In this document: positions 1 through 64,000 of the stretch, in pieces
Numbering within the stretch: the first letter of the stretch is position 1
How the letters are laid out: the number at the start of each line of letters is the position of its first letter
Assembly (NCBI RefSeq): GCF_032191835.1
Contig: NC_083228.1
Location: forward strand, 115,506,001 to 115,570,000
Direction: 5' to 3'
Origin: Heteronotia binoei
Lineage: Eukaryota
Length of the DNA: 64,000 nucleotides
Made by a program: the position numbers and the translations under genes
Notes under the pieces: generated by a model
Told to the model about the DNA's origin: nothing
Seen by the model: only the letters and a program-made list of their open reading frames with translations
Database searches by the model: none

Positions 1-1745
1 AGATTTGTATAAAAATAATTATGAAAAGCTTTGGCGGAAAATTGACGAAGATTTGATAAAATGGAATAAATTGAACTTGTCTATGCTGGGCAGAATTGCT
101 GCAATTAAAATGAATGTTCTACTTATGTTTCTATTTCAAACAATTCCAATTGTGAAGGGCAATAAACAATTCAGTAAATGGCAAACAAAAGTCTCAGAAT
201 TTGTATGGGAAGGCAAGAAACCAAGGATTAAAATGAAAATTTTAACTGATGCAAAGGGAAGGGGAGGTTTCCAATTGCCGGATTTAAAATTGTATCATGA
301 TGCAGTGTTTGGTGTGGATTAAAGATTGGATGACGTTATTAAATAAGAAACTGCTGGTTTTAGAAGGTCATGGAAATATTTTTGGTTGGCATGCATATAT
401 GTTTTATCGGAAAAACAAGATGGATGGCTTTTTCTCGCATCATTATATAAGAAGAAACTTGCTAAGTACTTGGGTAAAATATAAAAAGTGTGATGATGAC
501 AGAAAGGTGTTATGGATTGTGCCAACAGAAGTAATAAAATTATCTTCAGCAACTGATGCAGGGATGTGGTAACATGCAATCAATTATTACAGATACAGGG
601 AGGAAAGGTGGAACTCAAATCAATTGAAGAATTACAGTATAAATATAATTGGTTTCAACTGGAACAAATTAAGAGTTTGGTGGAACAGGACATTAAAAGT
701 GAAGGTATTATACAAGAGCAAACAGAATTGGAAAAAATGCTGTTGGGAAATAATGAAAAATTGATTTCAAGAATTTATAAATTATTATTGAAATGGTCTA
801 CAGAAGATGAGGTAGTTAAACCTCAAATGATTAAATGGGCAATTAATTTAAACAAAGAAATACAAATGGAATCATGGGAGTATTTGTGGAAGAACTCTAT
901 GAAAATATCGATATGTTATAATATTAAAGAAAATTGTTTCAAAATGCTATATAGATGGTATATGACACCTAAGAAACTTGCAAAAATGAACCATCAGGTG
1001 TCAGACAGGTGTTGGAAATGTAAAAAACATGAAGGATCTTTCTACCATATGTGGTGGACTTGTGAAAAGGCAAAGCAATTTTGGCAAATGATCCAGCAAG
1101 AAATGTCAAAAATTCTAGGCTATGACATTAAGAGGTCTCCAGACTCTTTTTGTTTGGGATTACAAATGGAAAGTTTTCTGAAACAAGATAGAACTTTATT
1201 GTGGTATCTGTTTTCAGCAGCACAGTTATGGAAGAAAGACAAAATACCAGAAAAATGGGATTGGGTTTTAAAAACTATTTCTTGGAGTGAAATGGATAAA
1301 ATTACAAGATTTTTAAAAGACTATGATATGGAGAAATTTAGAAAAGAATGGGAGAAATTTCAAAAATATCTTGAAAAATACTGAAAGGTAAAGGGATACT
1401 TAGTGATTTTTAATAATATCTGAACTGTGATGGAATAATGGACAAAAAAAAGAGCTTTTCAGAATAAAAGGTGTAAGAAGAAAAAAAAGTAAAGACGGAC
1501 TTATAGACTATACCTTTATCCTTTTTTTATTATCTATAGTTATAGAACTTTAAAACGAGGATTCTTGATAACATTACCTTGTATTTTTTTTTGTTTATAA
1601 TTTTAAGTAACACCGGCGGGGGTTAAGAAAAGGGGGAGAAGAGGAGGGGTGAAAAGTGCGATGTATTGTTCTCATAACATAATGTCTTTATTGTTTTTTT
1701 AGAGTATAGTAATATGTTGCGTATTAATAAAATTTGCTTTACATA
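1..1745 (+). mobile_element. Degraded 3' part of an A-rich L1/Tx1-clade LINE (ORF2 post-RT region, CCHC knuckle, 3'UTR)
   Basis: Frameshifted ORFs 5..322, 297..572 and 566..1384 carry L1 motifs: LSMLGRIAAIKMNVL, KGRGGFQLPDLKLY, RWYMTP...CWKCKKHEGSFYHMWWTC. A T-rich 3'UTR with a purine tract and AATAAA follows. The 5' part is off-window. Confidence 0.9.
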
Positions 1746-2422
1746 AAGTTAACATATTGTTTATAAATATTTTCTTGCATACACAAAGCTTACTTTCAAT
1801 CACACAGTGAAGATGTTTGTGCTGTGGTGTCAGTAGCTACTGAAGCAATTAAAAAAAAATCTGCACAGCCAATCAAATTTCCAATGGTTAATAGAAGCCC
1901 TATCTACCAGCTGGCCTTATCTACTTTCTAAAAACGTTTAGCATGCACCAGTTAAGGTATTGGTGGACACCATGGTGCCTATGGGTACTGCACGGCAGAT
2001 CCTGCTTTATACAATATAATTTATTATTATAATATTATAAAATTATATAACCTTTTGCATGGGCATGTAGAAGCAAAGGAGATCCTGTCCAAAAGAGAAA
2101 CAAGACTTCACTGAGATAACTCATCTACTGGGATTTGGATTAAATGCATTTCTGTGCCAGAAGCAGCAAGATTACGTCCCATTAAGAAGTTACATTTTTT
2201 TCACTGATCACTGAAGTGGCTACTGCACGGTTCCCCTGTGGAGTCATCTGTTCATGTTGGAGATTCATCTCGAGAGATACACGACTACCTATTACAAGCT
2301 TACAACAAATATATCTTGGCTCAATATTGATTATATTGGCAGGTATAATCAATACCGATTACAAATTTTCATTATAATATTTCAGAGCTTTCAGTCAGTC
2401 ACTTTCTCAGCAGAAATCATGT

Positions 2423-2725
2423 TTAGGGTTGCCAGCCCCCAGGTGCAGATGTTCCCCTGCTTTTGGGAGTTTTGATCTGCTTCCCCAAACAGGGACGTCG
2501 CATGATGACACTCTGGTTTTTGGGCAAACTCCATGGTTTTGAAGGCAAAAAACCCATATAAAAAGGTAAAGGTAGTCCCCTGTGCAAGCACCAGTCGTTT
2601 TCGACTCTGGGGTGACATTACTTTCACAATAGTTTTGCCCCCCAAAACAGTGTGTCATGCATGATGACATCACTTCTGGGTGATATCATGCATGACATCC
2701 CCCACTCACCCCTGAATGCCCCCCA
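2423..2725. mobile_element. hAT-like MITE fragment containing a short Sauria SINE 3' piece (~2560-2625)
   Basis: Begins TAGGGTTGCCAG, a terminus shared with other MITE copies. Internal AAAGGTAAAGGTAGTCCCCTGTGCAAGCACCAGTCG matches the SINE at 47264. Confidence 0.6.
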
Positions 2726-3619
2726 AATTGTCTTTTCTTACAATTTTTTTTCTAATTTAACTCAACATTTTAACAGACTTTCACAAGACGCTCATCACAT
2801 AATCTAGAAATCTTTCTGCATTTTTATTTAATTAAAATTGAATATTAGTATAAAGATAGAAGAAAGGAAGTACATAAACGCTTAAATAAATAAAACAAAT
2901 GGTTATGGACAATCATTTTACCAGATGCGCTTCAAAATGTATACTCTAAGACTGGTGACGTGTTGTCTTGAACAATTTGCCTGCCCTTTCCCACTGAGCT
3001 TTTTATAAAGACAGCTGAATAACATGCAGGAAGGGCATTCTATCACAGAGAAGCAGCTATAATAGTCATGGCTTTTGCTTAACCATATCTGTTGCAGAAT
3101 AAGCTTTGACAGAGGCTTGTTTCCAGCATTTTTGTTCTCATAGCTCCTGTACTTTTAAAAATAATATGACCAACAAAGATAATCTCCTTTCCCATCACTA
3201 TATTCCATACTAGGTTATGACTGCACATGTTACCTTTTGGTCTCTTATGAACATAGAATGGTGCAACGTATTTCTGCACTCTACAATTTTATGAGAGAGG
3301 CCGTATCTCACTGTTGAGGGACACACTTCTCATGCAGTACACTGCAGGTTCAATTCCTGCTATTTCCAGCTGGATCTTAATTAGTTGGGCTAGAACGGGA
3401 CACTGCCTGAGTTTTGGAGAGCCACTGCCAGCATCAGACGGTAATTGACTTGGCTTGCCTCAAAATAAAGCAGATTTCTATGTTCACCTTCCAGGTACAA
3501 TGAAACACCTCTGAAGAAGAATGGAGCTGAATAGTTCCCTGATAGCTGCAACCTCTAATCTTTGGCTTGATTGCCAGGTACACCTGCTTCTGGGGAAAGC
3601 CAGAATTGACCACAATTGC

Positions 3620-3900
3620 ATACAACTTGGTAACTTCCAGATTTGACTACTGTGCACTCTCCTTGGGGCTGCCTTTGTAGATATTTCTGTAACTTCAACT
3701 GGTTCAGCATGCAGTGCATAGGATGTTAATAAATGCTGATTGTAGTGAGCATATCATACCTGTGCTATGTGAACCAAACTGGCTTCTCTTTTGTTGCAGG
3801 AACCCACAATGTCTGAAGTTCACCTAGCAGGAACTCGTAAAAGCTTTCTTGGCAACCACCCCTGGATCTTTGGAACCTTCTTTCTCCTGTCTCTTGCTCA
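3620..3900 (+). mobile_element. Old L2 LINE 3' fragment
   Basis: Degenerate DYC..GLP..LQLVQ..EHI.PVL coding remnants resemble the L2 copies at 42.6 kb and 52 kb. Confidence 0.55.
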
Positions 3901-3994
3901 AGCTTTTTGACACTAGTTGCAGTTCATGAAGCCCTCTTTTATTTAATTTCTCACTACTGTTTACTTATTTTTAAAAATGTTTTTACATGGAAGT

Positions 3995-4753
3995 TGTCCC
4001 GCCCAGCCCGGGCGGGGACTGCGCAGAGGAGACCCCCCGGCGCCTGCCAGCCGTTCCAAGCCCTCGTCGTCGCCCCAAGAGCCTTCCCCACCTCTCCAAG
4101 CCCCCGTGGCGGCCCCACCCCTCACCTCGACTGACGGGGCGCCAGCAGCCACCCGAGCGACGCCTCCCAGACGACGAGCCCGGCTCCGAGTCAGCGAAGT
4201 CTGGCCAGGGCAAGACGCCAGGGACCAAGAGGGAGAAGCTGAGCCCAGCACCGAGCCAGGAGGAGGAGAGCCGTTCGTCTCGTCGCAGCACGAGACGCCC
4301 CATCGCAGCATGCAGCCGAGGGCTAGGACGCCCGAGGCACGCCCAGTCAGCCCAGCCCTGGCTCGCCTCTCCCGGGCGTCTGGGGCTTTGAAGGGGGGAG
4401 GAGCCAGAGAGGGGCAGGACCCGGGAAGGGGGAAGGTTGGGTCGGGAAGCATAAAAGGAGGGAGGGAGGAGGTCACGGAGGAAGCTGGCTGATGCTCAAA
4501 GAGGCTGCCTCGCAAGAGAGAGGGACAGGAGCCGCAGCACAGCCAGGAGGGGAATGGGGGCCTGCGGTAAAGTAACCCAGCGCCCACCCCCCTGTTTCTG
4601 AGACCTCCAGGGAATGCCCCAGAGTGCCCGGGAGGGGCAACGGCGACGCCGGGAGACCGGGAGGGGTACCGAAGACCCAACAGAAGTTTACTGTTTTCTG
4701 TATTATTAATCGTTGTAATCCTCCTTGAGCATTTGTAATAGAAAGGTCCCACA
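3995..4753 (+). mobile_element. Probable solo LTR (Gypsy/ERV-like), CpG-rich
   Basis: Abrupt GC/CpG-rich 760-bp block in AT-rich intron. It has TGT...ACA ends, a TATA-like GCATAAAAGG at ~4448 and a T-rich U5-like 3' end. No clean TSD, so boundaries are uncertain. Confidence 0.5.
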
Positions 4754-4963
4754 AAAATGCATTAAATTTAAAAAAAAACATGCTTGGGATGAGCTATCTC
4801 TCATAGCAACCACCACTGTGCAACAGGACTAGTTCCAATTTGGTTTTAAAATCTTACTCCAGCTTTATAGGAAAAGTTACTTACTCTATTATTTTCAACA
4901 AATATGTACTTAGGAAAAATGAATTTTATTTAAAATGTTAATTTGTAGTGACTACAAACATAC

Positions 4964-5127
4964 CCTTTTCATCGGATTTATCTCTTACTGCTAAGGTATC
5001 ATTGCTCAGTGATACAGTTTGAGCATTTAGTATATCAGTTCTCATTCCTGGAAACTTTGGAGAGGAAATTAAACGTCCTTCATAGGAATATAGATAGATT
5101 CCTCCACCATCTACAAGAAGAAAATGC
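4964..5127 (-). CDS. IFT80: IFT80 exon (probably 12), 164 bp: (R)[54 protein letters not shown]
   Basis: Near-identical to recalled vertebrate IFT80. Acceptor AG at 5128-5129, donor GT at 4962-4963, phase fits the previous exon. Confidence 0.97.
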
Positions 5128-5261
5128 CTAAAATAAGCAAACACAATTAACTGATTAACAATTTGAAGAGAATGCTATTTACGTATTTGTTGAAATTAAT
5201 CTATAATTTTTATATAAATTACTCATAGTACTGTCAATTGTCATTTATTGAGTTAGAACAA

Positions 5262-5830
5262 AGTTTGAGTCCAATGGCACCTTTAAGACCAACAGAGTTT
5301 TATTCGGTATAAGCTTTCGTGTGCATTCACACTTCTTCAGATACAATGGAATTTAAGTTATCACTCCATACATATAGGCAGAAGTTGAGCAGTAAATCAG
5401 CATACCACATAGTGAAGATATTCAACAGATTCAAGGACCAAACAGGAATAACAAGCATAGTTTATATGGTCAAAATTTGTTCAGGTTTAATTCTGGGGAG
5501 AACATATTGAAGGAAATAAATATGTCAGAATTGGAGATTAATGGGCAGATGTATCCTTAATTGTGGGATGCTGAGAGTAATTAACTGAGACCCTGCCATT
5601 CCTCTCCCTCCATCTCCTTTCAAGCATGGAGGCAACCATACAGCATCTTCTTTTATAAAGTGGGGTGATTGGCTGTGTAGAGTTATCTCCCCTGTCCCTA
5701 GACCAGAGAAATACATTCCAATCTACCATTCCAAATCAGAAATAAAATGAAGAGGTTGTATGTCCCTTCTGGGGGTTTGGTGAGAATACAGATAAAAGGA
5801 CTGAATGAAGAGAGCATATGTAGAGAGATA
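5262..5830 (-). mobile_element. Penelope-like element 3' end/pLTR (family A)
   Basis: Contains the hammerhead motif and the terminal AATAAAACT..GTTGGTCTTAAAGGTGCCA. Aligns by eye with 39650-39860 plus 40450-40700, which continue from a GIY-YIG ORF end. Confidence 0.8.
5307..5344 (-). ncRNA. Minimal type I hammerhead ribozyme motif (PLE-associated, dimer-type)
   Basis: Minus strand reads GUAU-CUGAAGA-A-GUGUG(AAUG)CACAC-GAAA-GCU-U-AUAC: stem I 4 bp, stem II 5 bp, palindromic AGCU stem III. Confidence 0.75.
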
Positions 5831-5854
5831 AGGAACAAATATCTCTGTTAAATC

Positions 5855-5940
5855 CTCGGGATTCTATTATCACTGGACCTAACAACATCAACACAAACTT
5901 TGTTCTGCTGCTTCAGACCAACACAGCTACCTATCTTAAT
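5855..5940 (+). mobile_element. Inverted PLE fragment (ITGPNNI codons joined to pLTR end)
   Basis: ATCACTGGACCTAACAACATC followed by AAACTTTGTTCTGCTGCTTCAGACCAACACAGCTACC. Confidence 0.5.
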
Positions 5941-6691
5941 TTATTTAATTTTTTAGACCAATATAAAAACTGGTAGTGTGAAAACACTAGTATTTGTAAT
6001 CCCAAAATATTACCATTATACTTTTAGTATCTGACCAAACACTTCTCTGCAGAGGGCTTTTAGACATAAATTCATTTACTTAAATGATTTAGAATTTTTA
6101 GCAATATGTGTTGCATTGTGAAACTGAGGTTATTAGATTACTTGAGTGCAACAACTATATTGAGTGATCGATATCTTAAAACAGATTGTTCATGGAGAAC
6201 TGTACAGAAGTACATAGCTGTTACAGATGGAATGATCAGGCAATCTGTAGAGAGTCATGGGATTTCATGTTTCCTCTCCCAGCTCCTTTCCATCCAAAGT
6301 ATGTATTCCCAAAAGGTCTAAAACTTGTACTACCATTAGCCATGTTTACAACTAGCCAGGGTTCCCATTTAATTCAGTCCTGACTTACGCAGGAACCCTG
6401 TTTAACTTTCACTGCAGTTTACAATACTGCTGTGCAATCCACAGAGATAAGAATGAGCTTCAAAATGGGAGGTGGTAAGAAGTTACAAGCAAGTTCCCAA
6501 TGATTTAAACAACATGCTACAGAAAAGGCAACAATGCCTCAGACCCAGTTAAAATACTGCTTCTCAGTCAGTATCACTGGAGGCAAGCATTGACATTCAC
6601 ATATTTGTCCAAATGATCCTATGGGCCCACCATGCTTAAGGCAGTGTTTTTAAATAAATGTAACAATAAGGTAATGTAATAAACAAGTTAC

Positions 6692-6766
6692 CTTTCTGCT
6701 TGCAAAATCAAACTCACAGTTCCTTCTTTGAGGTCAAAGATTAATGGTGTATTCCAGTTTTTAATT
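6692..6766 (-). CDS. IFT80: IFT80 exon (probably 11), 75 bp: (S)[24 protein letters not shown](R)
   Basis: Translation matches IFT80. AG/GT boundaries, phase continuous. Confidence 0.97.
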
Positions 6767-7695
6767 CTAAAATGATAAAGGGCAGAGGCAATACACATTA
6801 AAATACCATTAACGCAAGAGTCAGTTCAGATACACATTTTATAGTGTAAACAAGCAGTTATGTCTTTCTAAGCCCAATGAAGAGGGTAACTCTGCCTAGA
6901 ACTGCGCTGTTAGTTTAATACCTGTAGGTTATAATGATGTTCAAAAATGAAATATCTGAAACAAATGTATTTTAAAATTTGAAACAAGACAGAAAGCAGA
7001 TAAAAATACATCTTTCAGATAGCTTTTTTGTACATTGTGTTGAATCCAGCCAACTGGATTGCAGAATCTTGCCCAATGCCCCTCCTTACTACAGTCCCAG
7101 CCCCACTTGGCTTTTGTCCATGCAGGTCCCAGAATTCCCAGCATAGTCTTTTTGGGTGGTTGAGGGGGATATTACCAGCTGGAAAGCTGGTTGGATCCAA
7201 TCCATTTCAGATTTCTCCAAATCCATATAAAAGCTGGTTACAGTTGGGATGATTCAGAAGTATATCCATATGCACAGGATCTGCATGCCTACTAAAAATT
7301 TACTGAGGTTCCCTTGAAGCAACTCTCTCACACCACAATAACAGTGTTTTAAAATCAAGATTAAAAAAGTTGTTCAGGGGTTTGGCACCAGTGATGCTTA
7401 AAAGGAAACAAAAATAATGGACAGTTGCACCAGGAGAATCTTGTTAAGCACTAACATATGGCTTTACTCTGAAGATTTCTCACTCATGCTAGAACAAACG
7501 AAGCCAGCCAATTCCATGTGCAATTATGAAAAGTTTATGACATTTCGTTTAGATTTATGGAATATACACCCATTAAAGAATGGATGCTTCCCAAATCAAA
7601 TCATGTAGAAGCTATTAGGTAGAAAACTAACATTTTTGCCATTTATCACACAGATCAGATGACTCAAATAATGTCTCATTAATTCAAGCTGCTTA

Positions 7696-7815
<120 letters not shown>

Positions 7816-9639
7816 CTAACAGAAACAAGAGACTATGGTTAAAATTTAAATAATTAACAAAACAGAAGCAGAACATAACATTAGGCTTATTCTCGGGTCT
7901 CAAAACTACGCAGACCACTAAAAATAATATTTCAGTACGTGCTTATATTCTTAATAATTTTTGGAATAATAATAATAATATTTCGATATTTGTACCCATC
8001 AAACTTACACATTACAATGTCATAATGTTTGTGATTAAAGCCTTTCTAACTGACTAGACAAAAACATTCGGATTTATTCATTTTTGCATAGGAAAGCTAA
8101 TATTTTTTAAAGCATTGGGTTAGATCCTACCAGGTCTTCTGTTGGCACAAGAAGAAGGGATCATTAAAATCATATGCATTTTAAAAATATAAAATGTTAG
8201 ATTCAACTACAGTGAGGAGAAGAACTGGGCAAGATAGTTCTTTTTATACCAGCGGAAAAGCTGGAAGGCTTTCTCTGTTTATCTTTGCTAATAATAATAA
8301 CAACTCTATTTATCTTTGCTAATAATAATAAATAATATCAACAGTAATTAAAATAGAACAATAAGACTGAAAAGATGCAAAACTACAATATGCATTGCTA
8401 CTATGTGACCTTAAGTCCAAACATATACAGAATTCACCAAAATAATAGATATCTATTAAAACATCTGCAGTTGAATGAACCAGTATTTTCTTTATAAACA
8501 ATCTCTAAAGGTAAAATTTATCCAATAGCAATGGGTATGACTAATGCAGATCAGAGTGTGCAATTGTCACAGGAAGAAGGGTATAATGCCTCCGTTATCT
8601 ACTGAGGGTGGACTAGAGTAAGAAGGTCTCATTTACTTAGTGAAGGCTGAGTTAGCAGCTATACATTATTCTTAGTAATCAAAATGGCCACAACAATGAC
8701 ATCAGGCTATGCTGCTTTCTGGGGAATTACAGGCCACAGATTACCCATATCTCTCCATTGCTACAAAGACTGCAATACATGAATGATGCCCCTGTTGCTA
8801 ACTAGAAACAGGAGACCCTAAGATGCTCCCTCCTGCAAAAGGATATGTGCTGCCCTGAGTGGACACAACCTATATTCATGGGCATAGATGGTTTATGCAA
8901 GGCTTTGTGTGTGTGCGTGTTCCCCCCACCCCTGTACTTAGCTGTATGGCTGGATCCTGACAAATGTGCACAGTTTCCCTGTCTGGATCTTGTCCAAATG
9001 AGAATGCACACAGTCTGTGTATGCTGTCAGTCTACACACAGACAAATATGCAGATTCATTTAGAAAGACATAGCTTCACAGAAATTGTTCACACTAGCTT
9101 TGCAGGAGAATTTTTCAGCCATCATAATGTATAATACTCCTATGGTGGGGGCCAAATGGAACTCTCCCATTGGCTAATGGGTGCATTCCATGCACTCAAC
9201 AAACAATTGGCCCATCTTGGCTCACTCAGCATCTCTGGCCTCCCACTAGCTGTCTCCCCTGCCCCCGCCTACTGCAGGCCTGGGAATGTTGAACAAACCA
9301 CCAAAACAGTCTTGCTTCAGAAAGAGACACATCTCCAATTCTTCTGTGTCCTCTCTGTCAACTGGCTTAAGGAAAAGCGTTGCCAGCAACAGACATTTGC
9401 CGTCCCATCAATGGCCCACGTGGACAGTCTCCCAGAACATGCTGCCTTCAAAGGCTGCAGAAATAGCCAAGGAGCTGTTGTTGTCATAATGTGACTAGGT
9501 GGCAAGGCCTGGCTCCGCTGAGAGTGTTTCCTCACATGCCATGGCTGCTGTTCTATCACTCTTTCTCTCCCACCTCAGCCTTGCCCCTAGCCAAAAGCTG
9601 TTGCTGAGCAACCAACTTCTGTCAGTAAAGGGCGAGGCC

Positions 9640-10990
9640 TCAGGTGAAAACAATCCACCCTCCAAAGCAGTTATTTTCTCCAGGATGGGAAGAGAGATCT
9701 GTTTGGAGTTCAGTTGATCCCAGGAGATCTTCAGGCTCCACCTGGAGATTGGCTATCCTAGGCCTAGCAGCACCCTCTGAGCGCCTTGATGCCACCTGTC
9801 TGGCATGACTTAGCTAGACCAGGCTGCTTGGTCCTGTTCGTCAGCAGTTCCCCCATGACAGCCAGTGTGACTTCGCAGCTGCCAACTCCAGGTTGGGAAA
9901 TTCCTGGAGATTTCAGGGGTGGAGCCTGGAAAGGATGGATTTGAGCAGGGGTGGGACAGATACAATGCCATAGACTCCACCCTCCAAACCAGCCGCTTCC
10001 TCCCAGGGAACCATTGTTGACAATCTCCAGATGAACAGCAACCAAAAGAGTAACGTGGAAAAAAGGAAGCAGGTAAGAAGCACTAAGGCATCCACGTTAA
10101 ACCAGCCTCAAATATTAAAATTCATAGATTTATAAATATAACATGGAATAAGTTTTATAACATGTATAAGTTTTCCATGTTATATTTATAAATCTATGAA
10201 TTTTCATATTTGAGGCTGGTTTATCGTGGATGCCTTAGTGCTTCTTACCTGCAATCTCCAGGTGAGGGCTGGAGATCACTCAGAATTACAACTCTCCAGA
10301 TGGCAAAGATAAGCTCTCCTGGAGAAAATGGCTGCTTTGCAGAGTGGACTCTGTGTCATTATATTCCTGCTTTGGTCCCCACTGTGGAGAAAGACTGTAC
10401 TTTTCCTAGGTATAGGATGTAGGGAGGGGGTAGGCGATGGAAAGCTGAAGTCAGATCAGTTCCTCTACAGAAAATGGCCACCATGAAGCGCATACTCTAT
10501 GGTATACCATAACACAACCAGGACAGGCAAAAAACCCCATATTCCACCACAAGCGCATGCTGATGCTAAATGATGCAAGGCTGAACATGACAGGAAAAGG
10601 CAGCAACAATGCACTGTAAACAAAGGAATGCTGAGCTTCAGCATCTGTGCGACTGTCATCATGCCCCCCCCCCCCCGCATCCTCTCCCCATAACTATTCT
10701 TTTGACTGGCTCCTTGCTCCTGATCAGCAGAGGCCTTGCTATGACAGCCAGTGTGACTTAGCACTTGCCAATTCCAGGTTGGGAAATTCCTTGAGAGCTG
10801 GAGCCTGGAGAGAGTAGGGTTTGAGGAGGGGTGGGACCTCATACAGGTACAATGCCATACACTCCACCCTCCAAACCAAACATTTCCTCCCAGGGAACCA
10901 CTGTTGCCAATGTCCAGGTGAGGGCTGGAGATCATTCAGAATTACAACTGCTCTCTAGATGGCAGAGATCAGCTTCCCCCTTGAGGTGTG
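9640..10990. mobile_element. Cluster of related hAT-like MITE copies (TAGGGTTGCCA-type family)
   Basis: Repeated GCCAACTCCAGGTTGGGAAATTCC / CTCCACCCTCCAAA / GGAGATC blocks in both orientations. Same family as 30989-31202. Confidence 0.65.
10069..10252. repeat. Near-perfect inverted repeat: 80-bp arms with 2 mismatches, 24-nt loop
   Basis: 10069-10148 is the reverse complement of 10173-10252. It lies within an insertion flanked by the 10-bp direct repeat CAATCTCCAG (10021-10030, 10252-10261). Confidence 0.95.
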
Positions 10991-11685
10991 TGTGTGTGGG
11001 GAAATGAATGTCTTCACTTGAGTGGGTGGGAAGACAGCAAGGGTGGGGGGGGGCACTCACCCAGAGCCTCTTTCCAGAGCCCATTGTATTTATTGCCTCA
11101 ATGGGCCTTATTCCTAATAAGATACATAATTTGAAAAAGAAGAACCTTGACCATACCAGCCCAGGAGAGCAAATGGAATCACACTGAATGTACTAGATAG
11201 CACTTTGTGAGTAATCTTCATGGAAAATTTACATTTGGAAAATGAAAGCCATAAAAAGGGGAAAGGATTTTTTCTTCTCTTGTACAAGGAAATACAAGTG
11301 AGAATTGATCATTCAAGGGTGGAACTTGCTAAACAATTTATTAGCAGTAAACCAGGGCAGGGCCACTAGGGTTCCAGTCAGCTCTGGTATTCTACTTATA
11401 AAATCATATAAAAGAGATGAGCTAGAGCTACTTTACAGTGGTGGGAAATGCCATGTTAGCCTTGCATTTTTCTTGCTTCCAAACTAAAAATGTAAGCTGG
11501 TTCTTCTAGTGTCTTCAGACTACTCTCATCCAAGAATTACTATCAGCATCCATAGGTCATTCACAGATAGTACTAGTAAGACTCCAGTGTATACCTATCT
11601 CACAAAGCTTTACAAGCTAAATATAACTAAAGCTTCAGGGATTACTAGACAGAATCATCAGTTACGATTCGATGTCTGGGAATGA

Positions 11686-12059
11686 ATGCAAAAATATGAA
11701 TTTTTACCTGCCAATTTGTCTTCTATATTCCCAGACACTGACTCATAACATCCCACCCAGTAGACAGATAGCCAATATAGAATTTCTGTTGTTGCAAGTT
11801 TTCCCAATTATATCTTCAGTATCAAAGAAGACTTCACTTCAGGGCAAAAGATATTTAGGTGCCTAATTACAGATTTGGGAGCCTAATGTTGGGCACCCAA
11901 CACTGAAAAGCTTGACTTGAACTCTAATACTGACTGTATAATTGGGAAAACTTGTAACAACAGAAATTGTATATTATCTCTCTGTCCTTTGGGTGGGTTA
12001 TGAGTCAGTGTCTGGATGGTCAGAACGTTTAGCAGGTAAAAATACCCATTTATGCATTT
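11686..12059. repeat. Diverged ~370-bp palindrome (fold-back/MITE-like)
   Basis: TTTTTACCTGC, CCAGACACTGACTCATAAC and AATTTCTGTTGTT.CAAGTTTTCCCAATTATA each recur in reverse complement at mirrored positions. Confidence 0.85.
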
Positions 12060-12740
12060 AGTTTCAGAAAGGCTGTTAGGTTTTAAATTTAAAAAGAGCC
12101 AACCTTTATAATTACAGTCCATTTTGGCATCTTGCTTCACTTTCATGAGGTTTTTTTTTTTTTAAACTAAGGCTTAATATAAAGTGTTTTAAACTTTGCT
12201 GTTAGGAATCTGTTCATAGGCATAAAGGTTTAAAAGTTTGTAATTCTCCAAGGCAAGAGAGATTAAGTGAAGCATCAAGTGGTAAAGCAACTCACAACAG
12301 ACATCTTTACCTAGCTGGGACTGAAATATTCTAAACAAGAATCAGTTAGATTGCTCTTTTTTATCATCTGTGCCCAAATACTATACCGATTTTGAGATCA
12401 AAGAAAGCAGATATGTTTGTTATCCAGACTCTTGGTTGAAAAACGTGTTCTACGGTGACAACCAACAATGCTGCAGCTGCTGTGATGGTAAACCACAGCT
12501 GTATACAAGGTGAGTTTTTTTTCAAAAAGTCAAAAAACCCAGGCTATCTGTGTGCAGACTATTATACATTGCTTCTGCAGCTGTGCCTTTGCTGCCAGCT
12601 GCTTTAAAATAATTTCTAGCACAAACAAGACTTTTGATTTTAAACTTCCAGCCATGAAGTAATTTAGGGTGCAATTCACAGAATACTTATTTCAGAGAAG
12701 TCGTCCTCATATGAACAAGGTCACGAAAGATTATGGCCAA

Positions 12741-12916
12741 TAGTCCCTCTAAACTGTGGAGCAAAAATTCTACTTTGTGAGCTACTGCCATTAAAGTTGT
12801 GAGCTTGGGGGGAGTTGCTCTGGGGCCATGTTTCCTGAGCTAAGACAAAAATGTGTGAGCTGGAGGCGAAAAAACTGGGAGCTAGCTCACACTAACTCAG
12901 CGTAGAGGGAACACTG
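12741..12916. mobile_element. hAT-like MITE
   Basis: Imperfect TIRs (AGTCCCTCTAAACTG ... CAGCGTAGAGGGAACACTG) with internal GTGAGCTA repeats. Confidence 0.55.
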
Positions 12917-13654
12917 ATTATAAAACCAGTGGCACCAGTTCAAAAACAGATTAAAATACATATTCCTCTCACCAGGAAAGAACATTCTGAAAACTGTTAA
13001 ACCTAGCTGATTGTTATAGCATCAAAAAATCAAAGGAAGGGGCCATACAGGCCATCTACTCCAACCCTGCTCAATGCAGGACCAGCCTAAAGCAGAAGTT
13101 TCCTCTTGGATGTCTTACCTAGCCTAATAGACTGATATTACTCATTCATTCACTTAATCTGATAACTCAAAAAGTTATTCAGACATACTGTTTTCAACAA
13201 AATTACAATTGTGAGTGATATCTTGCATCTAATCATATGGCCTGAATGGATTTTCTTTTGCTTCTTTAAATTTTTGTTCCCATCAAAAAGATACCCAGGA
13301 AGGTGAAGGGGACCACAGGAATGGTATGGTATGTGGTGTGGGGACTGCACTGAAATGGGAGCTTTGCTCCACCTCTGACACAAACTTTTATACTGTTCAT
13401 ACAAGAGCCTGAGCAAGACAGGAGATACTTCCAACAGTTTCCCCTTTTCACTATGACTTCCTGTGCTCTACCCCACACTGTTTCAAAGGGTCCCCTTACC
13501 TTCAGGAGCGGTTTTATGTGCAAAACTGGGAGCTAAAGAAAGAATTAGTAAAGACCCGTTCCATGAACTCTGTTCCTCTTTGCAGTAAATTTGGATGTAA
13601 ACCCATGTATTTAACAAATGTTGTTATTTAGAAAACAAAACATTCAACACATAC

Positions 13655-13834
13655 CTCCATAGTTCTTCTCTTAGTTAAAGTTATTTCAAAGTTTTTCCAT
13701 ACCCAGCGCTGTTCCACAACGTGGGCAAAAATCACATGTCCATTTCCACAAGCTCCAGCTAGTTGTGTGCCATCAATAGACCAAGCGATATTAAATAGAC
13801 TGCCAGTGTTTGGTTTCTCTAACGCATAAGACCA
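13655..13834 (-). CDS. IFT80: IFT80 exon (probably 9), 180 bp: [60 protein letters not shown]
   Basis: Translation matches IFT80. AG at 13835-13836, GT at 13653-13654. Confidence 0.97.
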
Positions 13835-16289
13835 CTGTAAAAATATTTTAATGAAAATTAATGTTTACTATAATAACTAGTAAATCTAATACAAAATTAT
13901 TTATTTTGTCCCGTATCAAAAACCCTCCAGGTAGAGACAGTCTCACTTCCGTATTCTGTTCACTAAATAAATGTTAAATGTATATCTGAAACAAAGAAAT
14001 TAAGCTTTGAATATACAGCAATATCATACGTCTGGGTTTTGTATGAACAATAAGTGCAAAGAAAAATATGATTTTTACACATAAACATATGTATGTAACC
14101 CAATACATGTACATATATAACTCCATGTTAGACACTGATAATGTATTTGTAAATAGAAAAAGACACTTTAAGGAATTAATTCGCTACTCCCCCCATCTAA
14201 TTTTTAAAACAACATTGAACTTCTTATGAGAAGCAGAATACTCTTGCAAAACATTTTTGAAAGCTATGACAGGGTAGGCAAAGAACATAGGAAAAGAAGA
14301 GTTATCTTTGTGGCTCTTCTGCAGGTGTTGTCTTCTCAGAGAATGCTACCAAATAACTGACACATGTATGTATACTTGCATACACATTTACTTTCCCCCT
14401 CCACACTCAGTGGGAATAAAAGCTAAAGTAATGAATCATATTTGAACCACATGCAGAGAAAGGGTGCTTTCCCTTTTGTGGTTAAATTTTTGGTTCTCCA
14501 TCTACAAGAGCAACTGTACTCTGTCAGCAAAAGACTAATCCAGAGGGGTAGCCAGCTGTGTTAAGTGTACTATAGCAAGAGACTTTAACATGTTGTGATG
14601 CTTAGAGACTGAGAGGTTTATTGTGGCATTAGCTTTCATGTGGCCTTTCTGCATTATAACTTTTGTGGAATATACATGCAAGTTCCATTTCAGCCACAAC
14701 AAAGGCTGGTGCTGCATAGAGGAGAGAGTGCTAGACTTCTGACTGCAGCAGACTGGAAATAGGAATGCAGTGTGGAGTTGGGTGAGGGCTATGCAAGTAG
14801 CTGCCTAGGCAGCTGCTGACTGTGTGCTGACAATGGCTGCTTCCAGCATGCACAGCTTGCATAGCTGAAAACAAAGAAGATATTACGAAGACACTGCAAG
14901 TGTCTAGTGCTCTGTCATTCAAATAAAACTAAACCTAGTAATGTCACCTCCAGAACTTTCCAATACTTGCAGTGGAAGGCATGTAACATTAATAATGCTA
15001 ATCATCCTCTACATAACTAGCAAGCGGTTGCTGCCATTTCAGGAGGCAGCTTTCATACTTAAGATGCAAATTTACATCAAGAATGTGGTAAGAAGGTATA
15101 CAAAAACAGGTTCAAGACAACATGGATGAGGAGCCAAGTGACTGAGGTGAGGAGTAAAGATTGATAAAGAGAAAAATCATTCAGATTTTCAGAGTAATGT
15201 AATATGAATATGCATGAGCAGTAGTACGAATCATCCAAACATTTGCCACAGAAGTAGTATGAATAATCAACAGTTTGCTGGAACACTAAATAAACTACCA
15301 TACTCTACCAAGTAACAGCACAATATAAACAGAATCAATGAATTTAGAAGCATGTAACTTTGCTTCAGATTGCACTGTTTCCTGTAATACAGATGCATGT
15401 GTTAACTTGTTGGCTAAAATTACAAATTCAAACAAGATAAGCGGTCTGCTTTGTACATGGACAGCCATTATGGCATTTCCTTCCAGTGCTACAAGTGGAT
15501 TCTATCATAAAAAGATACTGAAATATTCGTTAGAATGAATACTAGGTGCACTGGAAGTAACAGAGGAGCCCTGTTACTTCTACACAGACTTTGTAAACAA
15601 AATTTTTATTTTTCACATCTGCAGACAATGAATGTTTTCTGAATTTCTAAGAAGTTTTCAGATTTTTCTGCAAACCTGAGGAGTCCTCCAGGCTTGTTGA
15701 ACTATCTGTTTTGAGTAAGTGTTGCCCTGATCTGCAGATTTAGATATGTGCAGATGGGGCCATACTAGATACTGCATTAAGCAAGAGAACACTGGTTAGC
15801 ACTAACTGTTGTGAACCATAGTTTATTTATTTAAAGTGTTTCTAAATTCAAAGTGGCCCTGTGGGGTTACTGTATGTCAGCTGTGACCTGAAAGCATGCA
15901 TGCATGCATGCATGAATGAATGAATAAATAAATAAATAAATAAATAAAGCGACTTACAATTTAACAGCTGAATGCAAGTTATACCAATGAAGGAGAATTC
16001 AAACTCTAGAATGTTGTGTTTGGGGAGTTGGGTGCAAGCAATAATACAGACTGCTTCATAATTTAGCAGCTGGGATTTATCTCCCTCTACCAGCTCACAG
16101 TGGATTATAAATGCAATAGCCACTGATGAACAAATCATCCATTAATTTTACTCAACCACTTTTACAAATCACTACATATTGTGGCGGGTAGACCTGCAAA
16201 TTAATTATACATTATGTGAATAAATACTTTCACGTGTCAAATCTGCCAGTGACATCAGATCAAGTTCATATATTTTTGAAAGAGAAGGA

Positions 16290-16917
16290 AACATGGGCCC
16301 ATAGGACAGAATGGCCTCTATTCTTTTTTATGAGTCCATAGGATAGAATGGAGGGATCGGGCCCCTGCTGCAGTGCGACGCTAGAGAAGGGGTTTTAAAC
16401 TTTAAACCCCTTCTCTGGGGTCATGCCACAAAGGCGGCCTGATCCCTCCATTTCATCACATGGGCCCACAGCACAGAATGGAGGGAGGGAGAAAGGGGGG
16501 TAAGATCTTCCTCCTGTGGAGGAAGGAAACATAGGCTAGAAACACAGGAGGAAAGCCAGCCACCCTGCGCCTCTGGGGCAGTACCAGGAGAGGTGATCTT
16601 CCTGCGTTTCCAGCCTCAGCTGGAAATGCAGGAGGAAAGCTGTGCTCCGAAGCAGACACCCTTCCCCCCCCCCCACACACACACACAGCAATGAGGTAGG
16701 GCGGGGAGGGCACCCCAGGCTGGCTTAGTCCTGGCTGACTTTTCCTTGCCTCTCTTCCGATTTGGAAGGGAAGCGGAGCATAGCCATCAGACCCTAAAAC
16801 AAGCTGGGACATTTGCCTAGGGTACTGGGTGGGTGGGGGAGCGCCCAATTTGACACCCCTACCCACCTGGCGCCCTAGGCAAATGCCTAGTTTGCCTAGT
16901 GGCAGGGCCGGCCCTGG
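16290..16917. mobile_element. Probable non-autonomous DNA transposon with internal palindrome
   Basis: CAGGGCCGGCCCTG terminus, repeated GGCCCATAGGACAGAATGG units and palindrome AGAGAAGGGGTTTTAAACTTTAAACCCCTTCTCT. Confidence 0.5.
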
Positions 16918-17452
16918 ATCCAATCCAGTGATTTTAAAGCTGAAATCTAAACTATTGGGAAATCTGGGTACAAGTAGAAAAGTTTAAGTTTGTAATGATA
17001 CAAGGCAACCTCTGGCTCTCTTGAAGAAAGATTTCAAACCAAACCACTATTTCTTAGGAAAAATCAGATCTTGTTTCAAGTACTGTAAATCAGCATATAT
17101 GAATTAACTAAATGAAACTTGGTTTTGGGATATATGCAAAACATTAAATATATACTTGATTTCTCAGGGGCATATTCAAAGCACTAACAGTGGCATTTCA
17201 ACTCTGTTAAAATGAATTTCAAACACATTTCTACAGAAATATATGCTTTGGCCTTTTGGTTTCTCCCTAGAGAGTAAAAAGGTTCTATGAGAACCAAAAG
17301 TGGCAACATTTGTGTTTCTTCCAATTAGGAAACAGCACTTCTGTAAGCAACAGAAAATAAAGTCCTTGGTTACTAATTATTGTAAAGAAAAAGAAAAAGG
17401 AAAAATAGAGTTTAACATTCTGTAAAAGGGGCGAGATCAAGAATATGATTAA

Positions 17453-17651
17453 AGAAGATATTGGATTTATATCTTGCCCTTCATTCTGAATCTCAGAAAG
17501 GTCACAATCTCCTTTACCTTCCCCTCCACCAACAACAAACACCCTGTGAGGTATGTGGGGCTGAGAGAGCTCTCACAGAAGTTCCCCTTTCAAGGACAGC
17601 TGAGAGCTATGGCTGACCCAAGGCCATTCCAGCAGCTGCAAGTGGAGGAGT
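17453..17651 (-). mobile_element. Squam3-like CORE-SINE, interrupted; its head end is missing
   Basis: MIR-type core CACCCTGTGAGGTA.GTGGGGCTGAGAG, near-identical to the copy at 53165. Confidence 0.8.
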
Positions 17652-18144
17652 TAGGGTTGCCAAGTTCGACTCAAAAAATATCAGGGGACTTTAGGGGTGG
17701 AGCCAGGAGACTTTGGGGGTGGAGCCAGGAGCAAGGGTGTGGCAAGCACAATTGAACTCCAAAGGGAGTTCTGACTTTCATATTTAAAGGGACCACATAC
17801 CTTTTAAATGCCTTCCCTCCATTTGGAATAATGAAAGATAGGGGCACCTTCTTTTGAGGCTCATAGAATTGGACCCCCTGGTCCAATCTTTTTGAAACTT
17901 ACAGGGTGTTTTGAGGAGAGTCACCAGATGCTATGCTGAAACCTTGGTGCCTCTACCTCGAAAAACAGCCCTCCTAGAGCCCCTGATACCCACGGATCAA
18001 TTTTCCATTATATTCTATGGGAATTGAACTTCATAGGGAATAATGGAGTGCCCAGCAGACATTACCCTCCCCCCGCACTTTCTGATTACCCTGAAGTGGG
18101 GGGAGGGCCTCCAAACTGGGGGATCCCCTGTCCCCACCTGGGGA
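17652..18144. mobile_element. hAT-like MITE inserted in the SINE; right end truncated
   Basis: Starts TAGGGTTGCCAAG and is collinear with 48714-49100. Confidence 0.75.
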
Positions 18145-18435
18145 TTGTGCAATCCACAAAGAGAATAACGGCAATTATAGGCAGAGAAATCCAAAGCACA
18201 AGGCTTTCCGTGAAAACCACCCTCCGAACAACCAACAAACTCACCAAACAATTCAACAATTACAAAAGCATATATTAGTTCATGCTAGACCATACAATTA
18301 GTCCTTAGCAAAACAGGGAATGTGTTCACCAAGAATCAATCCAGTCTTTATAGCAATCATTGCTCAGTTCATTCCAAGGAATCCTGGTGAAATAATTGTC
18401 CAATTGATCAATGTCTCTCAATATATGCAGGGATG

Positions 18436-18465
18436 GAGGGCGGGGCGACGCGGCAAATGGCGGAC
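18436..18465 (+). promoter_or_regulatory. Putative L1 internal promoter start (GC box plus YY1-like site)
   Basis: GGGCGGGG at 18438-18445 and AAATGGCGG at 18455-18463, at the element's 5' end. Confidence 0.5.
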
Positions 18466-18543
18466 GCCTGAAGGAGCCGCTCTCTCTTAACTGTCCCTTC
18501 GCGCCTCCCCCGCTCCTTCCAAACGCTCCGTTTTCGCCCGGGC

Positions 18544-19524
18544 ATGGGCAGAAGAAACGTCGGAACTCTCAGGGCAGCCAGGAAAACTTCTAAAACGCGG
18601 CAACAGGTACTCACCTTCCCCCCCGCGACTCCTGAACCTCCCGCCCCCTCGCCTGGGCCTCCTCTCTTGCCAGATAAAATGGCGTCCGATGCTTCTCCCG
18701 CTATTGAGGAAGACGCATTGCTTACCTCCCAGACTTTCCATTCAGCAATGGCCCGGTTAGAGGAGACCATTGGGGAAGCTATTTCTAAAGCTACTGCTCC
18801 CATCTACTCCGAACTTAAAAAGATAAATGAAACTCTAGCTGCTGTCACTCAAACTGCAGACGCAGCCTTTGAATTAGCTACCAATGCCCAAGAAGCAGTA
18901 GAGAGCCTTCAACGCTCCGACTTGTGGGTGCATGAGAAAGTTTTATACCTGGATAACAAACTGAGGGCGGCAAATTTGAAACTTCGAGGCCTGCCCGAAC
19001 AGGCCGAAGAAAATCAAGAGATTAAAACCTTTATAGCGACCTGGCTAGCCTCTGCTCTCCACCTCCATGATGGTGTTGCCCCTCTTATTGACTCTGCCTA
19101 CCGCCTTGGGGCCCTTCGACCTAACTCAAAAGATTTTCCACGAGACATTTTAGTCACAATCCCAGACTCCAGGACCCGGATTGCAATCTTCCAAAAAGCC
19201 CGATCTGATGAAGGCCTACTCTACGAAGAGAAGAAAATTCTTGTTTTGGCCGACCTTTCCCCCGAGACTCTGCAGCACAGAAAGGACATGAAACCTATTC
19301 TCAACTTGCTTGCTTCACACAAGATCCGTTTCCGCTGGTCTTCTCCCACCCAAATTTTGGTGGTCCACCAGGGTCTCCGCTTAACTGCCTCTGACTTTAC
19401 CTCTGGGTGTAATCTTCTCAAGCACCTCCACATTGATCCGCCTCCAGCCACTGACCCAGACTTGGCTAATGATCTTCAACCACCCAACAAGACATTCTTT
19501 TCCAGATCAAGAAGACGACGTTGA
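18544..19524 (+). CDS. L1 ORF1p (coiled coil, RRM, CTD; Transposase_22-like), 326 aa, uninterrupted
   Basis: Coiled coil followed by LDNKLRAANLKLRGLPE, IDSAYRLG..PRDILV, DLSPETLQHRK and IRFRWSSP motifs. Confidence 0.9.
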   Translation: MGRRNVGTLRAARKTSKTRQQVLTFPPATPEPPAPSPGPPLLPDKMASDASPAIEEDALLTSQTFHSAMARLEETIGEAISKATAPIYSELKKINETLAAVTQTADAAFELATNAQEAVESLQRSDLWVHEKVLYLDNKLRAANLKLRGLPEQAEENQEIKTFIATWLASALHLHDGVAPLIDSAYRLGALRPNSKDFPRDILVTIPDSRTRIAIFQKARSDEGLLYEEKKILVLADLSPETLQHRKDMKPILNLLASHKIRFRWSSPTQILVVHQGLRLTASDFTSGCNLLKHLHIDPPPATDPDLANDLQPPNKTFFSRSRRRR

Positions 19525-19766
19525 GTATGCTCTAAGTCATAAACCTGCCTGTTTGAGTGTTTCAATGTTCATATTGTGTCAACTGCAAGTGCCATGCCCT
19601 GGCTCTACTTTTACGTTTCGGAAGGGAGCGGGGGGAGGAAGAATTTTCCCACATTTAACTCCACTTAGTTGGGACAGTTGAGAGTTCTCTCCTTCTAGCC
19701 CTCCTACCCTGGTTAGTGTTCTACTAATATAAGCCAAAATTTTTTCATTGTTCTCTTTTAGAGTCA

Positions 19767-20315
19767 ATGAATAGTCTAGATAGATTTATGTTTTTTGTAT
19801 TGTTTTTTGTTTATCTGTTTAAAAGGGAAAGCCCTTTGGTGGCATTGTCCACGAAACTGATTGATCACCTTGTTAACTTTGTCCACTTTTGGTTAACCTT
19901 GTTTGTTTGCAACTGTGACCCATATGCCAAATGGTCCTCTTCTATTATACAATGGTACCTGACTCCTTTGCTTGCATTTCAGGAAAGTATTACGTGGTTT
20001 GGTTCGTTACACAAAGTGTATTTTTATGACCCAGCCTTCTGGTTCATGTTTTTATTTCTAATAGTTGTTGACTTAAGCACCTGTTCGTTTTTACTTATTC
20101 CTATCTTGAACTTAATCAGTCTTACCTTTATGGACACTGTTCTTACTTTACTAAAGATATATGTAATTGCAATACAAAGTTGGTTGTTAGTTCCTGGTCT
20201 ATATTTCCTAAACTTGATTCTGGAGGAATTTATTCTTTGGCCATCAGGCCATTTAGTGTTGGCTAAGCTTGAAAACTTCTCATTTTTTGACCGTTCTTTG
20301 TCATGTCGGACTTAA
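19767..20315 (+). CDS. Hypothetical 182-aa hydrophobic ORF in the L1 inter-ORF spacer
   Basis: Frame is open from 19728 to 20315 in T/A-rich sequence and overlaps the ORF2 ATG by 13 nt. No homolog recognised. Confidence 0.4.
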   Translation: MNSLDRFMFFVLFFVYLFKRESPLVALSTKLIDHLVNFVHFWLTLFVCNCDPYAKWSSSIIQWYLTPLLAFQESITWFGSLHKVYFYDPAFWFMFLFLIVVDLSTCSFLLIPILNLISLTFMDTVLTLLKIYVIAIQSWLLVPGLYFLNLILEEFILWPSGHLVLAKLENFSFFDRSLSCRT

Positions 20316-23300
20316 AATTAATCTCTCTTAACTGTAGAGGCCTTAATAATGTTATTAAGGCCAAGAGACTATCCTCCGCTCTAACAAAACTACAACCCGA
20401 CCTTCTTTTTTTACAGGAAACTCATATTAAAAAGACAAATTTTAATATTCTTCATTCAAAATGGTTCCAAACACAGTTTCTAGCTCCCGGTTCATCGAAA
20501 TCACGTGGAGTCGCTATTGTGCTATCTAAGAGAACAAGATTTGTTCCTATGGCCCAGGAAGTAGATCCCCAGGGAAGATATATTTTCGTTAAAGGCATGC
20601 TTAATGACTCTTTATTCACTTTGGTCTCCCTATACGCTCCTAATACTGCACAAATTACCTTTGTTAAATCTACCCTACAGAAGCTTGCCCTTTTCCAAGA
20701 GGGGGAGGTGGTTATAGGCGGTGATTTCAACCAGATAATTGACCCTATTTGGGACAGATCCTTTAAATCACACACCCCCGCAATTGCCCCTTCCGCACCT
20801 CTTCAAACTATTTTCCAAAACCACAATTTATGTGACATTTGGAGGATTCGCAACCCAGGCGTTAAAGATTATACATACTTCTCTGCAGTCCATAATATCT
20901 TCACAAGAATAGACTATTTCCTTACTTCCCCTTCCCTACTGAACCAAATTTCTCACACTAATATAGGCCTCAGAACTCTCTCCGACCACGCCTGGTTGGA
21001 ATGCACTTTAAATGCTGCCCCCCAAGATAAACCTTGCTACAACTGGTCGTTGAACAGATCACTTCTTTTGAATAAAGAGTTCTGTACACAGATTGAAAAA
21101 GAGATTAATATTTATTTTGAGAATAACTCCGATTGTGGGGTTTCTCCTAACATCGTCTGGGACGCAATGAAAGCAGTCTTACGGGGTAAATGCATCTCTT
21201 TGAATTCGGCCTACAAAAAAAGGAAATTAGAACTCAGTCAACATTTACTAGATAACATCAAACTGTTAGAACAGAAACACAAACAGACTTGTTCCAAAAA
21301 GATCTACCATAAACTCTTACTCGAACGGAAAAAGCTCGAGTTACTAGATACTACTACCATCAAGAAGAACCTTCTCTTTTTAAAGCAACGTTACTGGTTC
21401 AACCATCCCCGTTCATTGAAACTTCTATCTTGGAAACTTAGAAAAGAATTAGGGGAGCGACACATAAATGTCATCTCAGACTCCACAGGCAAAAGGCACT
21501 CCTCAAATAAGAAAATCATAGATGTTTTTCACAACTATTTTCAAAAACTATATACCTCAACCAATCCTTCTCCTCTCTTAATAGATCGCCTTTTACAGGA
21601 TCAACCCGTTCTTAATCGCCTATCACAAGACCATCAACACTTTTTAGAGTCGCCCATTTCTCCTACAGAGGTGCTTGATGCCATCAAATCTTCTAAACCC
21701 AACAAAACACCTGGTCGAGACGGTCTGCCTTCAGAATTTTATAAGAAATTTGGCTCGTCCCTAACTCCTCATTTTACCTCGATTTGCAATCTAGTGCTGG
21801 ACTCTGGCCTTATGCCCCCTTCTTGGTCCCAAGCAAAAATAATCCTTATACCCAAAAAAGAGAAAGACCCCTTATCTACTAAGTCCTATCGCCCTATTTC
21901 TTTACTCAATAATGACTATAAACTATTTACATCTATTTTAACAGCCAGACTAAACAAGATCATTGGTTCCTATATTCATATAAACCAATTGGGATTTATC
22001 CCAAATCGGGATATTACCGACAACACGAGTCAAAGTATTAACTTGATCCAGTACTGCAACTTTCAGAAATTCGAGTCCTGTATTTTGGCCCTAGACATCG
22101 AAAAAGCCTTCGATAGCGTGGAACCGCTTTTTCTCCATAAGGTTCTTCACCATATGGGTTTCGGTCCGAAATTTAGGAAGGTCATCAATTCCCTTTATTT
22201 AGACCCATCCGCTTTTCTGCAAATTAATGGCCAACATTCTCCTGTGTTTCGACTTGAGAGGGGGACACGTCAAGGTTGTCCCCTCTCCCCAATCCTATTT
22301 GCACTGGCTATTGAACCCCTTGCTAATTTAATTCGTCTGTCTCCTGAGATCCCTGGAATCTCCGTTCAAGGCTCTTCATTCAAAATCAGCTTATTTGCTG
22401 ACGATATACTCCTATATATATCCAATCCATTGCAATCCCTGAATGCCATTTCTACCATCCTGGACAGTTTTGGGACGCTTTCTGGACTCCATATTAACCA
22501 CTCTAAATCTATTCTTTACCCAATCAATGTTTCTCTTGATCTGAGAAATGAAATAACCACCAATTACTCCTTTCACTGGGTTACCGATAGCTGGTCATAC
22601 TTAGGATTAAAAATCCCCGTAAACCTTTCCAATTTGTTGAAGTCCAATTATACTGCCACTCTCTCAGACATTTCCACCAATTTGAAACAGTGGGACAAAC
22701 TGCAACTGTCTTGGATGGAAAGAATCCATACCATTAAATCTTTTATTTTTCCACGTTTACTATACTTATTTCGGGCTCTTCCCATCGAGATACCTCCAAG
22801 AATGCTAAACTCTTGGCAACAAACTCTGTCTGCCTTCATCTGGAAATACAAAAAAGCCCGAATTAAACTCTCAACTATCTGCCGCTCTAAAGCTAAAGGC
22901 GGCCTGGCGGTCCCCGATATCACTCGCTATTACAAAGCTGCCATTCTCTCTCAAATGATCAAGATCCTATACCAACATCCCCCCCCCCCCACCTTGGTCC
23001 CTTCTTGAAGAGGCCCATTTTACTCCCCTCAAATACTATGAGCTTTTATGGCTCAAAAAGTCAGACCGCCCTCCATGGCATTTTGTGAACCCATTTCTAA
23101 AAGCACTTCTTTCGGTATGAGACTCAGAACGCTCTTTTCTTGCCCCAGGTTTTTCCATCATCTCCTCATTTATGGGCCAAAAATGGTTTCCCCCGGCCCA
23201 GCTCCCCTCCTCTTTTAGAACCTGGCGCGACTCCTTGATGGTTTTCCTTTTTAACCTTCTTTCTTCCTCCAGACAAATTTTACCTAAAGACAAGCTTGAT

Positions 23301-24155
23301 CAAAAATTATCAAACCCATCACCTTGGTTTCAATATTTCCAAATTAGACATTTACTTCAGGATTCTCAATTGAAATCGTCGCTTTCCCGCCCAACAACTG
23401 ACTTTGAATACCTGATTCTCCACCTACAAGATTCTGAAAAATCAAAGGGTCTCATTTCACAAATATATCGTGTTCTCTTATCCAAACTGGAATCTTCACT
23501 TCCTTCATACACAAATTCATGGCATAAAGACTGTGGGTCCACGCTCTCTCCAGACCAATAGGAGGCCATATGGGAAAGTGAAATTCTGCACTCTAACGTT
23601 ATAAACATATCACAACAGAATTTCAAACTAATGGCCCGCTGGTATCTTACTCCCATCCAACTTTCACATATGATTATTTCGACTTCCCCAGACTGCTGGA
23701 GAGACTGTGGTCTCAAAGCTTCATATATCCATTGTTGGTGGGAGTGCCCTAAGTTAAGACCCTTTTGGTCTTCAATTTGTTCTCATCTTTCAACTTTACT
23801 GGGAATCACAATCCCCGAAGACCCTAAGATAATATTTCTTAATCACTGGCCTGGTTCCAAACTGTCCTCCTCCAAAAGGTCCCTAATGGCTAAACTCCTA
23901 ACGGCAGCAAAAGCAACGGTAGCACAATCCTGGAAAAACCTCAACAGTCCATCTCTCGACACCTGGCTCTTAAAAGTCTGGGACCACATTGCTATGGACA
24001 AGATCCAGGCTTCGCTCGACACTACTGACCCCTACCAAGCCTATTCTAAATATATAGCGATTTGGCTCCCTATCCTGGAAAAAATTGATAGCGACCCATT
24101 CTACATCAATTCCCATAACAAAAGTAAACTTTACAAAGATTTCTTGTGGTTATAA
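20303..24155 (+). pseudogene. L1 ORF2 (APE endonuclease, RT, CCHC), ~1283 aa when repaired; three lesions
   Basis: SLNCRGL, LQETH, GGDFN, RIDYF, LDIEKAFD, GTRQGCPLSP, LFADD and CWRDC..HCWWEC motifs. Lesions: +1 frameshift in the C12 run (22979-22990), TGA at 23118-23120, TAG at 23559-23561. Confidence 0.95.
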
Positions 24156-25025
24156 ATCTTCTTATAATACTGTACTTTGTAATCTTAACGTTGGTTTATC
24201 CCTCCTCTTCTTTCTTTTTTCTTTTTATTTATTTTAAGCTATATGGTTTTTGTTGGTTACGATGTATTGTTTACTGCCAAATGTTTTCCTCGCCTTTTTT
24301 AAGTTGCATTTGATTGGTCAAATTCATCAAGTTACGTGTATTCTTTGTATTACCTTATGTTAAGGTTGTATAAAAATTTTTTCTAATATATCTAGCAGGA
24401 AAATGCATTTAGATGTAACAAAATTACACAGATAATGTATCAAGACATAGACTAAACAACTGCATTAGATTTCTTTGCAGTATGATGCAGGTTTAAAAAA
24501 CCCCTCTTAAAACCTGCAAAATAATATTACAACGACAATAAATACCTCACAAACAATTGTCTAATAGGCTCAGTTACCCCCCAGGAAAAGGGCAGAAAGA
24601 TATCATTTATGCAGAGGAAACATTTGATAAAATTACTATAACAAAAAAAAATTAAAAATCACATCTGTCATATTTAATAGCAGACAATAATGCAAGTAAA
24701 TTGATTGTGTGGCTTATAATGTTACTTTTAATGCTTTATATATAAGCTTCTTTCACTCTTTGGAGCACTGAGAAAGGACTCCTCTCACACAGAGCAAGCA
24801 AGGCGTCTTGCTTCGTAACTGCGGGGGTGGGGGAATATTAGAAGGCCTCAGTCCTTCCTGATTTCTATTTCTGTATAAGAGTATTGCAGCATGACCAACA
24901 GTGTCAAAGCAAGCATGCAAACCCACAGGAAATCACCCACAAGGTATGTATGAATAGTCACAGACTACAAACTCTCTGGTCTTTTAAAAAAGAACTTCGA
25001 ATCTTTTAAACAGGGACCAAATTTA

Positions 25026-25035
<10 letters not shown>

Positions 25036-25094
<59 letters not shown>
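25036..25094. repeat. (TA)n microsatellite
   Basis: Directly visible. Confidence 0.98.
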
Positions 25095-25098
<4 letters not shown>

Positions 25099-25871
25099 TT
25101 GTAGAGTACTGCTAGAAGTGTTTGGCTTTGAACATTACACATGCCTGGCACACATTTTATAAGCAACCACTAAAGCTAATTTTAATACTGATTTTGCTTT
25201 CCCCAAATATGAATGGCACATTAAAAGGAGACTCTACTATTACAAAAGAAGCAATAGGCAAGCTATTTGTTTGATGTTTTTTTTAAAAAGACATATACGT
25301 GATATTAGAACAAAGAAAGTGAGCCAAAAAGTGATGGAAACAAAACACTATATATGTTAGCGGATTTAATTAAATTATGCTTCGTAACTAGTTGCATATG
25401 CTGCAGAAGGGTTAATGATATGTATATCTCCTGATGGCTCTCAAGGGAGCAATTCGCTGATTCAGCTCCATTACATCAGACACAATAAAAATGTCTGTGT
25501 TGACCAGAAAGGCAGGTCTGGTTCTCTTCAAACACTATCACACTGGTTATGTGACTCATTCTCTCTTCTCTCTCAGCACCAGCATAGCTAATCCTTGAGC
25601 AGCTATTTATATTTAAGTCAAGAGGGGGAAAAAACTTGCATGAAGCAGCAAAAACGTATGGAAGCAAATCTCATAAATTATTCCTGACTGCTGCAAAGAA
25701 ATAGATAATATCTGGCTTTAGCTACTGTGAACGTTTCCCCCCCCTTAAAAATTCCTTTAAGCAAAGCCTTTTAAAAGATTATTATTCTGTAAACAGGCCT
25801 GAGTAGATTATATCATGATGCATGTTCACTAGGAATATTGGGAGTTTTTAATAAATAAAACTACAGTTTAA

Positions 25872-25955
25872 AGTTAGAGTCCAGTAGTACCTTTAAGACC
25901 AACGAAGTTTTATTCAATGCATAAACTTTCGTGTGTACACACATACTTCAGAATA
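25872..25955 (-). mobile_element. PLE terminal fragment with degenerate hammerhead
   Basis: Same terminal motif as 5262-5344; the core reads CUGAAGUA. Confidence 0.7.
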
Positions 25956-26469
25956 CTACAGTTTGTTGGTCTCTAAAAAATGAGGGGGGTTAAGTAGTCC
26001 AATACATTTTCTTTTCCCTTTCTTTATTATTCTTATAGTACATGCAAAAGGCAACATTCTTGCACAGTATTCACAAACACAGAGATAAAAATTCTCTCTC
26101 TTTGCTGCTAAACACCCCAAGACACCAAGATTGTAAGTGATGAAGTGCTCTTCAAAACTAATCACCTCATCCTGGAGCCACTCTGAAGGGACACCCAGAT
26201 AAAACAGAGTCCTGCCCCCAAGTGCTCCAGACCAAAGCAATGCCATCCAAAGTGGCTCTGAGTCACGTTGGATGGGTGGTGCACTAGCTTCTCCCACCCC
26301 CCACTTTTTCTGTGCTTGTCTGCTTCTAACTGCCCAGATCTTTTTCTTCTCCATATGGAAGGTGACTCGCAAACAGTTACAGGGAGGCAAGGGGAAGGTC
26401 AGGCAATACAGAGCCAATGAGACTGACAGTTCTGGGCTACCAATTATATACATAGCTGCTGTGTAACAA

Positions 26470-26790
26470 AGCAAGAGTCAAGTTTCACCTTTAAGACCAA
26501 TAAAGTTTTATTCAGAATGTAAATTTTCGTGTGCTAAAAGCACACTTCATCAGACAAAAATATGGAATGGCAAGCAGTCCTAAATATAGAGAAAGTGGGC
26601 TGTGTGTTAGTATGCAGAGTCATGGAAATCTTTTTTAGCAGATTAAAAGATTCACAAGTTGGGGTCTGGTGTTTGTTAGCTTAAGTTAACTGGGCTAAAA
26701 CAAACTAAATGGTGATTCCTTTGATTGCGTTTTGAAACAGTTTGATTACTGGGAGGGAAATGCAAAAACATAAAAACCTAAATACATTTT
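26470..26790 (-). mobile_element. PLE pLTR fragment (second family)
   Basis: Terminal AATAAAACTTTATTGGTCTTAAAGGTG motif with a hammerhead. Confidence 0.7.
26518..26556 (-). ncRNA. Minimal type I hammerhead ribozyme motif
   Basis: UGU-CUGAUGA-A-GUGUGCU(UUU)AGCACAC-GAAA-AUU-U-ACA: canonical CUGAUGA, 7-bp stem II, palindromic AAUU stem III. Confidence 0.7.
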
Positions 26791-29077
26791 AGACTGACTA
26801 AGTGAATACTCTTGTGGAATGACAATCTGCCCTGAGCCTTCAGGAAAGGGCAGAAAAGAACTATAGTACATAAATATTGTTTTAAACGTAGGAATTTTTT
26901 TGTGTGTTCTTTAAATCAGCTGTTCCACAGTTCCTAATTAATATTTCAATGTCTGTTCCTCCCTGTGAATTTCATACAAATTGTCCGCAAAATAATGTGG
27001 TAGGACTAGGAGAATACTTTTAAAATTAGCAAAATTCTATTGTCCCTACAACAAAAGCCTGATGCCTATGGATGAAATTCTGCAGGTGTTGTTCCCTCAT
27101 GGAGGGCTTCCATCCTGCCAAATACCATCTGATTCTGAAAAGAAACTGAAAAGTAGTAGTCAGTTATGATTTGCCCACTGAAATTAATGGGAAACAACTG
27201 AACAGCAAATAAAAATGGAAATGAAGTCACCACTACAATCCACCACAAAATGAACCAAATTGTTGCAATGTACCATCAAAATGAATCAAGTCACCAAATA
27301 AAGCAAAATGAAACCACAGAGGTCTGAAGATTATATGAGACTATCTAACACTGTATGGATTTGCAGCTGAAGATACTTGAATTGACATTAGTCTCCAGAA
27401 GTTAAAAAAAAAAATGACCTGTATTGGACCTTGCGCTATTGCAGCTGAGGAAATAAAAAGATCCCAAAAGACAACTGTGGGCAAATCCAAGTGCTTGTAT
27501 GCAGACATAATAGGATTTTTAACTCCTTTTTTTAAAAAAACAAAACCTTCCATGTTATATGGCAACCTGTTTTTGAAACTCACCCTCGCTTTTAAAATGG
27601 CTTGGCATGTGGCAGGGAGGACAGTTAGAAATTAACAGAACCAGTGTCTCTTGAGAGAATAGTGCTAGCTGGATAGTGCTTTAGAGCCTGGCCAAACATG
27701 GGAAAAATGTTAATGCCGTAAAGGAAAACAATGGCAAGGCTGTACAGAAACCATTTATATGCTGTAATGTCTAAGAACACAAAGTAACTGTCAGGTCCAA
27801 ACCCCCTACAAGAACTTGGTGAAAGAGGATTTTTCCTGATACTGGACACAAATTCTCTTTTTTGTTGCTTTACACAGCATTCTGCTTCAGACTTCTCATA
27901 AACCAATGGAATAAGAGTCTTTTTTTTTTTTTTTAAAGAGATCTTGTAAAGAATTAAACAACATTCCGATGGGGGAAACTAATATGGTAATACTAAGTAT
28001 GCTCACGAGAAAGTAAGTTTAACTGAAGTCAGACATATTTTAAATACCTATGTTTAGAACAGAGGTGCAAAGCTTAAAGTAACATCTACCAGGGTACGTT
28101 CCACAAGTGATCTTGTATTTCATTGATGGCTGAATGATCAGTTATGGGTTCCAGAATGTCTTCTAAGTATCTGAGCCAGTCTCAGGGAACAGAAAGCAAC
28201 ATAGCACTTCAACACTGGAAAGAAAGCTCTCTCTCCAAATGTCACAGCTGCACAGCAGAAGCCAATATAACAACAGTTGCTGGAGGAAAGACTAGAATAT
28301 CCGCATACACGCACACAAAAACAGGTTTGGGGCCAGTATTCCACATTTGGTGTAACAGGTTGCTGCTAATAAAGAACACAGTTAAAATTCAAAATATCTA
28401 CAGTATATTGTCCTTGTGGAGGTGAAGCCTCATCACTAATAGTACATGCTAAGGAAGTAGGGATAGGAGACAGGAACAAGTGGGATGACAGTGGGACATG
28501 TGTGAGTGACAGGGAGATGTGTGAGAGAGGGGGGAGAGTTGTGCTCATAATAGAGGTGTGAGACAAAGATGGGGGGGAGTCTGCTGGGAATAGGAGACAA
28601 GCAACAAATCATTCAAGCACTGCAAGGGGGAGAAGAATGGAAGAGAAAGCAATACATAGGCAGGTGAAATAATTGGTGAGAAGATAGTGAGAGAGGCTGA
28701 TAGGGACAAAAGTCTTATTTGTGCTATACATTATAAGGTGACAACATATATCTGCACAATAGTCATTTCATGCAATGGTATGCTGATAGAATTGAGAAGC
28801 AGTGGCATTCTTATGAAATTATCATTCTGCAGCTTCTTGTGCCATTACCCCTGACTTTCCACTCATTAACAATAAAGTATGCTTAAAGTATGTTCAAATA
28901 AAACATACAGCGACAGGTGTGTCAATGTAACAAAAACTGGGCTTTGAGTTTCATTAACAATATACTGAACACTGACATCTATCTACTTTAATGGTTCACC
29001 TGTAAACTGTACTTTTAGAATACGCATTGTCTGGGCATGAAAGTACTATTTGTTTTCCAGAAACTATACTTTCTTTA

Positions 29078-29276
29078 GCCCTGACCTGGATGGCCCAGGC
29101 AAGGCTAATCTTGTCAGATCTCAGAAGTCAAGCAGGGTCTGCCCTGGTTAGTATTTGGATGGGAGACCACCGAAGAACACCAAGGTCTCTATGCATCTGC
29201 AGACAAGGGCAAACCTCTGAACGTCTCTTGCCTTGAAAATCCGACAGGGTTGCCAGCTGTGACTTGATGACACATT
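29078..29276 (+). mobile_element. 5S rRNA-derived SINE with RTE/BovB-type tail (5S-Sauria-like)
   Basis: GATCTCAGAAGTCAAGCAGGGTC..CCTGGTTAGTATTTGGATGGGAGACC head, then GGCAAACCTCTGAACGTCTCTTGCCTTGAAAA tail. Confidence 0.75.
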
Positions 29277-30480
29277 ATATGCATGCATGTACTGTCTTTT
29301 CTGAAATGTTTAGGATTTAAATGCTCTAAAGCAAAACACTTCTGCCAAGATGCTTCTGTCAATCTGAATAAGAAATAGCCATTTGCCCTTTTCTGATCAC
29401 AAATAAAAACGTTAAAAGTTTAAAATTATAAAACTACATATGCCAGCCTTTTTGAATTAAAGATAACATTTAGAAGTAAAACAAATTAAAGATGAGCAAT
29501 CCTGAAGTTATGGATCAGAAGTGATTTTCTGATAAAAGGAAAGACTGAATGGTAATTTCTGAACAATGCAAGGTACAGAAATGAGGAAGAGCTATATGCC
29601 ACATATTTTTGTTTATGAATAGCTTATATTTTACTTTATTTTTAACTCTGTCCCATTTTGAATTCTTGGGAAAGGAGGTGGCAAGAGTAATAATAATTAC
29701 AAAAATACAGATTAAATTACTCTTAAAAATAAGAGTGAAACAAAAGAAAATGTGTAAATCGCAGAGCTTGTTTCACCGCTCCATTGTCAAGACAAGAGGC
29801 ACATGTATGAAATGGTCTCTCATGTCTGTACCATTCAAAGCCTGGGAGAAGGGTCTCCATATTACTGGTCAAGTTCTAGGACTGAGAAGATGTTGGCAAT
29901 GGCTTGGGTACAGCATCCGGGCAGAAATTCTCTTAAGTCAGTAAACCAAAACTCTTGTCAGCCTCTGAGATGTGGTTTGATTATGTGACAGGCACTATTA
30001 ATCTTGTTCAACTTAGCACACATGTGCACCCCCCAACATGGATTGTCACACCATCAGCACTTCCAACAGAACAGCTGTAAATCTGATCAAAATTTCTGGA
30101 GGGTGTTTTATCAATTAATTGAATCTACAGCCTTAGGCAAAAGAGATAACTTCTCATATCATAGAATGTATTTAAAATTGGTACTGAAATTACCCATCAG
30201 AACTACAAATGCATGATTCTAACAACAAATGAATCTTAACAGACAATGGGTTGGAACCTTCTATGAACAGAAAGCTTGCCAAGTGGGGTGTCTGTGATAT
30301 CTCCCTTATGGAAATGTGTGACATGTTGTTCCTGAATATCTCCTGGCCCTCATGAGTAGCTGTTCATGTGGCACAGAACAGTTGAAAGAAAATTCCTACA
30401 GAAATAAACTAGACAAACACTGAAAAGCTAGAAGTACTCTCTTACAATGAAGCTATAGTTTCTGAATTATTTACTTTGTT

Positions 30481-30679
30481 CAGGGCTTTTTTTGTAGAAA
30501 AAGCCCAGCAGGAAATCATTTGCACATTAGGCCACACTCCCTGATGCCAACATTGTGTCACACAGTGCTTTTCTGCAGAAAAAGCCCAGCAGGAACTCAT
30601 TTGCATATTAGGCCACACCCCCTGATGCCAAGCCAGCCAGAACCGTGTTCCTGTGCATCCCTGCTCAAAAAAAGCCCTG
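30481..30679. mobile_element. hAT-like MITE, 48 bp from the exon 8 donor
   Basis: Perfect TIR CAGGGCTTTTTTT/AAAAAAAGCCCTG and an internal tandem duplication. TSD not clear. Confidence 0.75.
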
Positions 30680-30727
30680 TGTTATTCATCTGTTTTGATA
30701 ATTGTCCTTGTCAGAGCTGTTACTTAC

Positions 30728-30865
30728 CCCTGTTTTATCACATAGACGTAATGTATGAAATGACCCCACAGCAAATAACTCCCCATCCAGAGCCCAAGCA
30801 ACAGAAGTGATAGGGTACTCATGTGACTGAGAGCTGTACAACAGCCGACCATAACTGTCCCACAC
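30728..30865 (-). CDS. IFT80: IFT80 exon (probably 8), 138 bp: [46 protein letters not shown]
   Basis: Translation matches IFT80. AG at 30866-30867, GTAAGT donor. Confidence 0.97.
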
Positions 30866-30988
30866 CTAAGAAACAAACATAAATGAAAACAAGTTATCTT
30901 TACAGTTATTGAGAAATCATGTTTCAAAGGCATGCTACATGTTTATGATTCATATTTTAAAGATACAGAGACATGCTGCAGTATTGTC

Positions 30989-31202
30989 AGGATAGCCAAC
31001 TCCAGGCTGAAAAATACCTAGAGATTTTGGAGGCAGAGCCTGGAAAGGGCAGGGTTTGAAGAACTGAAGGACCGCAGCAGGGTAAAATGTGGTAGAGTCC
31101 ACCCATCAAAGCATTTTCTCCAGGAGAACTGATCTCTGTTACCTGGAGATTAGTTCTAATTCCAGGAGATCTCCATGCCCCAATTGGAGGTTGACAACCC
31201 TA
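30989..31202. mobile_element. hAT-like MITE (same family as the 9.6-11 kb cluster)
   Basis: GCCAACTCCAGG ... GGAGGTTGACAACCCTA ends. Confidence 0.7.
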
Positions 31203-32212
31203 ACAATTGTGACTTCCATTCTTGTCCCCAAATCTAGTTATTATACTGGACTGGCAACTGTAGAAGACTCAACTTTGCTTCTTGCTCCATATTTAAAGGC
31301 CTCCATCACTGAAGTGATACCAAAGCAATATGGTACAGAATCATTCCTTCACCCATATTGTGTCACAGGTTACTCTCTTCTGCACCAACTCCTGCCAATC
31401 AGTTCCACTCTCATCAGTTTTAGCGAGGCTGTTGCTTAGCAAGTTAACTTTCTGGAACAATCCTTCCCAGGATGTGTGGAAGGCATTATCACTACCTGTT
31501 TTTGTACAGCATGTAAAAATGTCCTGTTTCACAGAGCCTTTGCTGGGGACTGATAGTGGATATTTGACTGGATAGCTGATAGGGGAGTCTTATGTACTTC
31601 AGGCTGTTTCAACTTTCTGTGTATGATGTTGGAAGCACTGGGTTTGATTTTTATTGGTTTATTGCAATCTTATGTTGCATCTGTAAGCTGTTGCAGTCTG
31701 GGAGGGGAGGTGGTGAATAAATAAATAAATCATCACATCCATAACCAAGGTCAGTGTCATGGAATGAGGAAAAAATGAAGCAAGGCATGCTTTTCTAAAC
31801 TCAGAATTGTCCTGTATCCCCCAAAAGACAATAGTCTGTACACCTTGAGGAGGAGGTGGGCAAGATTCTACCCTATATATAAGCACCTATTTGTGATAGT
31901 TTAGATTCAAGTCATTGTACTTAACTTCATGGCTTTAACATTTACTGTTGTAATGTTTCTATTTAATTAATTGTATGATGAAAGTACCCGTATCTTTGCT
32001 TGTTCAAATCTATTTTTGTCACAGTAAAATTGGGGAAAGAATAAGAATTTAGCCAAAAATAAAGATTGTTCTCATATCCTAAGACACATAAATAAATCTT
32101 ATTCAATGGGTACTGCATAATTAGCTCCTGTTATATAATTGCATGTTTCTGTGATCGTTGGTGACATTTTGTTTATTTGACTGTACTGACATAATTTAAG
32201 ATTTAGTAATTA

Positions 32213-32341
<129 letters not shown>

Positions 32342-33079
32342 CTATCCATTATACGTTTTTATTATTTGCATATTATGAAGAACTACCATTGGACTATAAT
32401 TTGTGTATAAAACTTGCTTAAAAACATTAAATACCAGAGTATTATGTCAGCTAATTCAGTTATTTCAGAAAAATACCAGCATAACTGATAACTCAAGTGA
32501 ACCCTATCTCATCAGATCTCATATGCTAAGGAGGTTCTCTGAATTCCCAGGTTTCGTTTTTTTAAAAAAGTAAGTATCTAGTATTCTTCCTTGCAGAGAT
32601 GTTAAAGGAAAGGGTAGAGGCTAGAGATTTACTTTTTTAAAAAATGAAAGCTGGAATTCAGAGAATCTCCTTGACCCATCATTACTGCAGTAAATCAACA
32701 TATCATTTATGTTTTTTTGTTTATGTTTTGTTTTTTTAAAAAAGTAAATAATGAAACTGCTTGTCTTCAGGGCAGAGGTGAAAGACAGGGAATAGTTTGT
32801 CAATGATAGCAGTCCAATCATGAAAAGTGGGTTGGAGGTGCATGGGAGTGGGTGGGACAAAGCAAGCCTGCAGAAGCATTACACATAAGGGAAAAAGTGA
32901 CTCAAACTCAGTTTCCAGAAAACAATCAGGGTACATGATCTAAAACCCCCCAGGAAAAATGGGGTGGGGGGAGGGGGAACAACCAAAAAGTGAAAACTAA
33001 GGTACAAAAATGTGTGCAGAAATCCAGGGATAAACTGAAGGAGTATGGGGCCAGAACTGACAAAAAATCCCATGTGGAA

Positions 33080-33235
33080 AAGCTCAGGGTCAGCCCTGGT
33101 TAGAACTTGGTTGGGAGATCATCAAGTAAGTCCAGGGCAGCTGTGCAGAGACAGACAATGGCAAACCACCTCTGTTAGAATCTTGCCTTGAAAACCCTAT
33201 GCGGCTGCCCTGAGTGGGCTGTGACTTAACAGCAA
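33080..33235 (+). mobile_element. 5'-truncated 5S-derived SINE
   Basis: Collinear with 29140-29276. Confidence 0.65.
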
Positions 33236-34790
33236 AAAATAAAATAAATCTGACAAGTTGGCACACAAATGATTTTTTTTTAAGTCAAGCCATGTAACTA
33301 CTGATAGGATTTAAATCAGCAAACAATAGGATGGATCCTGTGCAACAACTGCACAAATTCAATAAACCTTCTCAGCTTTCCCCTCCTGCCAGTAGTCCTT
33401 TCTGACCCTGCTGAATTTACTCCTGCATACAGTAATGGACATGTGCTGTAGGGAAATCACTTCTTTCTTTCTCCTGTGTTAGTAGAGCTTCACCCATGGA
33501 AGAGGCAAGAGGGAGCAATTTCTCCTCTCTGTTTTATACCCCTGCCCAAGTCTCAATGAGAAACTGCTGCAAAGCATGCAAGCAAAGGAAAAGCTGGGGA
33601 AAATACAGTGGAATGCACACAGAAAACTCCTACGTGTGGAAGGCAGTTCCACCATGACAGTGCATGCCTACATTTGCAGAATCCTCACCATGTGGAACTA
33701 ATCACAGTTAGTTAACTATCTAGCTAAAGTTAGAAATTCCACAATCTTTGTATACTTTTGTCAGTTCTGAATAATTAAAACTGAATAAATCTTACCATGT
33801 AAAATTAATAGTTGTATCCTGCAACATATATGCATCATTGTTTTCTCAGTTTAATTCCTATTTTCAACGTATCTGTATTCATCTCACTGCCAATTGCTTA
33901 ACCATGATTAAACAATTAGGAGAGTTGTGTAAGACATTTCCTTACGTGAGCATAAATGCCCCAGTTTCTCTTAACCAAGCTTAAACTTCTTAACCAGGGT
34001 TAAAGTTTACATTGATACCACCATTAATCTTAATTTCTAAATTGGTTCTGGATCCCAGGGAAAATTTCCACTGATAACATGGATAGATTTTCACTGACTC
34101 TTCCCTCATACTGTTCCTGATGATCCTCTGTCCCCCAGAGATTATTTGGAGCTACAGCAGAAGGGGAGAGGAAATTCTATGGCTCAGATCCGAAGTCCTC
34201 TTCAACTGTTGAGGAGGCAGTCCTCCATGCCAGACCTCTGGTGTCTGGCACTTCTTGGCCCACTGAAAGACATTGGTCCTGCACAAGAAATGTCTAATGC
34301 CACAGACTGTGCTCTCTAATGCCACAGACTGCCTCTGCAACAGGGTCCCATGCAAGGGCAAGCAAGGCTAAGGATCCCAGCCTACATAAACTGGCACTTT
34401 GCCTCCCATCCAGATCATTAGTCAAAAACAAATGGCAGCACTCCTGCCAAAGGTAAAGCGTTTAGTATGTATCAAAGCCTGCAATTCAGGACTAATGCAT
34501 TTCGAGCTGTCTGATACACAGCAAATTTATGCAATGCTAAACACCATGTAGGGATACCATGGTGAGCCCCAGGAACTGCAACTCATCTTTTGACTACAGA
34601 CATTAGTTCCTCTGAAGCAAATGGATCCTTTGGAGGCTGGAATCTATGGTATTGTATCCCACTGAAGTCTCTCTCCTCCCTAGGCTTTATTCCTAAATCT
34701 GCAGGAGTTTCCCAATGTGTATTTGGCAACCCTTCACCCAACTCCCCTGCCAGTGGTCAAGGGGGAACCTGGCAATCCTGCTCATGTTAC

Positions 34791-34900
34791 CTGAAAAATC
34801 TTAGCATTTGGTTGAAGAGGTTTGATAATCAGTTGCTTTCCTGATGTGTAAAGAATCTTTTCGGAGTCTGGACCCCATGCAACTGAGTATATTGGTGTTC
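34791..34900 (-). CDS. IFT80: IFT80 exon (probably 6), 110 bp: (G)[36 protein letters not shown]
   Basis: Translation matches IFT80. AG at 34901-34902, GT at 34789-34790. Confidence 0.97.
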
Positions 34901-35859
34901 CTGTGGAAAAACAAGAGAAATTGATAGAGGGAGGGGAAAGAAGCTGAGATACCATGGTCAGAAAACTTCAGTTCATAAGTAGAGATAGGTCTATAATATT
35001 ATTAAGAATGACATATTATCTGTAATGTATTTTAAATTCTAAACAAAATGGATGGGAGCAGAAGCAAAGGATAAGCTAAATGGTTGCATATTATTACACA
35101 CAGTATTGCACAGAAAAGTATAAAGTCAGGGATGGTCTACAGACATTAGTCCAGGCATTTCTAATGGCTACAATTCAACTAGAAGTTGGGGTGCTGAGTA
35201 ATCTGTGGTAATGAAACCAATGGTTCCACAGCTGAAGTTTATAAACTCTAGTTACGGTACAAGTACCAAAATTTGCCTCTCCTTCTACAATTCCAATCTT
35301 TAGTGTACTGTATTTTTTTTTGCTTTCTAAAATTCCACAAGGCCTGTTACATAGGACACACAGATTAAGAAGCCAATGTTCCACTCTACCTGAGTCAAAC
35401 TCTTCATTCTGTGGACAGTGTTAATGAAAGTTACATCAGCTAAGACACCACCAACGTTAGAATTTAAAGACTTAATTGGCAGGCTGCTTTAATAATTACA
35501 GAGACTTTTATGTCTAAAACAAATGCTTAATCTTTATGTCATGGTTGGCACAGTGCCTCAGTTTCCAGATTTAAATGACAGGAGTTAACTCCCTGCTAAC
35601 AGAAACTTCGTCTTGAAGGGCTGCCAGAAGAAGCAGATATAGTATCTTGGAGCACAATACTGTGGTGAAACAAGATGGTCCCAAAAGACAGTCAGAAAAA
35701 GGAAAGAGGAGATGGAGATGATCAGGCTATACTGTGCTGAGGAAATGCGCTCTTGGAGGACAGTCAGTTGTTAGCATTACAGATGCTTTAGTCAAAAGAC
35801 AAAACAAAGAAACAGAAGCAGCAGCAAAAGGAACATATCTTTTGCCAGCTGAATGAATT

Positions 35860-36063
35860 CTGGGCTGAGAATGATCTTGTAGAGGTATCTTTGGAAAAAC
35901 AAGACTTAACCATACGAGCTGTCTTTTGGTGGCCTTTAGTAGAATATGATACTCTGGGCTGAGAATTCTCTTCTAGAGGTCCTCTAGCGCTTGACCAACT
36001 CTCTGGAAAAATAGGACTTAACCATATGAGCTGCTTTTGGTGGCCTTTAGTAGAATATGATAT
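35860..36063. repeat. Diverged tandem duplication (units ~93 and ~111 bp)
   Basis: TCTGGGCTGAGAAT...GACTTAACCATA.GAGCTG.CTTTTGGTGGCCTTTAGTAGAATATGATA occurs twice. Confidence 0.9.
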
Positions 36064-36449
36064 TTTAAACTTATGTTTTGTTTAGCATAAAGCTTATAGG
36101 GATAATTTTTCACCAGTGATCCAAAGAGATGAGAGAAGCAATGCATAGGTTCATACATAAGAACCTGCTAAACTACCATCAGGACTTCAGCTGCACCGCA
36201 TCAAAAACACACTGTGTTGCACTACCAAGGTTACAACATGCACCCTCATACAATCATATTAGACCACCTTTTTAAAATTTTGCTGCTAATACAAGGAACA
36301 GAATTAGCCCCATCCTGCAGACGGATCAGAGAGACAACAATGGATTTGAAAAATCAAATGGGAAGCCCAGGGCTGTGTGTGCTACTGTTATTTCTACCTC
36401 CATACTTTTATTTATTAAAAACATTTGTATGTGTTCTCCTACAAGTTTT

Positions 36450-36669
36450 TCAGTCTTGTGATTTTAACATCAAGAACCTGAGAAACCTGTAAGAGAAGAC
36501 TTCAGCCTTCCAGGACATTCAGTGAGTGACCTAAAAGTAACTGTTTTATTGCAAAGGAACTTCAGGAGCAGACTAGAAAGGGAAATTGCTGAGCTGCAAG
36601 TTATTACAACACTTAGAGCAATGGAATCCCCAGGACTTAACAGGGATATTGGTTTCTTAACTCACTACA
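36450..36669 (+). mobile_element. Penelope-like GIY-YIG endonuclease C-terminal remnant
   Basis: KPVREDFSLPGHSVSDLKVTVLLQRNFRSRLEREIAELQVITTLRAMESPGLNRDIGFLTHY. Confidence 0.85.
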
Positions 36670-37477
36670 TACAGTATGTCACAGAAGTGAGTACACCCCC
36701 TCACATTTTGTAAATATTTAAGTATATCTTTTCATGTGACAATACTGAAGAAATGACACTTGGCTACAATGTAAAGTAGTGAGTCTACAGCTTGTATAAT
36801 AGTGTAAATGTGCTGTCCCCTCAAAATTATGCAACACGCAGCCATTAATGTCTAAACTCCTGGCAACAAAAGTGAGTAAACCCCTAAGTGATAATGTCCA
36901 AATGGGGCCCAAGTAGCCATTTTCCCTCCCTGGTATCATGTGACTCATTAGTGGTACAAGGTATCAGGTGTGAAGGGGGAGCAGGTTATCGCTCTCACTC
37001 CCTCATACTGGTCACTGGAAGTTCCACATGGCACCTCATGGCAATGAACTCTCTGAGGATCTGAAAAAACAAATTGTTGCTCTACATAAAGATGGCCTAG
37101 GCCAGTGGTGGCAAACCTATGGCATGGGTGCCAGAGGCGGCACTCGGAGCCGTCTCTGTGGCCACACACATTCCCTCGCACTGCCCCCCCACGCACGAGG
37201 TTCTGGAGTCATATCTCATTGAAGCTTCTCCTCTCCCCAAACTCAGGCTCCTTCCCTCAAATCTCCAGGTATTTCCCAACCCAAACTTGGCAACCCTAAC
37301 TGGGCCTCCTTCAGAGAGACAACAGGGCACTCAAACCTCTTTGAGCTCATGGGCATCTTTGGAATTCTGATGTGGGAGGGTGCAACCACAATGCAGCCCC
37401 CAAGCACAACACAGAGGAAAATTCCTCACAGATGTTCCTGAAGTTTTAGAGGGGGGGTTAGATGGGACCCGCTAGGG

Positions 37478-37841
37478 CAGGGGTGGCCAAACTTACTTAA
37501 CATAAGAGCCACATAGAATAAATGTCAGATGTGTGAGAGCCACCAGANNNNNNNNNNNNNNNNNNNNNNNNNNNNNNNNNNNNNNNNNNNNNNNNNNNNN
37601 NNNNNNNNNNNNNNNNNNNNNNNNNNNNNNNNNNNNNNNNNNNNNNNNNNNNNNNNNNNNNNNNNNNNNNNNNNNNNNNNNNGCAGGGAGGGAGAGGTGG
37701 AAATAAAGCAACTTGAACTTTAAATGCATTCTCCAAGCCTCTGGATGGCTTGGCTTGAAGAAGTGGTTTAAAGAGACATATGCCTTCTATGGTGGGGGTT
37801 TCAAGAGCCAAACGATGCATGTGAAAGTTTGGCCATCCCTG
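37478..37841. mobile_element. hAT MITE spanning the assembly gap
   Basis: TIR CAGGGGTGGCCAAACT/AGTTTGGCCATCCCTG; 8-bp flanks CGCTAGGG and CACTAGAG (6/8). Confidence 0.8.
37548..37682. other. Assembly gap (135 N)
   Basis: Run of n. Confidence 1.
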
Positions 37842-38249
37842 CACTAGAGAGATGGGCATAAGGCAGCTTCATGTTTTCATGTGGCCAAGACCTGGTTGTG
37901 TTTCATTTTTCAAAACTGTTGTGGCACAGTCCAAGCTGAAGGGAAGAAGAGAGCATGGATGTGTGGGGATGGGGGGGGGGGGGGGTAGAAGAGAGATCAG
38001 GACCTTGAATCAAGTACATTTTTTTTCAGGGATGTTGGTTTATTGCAGGAAATGTTGGATCCCACTAATCTGGCAGAAACAGCGTCCGGGATCGCCTCTG
38101 GTTTAGGAGTGGAAAGGGAGGAACTGCAGGCTTCCTTGCTTTCAAATACGATGCTTCTGATAGCAGTATCTGAGCAGAGCTCTTTCAAGCTACAGGGACC
38201 ATAAGGCAAATTGTTGATAAGCTGTTTTTGAACTGTTGCACTGCTGTTC

Positions 38250-38530
38250 TGGTTTTCCAGAGCATCCCTGACAACTGTTTGTCCAGCCACTGCTTAAAGA
38301 GTGCCAGTGAGGGGGTCGACTGCACTGTTGAACAACTCTTAGTGTTAAAGTTTTTCCTATGCCAGTCCTCTCCTCTGCTGCCAGCAGGAACAGTTCCCTG
38401 CCCTCCTCTAAGTGGCAGCCCTTCTAATACTTCAAAACAGCAATCATGTCTCTTCCCCTCAACCTCCTCTTCTCCAAACTGAATATCCCCAAGTCCCTTA
38501 GCCTTTCCTCAGTGGGCTTGCTCTCCATGG
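38250..38530 (-). mobile_element. Old CR1 LINE 3' fragment
   Basis: AGCATCCCTGACA..TGTCCAGCC.CTGCTTAAAGA and CCTCTTCTCCAAACTGAA motifs of reversed CR1 ORF2. Confidence 0.65.
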
Positions 38531-38601
38531 TTACATCTACAGTGAGCACTGTGGCACCTACTCTGTACACATGCACAGGATTGCAGTTTTAGTTTAAAGA
38601 A

Positions 38602-38817
38602 AGAAGGAGATATTGGATTTATATTCCACCCTTCACTCTGAATCTCAGGGTCTCAGAGCAGCTCACAATCTCCCTTATCTTCCTCCCCCACAACACCCTG
38701 TGAGGTAGGCGGGGCTGAGAGAAGCTCTCCCAGAAGCTGAAAGAGGAGGAGTGGGGAATCAAACCTGGTTCTCCCAGATAAGAGTCCATGCACTTAACCT
38801 CTACACCAAACTGACCC
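38602..38817 (-). mobile_element. Squam3-like SINE (internal deletion)
   Basis: Matches the 53165 copy. Confidence 0.8.
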
Positions 38818-39599
38818 TCCTTTCTCACATCAGACTTTCTAGTTAATACAATTCAGACTATCCCTGAAGTTTCCAAGGGTAGCCATGCTGGTCAATAGAA
38901 GAACAACTAGATTCAAGCCCAGGAGCACCTTAGAGACCAACAAGATGTGGGGGAGGGGGCACAAGCTTTCCAGCATTAGATAAAAGGAGCTCCCTCGATT
39001 AGATAAAAGGAGCTTTGACTCTCAAAAATCTTGTTCTCTAAGGTGCTGCTGGACTCAGATTTAGCCATATAAATCAGTGGACTCCTTTCATCAACTTAAT
39101 TTATTAACTAACATCATGTATTCCCTGCCTTCTTCCCCCAAAAGGACACTGAAGTGGTTTAACACACTCTCCCCTTCTCTTTTATCCTCACAATGAACCT
39201 ATAAGGCGGGTTAACTCAGAGTATATTACTGGTCCAAGGTTTCCCAGCAAGCTACCAAGACAGAGTGGACTCCAGAGGCAATCTGTGAAGCTCTGGTGAA
39301 CTCTATGCCCAAGAGGTTTAAGGCAGTGCTGAAAAATAATGGTGGCCATACAAAATACTTTGGGTCCCATTTGGACATTATCACTTAGGGGTGTACTCAC
39401 TTTTGTTGCCAGCAGTTTAGACATTAATGGCTGTGTGTTATATAATTTTGAGGGGACAGCACATTTATACTATTATACAAGCTGTAGACTCACTACTTTA
39501 CGTTGTAGCCAAGTGTCATTTCTTCAGTGTTGTCACATGAAAAGATATACTTAAATATTTACAAAATGTGAGGGGGTGTACTCACTTCTGTGACATACA

Positions 39600-40700
39600 T
39601 TCTTTTTGTTTTATTTCTTATTTGTAATAGCAGACTGTAATGTAATGTAATTTGGAATGGTAGATTGGAATGTATTACTGGGGACTGGGGACAGAGGAGA
39701 TACACTACACAGCCGGTCACCCCAACTCAAAGAAGAGGATACTATAAGGTCACCTCCATGCTTGGGAGGAGATGGATAGAGCATAATGGAAGTTAATTAC
39801 TCTCAGCATTCCTCTATTAGGAAGAGTACATCTGCCGATTAATCTCCAATTTTGACATATACTGTATTTTTCGGACCGTTAGACGCACCGGTCCATAAGA
39901 CGCACCTTCGTCTACGTGCGAAAACAGAGGTATTAGCCATCTTCCACTGCCTGCGCCTCCCAGCACAGCCGTCGGGGATGCGGGCGCCATTGCAGCCTTT
40001 GGTCCTCCTCGGCCGGGGGCCGCACAGCTGGAGCCAGGCACGCAGGTGCGGAGGAAGCGTGCCACCCCTCCGCTGCTCAAGGGCCACGTGTCCCGCCGGC
40101 GCTTGCGAAGCGCTGGGTTTGCGGTGGGGGCGGAGGGAGCAATCCCAGCGCTTGTCTCCCGGGGGTGTCAGAGCCACACAGCCAGAGCCAGGCACGCAGG
40201 CGCGGGGGAAGCGCGCTGCCCCCTCCACCACTGCTAAAGGGCCACGTGTCCCGCCGGCACCCGTGAAGCGCTGGGTTTATGGTGGGGGCGGAGGGAGCGA
40301 ACCCGGCGCTTGTCTCCCGGGGGCTGCAGGCCCCCTCCCCCCCGCCTCGTCTCCTTTTTTTCAGTATTCGCTCCTTAAGACACACGCACTTCTCCCCCCC
40401 ACTTTTTTTTGGGGGGGGGGGAGTGCATCTTATTGTCCGAAAAATACGGTATTTATTTCCTTCGCTATGTTTCCCCCCAGAATTAAACCCAAACAAATTG
40501 TAACCATATAAACTATGCTTGTTACTCCTGTTTGGTCCTTGAATCTGTTAAACATTTTCATTATATGATATACTAATTTGCTGCTCACCCGCTGTCTATA
40601 TGTATAATGTATTTCAATGTATTTTGAGGAAGTGTGCTTGCACACAAAAACTTATACTGTGAATAAAACTTTGTTGGTCTTAAAGGTGATGCTGGACCCA
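39600..40700 (+). mobile_element. PLE family A 3' region/pLTR, split by a MITE; hammerhead degenerate
   Basis: Aligns to the reverse complement of 5262-5745. The core is mutated to UUGAGGA...AAAA. Confidence 0.8.
39862..40449. mobile_element. pogo/Tigger-like MITE with GC-rich internal ~155-bp tandem duplication
   Basis: TIR C(T/C)GTATTTTTCGGAC...GA(C/T)GCAC at both ends with TA on each side. The paralogous empty site is at ~5510-5530. Confidence 0.9.
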
Positions 40701-42281
40701 AAAACAGAAAAGAGTTTGCCTCTTGGTGGAAGTGAATAATAGAAGGTGTCAGATGAATCTCCCTGTGAAGAGAGTTCTATAGTTCTGATACCACAGCTGA
40801 GAAGGCCCTTTCTAGGGTGGCCACCCATCTAGCCACAGATGGCAGGGGCACATGAAGCAGGCAGCCCTTACGATATGGAAGTCATATAGGGCTTCAAGGA
40901 TCAACTTGTTCTCACACTTGGCAAGCATTAACTCAAACTGCAGAGCTGATTTTCACTCGTACTACTAGCTTTATCATAGTAGACAAGTCAGTAGGCATGG
41001 ACACAAGTCCCTCCTCCTAAGGAATTTCATGTCCCTTTTTGTTGTTGACGTTTGAGTTGCAATGCTCCAAAAAGCTTTCAGGAGCACTTAAACAGTCACT
41101 TTATGCTCATGTAAACAGCAATGTCAGTACTCGCCACGCCACTTTTGACTGAAATCTGAAGAACAGTGGAGTGGCACAATGGGTGTGTGTGTGCTGATGT
41201 ATATCTGTGTCGATATACATCAAAGTTCTGAAATATTGAGCTGCATCCAAGCAGACCAAGAAGGGCAAAGAGAAACAGAACTAAGCAAATAGAAAAATGG
41301 TGAATAGCAGCAGATCAAAAAAACCCAGTAAAACCTGAAAGTTCTTACAGGATAAGAGTTATCACATAACCTGCTTTCTTATATGTGGCTTTGCTTAGAT
41401 ACTACAGGCGGAACATCGTGCATGCACAAGACTAAACACAAGAATCTTCTGAAGTAGCAGCAGCACTCCAGACAGTAGAAACGTTAGTTCTAATCTTACA
41501 GTATAATTTTGCCAGAGTAGTCTCCTGCAGCAAAGAATGACCTTTTGAGGGCATAAGGGCTGACCAAACACTGTCAGGCAAAGAGCAATGGTGGTACAGA
41601 AGGTGAATCTCCATCAGACACCCCCAAAATTCTGGGGTCTAGTACTGGCATAACATAAAGAACGATTACGCTAAAGCACAATCATCCCCAACCATCTCTC
41701 TTTGGCTTCTGGATAACCTCTGTGTATCTCATGGCACAACATGAAGCTTTTTTCCCATAGAAACATTTTCTGGTAATCTTTCACTGCTCTTACCACCAGT
41801 AGAGAAGCTATAAACCAGAACAGTGATGGTGGGAGCCTCCTCTAAAAATCATGATCTAACAGCAGCCAACAAAGTTTTTAGATTAGGAGAAATTCTGTGG
41901 AACTTGCTGTTGCCTCCAAAAGCGACCGGAAAAGATAAGGAATAAGAGACTGTAATAGTTTTGCTAGCCTTCCTCATGATTGCAAGAGCTGCCTTTGACA
42001 TTTTTTACAGATTTGGCCTAGGCAAACTGTGGCTATGCCCAGGTTTGATTAAATGAATTAAATTACTTCATCAAAAATATATCAACTGAAGCAGAACATA
42101 TAATCCTTTTGATGAAATGTGGTTTTAATGCACTAGCTTTATCTAAGAAAACATGCTTCCTTTCACACACAGTTAAAACAGTACAAATTCTACAGGATTT
42201 TACTGATTCAAAGTGAAAATATTTGCATGCATCTTATCTGCATTCCCACATCATCTGTGTTGCTTAAATCATGAATATAAG

Positions 42282-42345
42282 GAGGAGGAGGTTTTCTCAG
42301 AGTGGCTTACAATCTCCTTCCCTGCCTCTTCCCACAATAAACACC

Positions 42346-42425
<80 letters not shown>

Positions 42426-43597
42426 TTTTTATTTCTATCCCGCCCTCCCCGCCAAGGCAGGCTCAGGGCGGCTCACAACATAAAATACATTATACATCAG
42501 TTATACTTATAAAATCATGGTTAAAACAATTACAGATTATTAAAATTAACATTAACAATATGGTGCTATAAACATTAGGTCTTCAGTAGAATTCAGTAAC
42601 TAAAAGCATTTTCAGCGGCACTTCCTAGCTTGTCATTAGTTGAAGGCTATCTTGAAAAGGTGGGACTTACAGGCCCTACGGAATTGATCTAAGCATCGTA
42701 GGGCCCGCACCTCCTCTGGGAGTTGATTCCACAGCAGTGGGGCTGCGACAGAGAAGGCCCGATCCCGGGTGGCCTTCAATCTGGCTTCCCTTGGCCCAGG
42801 GACATTCAGCTGGTTTTTTCCAGCTGACCTCAGCGCTCTCTGGGGCTCATATGGGGAGAGACGGTCCCTCAGGTAGGCAGGTCCTCGGCCATATAGGGCT
42901 TTAAAGGTGATAACCAGCACTTTGTAGCGAACTCGATATACCACTGGCAGCCAGTGCAGTCCGCGTAGCCTCGGCTGTATGTGCTCCCACCTTGGGAGCC
43001 CCAGCAACAGCCTAGCCGCCGCGTTCTGCACCAGCTGCAGTCGCCGAGTTCGGCACAAGGGCAGCCCCATGTAGAGGGTGTTGCAGTAGTCCAGTCTCGA
43101 GGTGACCGTAGCATGGATCACCATTGCTAGGTCACGGCGCTCCAGGAAGGGGGCCAACTGCTTCGCCCGTCGAAGATGAAAGAACGCGGACTTGGCAGCG
43201 GCTGCTATCTGTGCCTCCATTGATAATGAAGGCTCCAGAAGAACCCCCAAGCTCCTGACCTTATGGGCTGCTTTCAGCAGCACACTGTCAAAGACCGGCA
43301 AGGGGATTTCCCTTCCCAGGGCACCGCAACCCAAGCAAAGGACCTCTGTCTTCGTTGGATTCAACTTCAGCCTGCTCAGTCTGAGCCAACCTGCCACGGC
43401 TTGCAGTGCTAGGTCCAGGTTTTCTGGGACCTGTGAGGTAGGTGGGGCTGAAAGAGCTGCTCTTGAGAGAACAGCTCTGAGGGCATTGTAACTGACCCAA
43501 GTTCACCCAGCAGCTGCATATGGAAGAGTGGGGAATCAACCCTGGTTCTCCACATTAGAGTCCACCACTTTTACCCATTACATTAAACTGGCTCTCA
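42282..43597 (-). mobile_element. Squam3-like SINE split by L2 (pieces 42282-42348 and 43432-43597)
   Basis: ...CCACAATAAACACC | CTGTGAGGTAGG... rejoin into the SINE consensus. Confidence 0.75.
42349..43431 (-). mobile_element. 5'-truncated L2 LINE with an open 253-aa ORF2 C-terminus and (ATT)n tail
   Basis: LKLNPTKTE, SRLDYCN, LQLVQNAAAR, LHWLP and DRAFSVAAP..WN motifs; (AAT)n at ~42349-42425. Confidence 0.92.
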
Positions 43598-43667
43598 AAC
43601 TACTGCTGTAGTTATATAACAACAGCGTGCTGCTTGAAGATATCACAACTATCCTAACCAATAAAGC

Positions 43668-43934
43668 AAGAAAACGACTGCAGATTTATACCTTCTCTCT
43701 GAATCAGAGGCTCAGAGCGGCTTACAATCTCCTATATCTTCTCACCCCACAACAGACACCCTGTGAGGTAGGTGGGGCTGAGAGGGCTCTCACAGCACCT
43801 GCCCTTTCAAGGACAACTCCTGCGATAGCTATGGCTAACTCAAGGCCATTCCAGCAGCTTCAAGTGGAGGAGTAGGGAATCAACCCGGTTCTCTCAGATA
43901 AGAGTCTGCACACTTAGCCACTACACCAGACTGG
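43668..43934 (-). mobile_element. Squam3-like SINE
   Basis: Matches the 53165 copy. Confidence 0.8.
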
Positions 43935-45074
43935 CAAGAAGCTAAGAAGAATCATTAATTAACATTACAGGTTCTTGTGCTTTACTACTGTGAAATTTTC
44001 AATTGATTTCATGTGAACTTTTTATAACTACCACACATATTTCCCAGTGGCAAATATTTTCTGGATTAGGTCTCAATAGGCAAGTAAATTAAAATGTGGG
44101 TTTAGTTTAATTTTAAATGTTATAGTGGGGTTTTTTTTGTCCTTCCTGCTTCCCCCACCCTCTTGTCCTCTGGATGCCCTGGCCTGATCCTCCCTTCCTC
44201 TGTGCTTCCATTTCACTATCTAGACTGTTCACTATGGGACAGTGCAAATGGACATGGAATAAGAGGAGCCAGCACCATTAGGATACTCAAGGACCAATTT
44301 TACTTTATCAGCAAGATAAGGAACTGCAGCAGTCAAACGCAGAACTCATCACATACTTAAAACAGTGAGGACCAGGGATGAGATGGAGACATGTCAGACC
44401 CACTCTGTCTGCACATCCCTGTATTCTGGGCAAGGCCGGTCTGACTCCAAGCCCTGAGAAATCAAACTGCATACCACTCAGGCTTCCCATTACCAAACAT
44501 TTACTGATCCTAAAGCGAAGCCTGCTCCTTCTTCCAAGCCAAGTGATCTAGGCCAGGTCACCAATGCCATGCAATAACCAGGACTGGTGCTAGCCACCCT
44601 ATGGATGGAAAATAGTGCAGCAACTGTGACCACTAATGACGACACATGTGGGTGACTCCAGTCCAGCCTCTTGGGTCAAAGGAGGTGTGTCAAAGAGGAA
44701 GGGGGTGGCGCAATGTTGCCTTATACAGCCTTCTTTTATGCCACCCCCACATTGTGAATGCACTCACTTGGGTATGCTTATGTCTACTGGTGCCCTTCTG
44801 TGGGCCACCCAAAACCCTCTTGCCGTCTTCATTTTCAGGGGAGGGAATTGAGTGGCATTGTGTTTGTCACAGTTAACCTTAATAACAACTATATTTTATT
44901 TTGAATTGCTTTGGTTTACATTCAAAGTTTGGTTAAATTAGTTCAAAATTCTATCTTAAAACTGTGCCCCAAAGCCTTTCCTCTCTTCTTTACTTCACAC
45001 CCGTTTACTGATATGTGAATACTGAATTCCCAGTATTCTTTCCTTAATTTCATGTGAAGGCTCACTATATATGT

Positions 45075-45354
45075 CAGGGGTAGCCAAATTGCAGCTCAGG
45101 AGCCACATGTGGCTCTTTCGCACATATTGTGGCTCTCAAAGCTCTCCTTTTGGCTGGTTTGGAGAATGCAGTTAAAGTTGCTTTCCTTCCTCCTGTCCCT
45201 CCCCCTTCATCTATCTGCCTTTCTCCCTCCTTTCCGTCCTTCCTTCCTTCCTGTCTTGTTGCTCTCAAACATCCGACGTTCTTGTCTTTCAGCTCTCAAA
45301 CATCTGACGTTTATTCTATGTGGCTCTTATGTTTAGCAAGTTTGGCAACCTTTG
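45075..45354. mobile_element. hAT MITE
   Basis: CAGGGGTAGCCAAA...TTTGGCAACCTTTG ends; 8-bp flanks ATATATGT and ATATATAT. Confidence 0.8.
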
Positions 45355-45559
45355 ATATATATATTAATCTGTGCTGGAAATAAACACCTTAGGTGAGAAA
45401 CAGTCATCACTTAGGCCCATCAAGTCATCTAGTTCGGAGATACCCCTTGTGGTTAACTGTCATTCTTTTATTGGTTAAATTTTTTTTTACCAGCTAATAA
45501 AAATTTAAGTTTTCATTCCACAAGTACATTGTGAAATTCACTATCAATGGCTACTATAA

Positions 45560-45805
45560 CAGAAAGTTTTAAAATGGGATTAGACAAATTGATTGAAGAG
45601 ATCTCCATCTATGACTCTGGGGAACATACACATTCAAAGGAGGCGAATACTAGTGTTAGGAGGCATCATTAGGAGAAGGATTTTGGTTTCCATGCTTGTT
45701 TGTTTGCTCTCCAAGGTAAGCAGTCAGTTGGCCCCCATGTGAAACAGGATGCTGGACTAGAAAGACCATTGATCTGATTTAGCAAGGCTCTTACATTCTT
45801 ATGGA
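45560..45805 (+). mobile_element. Old CR1 3' tail
   Basis: GGATTAGACAAATT...GGATGCTGGACTAGA.GACCATTG.TCTGA..AGCAAGGCT..TTCTTATG. Confidence 0.6.
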
Positions 45806-46340
45806 GCGGGGGGAGCTCTTTCTACAATGGATTTTCCCAACTATGGATCATGTGAAAAGGAGAAGACATGCAATTCATTCCTGAGTTCACCTAAACTTCC
45901 CAGAGCAGTAATACAGGGGGGAAAAAGCTCCCAGAAGGGTCAGATGAAAAGGATGTCTTACTACACAAATGACCACTCAAACACATTACAAGTAAGAACA
46001 AGTTTGTTTTTATCTTCATGCATTCTCTGCAGTCTCACATGGGTGGTTAAGCATGCTAACTTGCCAGTAAGCAGGTGAGTGTGACTCTTAATTGAATAGG
46101 TTTTATAATATGGCTCTCCCAATATTTGCTTCCTTTCTAGCACTGACATCTAAGCAGTAATGGCTAATGAATTTGGAAGAAGATGACATGACCATTTTTA
46201 CAGGAGAAAAATACTGGTAAAACAATGTCATGTAACGGGGGAAGGAAGAAGCTATCTTGGGTAGAAATTCAAAACTAGGACATGACCACCTTCTCTCTGT
46301 GAAATGGAGAGTCACATTTCAGTGCTTTAATTTACTAACC

Positions 46341-47007
46341 CAGGGGTGGCCAAACTGCAGCTCCCAGAGGTGGGGGAGGAACTTAATGCAAGTTTACTCT
46401 CAAGTAAGCATGCTTAACATCAGGACCCTCTGTCAGCTTCACAGTGTTGACCCATAGGTAGGTGACTATTTCTGCCATGTTTGAAGCAGGGAATGAAGGG
46501 GAAATAGGCTTGCAAGCTCTTCCTCATCACAGAAGTCACCTAGTGAATGGGGAAAGAGAGCGCAAGAGTCAAGGGAGCCACTTGGAGGGATGGAATTAAA
46601 CAGGGCAGCACAGGGTTCCCCCATAGTTTCACAGCTCTTGTAGGAGCAGTATTTACTAACCTTGCTGTCAAGGCAGAGAGAGATGCATAATGATGCAAAC
46701 GGTGGTCATTGATTTATATGGTTCATGTGTGTTTTCTTCTCCCCTGATGCCAAAAAATAATTCCCTAACCTTTCTCTGTGCTGGTTTTATGGGGACTATT
46801 ATTCCCAGTGTTTCTTTTTTTTTAAAGTCTCCTTCTAGCATGATCATGCTGTGACGTATTTGCGCAGTATTTTATCTTCCTGTGCAAAGAAAGTATTAAA
46901 AGTTTTAATAAAGATGTATGTGAAATATTTGTTTATGTCTTGTGGTTCTCAAACATCTGACATTTATTCTATGTGAATCTTACATTAAGCAACTTTGGCC
47001 ACCCCAG
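46341..47007. mobile_element. hAT MITE with perfect 8-bp TSD
   Basis: TIR CAGGGGTGGCCAAA/TTTGGCCACCCCAG; TACTAACC at 46333-46340 and 47008-47015. Confidence 0.88.
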
Positions 47008-47263
47008 TACTAACCCCTGAGGCAGAAGTGATGGCCAACAAAAAAAAGCTATCTTAAAAGATAAAAACTATACAGGACAAGTAGTCAGGGGTTGAAAAGG
47101 CTTAAATGTTAACTTAGAATGCACCAGGGATAAATGCCATTATAGTTATAGGTGGTTAGACTCCATGCATATTAAATAAAACTTTATGGAAAGTTTTTTA
47201 TTTTTCTCTGAGAAAACTGAATTCCCAGGTATGGACACATGAAAATAAGAGATTGCTGCTAAG

Positions 47264-47567
47264 TAAAAAGGTAAAGGTAAAAGTAGTCCCCTGTGCAAGC
47301 ACCAGTCGTTTCCGACTCTGGGGTGATGTCACATCACAACGTTTTCACGGCAGACTTTTTACAGGGTTTGCCATTGCCTTCCCCAGGCATCTACACTTTC
47401 CCCCTAGCAAGCTGGGCACTCATTTTACCAACCTCGGAAGGATAGAAGGCTGAGTTAACCTTGAGCCGACTACCTGAACTCAGCTTCTGCCAGAATCAAA
47501 CTCAGGTCGTGAGCAGAGAAATTGGATTGCAGTACTGCAGTTTTACCACTCTGCACCATGGGGCTCT
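47264..47567 (-). mobile_element. Full-length Sauria SINE
   Basis: tRNA-like head with A/B boxes at the right end, (ACCTTT)n tail at the left, and 11-bp TSD TTGCTGCTAAG. Confidence 0.9.
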
Positions 47568-48593
47568 TTGCTGCTAAGCAGACTATAGCTAAGAAGGCTA
47601 AAGGTGATTGTTAGTGCTATTTTGCCTCTGCTTTGGGAGCACTTTTCAATAACGTCTGCTGGGTCATTTAAGAACAAAAAGGTACCTTATTTTCATTTTG
47701 AAAGACAAGGAGTTCTCTAGAAAGTGCACTCTCTGTGATGGCAAAGAAGAATTAATGGACAAAGTCACCTCTTCTACTCATGTGACCTGTAGGAGAGGAA
47801 AACTACTGGAGGGGAGGAGGGAGCTCCTACTTTTCCAATACTCTCTGGAATTTTTTTTGTAGTTGGTCTGCACAGGCTTATTTCCCACATCGGACTACAA
47901 AGATGAACAAAGTACTATTTGTATGTAAGCTCCGAACTCTCTCTGGGGATGCATCAGGCACCAGGCTGTGCATAAATGGTTCTACCTATGTTTATGGTGA
48001 TAGCTTTTTAAAAAAGGTTTTGAACCCTTGGGGTGGGTGCAAGTAAAACAACTCATCTATGAGGACAAGACTTCGTTGCTGTTAAGCACTCTGCATGTCC
48101 CCAATATCTAATACTGGAGCTTTTTATCTTATTAATATACCATCTGGAGTCATAAGTAGCAACAAAGTCAAGTTTCCAAGCATCAAATTATTCAAGAAAA
48201 CTATGAGAAGCTCCAAATGGATTTACCTAGTTGAGTTAACTGGCAACAACATGACAAAATGAAATTTAAAGTATGTAAAATTATTTCTTATTTATTTAGG
48301 ATATTTATGTTTCTGTGAGAAAAATGAGTTCCCACTACAGCGCTCTTATCTAATGACACTTTAGCCTCTTCCTACTCGCCAATATGAATGTGGAATTGTA
48401 TTGCTAGCTACTAAATTGATTGTGATTAAATTGTTGTTAGTTGATTAATTGGATGATTAGTTAATTGTTTGGCTTCTGATGAACTTTATATTTTATGGCA
48501 AATTAATTGAAGAAGGGTATTGATTGGGAGGGTTTTATCTATTAAGGAGCTATTGAATAAATCAAGAAACTTATTAGCTAATCAATTAGAGGG

Positions 48594-49701
48594 GAAGAAG
48601 ATGATATTGGATTTATATCCCACCCTCTACTCCGAAGAGTCTCAGAGCGGCTCACAATCTCCTTTACCTTCCTCCCCCACAACAGACACCCTGTGAGGTG
48701 GGTGGGGCTGGAGTAGGGTTGCCAAGTCCAATTCAAGAAATATCTGGGGACTTTGGGGGTGGAGCCAGGAGACTTTGGGGGTGGAGCCAGGAGACACTGG
48801 GGGAGGAGCCAGGAACAAGGGTGTGACAAGCATAATTGAACTCCAAGAGAGTTCTGGCCATCACATTTAAAGGGACAGCACACCTTTTTAAATGTCTTCC
48901 TTCCATAGGAAATAATGAAGGATAGGGGCACCTTCTTTTGGGGCTCATAGAATTGGATCCCCTGGTCCAATCATTTTGAAACTTGGGGGGTACTTTGGGA
49001 AGAGGCACTAGATACTATATTGAAAATTTGGTGCCTCTACCTCAAAAAACAGCTCCCTCAGAGCCCCTGAAACCTCCAGAACAATTCCCCATTATACGCT
49101 ATGAGAATCGATCACATAATGAGGACGTTTCCCTCTCCCCCCCCCCCTTCTGGCCAGACTGAAGCAGCGGATCAGCCTCTCAACTCACCATTTGCTGCCA
49201 GCTTCTTCACAGAAACACACACAGACACACCATCCTAAATGGAAGCCTTTCGAGTCAAGCCTCTGGAGGTGCAAAGGCACATGGTCCTTTGCAGGCGGGG
49301 CTCCCTCTCTCCCCCCCTCCCCCGCCAGCCAGCTGATTGGGACCGGAAGCAGCCTGGGAAAACTGAAGAAAGGCTGCTGCGATCGGGGCTGGGTGGGAAG
49401 GGCAGGGCAAGGAAAAGCTGCTGAGATCGGGGCTGGGTGGGAAGGGCCGCCATTCCCCCCCCCCGCTTTCCAGAGTTTTGGCTAGCGGGAGAAGAAAGCT
49501 TCAAATCGGGGGTCACCAGGCAAAGCGGGGGATTTGGGAAGCCTAGGCTGGAGAGGGCTCTTACAGCAGCTGCCCTTTCAAGGACAACCTCTGCCAGAGC
49601 TATGGCTGACCCAAGGCCATTCCAGCAGCTGCAAGTGGAGGAGTGGGGAATCAAACCTGGTTCTCCCAGATAAGAGTCCGCATACTTAACCACTACACCA
49701 A
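48594..49701 (-). mobile_element. Squam3-like SINE split by a hAT MITE
   Basis: Pieces 48594-48713 and 49546-49701 rejoin at GGCTGGAG. Confidence 0.85.
48714..49545. mobile_element. hAT MITE (832 bp) with 8-bp TSD
   Basis: TAGGGTTGCCAA...TTGGGAAGCCTA termini; TSD GGCTGGAG at 48706-48713 and 49546-49553. Confidence 0.88.
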
Positions 49702-49703
49702 AG

Positions 49704-49990
49704 TAGAGAGCCAGTTTGGTGTAGTGGTTAAGTGTGTGGGCTCTTATCTGGGAGAACCAGGTTTGATTCCCCACTCCTCCACTTGCACCTGCTAGCATGG
49801 TCTTGGGTCAGCCATAGCTCTGGCAGAGGTTGTCCTTGAAAGGGCAGCTGCTGTGAGAGCTCTCTCCAGCTCCACCCACCTCACAGGGTGTCTGTTGTGG
49901 GGGAGGAAGGTAAAGGAGATTGTGAGCCACTCTGAGACTCTTCGGAGTGGAGGGTGGGATATAAATCCAATATCATCATCTTCTTCTTCA
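49704..49990 (+). mobile_element. Squam3-like SINE, head-to-head with the previous copy
   Basis: GAGAGCCAGTTTGGTGTAGTGGTTAAG head (A box), GGTTTGATTCCC (B box) and (TTC)n tail. Confidence 0.88.
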
Positions 49991-50039
49991 AACTGGGAGA
50001 TTGTAGGGTTGGGATTTTAAATTAATTTAACTATTAGAT

Positions 50040-52752
50040 TAAATTATTAGTAAACTAGCTAAATCTGATTAGCGAGGGGGGAGGGGTTGGAAGTTTAACA
50101 TCTGAAATAAGGTGGTGAGTGAGGACATATCCATGTTGGTTGACATGTAGAGGGGTCAATCGGAATTGCTCGCCTCTGTCATTGCTGTTATGTAATGCCA
50201 GGTCCATAAATAATAAGACCTCAATCCTTAGGGAGTTCCTGATTAAGCAGAATATGGACCTGGCTTGCGTGACCGAGTCCTGGGTGCGAGATGGGGAGAC
50301 TGTAGCTCTCCCCCAGATGGCTCCCCCAGGATACTCGGTCTTTCACCAATCACGGACTAGCAGGTGGGGGGGAGGGGTGGTGCTATTCATATGAGAGAAT
50401 TACTCTTTCTGGGCTCTCCTGACCCAACGATCAATGGTATAGAATGTGCCGGTCTGGCGTGGGATGTGGGGGACGGGTTGGCGATCTGGTTGGTGTACCA
50501 TCCGCCTAACGCACCAGCCAGCGCCTTACTATCCCTGATGGAGGCGGTAACAGAATGGGAATTGGAGTACCCAAGGCTTTTGATCCTGGGCGATTTCAAT
50601 GTCCATGCCGGTGATGTGACCTCCAATCAGGCGATGGCCCTAGTGTCATCCATGGTAACACTGGGACTCTCCCAATTTTTTACAACACCCACTCACCAGG
50701 CGGGGCACATGTTAGATTTGGTCTTTGTGGCCAGGGTTTTGGTGGATGGTATTACTGCAGAGGCGGTGCAATGGTTGGACCACTTTGCCCTCAAGGCTCG
50801 TGTGGATGCTCCACCCCAAGCCCGTTTGGCTCGCCCATGGAGTCTGATGGACCCTGAGTGGCTCCAAATGGCTCTGCGGGATCCCTGGCAATTTCCTTGA
50901 TGATCTGGTTGAGTCTTGGCATGGCCAACTATCCAGGGCCATCAATGAGATCACACTTCGACACCCTCAGCGCCCTCGTGTTAAGCTCTGTGGTATACCC
51001 CGGAGCTGCGAAAGCTGAAACAAGGGCTCAGACGGTTAGAGAGGCAAGTGGCGGCGTACTTGAGACGAAGAGACTAGAACATCTTATAGAGAGTTTATGA
51101 GGTCCTATGAGATGGCAGTCAAAGCCACAAAGAAGAATTACTTTGCAACCAAGATTGCGTCTGCAAATTCGCGCGCAGCACAATTGTTTAGGATAATTCA
51201 GAATCTTACAACACAGCCTCAAGGCAGGCCAAATGTTAGTGAATTAGACATTGGCTGAGAGGCTTTTGCGAAATTTTTTGCAGATAAAATCGCATCGCTC
51301 CACCACGACCTTCCCGCCACATTGGATACAGTACAAGAACTCGAGGTTCCGTGCCTGTATTCTGGTTCAGTTCTGGATCACTTCGACACCCTTAGCTTGG
51401 AGGAAGTTGACAGAATCCTCTCTACTGTACGCCCAACAACTTGAGATTTGGACCCATGTCCCTCCTGGCTTATTAAATCTTGCCAGAGGGAACTGAGATG
51501 TCCTATACGGGACATCGTAAATAGATCCCACTCAGAGCTGTCCCAGAGGCACTCGCTAGATTGTGGGGTGCCACAGGGGGCAGTGCTCTCTCCGATGTTG
51601 TTTAACATTTACATGCGACCCCTTGGCCAGATTGCCCAGAGGTCCGGGCTTGGGTGTCATCAATATGCTGATGACACCCAGCTCTATCTACTAATTGATG
51701 GTCGGCCTGACTGCGCCCCAAAAAATCTGGACCTGGTGCTGCAAGCCGTATGTTGGCTCAGGCTGAGTAGGTTGAAGTTGAATCCAACAAAGACAGAGGT
51801 CCTTCACCTGAGTCGGGGCGGTCTGAGAAGGGAAATTCCCCTTTCCAGTTTTTGACGGTGCGCCATTGAAAGTGGTGAGCAAGGTCAAGAGCTTGGGGGT
51901 ACTACTGGAGCCTTCCTTGTTAATAGAGGCCCAGATAGCAGCCACTGCTAAATCCGCTTTTTTTCACCTTAGGCGGGCGAGGCAGCTGGCTCCCTTCCTA
52001 GAGCGTGACGACTTGGCAACAGTGATCCATGCAACGGTCAGCTCAAGATTGGATTACTGTAATGCTCTCTACATGGAGCTGCCCTTGTACCGAACCTGGA
52101 AACTGCAGCTAGTGCAGAATGCAGCAGCCGGACTGTTACTAGGGCTCCCGAAGTGGGAGCACATACAGCCGAAGCTGCGCGACCTGCACTGGCTGCCAAT
52201 TGTATACCAGATTCGTTACAAAGTGCTGGTTATTACCTTTAAAGCCCTATATGGCCGAGGACCTGCCTACCTTAGGGACCGTCTCTTCCCATATGTGCCC
52301 CAGAGAGTACTGAGATCAGGAGCACAAAATCTTTTGACAATCCCCAGGCCGAAGGAGGCCAAATTGAAGACAACAAGAGAAAGGGCCTTTTCGATCGCAA
52401 CTCCACACTGGTGGAACCAACTACCAGATAAAGTGTGAGCCCTGTGGAGCCTTGCACAATTCCGTAGGGCCTGCAAGACCACTCTCTTTAAGCTGGTCTC
52501 TCATAATGTGGATCCTAGCCTATCATATCTGGTCATCATAAATTGCAAGAGGAGAACATCTAGAATATAGCACCTGGAAATGTTAGAATCTAATTAAATT
52601 GATGGTTTTAATTATAATGTTTTTAATGTGATAGCAAATATCGTTAACTGTATATTGTTGGATATAATGTTTTATTATTGTAACCTGTTTTTATGCCATA
52701 TTTTGTGAGCCGCCCTGAGCCTGCTAGGGCGGGATATAAATAAAATATTATT
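50040..52752 (+). mobile_element. L2 LINE: APE, RT with a large internal deletion near 51535, C-terminus and 3' tail
   Basis: LCNARSINNK, CVTESW, ILGDFN, DPCPSWLIK..GVPQGAVLSP, YADDTQLY, SRLDYCN motifs; tail GAGCCGCCCTGAGCC..ATAAATAAAATATTATT. Confidence 0.92.
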
Positions 52753-53164
52753 ACGGTATTATGTGCTACTTCTTCTGAGTCCTGCTTGAGGCAGCTTACA
52801 ATAAAACTATATCACAGCAAGGAAACAAAGTGATTCATATTCAGAAGAAATGAACCCCAATTTTACATATATAGTGATGACCCTGACTAATTAGGGAAGA
52901 CTTTTTGGGACATGATAGCTCAGTTCAACTACCAACTACGCAAAGTAGCAGTTTTGGTTCCTCCGCTCAAAATGAACTTATTTATTTTGGGATATTTAGA
53001 TCTAATTTTGGAGATTTATGTCTCACCTTTCTTTTATGGAATATCTGGTTAACATTACTATAAAATCATTTACAAAATGTAAAAAGTAAAAAAGTAAAAA
53101 CAAATGTTATATTCACAATGATTTGTAACATGCTGCACCCCAAGCTCAACAGATTTTTTTTTTT

Positions 53165-53439
53165 AAGAAGAAGATATTGGATTTATATCCCGCCCTCCAC
53201 TCCGAAGAGTCTCAGAGCGGCTCACAATCTCCTTTACCTTCCTCCCCCACAACAGACACCCTGTGAGGTGGGTGGGGCTGGAGAGGGCTCTCACAGCAGC
53301 TGCCCTTTCAAGGACAGCTCTGCAAGAGCTATGGCTGACCCAAGGCCATTCCAGCAGATGCAAGTGGAGGAGTGGGGAATCAAACCCGGTTCTCCCAGAT
53401 AAGAGTCGACACACTTAACCACTACACCAAACTGGCTCT
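53165..53439 (-). mobile_element. Full-length Squam3-like SINE
   Basis: Complete head, CORE and tail; used as the reference for the other copies. Confidence 0.88.
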
Positions 53440-53643
53440 TCTTTGAAAGAAGAGTACAAAGAAGTGGGATTCTGTACTTACGTGGATTAATCTGAGGAAG
53501 GCTAACAAATTGGAGTTAGATGATCATGTCCCTATCACAGAGTAAAACCCTGTCAGATTTGTCTGACACATCCTATATAACTAACTACAATAACGGCAGA
53601 GATGCAGCCAAGCAAAGGGACAAATCAACTATTACAATGCTAT

Positions 53644-54094
53644 GGGGGAGGGACGGTGGCTCAGTGGTAGAGCATCTGCTTGGGAAGCAGAATGTCCCAG
53701 GTTCAATCCCTGGCATCTCCAAAAAAGGGTCCAGGCAAATAGGTGTGAAAAACCTCAGCTTGAGACCCTGGAGAGCCGCTGCCAGTCTGAGAAGACAATA
53801 CTGACTTTGATGGACCAAAGGTCTGATTCAGCATAAGGCAGCTTCATATGTTAATAATAATAATAATAAAATTTTAGGGAGGGACGGTGGCTCAGTGGTA
53901 GAGCATCTGCTTGGGAAGCAGAAGGTCCCAGGTTCAATCCCCGGCATCTCCAAAAAAGGGTCCAGGCAAATAGGTGTGAAAAACCTCAGCTTGAGACCCT
54001 GGAGAGCGGCTGCCAGTCTGAGAAGACAATACTGACTTTGATGGACCAAGGATCTGATTCAGTATAAGGCAGCTTCATATGTTCATATGTTCAT
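53644..54094 (+). mobile_element. Two tandem ~210-bp tRNA-derived SINEs (53644-53852, 53877-54094) separated by (AAT)n
   Basis: A box TGGCTCAGTGG, B box GGTTCAATCCC and (CATATGTT)n tail; copies near-identical. Family name uncertain. Confidence 0.85.
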
Positions 54095-54944
54095 TTATGG
54101 TTTCCTGAAACTTTAATGTGCATGCTCTTACATCAGGTTTCCCAAAAACTTCTGGATAACTGCTGTTTAAACCGGATGCTGGGCTAGATGACTGGGTCTG
54201 ATGCTGAAGGGATCTGCTCATGCTTCACCTGCCCTTAAGAGGTAGAAGAATGATCCATAACTGAATGGTGCTTTTTCCAGCCTAAGGACAATGTGCCACT
54301 ATTTGAAAGAGCATTCTGGAGCTAGCGTAGATCTCTCCTGGATCTTAAAACCAGGAGAGACAGAAGAGTAGTTGGTACAGTGCTCCATCTCTGAGGTGGA
54401 AAGGCTGTCACAGGGCTAGTCAGCTGCAATCTTATGTCTTTAAAAGGCAAAAAGAAGGGACAGTTGAACTAGGCCCACAGTACTCTTTAAATTCCAAGGA
54501 AGACCAGGACATAGGCACAGGTGAGTATTACAGAGTAAAGGTGTGACCATTCACTCACTTCTCTGAAGCAATGGTTAACTTATGAATTGAAAACTGATCC
54601 TCTGGTCTAGAATCTTGAGGCTGAAAAGTGTGTCAGTGAGCCAACGTAAAGAAAGGAATGATGTTATCATATCAGCAGGAGAGAAACAAGAATTCAGAGC
54701 CATTCTGAACCAATTACGCACACAAAATGAGAGAAGACAGAAGAAGAAAATGTCAGACAGTATTGGTAAGATGTGACCTGAAAATAAGCAACAGTGTTCA
54801 GAGTGGTAGCAGAAAGTAAAGAAGAATGTTGAAAAGGCTGAAAGAATGGACAAGGCATGCTTTGGACCACAGAGAGAAACAGCAAAGGAAAGAATCAAAG
54901 ATAATTCCAAGCCTCTATGGAAGAGATTATAGTAGCTGTGTCAG

Positions 54945-55200
54945 TCCTAAGGGAAATAAACCCTGACTATTCCCTGGAAGGTCAGATGCTGAAGCTCAAA
55001 TACTTTGGCTACCAAATGAGAAGGGAAACTCACTGCAGAAGATCTTGATGCTGGGAAAGACAGAAGGCAAAAGAAGAAGGGGATGGCAACTGACATGAAT
55101 TTGAGTGGACTTTGAAGGATGGTGGAAGACAGGAGAGCCTGGTGTGACTTGGTCCATGAGGTCACAAAAAGTCAGACTCAACTATGCGACTGAACAACAA
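54945..55200 (+). mobile_element. BovB (RTE) 3' fragment
   Basis: Collinear with 63330-63620 with deletions. Confidence 0.85.
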
Positions 55201-56759
55201 AAGTGAGAAGGAAGGGTTCAGTGAAACGAGAGGGGTTTTTAAAAGATGAATCCCGTACTACAAAATTGTTTGAACATGAGTCTCTGGTGTAATTTAAGTG
55301 GAAAGTGAGAACCCCACAAGGAACAAGGCAAGAACATGCTACTAAAAACTGTATTAGTAGAAAACTACACATCAACAGGTATCCTTAGCTGCTTGTCTTA
55401 CTTTCTACACAACAAATGAGAAAAGCATTGCATTTAAGATAGGAACTTCCTTAAAACAGTTGAAAAATATATCTTACTCCTGTGGTTGGAAATGTTGTCC
55501 ATAGGCTAACAGAATTAAGATAATTTGTTTGAGAAAGACAAAGATAAAGAAACTAACACTTCATCCAACCCATCTACAAGCAGCTTCTTAATGTTAAAAG
55601 GTCACACGATTTCAGTGTACTAACACAAAGCAGAGTTAGGTGCATTCTCTGAAATGGAACATAAATACACTATTTAGCACATTGTTATTTTGCAATGTTA
55701 AGAAGTATGTACTTAATTAAATGGCATTACCTGCAAGTCTTGATAGCACATTCTGAACTGCATTTCAAATATTAGGAATATTTATTGCGCATTCCTAAAC
55801 AGAGTTATACTCGCCAGTTAAATCAATGGGTGTAGAAGCATATAACTTTTCTTAGGTCTGTGTTGTAAATATTCTGGGAGCAGCCTATGTGGCTACAGAG
55901 ACCTTCCATTCCAGAGACAGAGAAAATCCATCCCATGTTTTTCTTGCAGCTTTGTCTGTGCTGCAATGTATTTTAATGGAGTGGAATTCAGTTTCACTTT
56001 TCAGGGTTTATATAGCCACTTAGAAGGTGTTCCTTGCTGGAGTTGTGTGACCTTCCAAATAGAGAGTTGATGCTTTGAGTCAGCATGTTTCTGCTGAATG
56101 GATCTTAGAACTGGTGCCTGCTGAGTACTCTGACCTGGCAACCCACAGCCAAAAGGGGATATTACACTGAACAGCCAATGTCAATTTGAGTAGACCTGAG
56201 GGTGGGGGGAGAAGCTTGCAATGCCCAGCCATTTCATGTTTTCCTAAGCCCAGAGCATTTTATATTTTTTAGTTTCTGCTGTGGTCCTTGTACTTTTCTT
56301 GATGTTTTATTTTTAAAATTATATTGCCAAATCCCACTATTTCCCCCCATTCTCATTTTAAACAAAACATTGCAGAAGTTTTAAGCATGTTTGTATTTTA
56401 AGCAAAAAAATAATATCTTTAGTTGTGTTTCTCTGTATCCTTTATAAAGTTTATATCTCCTCTACCTGGAATTACATTTTATGGTAAGTATGGCCCAGCT
56501 CCACAAAGTCCTATTTATGTCAGATGTGGCCCTCATAACAAATCAGTTCAAAACTCCTGCTCTAAGAGATGCAACTGAATTCGAACAACTGATTACAAAA
56601 CAAGAAGAGCATTTTAATACGATGGATATACATGTTACTACTCCAGCTAAAACAGAAGAACAAGTGAAAAAATGTACAATCAAATGGATGCAGATTTTAG
56701 AGAGCAGATACCTATGGATCAATGGGAAAGCTTTATGGGGGGGGGAATCAACTTTATAG

Positions 56760-57250
56760 CCAGTCAAGCATTAAGATATACCATCTAAGAAGCAAAATGT
56801 TTTCAGATGGTATATAACCACAAAGGACATTGAGAAAATGAACAACAACTCTAAAGGAAAATGCTGGAAATTCCAAGACACAGAAGGAGCTTTTTCATAT
56901 GGTGGACTTGTGAAAAAGAAAAAAAAAACATATTAACACTCAAATTCTCTATAGAAGCTAAGAATATGCTATTAGGTATACTGCCTAATAAATTACCAAA
57001 CATTCGTGAAGGGATATTCAAATACATGGTGATAGTGGCTAAAATTATCTAAACAGCAAAATGGAAGCTAGATGTCTGCCTTCTGCGTAGAAGAATGGAA
57101 AAATAAACGTAATGAATATACAGCAATGGCAAAATTAATAACTCTGAGGAACATATCAATTATGAAATTTGAGGAGAGATGGGAGTGAGTATTATGCAAG
57201 CAGGAAACAAATTTAGAATAAGTTCAAATAAACGTATTTAAATATATTGA
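56760..57250 (+). mobile_element. Old L1/Tx1 ORF2 C-terminal remnant
   Basis: RWYITT..EKMN..GKCWK..GAF.WWTCEK remnants. Confidence 0.7.
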
Positions 57251-57752
57251 TATGTAAAAGCAGAATAAGTTTTAAATGTAACACTTTGAATATAAATATA
57301 TAAAGAAGTGGATCCTGAGCAGAAATCTCTCTACTTATTATAAGACATATAACATACTTGCTTTCTGTCATCTGATATATTACTTGTTGTCAAAAGTTAC
57401 AGTGAGTAGGTAGTGGTGGCAAAAGCATTTAATACTGAATATCTAATAAAGATGAAACCAATATTGTAGATGTAGAACAAATTAGTTAAAATGTTGAATA
57501 CAAAAGCACCCCAACAGAAGCAAGCACCATTGTGTTTTATAGATAGTGTTTTAAAAACTATAATGAAGGGGGGTGTTGGGGAGAAACACTTTTGTATCAC
57601 ATTCTGTGATATGTAATTATTTTTATATACATAATTGTGTTATGCAACCCCTTTTTCATTTCTGTATTCCCTTTATACCTTTGGTTTCTTTTTAAAAAAT
57701 ATAACTATGTTTAAAAAGATTTCAAAATAAAATAAATTATAGAATATATTTA

Positions 57753-57908
<156 letters not shown>

Positions 57909-58859
57909 CTATGAGGGGAAGGGCTTCTCTCTCTGTCTTCCTGCACTCTCAACATGAGTGCTGCTCTGGTGAGCAAGTATGATTACCAAGATGCCAGGAT
58001 GAGGGCCTGCTGGCCATGGAGTAAAACCACTACCAACTGACTGCGGCAGCTTGTTCTTTTCCTGAGTGCCTATCAAGATGGCAGCAGTAGTTATGCTATG
58101 TATTCTCTGTGGCTATCTTGCTCTGCTTCTGTACAGCTGCCTGCATGCTAGAATGAGAGCACAGAGTTGCTAATGCCGGGATGGGGGGGGGGAGGTTAGA
58201 GCTAACAGGCTCTACTTCTGTCCCTGGTTCAGGGCCCACATTTCAGAGATGCTCACAGTGTATCTGCACTCCAGTAACCCCTGGCAGCAGCTGTTTCAAA
58301 GCTCCAACCACCTACTACCTCAAGCCCTACTTTGCAATGGTCTTGCCCACTTTGCTGGAATGTAGCTCACATGCCATACTGGAGAACAATGCTCAGAAGA
58401 GCCACAGGAGGCTCCCAAGCCACTGAATATCACTGAGCTAGTGAGTTATGTGGGAGGTTAACAGGTTAATTTATCCTATTTGCTCCCCCAGATTTGGGAA
58501 TGTGTAAGAAGGTAACAGATGTGCTCTACAGAATATGAAGCCATGCTTTCCTAGGGACACTGATAGTTCAAGATACTGAAATTAAGTGGCAAAAGTGGTG
58601 TGAGCTCAAAGGTTATTTAAAACTGCTGGTACCACATTTAGCATGGCTGGGAGAGAAGCCCAGATCAACACACTGCATACACGGAAGGAAGCATCAGGTG
58701 AAAATTTATACTGATGTAAACGTTTTTTGTGGTACTGTAAGAAAAATATTTTCTATGATCAGACAAAAGCTGTTCAGAAATAACTTATTATCTGCACATT
58801 AAATGAAAGATAATTACACTCATTTTAATTTTTAATGTTAGTATCACAGTGTTGTGCTA

Positions 58860-59590
58860 AGATTCAGGTAGGTAGCCATGTTGGGCAGAAGGAACAGAAC
58901 AAAGTTTGAGTCCAGTGGCACCTTTAAGAAAAATAATATATCTCTGAAGCCCTAGGAGTTTCATTGTTCTGAGTGTTGTAATAACTTCTAATTCAGCAAT
59001 CTCCTGTTTCAGTCTGTTTCAGACCTTCATTTGCAGTAAAAAAGCAACTCTGAGCCCCCCACCCCACCCCCATTGAGTGCACTGAGGGGACTGAAATATT
59101 CTCCTACAAGTTTCTCCATTTTGTTATTCTTTGGGGGGGGCATTTTTTTGTATTTTTGTGTGTGTGTGTGTGTGTGTGTGCACACCTGGAAGTCATAGTG
59201 ACCTTGGTGACTGACCCCTATTGGGGGTATGTAAGATATTCAGGGAGGTGGCTGAATAAAGCCCGTCCCTCCTTGGCATACCAAAGAGATCTCCCATCTG
59301 AGTACTTGCCAGGCAGAGTCAACCCTGCTTAGCTTGTGAGATCTGACAAAATTGGGCTTGCCTGGGCTATCCAGGTCAGGGCTAGTTTTGTGATTCTTCA
59401 TGTCAGATTTGTGTCTGTCTGTTATTTGGCATAGCATTTGAACTGAAGGGCATTTAATGGCATATACAATATTAGAAGATGAGCAAATGAATGAGATGGT
59501 GTATTTGATGTTGTTAGGTTCGGTAATTACAACAAATGAATGAATGAGATGGTGTATTTGATGTTGTTAGGTTCGGTAATTACAACAACA
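58860..59590 (-). mobile_element. Penelope-like GIY-YIG remnant with pLTR end; contains a 53-bp tandem duplication and a SINE
   Basis: PNNIKYTISFICSSSNIVYAIKC, HKSDMKNHK, EKLVGEYF and QEIAELEVITTLRTM..GL motifs on the minus strand. Confidence 0.8.
59158..59382 (-). mobile_element. 5S-derived SINE inserted in the PLE
   Basis: GCCCTGACCTGGATAGCCCAGG...GCTAAGCAGGG head and (CA)n tail; degenerate flanking repeat AAGAAT(C/A)ACAAAA. Confidence 0.7.
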
Positions 59591-59619
59591 AACCAGGTTC
59601 TTATGTCACTATATGTATT

Positions 59620-60320
59620 CTAAGTCTATCTGTTCTTACTTTATACTCAGAATTAAACTTTGCTGGTCTTTAAAAAGTGCCACTGGTCTCAAACTTAAGT
59701 TCTTGTATCTGGTAACTCTTATTATCTGTATGCTAATTTGCTGCTATTCACAGACCTTACCAATTGCATTATTCCAATCTTAGCTGTACTTACACATCGT
59801 CATTCTAACCCTTCCTGGTAACTAAGCCCCCTCCCCACACCACAGACACTTAAATGTAATGCTTGAGGAAATCTGTTTCAATGAATTTGAAGAAGTGCAC
59901 ATCTACACATACTAAATCTCTTGAGTTCCCACATACCCAGAATTGAGCCTGTCAGGGGGTGGGCAGGATACAAATGTAAAATAAATACATAAACTTTGTT
60001 GACCTTAGAGGTATCACTGGGCTCAAACATAGTTCTCACATCTGTTTATTAACTCTCTTATTTGTATGCAAATTTGTTGCCATTCACAGGCCTTAACAAC
60101 TGTTTTAATCTTACCTCAGCTATACTTATCTCTCAGCCAGTTACTTATGCATCTGACTCTAACTAGCCCTTCCTGGCAACTACCTCCCCCCCCCCCCAAT
60201 ATAAGGCTTGAGGGAAACTGTTTCTATGTATCTGAAGTGTGCATGTACACAAAGGTTTATACCCAGAATTAAACTTTGTTGGTCTTAAAGGTGCTACAGG
60301 AGTCAAACTTTGTTCCAGTG
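59620..60320 (+). repeat. Two tandem ~330-bp PLE pLTR-like units with decayed hammerheads
   Basis: The junction motif AAACTTTG(C/T)TG..CTTA.AGGT..CACTGG.CTCAAAC recurs near 59660, 59995 and 60270, and the unit interiors align. Confidence 0.75.
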
Positions 60321-60478
60321 AGACCCAGAGTGAGAGTAACCCCTTACCCTGCCATTTAGCGAATTGAAAGGATGCAGAAAATATTACTTATCCAGTGAGT
60401 TGCCAAGCTGTGTTCGTATACCTCCTCCAAAAGTGTAGGCAAATGTGACCTCTCACTCTACATAACTGTAGCAGGCAA

Positions 60479-63400
60479 CCCCCTCTCATGGACTGCTGCC
60501 TTGACATGGTGAGAGGGCTTGCACAGTTCAGTGAGGCTGTGGGCTATGCCATGCAGGGCCACCCAGGATGGACAGGCCACAGCTGAGAACCCAGACAAAA
60601 TGCGATCCATTGGAGAAGGAAATGGCAAACCACTCCAGTATCCTTGCCAAGAAAACCCCGTGGACAGTAACAAAAGGCTAAAAGATATGGCGCTGGAAGA
60701 TGAGCCCCTCAGGTGAGAAGGTGCCCAATATGTTACTGGAGAAGAGCGGAGGGCAAGCCCAAGTAACTACAGAAAGAGTGAAGCGCTGGGCCAAAGCTGA
60801 AAGGACGCTCAGCTGTGGATGCGTCTGATGGTAAAAGAAAAGTCCGATGCCACAAAGAAAAATATTGCATTGGAATGTGGAATGTAAGATCTATGAATCA
60901 AGGTAAGCTGGATGTAGTCAAACAAGAGATGGCAAGACTGAATATCAACATCTTGGCAATCAGTGAACTAAAATGGATGAGAATGGGTGAATTTAACTCA
61001 GAGGATCACTACATCTATTATTGTGGGCAAGAGTCCTGTAGAAGAAATGGTGTGGCCTTTATAGTTAACAAGAGAGTGAGGAAGGCAGTAATGGGATACA
61101 GTCTCAAAAATGATAGAATGATCTCCGTATCCAAGGCAAACCATTCAATATCACAGTAATCCAAGTCTATGCCCCAACCACTGATGCAGAAGAGGCTGAA
61201 GTAGACCAGTTCTATGAAGATCTACAACACCTTCTAGAATTAACACACAAAAAAGATGTCCTCTTCATCATAGGGGATTGGAATGCCAAAGTAGGAAGTC
61301 AAAAGGTAATCAGAACAACTGACAAGTTTGGCCTTTGAGAACAAAATGAAGCTGGGCAAAAGCTAATAGAGTTTTGTCAAGAGAACAAACTGGTCATAAC
61401 GAACACCCTCTTCCAACAACCTAAAAGGCGACTCTACACCTGGACATCACCTGATGGGCAACACAGAAATCAGATTGATTATATACTCTGCAGTCAAAAA
61501 TGGAGAAGCTCCTTACAGTCAGCAAAAACAAGACCTGGAGCTGACTGCGGCTCAGATCATGAGCTACTCATCGCAAAATTCAGGCTTAAACTGAAGAAAA
61601 CTGGGGAAGCCATTAGGCCATTCAGGTTTGATCTTGATCACATCCCTTATGAATATGCAGTAGAAGTGAAGAATAGGTTTAAGGAACCAGAGTTGATAGA
61701 CAGAGTGCCTGAAGAACTATGGACAGAGGTTTGTGACAGAAGGCAGCAATCAGCACCATCCCAAAGAAAAAGAAATGCAAAAAAGCAAAGTGGCTGTCTG
61801 ATGTGGCTTTACAAATAGCTGAGGAAAGAAGGAAAGTGAAAGGCAAAGGTGAAAAGGAAAAAATCACCCAGCTGAATGCAGATTTTCAGAGAACAGCAAG
61901 GAGAGATAAGGAGGCCTTTTTGAAGGAACAATGCAAAGCAATAGAGGAAAATAACAGAATGGGAAGGACAAGAGATCTCTTCAAGAAAATTGGAGAAATC
62001 AAGGGAACGTTTTGTGCAAAGATGGCCATGATAAAGGACAAAAAATTATACAAGAAGGATCTCAGTGTCCTTGACAAACATGACGATGAAATCGATGACC
62101 TCGAGCCAGACATCCTGGAGTGTGAAATCAAATGGGCCTTAGAAAGCATTACTAACAACAAAGCGAGTGGAGATGATGGTATCCCAATTGAGCTTTTCAA
62201 AGTCCTAAAAGATGATGCTGTTAAAGTGATGCACACATTATGTCAACAAATTTGGAAAACGCTACAGTGGCCACAGGATTGGAAAAGATCAGTTTATATT
62301 CCAATCCCAAAGAAGGGTAATGCCAAAGAATGTTCAAACTATTGCACCATTGTACTCATTTCATATGCCAGCAAGGTCATGTTAAAGATCCTACAAGCTA
62401 GGCTTCAGCAGTATGTAGATCGGGAACTACCAGAAGTTCAAGTTGGGTTTTGGAGAGGTAGAGGAACTAGAGATCAAATTGCCAACATTCGCTGGATTAT
62501 GGAGAAAGCACGGGAGTATCAGAAAAACGTCTATTTCTGTTTCATTGACTATGCTAAAGCCTTAGATTTTGTGGATCACAACAAACTGTGGCAAGTCCTT
62601 AAAGAGATGGGCGTACCAGACCACCTCACGTGTCTCCTGAGAAACTTGTATAAGAGTCAAGAAGCAACAGTCAGAATGGGATATGGAACAACTGATTGGT
62701 TTAGAATAGGAAAAGGAGTTTGACAAGGATGTACATTGTTACCCTGCTTACTTAATTTATATGCAGAGTACATCATGCGAAATGTTGGCCTGGATGAAGC
62801 AGAAGCCGAAATTAAGATTGCCGGGAAAAACATCAACAACCTCAGATATGCAGATGATACCACTCTAATGGCAGAAAATGAAGAAGACCTAAAGAACCTC
62901 TTGTTGAGGGTGAAAGAGGAGAGCACAAAAGTAGACTTGAAACTCAACATCAAAAAAACTAAGATCATGGCATCTGGCCCCATCACACCTTGGCAAATAG
63001 AAGGGGAAGACATGGAAGTAGTGACAGACTTCACATTTCTGGAATCCAAGATCACAGCAGATGGCGACTGTAGCCATGAAATTAAAAGACGTTTGCTCTT
63101 TGGGAGTCAGCTATGGTGAACCAGGCAGTATAACAAAAAGTAGAGACATCACCCTGCCAACAAAAGTCGATATAGTCAAAGTGATGGTATTCCCAGTAGT
63201 AATGTATGGCTGTGAGCGCTGGACCATAAGGAAGGCCGAGCGCAGAAGAATAGATGCATTTGAGATGTGGTGTTGGAGAAGTATCTTGAGAGTCCCTTGG
63301 ACTGCAAGAAGACCAAATCAGCTAGTCCTAAGAGAAATCAACCCTGACTGTTCCCTGGAAGGTCAGATGCTGAAGCTAAAGCTCAAATACTTTGGCCACC

Positions 63401-63621
63401 AAATTAGAAGGGAACACTCACTGGAAAAGATCCTGATGCTGGGAAAGACAGAACGCAAAAGAAGAAGGGGACGGCAAAAGATGAGATGGCTGGACAGTGT
63501 TACTGATGTAACAAACACGAATTTGAGCAGACTTCGGAGGATGGTGGAAGACAGGAGGGCCTGGCGTGACTTTGTCCATGGGGTCGCAAAGAGTCTGACT
63601 TGACTGTGCGACTGAACAAGC
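60479..63621 (+). mobile_element. Near full-length BovB (RTE) LINE, decayed
   Basis: BovB 5' GGAGAAGGAAATGGCAAACCACTCCAGTATCCTTGCC; APE (WNVRSMN, QVYAPT, GDWNAKVG) and RT (FIDYAKA, LRYADD); CTGAAC tail; 9-bp TSD AGCAGGCAA at 60470-60478 and 63622-63630. Several stops and frameshifts. Confidence 0.95.
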
Positions 63622-63876
63622 AGCAGGCAATCATGAACATTTTAGAATTGCAGTTCCCTAGCTAGCCTCTATTGGGTTATCCCTACAGCTATTCATTATG
63701 CTATGCTCAACTAAGATCAATTTTCAAGGTTTTAAACAACACAAACTGCAGTTTATAATCTGCACTGTAATTTTGTTTCCAGATTTACAGAATGTTCTGC
63801 TGCTCACAATCCTAAACAGGTTTGCTCAGAATCCAGGTCTCTTCAATAGGACTTGCTTCCAGGAAAGGGTTCTTAG

Positions 63877-64000
63877 TAGGGCTTTTTTAATAGCAGGAGC
63901 TCTTTTGCATGTTAGGCCACACACTCCTGATGTAGCCAATCCTCCAAGAGCTTACAGGGCTCTTAGTACAGGGACTTCTGTAAACTCCAGGAGGATTGGC
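63877..64000. mobile_element. hAT-like MITE running off the window
   Basis: TAGGGCTTTTTT terminus and TTTGCATGTTAGGCCACAC shared with the 30481 copy. Confidence 0.65.

Follow-up and report, generated by a model that had tools for sequence, protein, structure and literature searches.

A spacer reading frame in an L1 element of Heteronotia binoei that appears to be selected for openness rather than for its protein

Introduction

How an L1 element synthesizes ORF2 protein when a long spacer intervenes, and why such spacers are retained despite inhibiting retrotransposition in culture, are described as open questions in PMC4072516 and PMC5381506. The long-IGR vertebrate L1s (anole clade 2, frog and fish) have spacers of 257–1032 nt, which are treated as non-coding with a predicted IRES in the part of Boissinot and Sookdeo (2016; PMC5381506) used here; in that part the terms 'additional ORF' and 'transmembrane' had no occurrences (0 each). 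A search of titles and abstract openings, with subscription papers and Repbase annotations outside its scope, gave no paper describing a long ORF that is conserved in the spacer of an L1.

The stretch of DNA analysed here (the window) comprises 64 000 nucleotides of Heteronotia binoei (contig NC_083228.1, positions 115,506,001–115,570,000, forward strand) and contains an L1 with a long open frame between ORF1 and ORF2. A first-pass annotation had read this frame as a candidate third gene and offered three readings: a membrane or envelope-like protein, expression from a spliced subgenomic RNA, or a ribosome relay to ORF2. The question is what keeps the frame open.

Materials and methods

Copies of the element were collected by a DNA search (40 matches, 30 retrieved) and by an ORF1 search (138 matches, from which 40 more were taken at 70–83% identity). 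The latter set was chosen blind to the spacer. The resulting 70 loci included 68 with a recognisable spacer-ORF start, 65 of which also had the ORF2 start. The sets used for codon models exclude broken copies, two recombinants and (first set) distant lineages. Another 20 loci were reached via ORF2, and 40 distant L1 loci were examined, both regions being scored in 37.

Results

The L1 element and its parts

The features of the element, in window coordinates, are as follows.

18431..24388, plus strand: full-length L1 (LINE-1) copy of ~5.96 kb, the ends being set by a second copy (99.1% match over 5960 nt)
18434..18543, plus strand: short GC-rich 5′ UTR (GC 69%), at the start of which homology among 26 aligned copies begins
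18544..19524, plus strand: ORF1, 326 aa, under purifying selection (dN/dS 0.119), stop codon at 19522–19524
19525..19766, plus strand: non-coding leader of 242 nt (203–248 nt in most copies) that contains conserved blocks as well as a number of short uORFs lacking conservation
19620..19710, plus strand: tentative predicted long stem from single-sequence folds, a purine-rich arm paired with a pyrimidine-rich arm, differing among lineages
19745..19770, plus strand: predicted conserved hairpin with the AUG of the spacer ORF in its 3′ arm
19767..20315, plus strand: spacer ORF (putative relay ORF), 182 aa, in frame +1 relative to ORF2, with its stop 13 nt inside ORF2
20303..24155, plus strand: ORF2 (endonuclease, reverse transcriptase and C-terminal domain), dN/dS 0.115 over the first 280 codons
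24156..24388, plus strand: T-rich 3′ UTR (51% T)

The ORF1 start is most likely at 18544, an MG start being common to all aligned lineages and to the Gekko kuhli homologues. Homologues of ORF1 showed 37–44% identity (39–44% for the named ones, from Gekko kuhli), and identity to the ORF1s of other L1 loci, including one with a PF02994 match, was 29–36%; in Pfam, ORF1 gave a sub-threshold Tnp_22_dsRBD match alone (E 0.07). ORF2 matched PF03372 (Exo_endo_phos, E 2e-15) and PF00078 (RVT_1, E 2e-37). It is broken in the window copy by a frameshift at a C run near 22980 and by a stop at 23559–23561. Neither a clear poly(A) tail nor a target-site duplication was found at the ends of the copy. The ORF1–ORF2 spacer measures 778 nt and, unlike that of a plain bicistronic L1, is not purely non-coding, since it holds an apparently selected open frame.

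A tiny conserved uORF of four codons was noted in the 5′ UTR (18457–18471); the motif under it presumably resembles a YY1 site. Elsewhere in the window, 557–1384 was read by eye from the translation as an A-rich 3′ ORF2 segment from another L1 family, and we take the fragments at 42636–43502, 50361–52438 and 61737–63603 to resemble CR1/L2-type and RTE/BovB-type LINEs.

The spacer frame in the window copy and across the genome

The long frame is real: from stop to stop it covers 19728–20315 (195 codons plus TAA), and its ATG at 19767 opens a product of 182 aa. The other two plus-strand frames are rich in stops, as had been noted (21 and 13 across the 791-nt stretch). Of 5000 mononucleotide shuffles none produced a frame of at least 195 codons, and of 5000 dinucleotide shuffles two did; an ATG-started frame of at least 182 codons appeared in 1 of 5000 shuffles. 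The TAA had been said to overlap the ORF2 ATG; the two ORFs do overlap, by 13 nt, but the codons themselves do not, the TAA lying 11–13 nt beyond the first base of the ORF2 ATG.

Among the 65 copies the spacer frame was open to within −12 to +19 nt of the ORF2 AUG in 50 (25 of 27 from the DNA search and 25 of 38 from the ORF1 search). By comparison, 45 of 65 copies had no stop in the first 180 codons of ORF2, and 58 of 65 had none in the last 180 codons of ORF1; because ORF1 and ORF2 stretches of equal length are broken too, breakage of the spacer frame looks like decay after insertion. The start was ATG in 65 of 68 copies, with A at +4 in all 68. Relative to the ORF2 AUG, the 50 intact frames ended at +13 (39 copies), +4 (four), −12 (three), +19 (two), −3 (one) and +8 (one), so that the stop lay past the AUG in 46. 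This position has the geometry of termination–reinitiation (within ~20–30 nt of the ORF2 AUG and out of frame), although the fixed +13 stop is not independent evidence because it is supplied by conserved Leu-Lys codons of ORF2 itself. The ATG-to-ATG distance was 2 modulo 3 in 51 of 65 copies, with shared lengths of 476, 479, 482, 521, 524, 536 and 671, and intact spacer ORFs measured 467–671 nt (154–227 aa).

The lineages that keep the frame open include some with ORF1 just 65–77% identical. The 20 loci reached via ORF2 added two more lineages with an intact frame, one with ORF1 at 65%; the rest were truncated or broken. As judged from the copies compared, the spacer ORF is a trait of an entire clade within L1. 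Net indels were multiples of three in 20 of 20 pairs (eight with gaps), as the first-pass annotation had anticipated, but this holds by construction and was not counted as evidence because the pairs were intact copies.

Two further observations concern individual copies. In an abundant young family (L088, L093, L096, L108 and L119) a T run ~25 nt before ORF2 slips often, and all three resulting frames stop within −12 to +13 of the ORF2 AUG. In L025, L095 and L097 other elements are inserted in the spacer; the spacer ORF downstream is still intact in L095 and L097.

Stops are excluded while amino acids drift

Likelihood codon models on the same 25 copies gave dN/dS values of 0.98 for the spacer ORF, 0.115 for ORF2 and 0.119 for ORF1, and the spacer-ORF value in the 14 copies of a second, distant set was 0.975. 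With a 64-codon model, fitted to 26 intact copies, the value was 1.12 and did not differ from 1. This model put the exchange rate to stops at 0.00 in the spacer-ORF frame (lnL gain 50.5), as against 1.03 and 1.04 in the remaining two frames, the low rate being favoured by the use of intact copies alone (26 of 68). The intact copies carry ~3 substitutions per site over the tree with no stop fixed in the spacer frame, whereas the other frames hold 3–24 stops. The tree dN of the spacer ORF was 3.16, compared with a dS of 3.4–3.9 in ORF1 and ORF2, and identities at its codon positions 1, 2 and 3 (0.64, 0.63 and 0.65) equalled that at ORF2 third positions (0.65). The frame is thus open across subfamilies, as had been proposed as a check, but the purifying dN/dS below 1 that was to accompany it was not found (0.98–1.12).

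The residues do not drift quite evenly. The first 25 codons were slower (dN/dS 0.66 and 0.68, not significant), codons 26–60 gave 1.42 (2dL 5.1, uncorrected), and a two-class site model gave 2dL 6.8 on 2 df in the spacer frame versus 0 and 1.3 in the other frames. The synonymous rate was also low across the first codons, as RNA constraint would give. Purifying selection had been suggested by Nei–Gojobori dN/dS values of 0.37–0.94 (mostly 0.5–0.65); these were rejected as an artefact of transition bias (kappa 5.5–6.6). On these codon models the spacer frame is selected for openness and not for its protein.

The hydrophobic product

The long apolar runs reported for the 182-aa product are present as described. 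So is their mundane cause, T-rich DNA, against which the first-pass annotation had itself cautioned: T makes up 39% of ORF2 fourfold sites and 51% of the 3′ UTR, and because the neighbouring L1 DNA is T-rich the runs follow from composition. The hydropathy selection coefficient of the spacer ORF was 0.0 and −0.08; dN/dS did not depend on the kind of swap (hydrophobic 1.12, polar 1.12, class-changing 1.08); the next reading frame was equally or more hydrophobic in 15 of 19 representatives; and predicted TM segments shift in place and number (one to three) among lineages. Most lineages have an N-terminal apolar run followed by basic residues (best 12-residue hydropathy 1.8–3.3 in 18 of 19), and T at codon position 2 was 0.47 in the spacer frame versus 0.37 and 0.40.

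The product gave no match in 1.84 billion representative sequences, PDB sequences or Pfam, and an alignment of 17 spacer-ORF sequences gave none among 2866 candidates of similar length. The AlphaFold model suggested as a check had a pLDDT of 44 and was unusable.

Leader, hairpin and splicing

Identity in the leader peaked at 0.75–0.85, compared with ~0.6 in the ORF body, and seven of 37 leader indels were multiples of three. All 21 leaders examined carried uAUGs; the short uORFs that they open are unconserved, and their presence throughout makes plain scanning unlikely.

The predicted hairpin at the AUG folded at −5.7 to −13.6 kcal/mol in 29 of 29 representatives, with z of −2.0 to −5.5 in 18 of 18. 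Its consensus fold has eight pairs, one with a compensatory change in eight of 30 sequences. The long stem at 19620–19710 is absent from the consensus fold and the whole-leader z was −0.41, so this stem is considered tentative. Rfam gave no matches (0), and no conservation peak was found in the 150 nt before ORF2 (identity 0.60–0.67).

A pyrimidine tract plus AG ahead of the ATG had been proposed as a splice acceptor. The tract is present in the window copy, but neither a conserved acceptor nor a spliced subgenomic RNA was borne out. In seven of 29 representatives neither candidate position has the AG, the tract is an arm of the hairpin, and no spliced retrocopy was found, with 0 of 39 matches broken at the candidate acceptor and 0 of 40 at the donor. 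A GT dinucleotide in early ORF1 (18600–18612) is kept in most lineages, and the lineage without it has a consensus-like donor ~20 nt downstream. L101 (640–660) was considered as a spliced copy and rejected: the first 84 codons of its ORF1 are joined out of frame to the ORF2 start at a short shared word, which is a microhomology deletion. Its ORF2 frame is otherwise open for 1302 codons.

Natural experiments and other L1s of the genome

In a multi-copy family (L075, L078, L089 and L090) ~27 late codons are read in another frame than in L077, L084 and L068, after which the reading returns to end at +13; from the alignment, these codons have been rewritten by a compensated frameshift. L016 and L023 are recombinants with the crossover inside the spacer ORF (5′ part nearest L007/L009, 3′ part nearest L026) and 45 extra codons, in frame.

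Five of the distant loci form a sister lineage (ORF1 at 46–52%) with a 1.2-kb spacer that holds a frame of 340–358 codons (for example L134:1467–2498, G000:C8:78121250-78124600; also L161–L198). This frame shows no similarity to the 182-aa spacer ORF. In 15 copies its dN/dS was 1.17, with 0–2 stops versus 5–18 in the other frames; its stop depletion was weaker (rate 0.39, lnL gain 2.1). In one subgroup the frame ends at +11 in frame +2; in another, owing to a 47-nt deletion, it ends at +4 in frame +1. Its likely AUG is also at the 3′ side of a hairpin, and owing to unstable G runs this AUG is in frame with the body of the frame in just four of 15 copies. A frameshifting deletion splits the frame in five copies, in which the new stop is 17, 17, 17, 0 and ~25 nt from the AUG of the onward frame; four of the five have an intact 1280-aa ORF2. 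Such a two-step relay is suggestive only, because at most two events are involved, each with a chance of ~1/4 by AUG density. This genome may hold two unrelated relay frames (~180 and ~340 codons), one even splittable into a two-step relay, if the sequence comparisons are read in this way.

In five spacer-less L1 loci ORF1 ends at +4 in frame +1, the same geometry as that of the spacer ORF. Twenty-seven more distant loci with spacers of 742–1870 nt (among L121–L150, L154 and L159) have no long frame reaching ORF2 (the longest, 82 codons, lies upstream), so a relay frame is not required by long spacers as such. A metagenome scan with ORF1 gave 387 pattern matches, none of which was confirmed.

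Discussion

The spacer ORF has a conserved AUG, excludes stops in one frame, carries neutral residues and ends within −12 to +19 of the ORF2 AUG. We consider it probable, from the pattern of substitution and the place of the stop, that selection maintains the open frame but leaves its amino acids free to change, and that the frame serves as a ribosome relay feeding ORF2 by termination–reinitiation; of the options in the first-pass annotation, this one fits, the frame being under selection across subfamilies. The cis preference of L1 is established (see also PMC4072516) and argues for synthesis of ORF2 from full-length RNA. On that RNA, ribosomes would reach the hairpin-buried AUG either by entering internally on the leader or by reinitiating once ORF1 and the short uORFs have been read. 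They would then cross ~540 nt of spacer ORF, terminate on the ORF2 start and, infrequently, reinitiate at its AUG. The small dose of ORF2p would be determined by the hairpin, and the hydrophobic peptide would be no more than a by-product. Translation of the spacer ORF, reinitiation and control of ORF2p dose are what we infer from the sequences.

Some observations sit uneasily with such a relay. The sister lineage fits less well, its AUG being in frame in four of 15 copies and its stop depletion weaker. A pure relay could shrink, yet intact copies stay at 467–671 nt; ribosome entry is hard to explain given the uAUGs in 21 of 21 leaders and A at +4 in 68 of 68 starts; and the slower first 25 codons keep an apolar run and basic residues, which a purely neutral frame need not do. 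A programmed frameshift into ORF2 was considered as another route and is unlikely: in most copies the ORF2 frame extends open only a few codons upstream of its ATG, and copies of the sister lineage reach ORF2 in two different frames.

The same first codons also speak for a product that matters, either as a low-constraint membrane peptide or through an N-terminal signal-anchor-like segment alone, bringing translating L1 RNA to the ER or acting in host conflict. The length held at 154–227 aa, the apolar run and basic residues, the mild site heterogeneity with faster codons 26–60 and the excess of T at codon position 2 all lean this way. We nevertheless regard it as unlikely. Mean dN/dS is ~1 whatever the class of swap, the value that the first-pass annotation had itself named as counting against a membrane or envelope-like protein; hydropathy is not selected, the other two frames are equally hydrophobic and TM segments vary and move. 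The C-terminal part has been rewritten by frameshift, the sister lineage has an unrelated frame, which is split in copies whose ORF2 is intact, and the low synonymous rate in the first codons is as expected from RNA constraint. Translation itself could matter otherwise, by shielding the spacer RNA from decay, by clearing structure or ORF1p from the ORF2 start, or by dampening ORF2 as an overlapping uORF. These ideas predict the same open frame with free amino acids, and a stop past the ORF2 AUG in 46 of 50 copies suits a damper, overlapping uORFs being usually repressive (PMC10275272). They too seem improbable to us, since repression or shielding could do without an open frame over the last 10–30 codons and yet every multi-copy lineage ends at −12 or later, the geometry is that of the ORF1–ORF2 coupling in spacer-less L1s, and removal of AUGs reduced activity in the megabat test (PMC4072516).

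Far less credible is a third gene expressed, like env-like accessory genes, from a spliced or internally started subgenomic RNA. The tract and AG of the window copy and the GT in early ORF1 common to most lineages would suit it; the acceptor AG is dispensed with in a quarter of representatives (7/29), the tract pairs with the AUG arm, no match breaks at acceptor or donor, and the sole copy in which the 5′ end meets ORF2 arose by a microhomology deletion. Chance, or inheritance of a once-open frame without present selection, would agree with a dN/dS of ~1 and with T-rich DNA, but we give it almost no credence: ~3 substitutions per site have fixed no stop while the other frames hold 3–24, shuffles gave such a frame in 2 of 5000, and a stop exchange rate of 0.00 in the 64-codon model contradicts it.

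The relay reading has partial parallels. Human L1 ORF2 is translated by unconventional termination–reinitiation (Alisch et al., 2006, as cited in PMC4091050, PMC5972666 and PMC4072516) and requires that ribosomes finish an upstream ORF, whatever its sequence (PMC4091050). The window L1 would share this dependence; in human L1 that ORF is ORF1, 63 nt away, whereas here a dedicated frame of ~160–230 codons with its own leader and AUG hairpin would serve. In megabat L1, which also has a long spacer persisting unexplained, small ORFs aid retrotransposition, and removing AUGs from the spacer cut it 3.3-fold (Yang et al., 2014; PMC4072516); unlike here, no conserved long frame is reported in the part of that paper used. 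Stop and restart codons within ~20 nt and out of frame are likewise found in the UAAUG coupling of SART1 and in viral TURBS (PMC5972666, PMC10275272). TURBS-dependent reinitiation (caliciviruses, influenza B) uses a conserved 18S-complementary motif in a stem upstream of the stop–start site. The upstream ORFs of SART1 and of the TURBS systems are genuine protein genes, and a defined RNA element is required, whereas no conserved element was seen upstream of ORF2 here (identity 0.64). With the long-IGR vertebrate L1s the element shares a short 5′ UTR, a size of ~6 kb, a spacer of several hundred nucleotides and a C/T-rich sense strand; unlike those L1s as described in PMC5381506, two thirds of its spacer is an apparently selected open frame. 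An extra small hydrophobic ORF in an envelope-less retroelement is also known as sORF2 of MDG1-group LTR retrotransposons (bioRxiv 10.1101/2025.03.14.642691), but that ORF encodes a functional fusogen-like protein, unlike the spacer ORF, which lacks amino-acid or hydropathy constraint.

It is an even call whether long-spacer L1 lineages have repeatedly evolved dedicated relay ORFs, that is, long frames with a hairpin-gated AUG selected solely for translation up to the ORF2 start. If they have, L1 would be functionally tricistronic in such lineages, the product of the middle cistron being irrelevant. A frame selected purely for openness would give a concrete, testable answer to the questions of how ORF2 is made across long spacers and why these persist. 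The spacer ORF would also be a clean case, provided by nature, in which translation is selected but the protein is not, and gene finders based on dN/dS would miss such frames.
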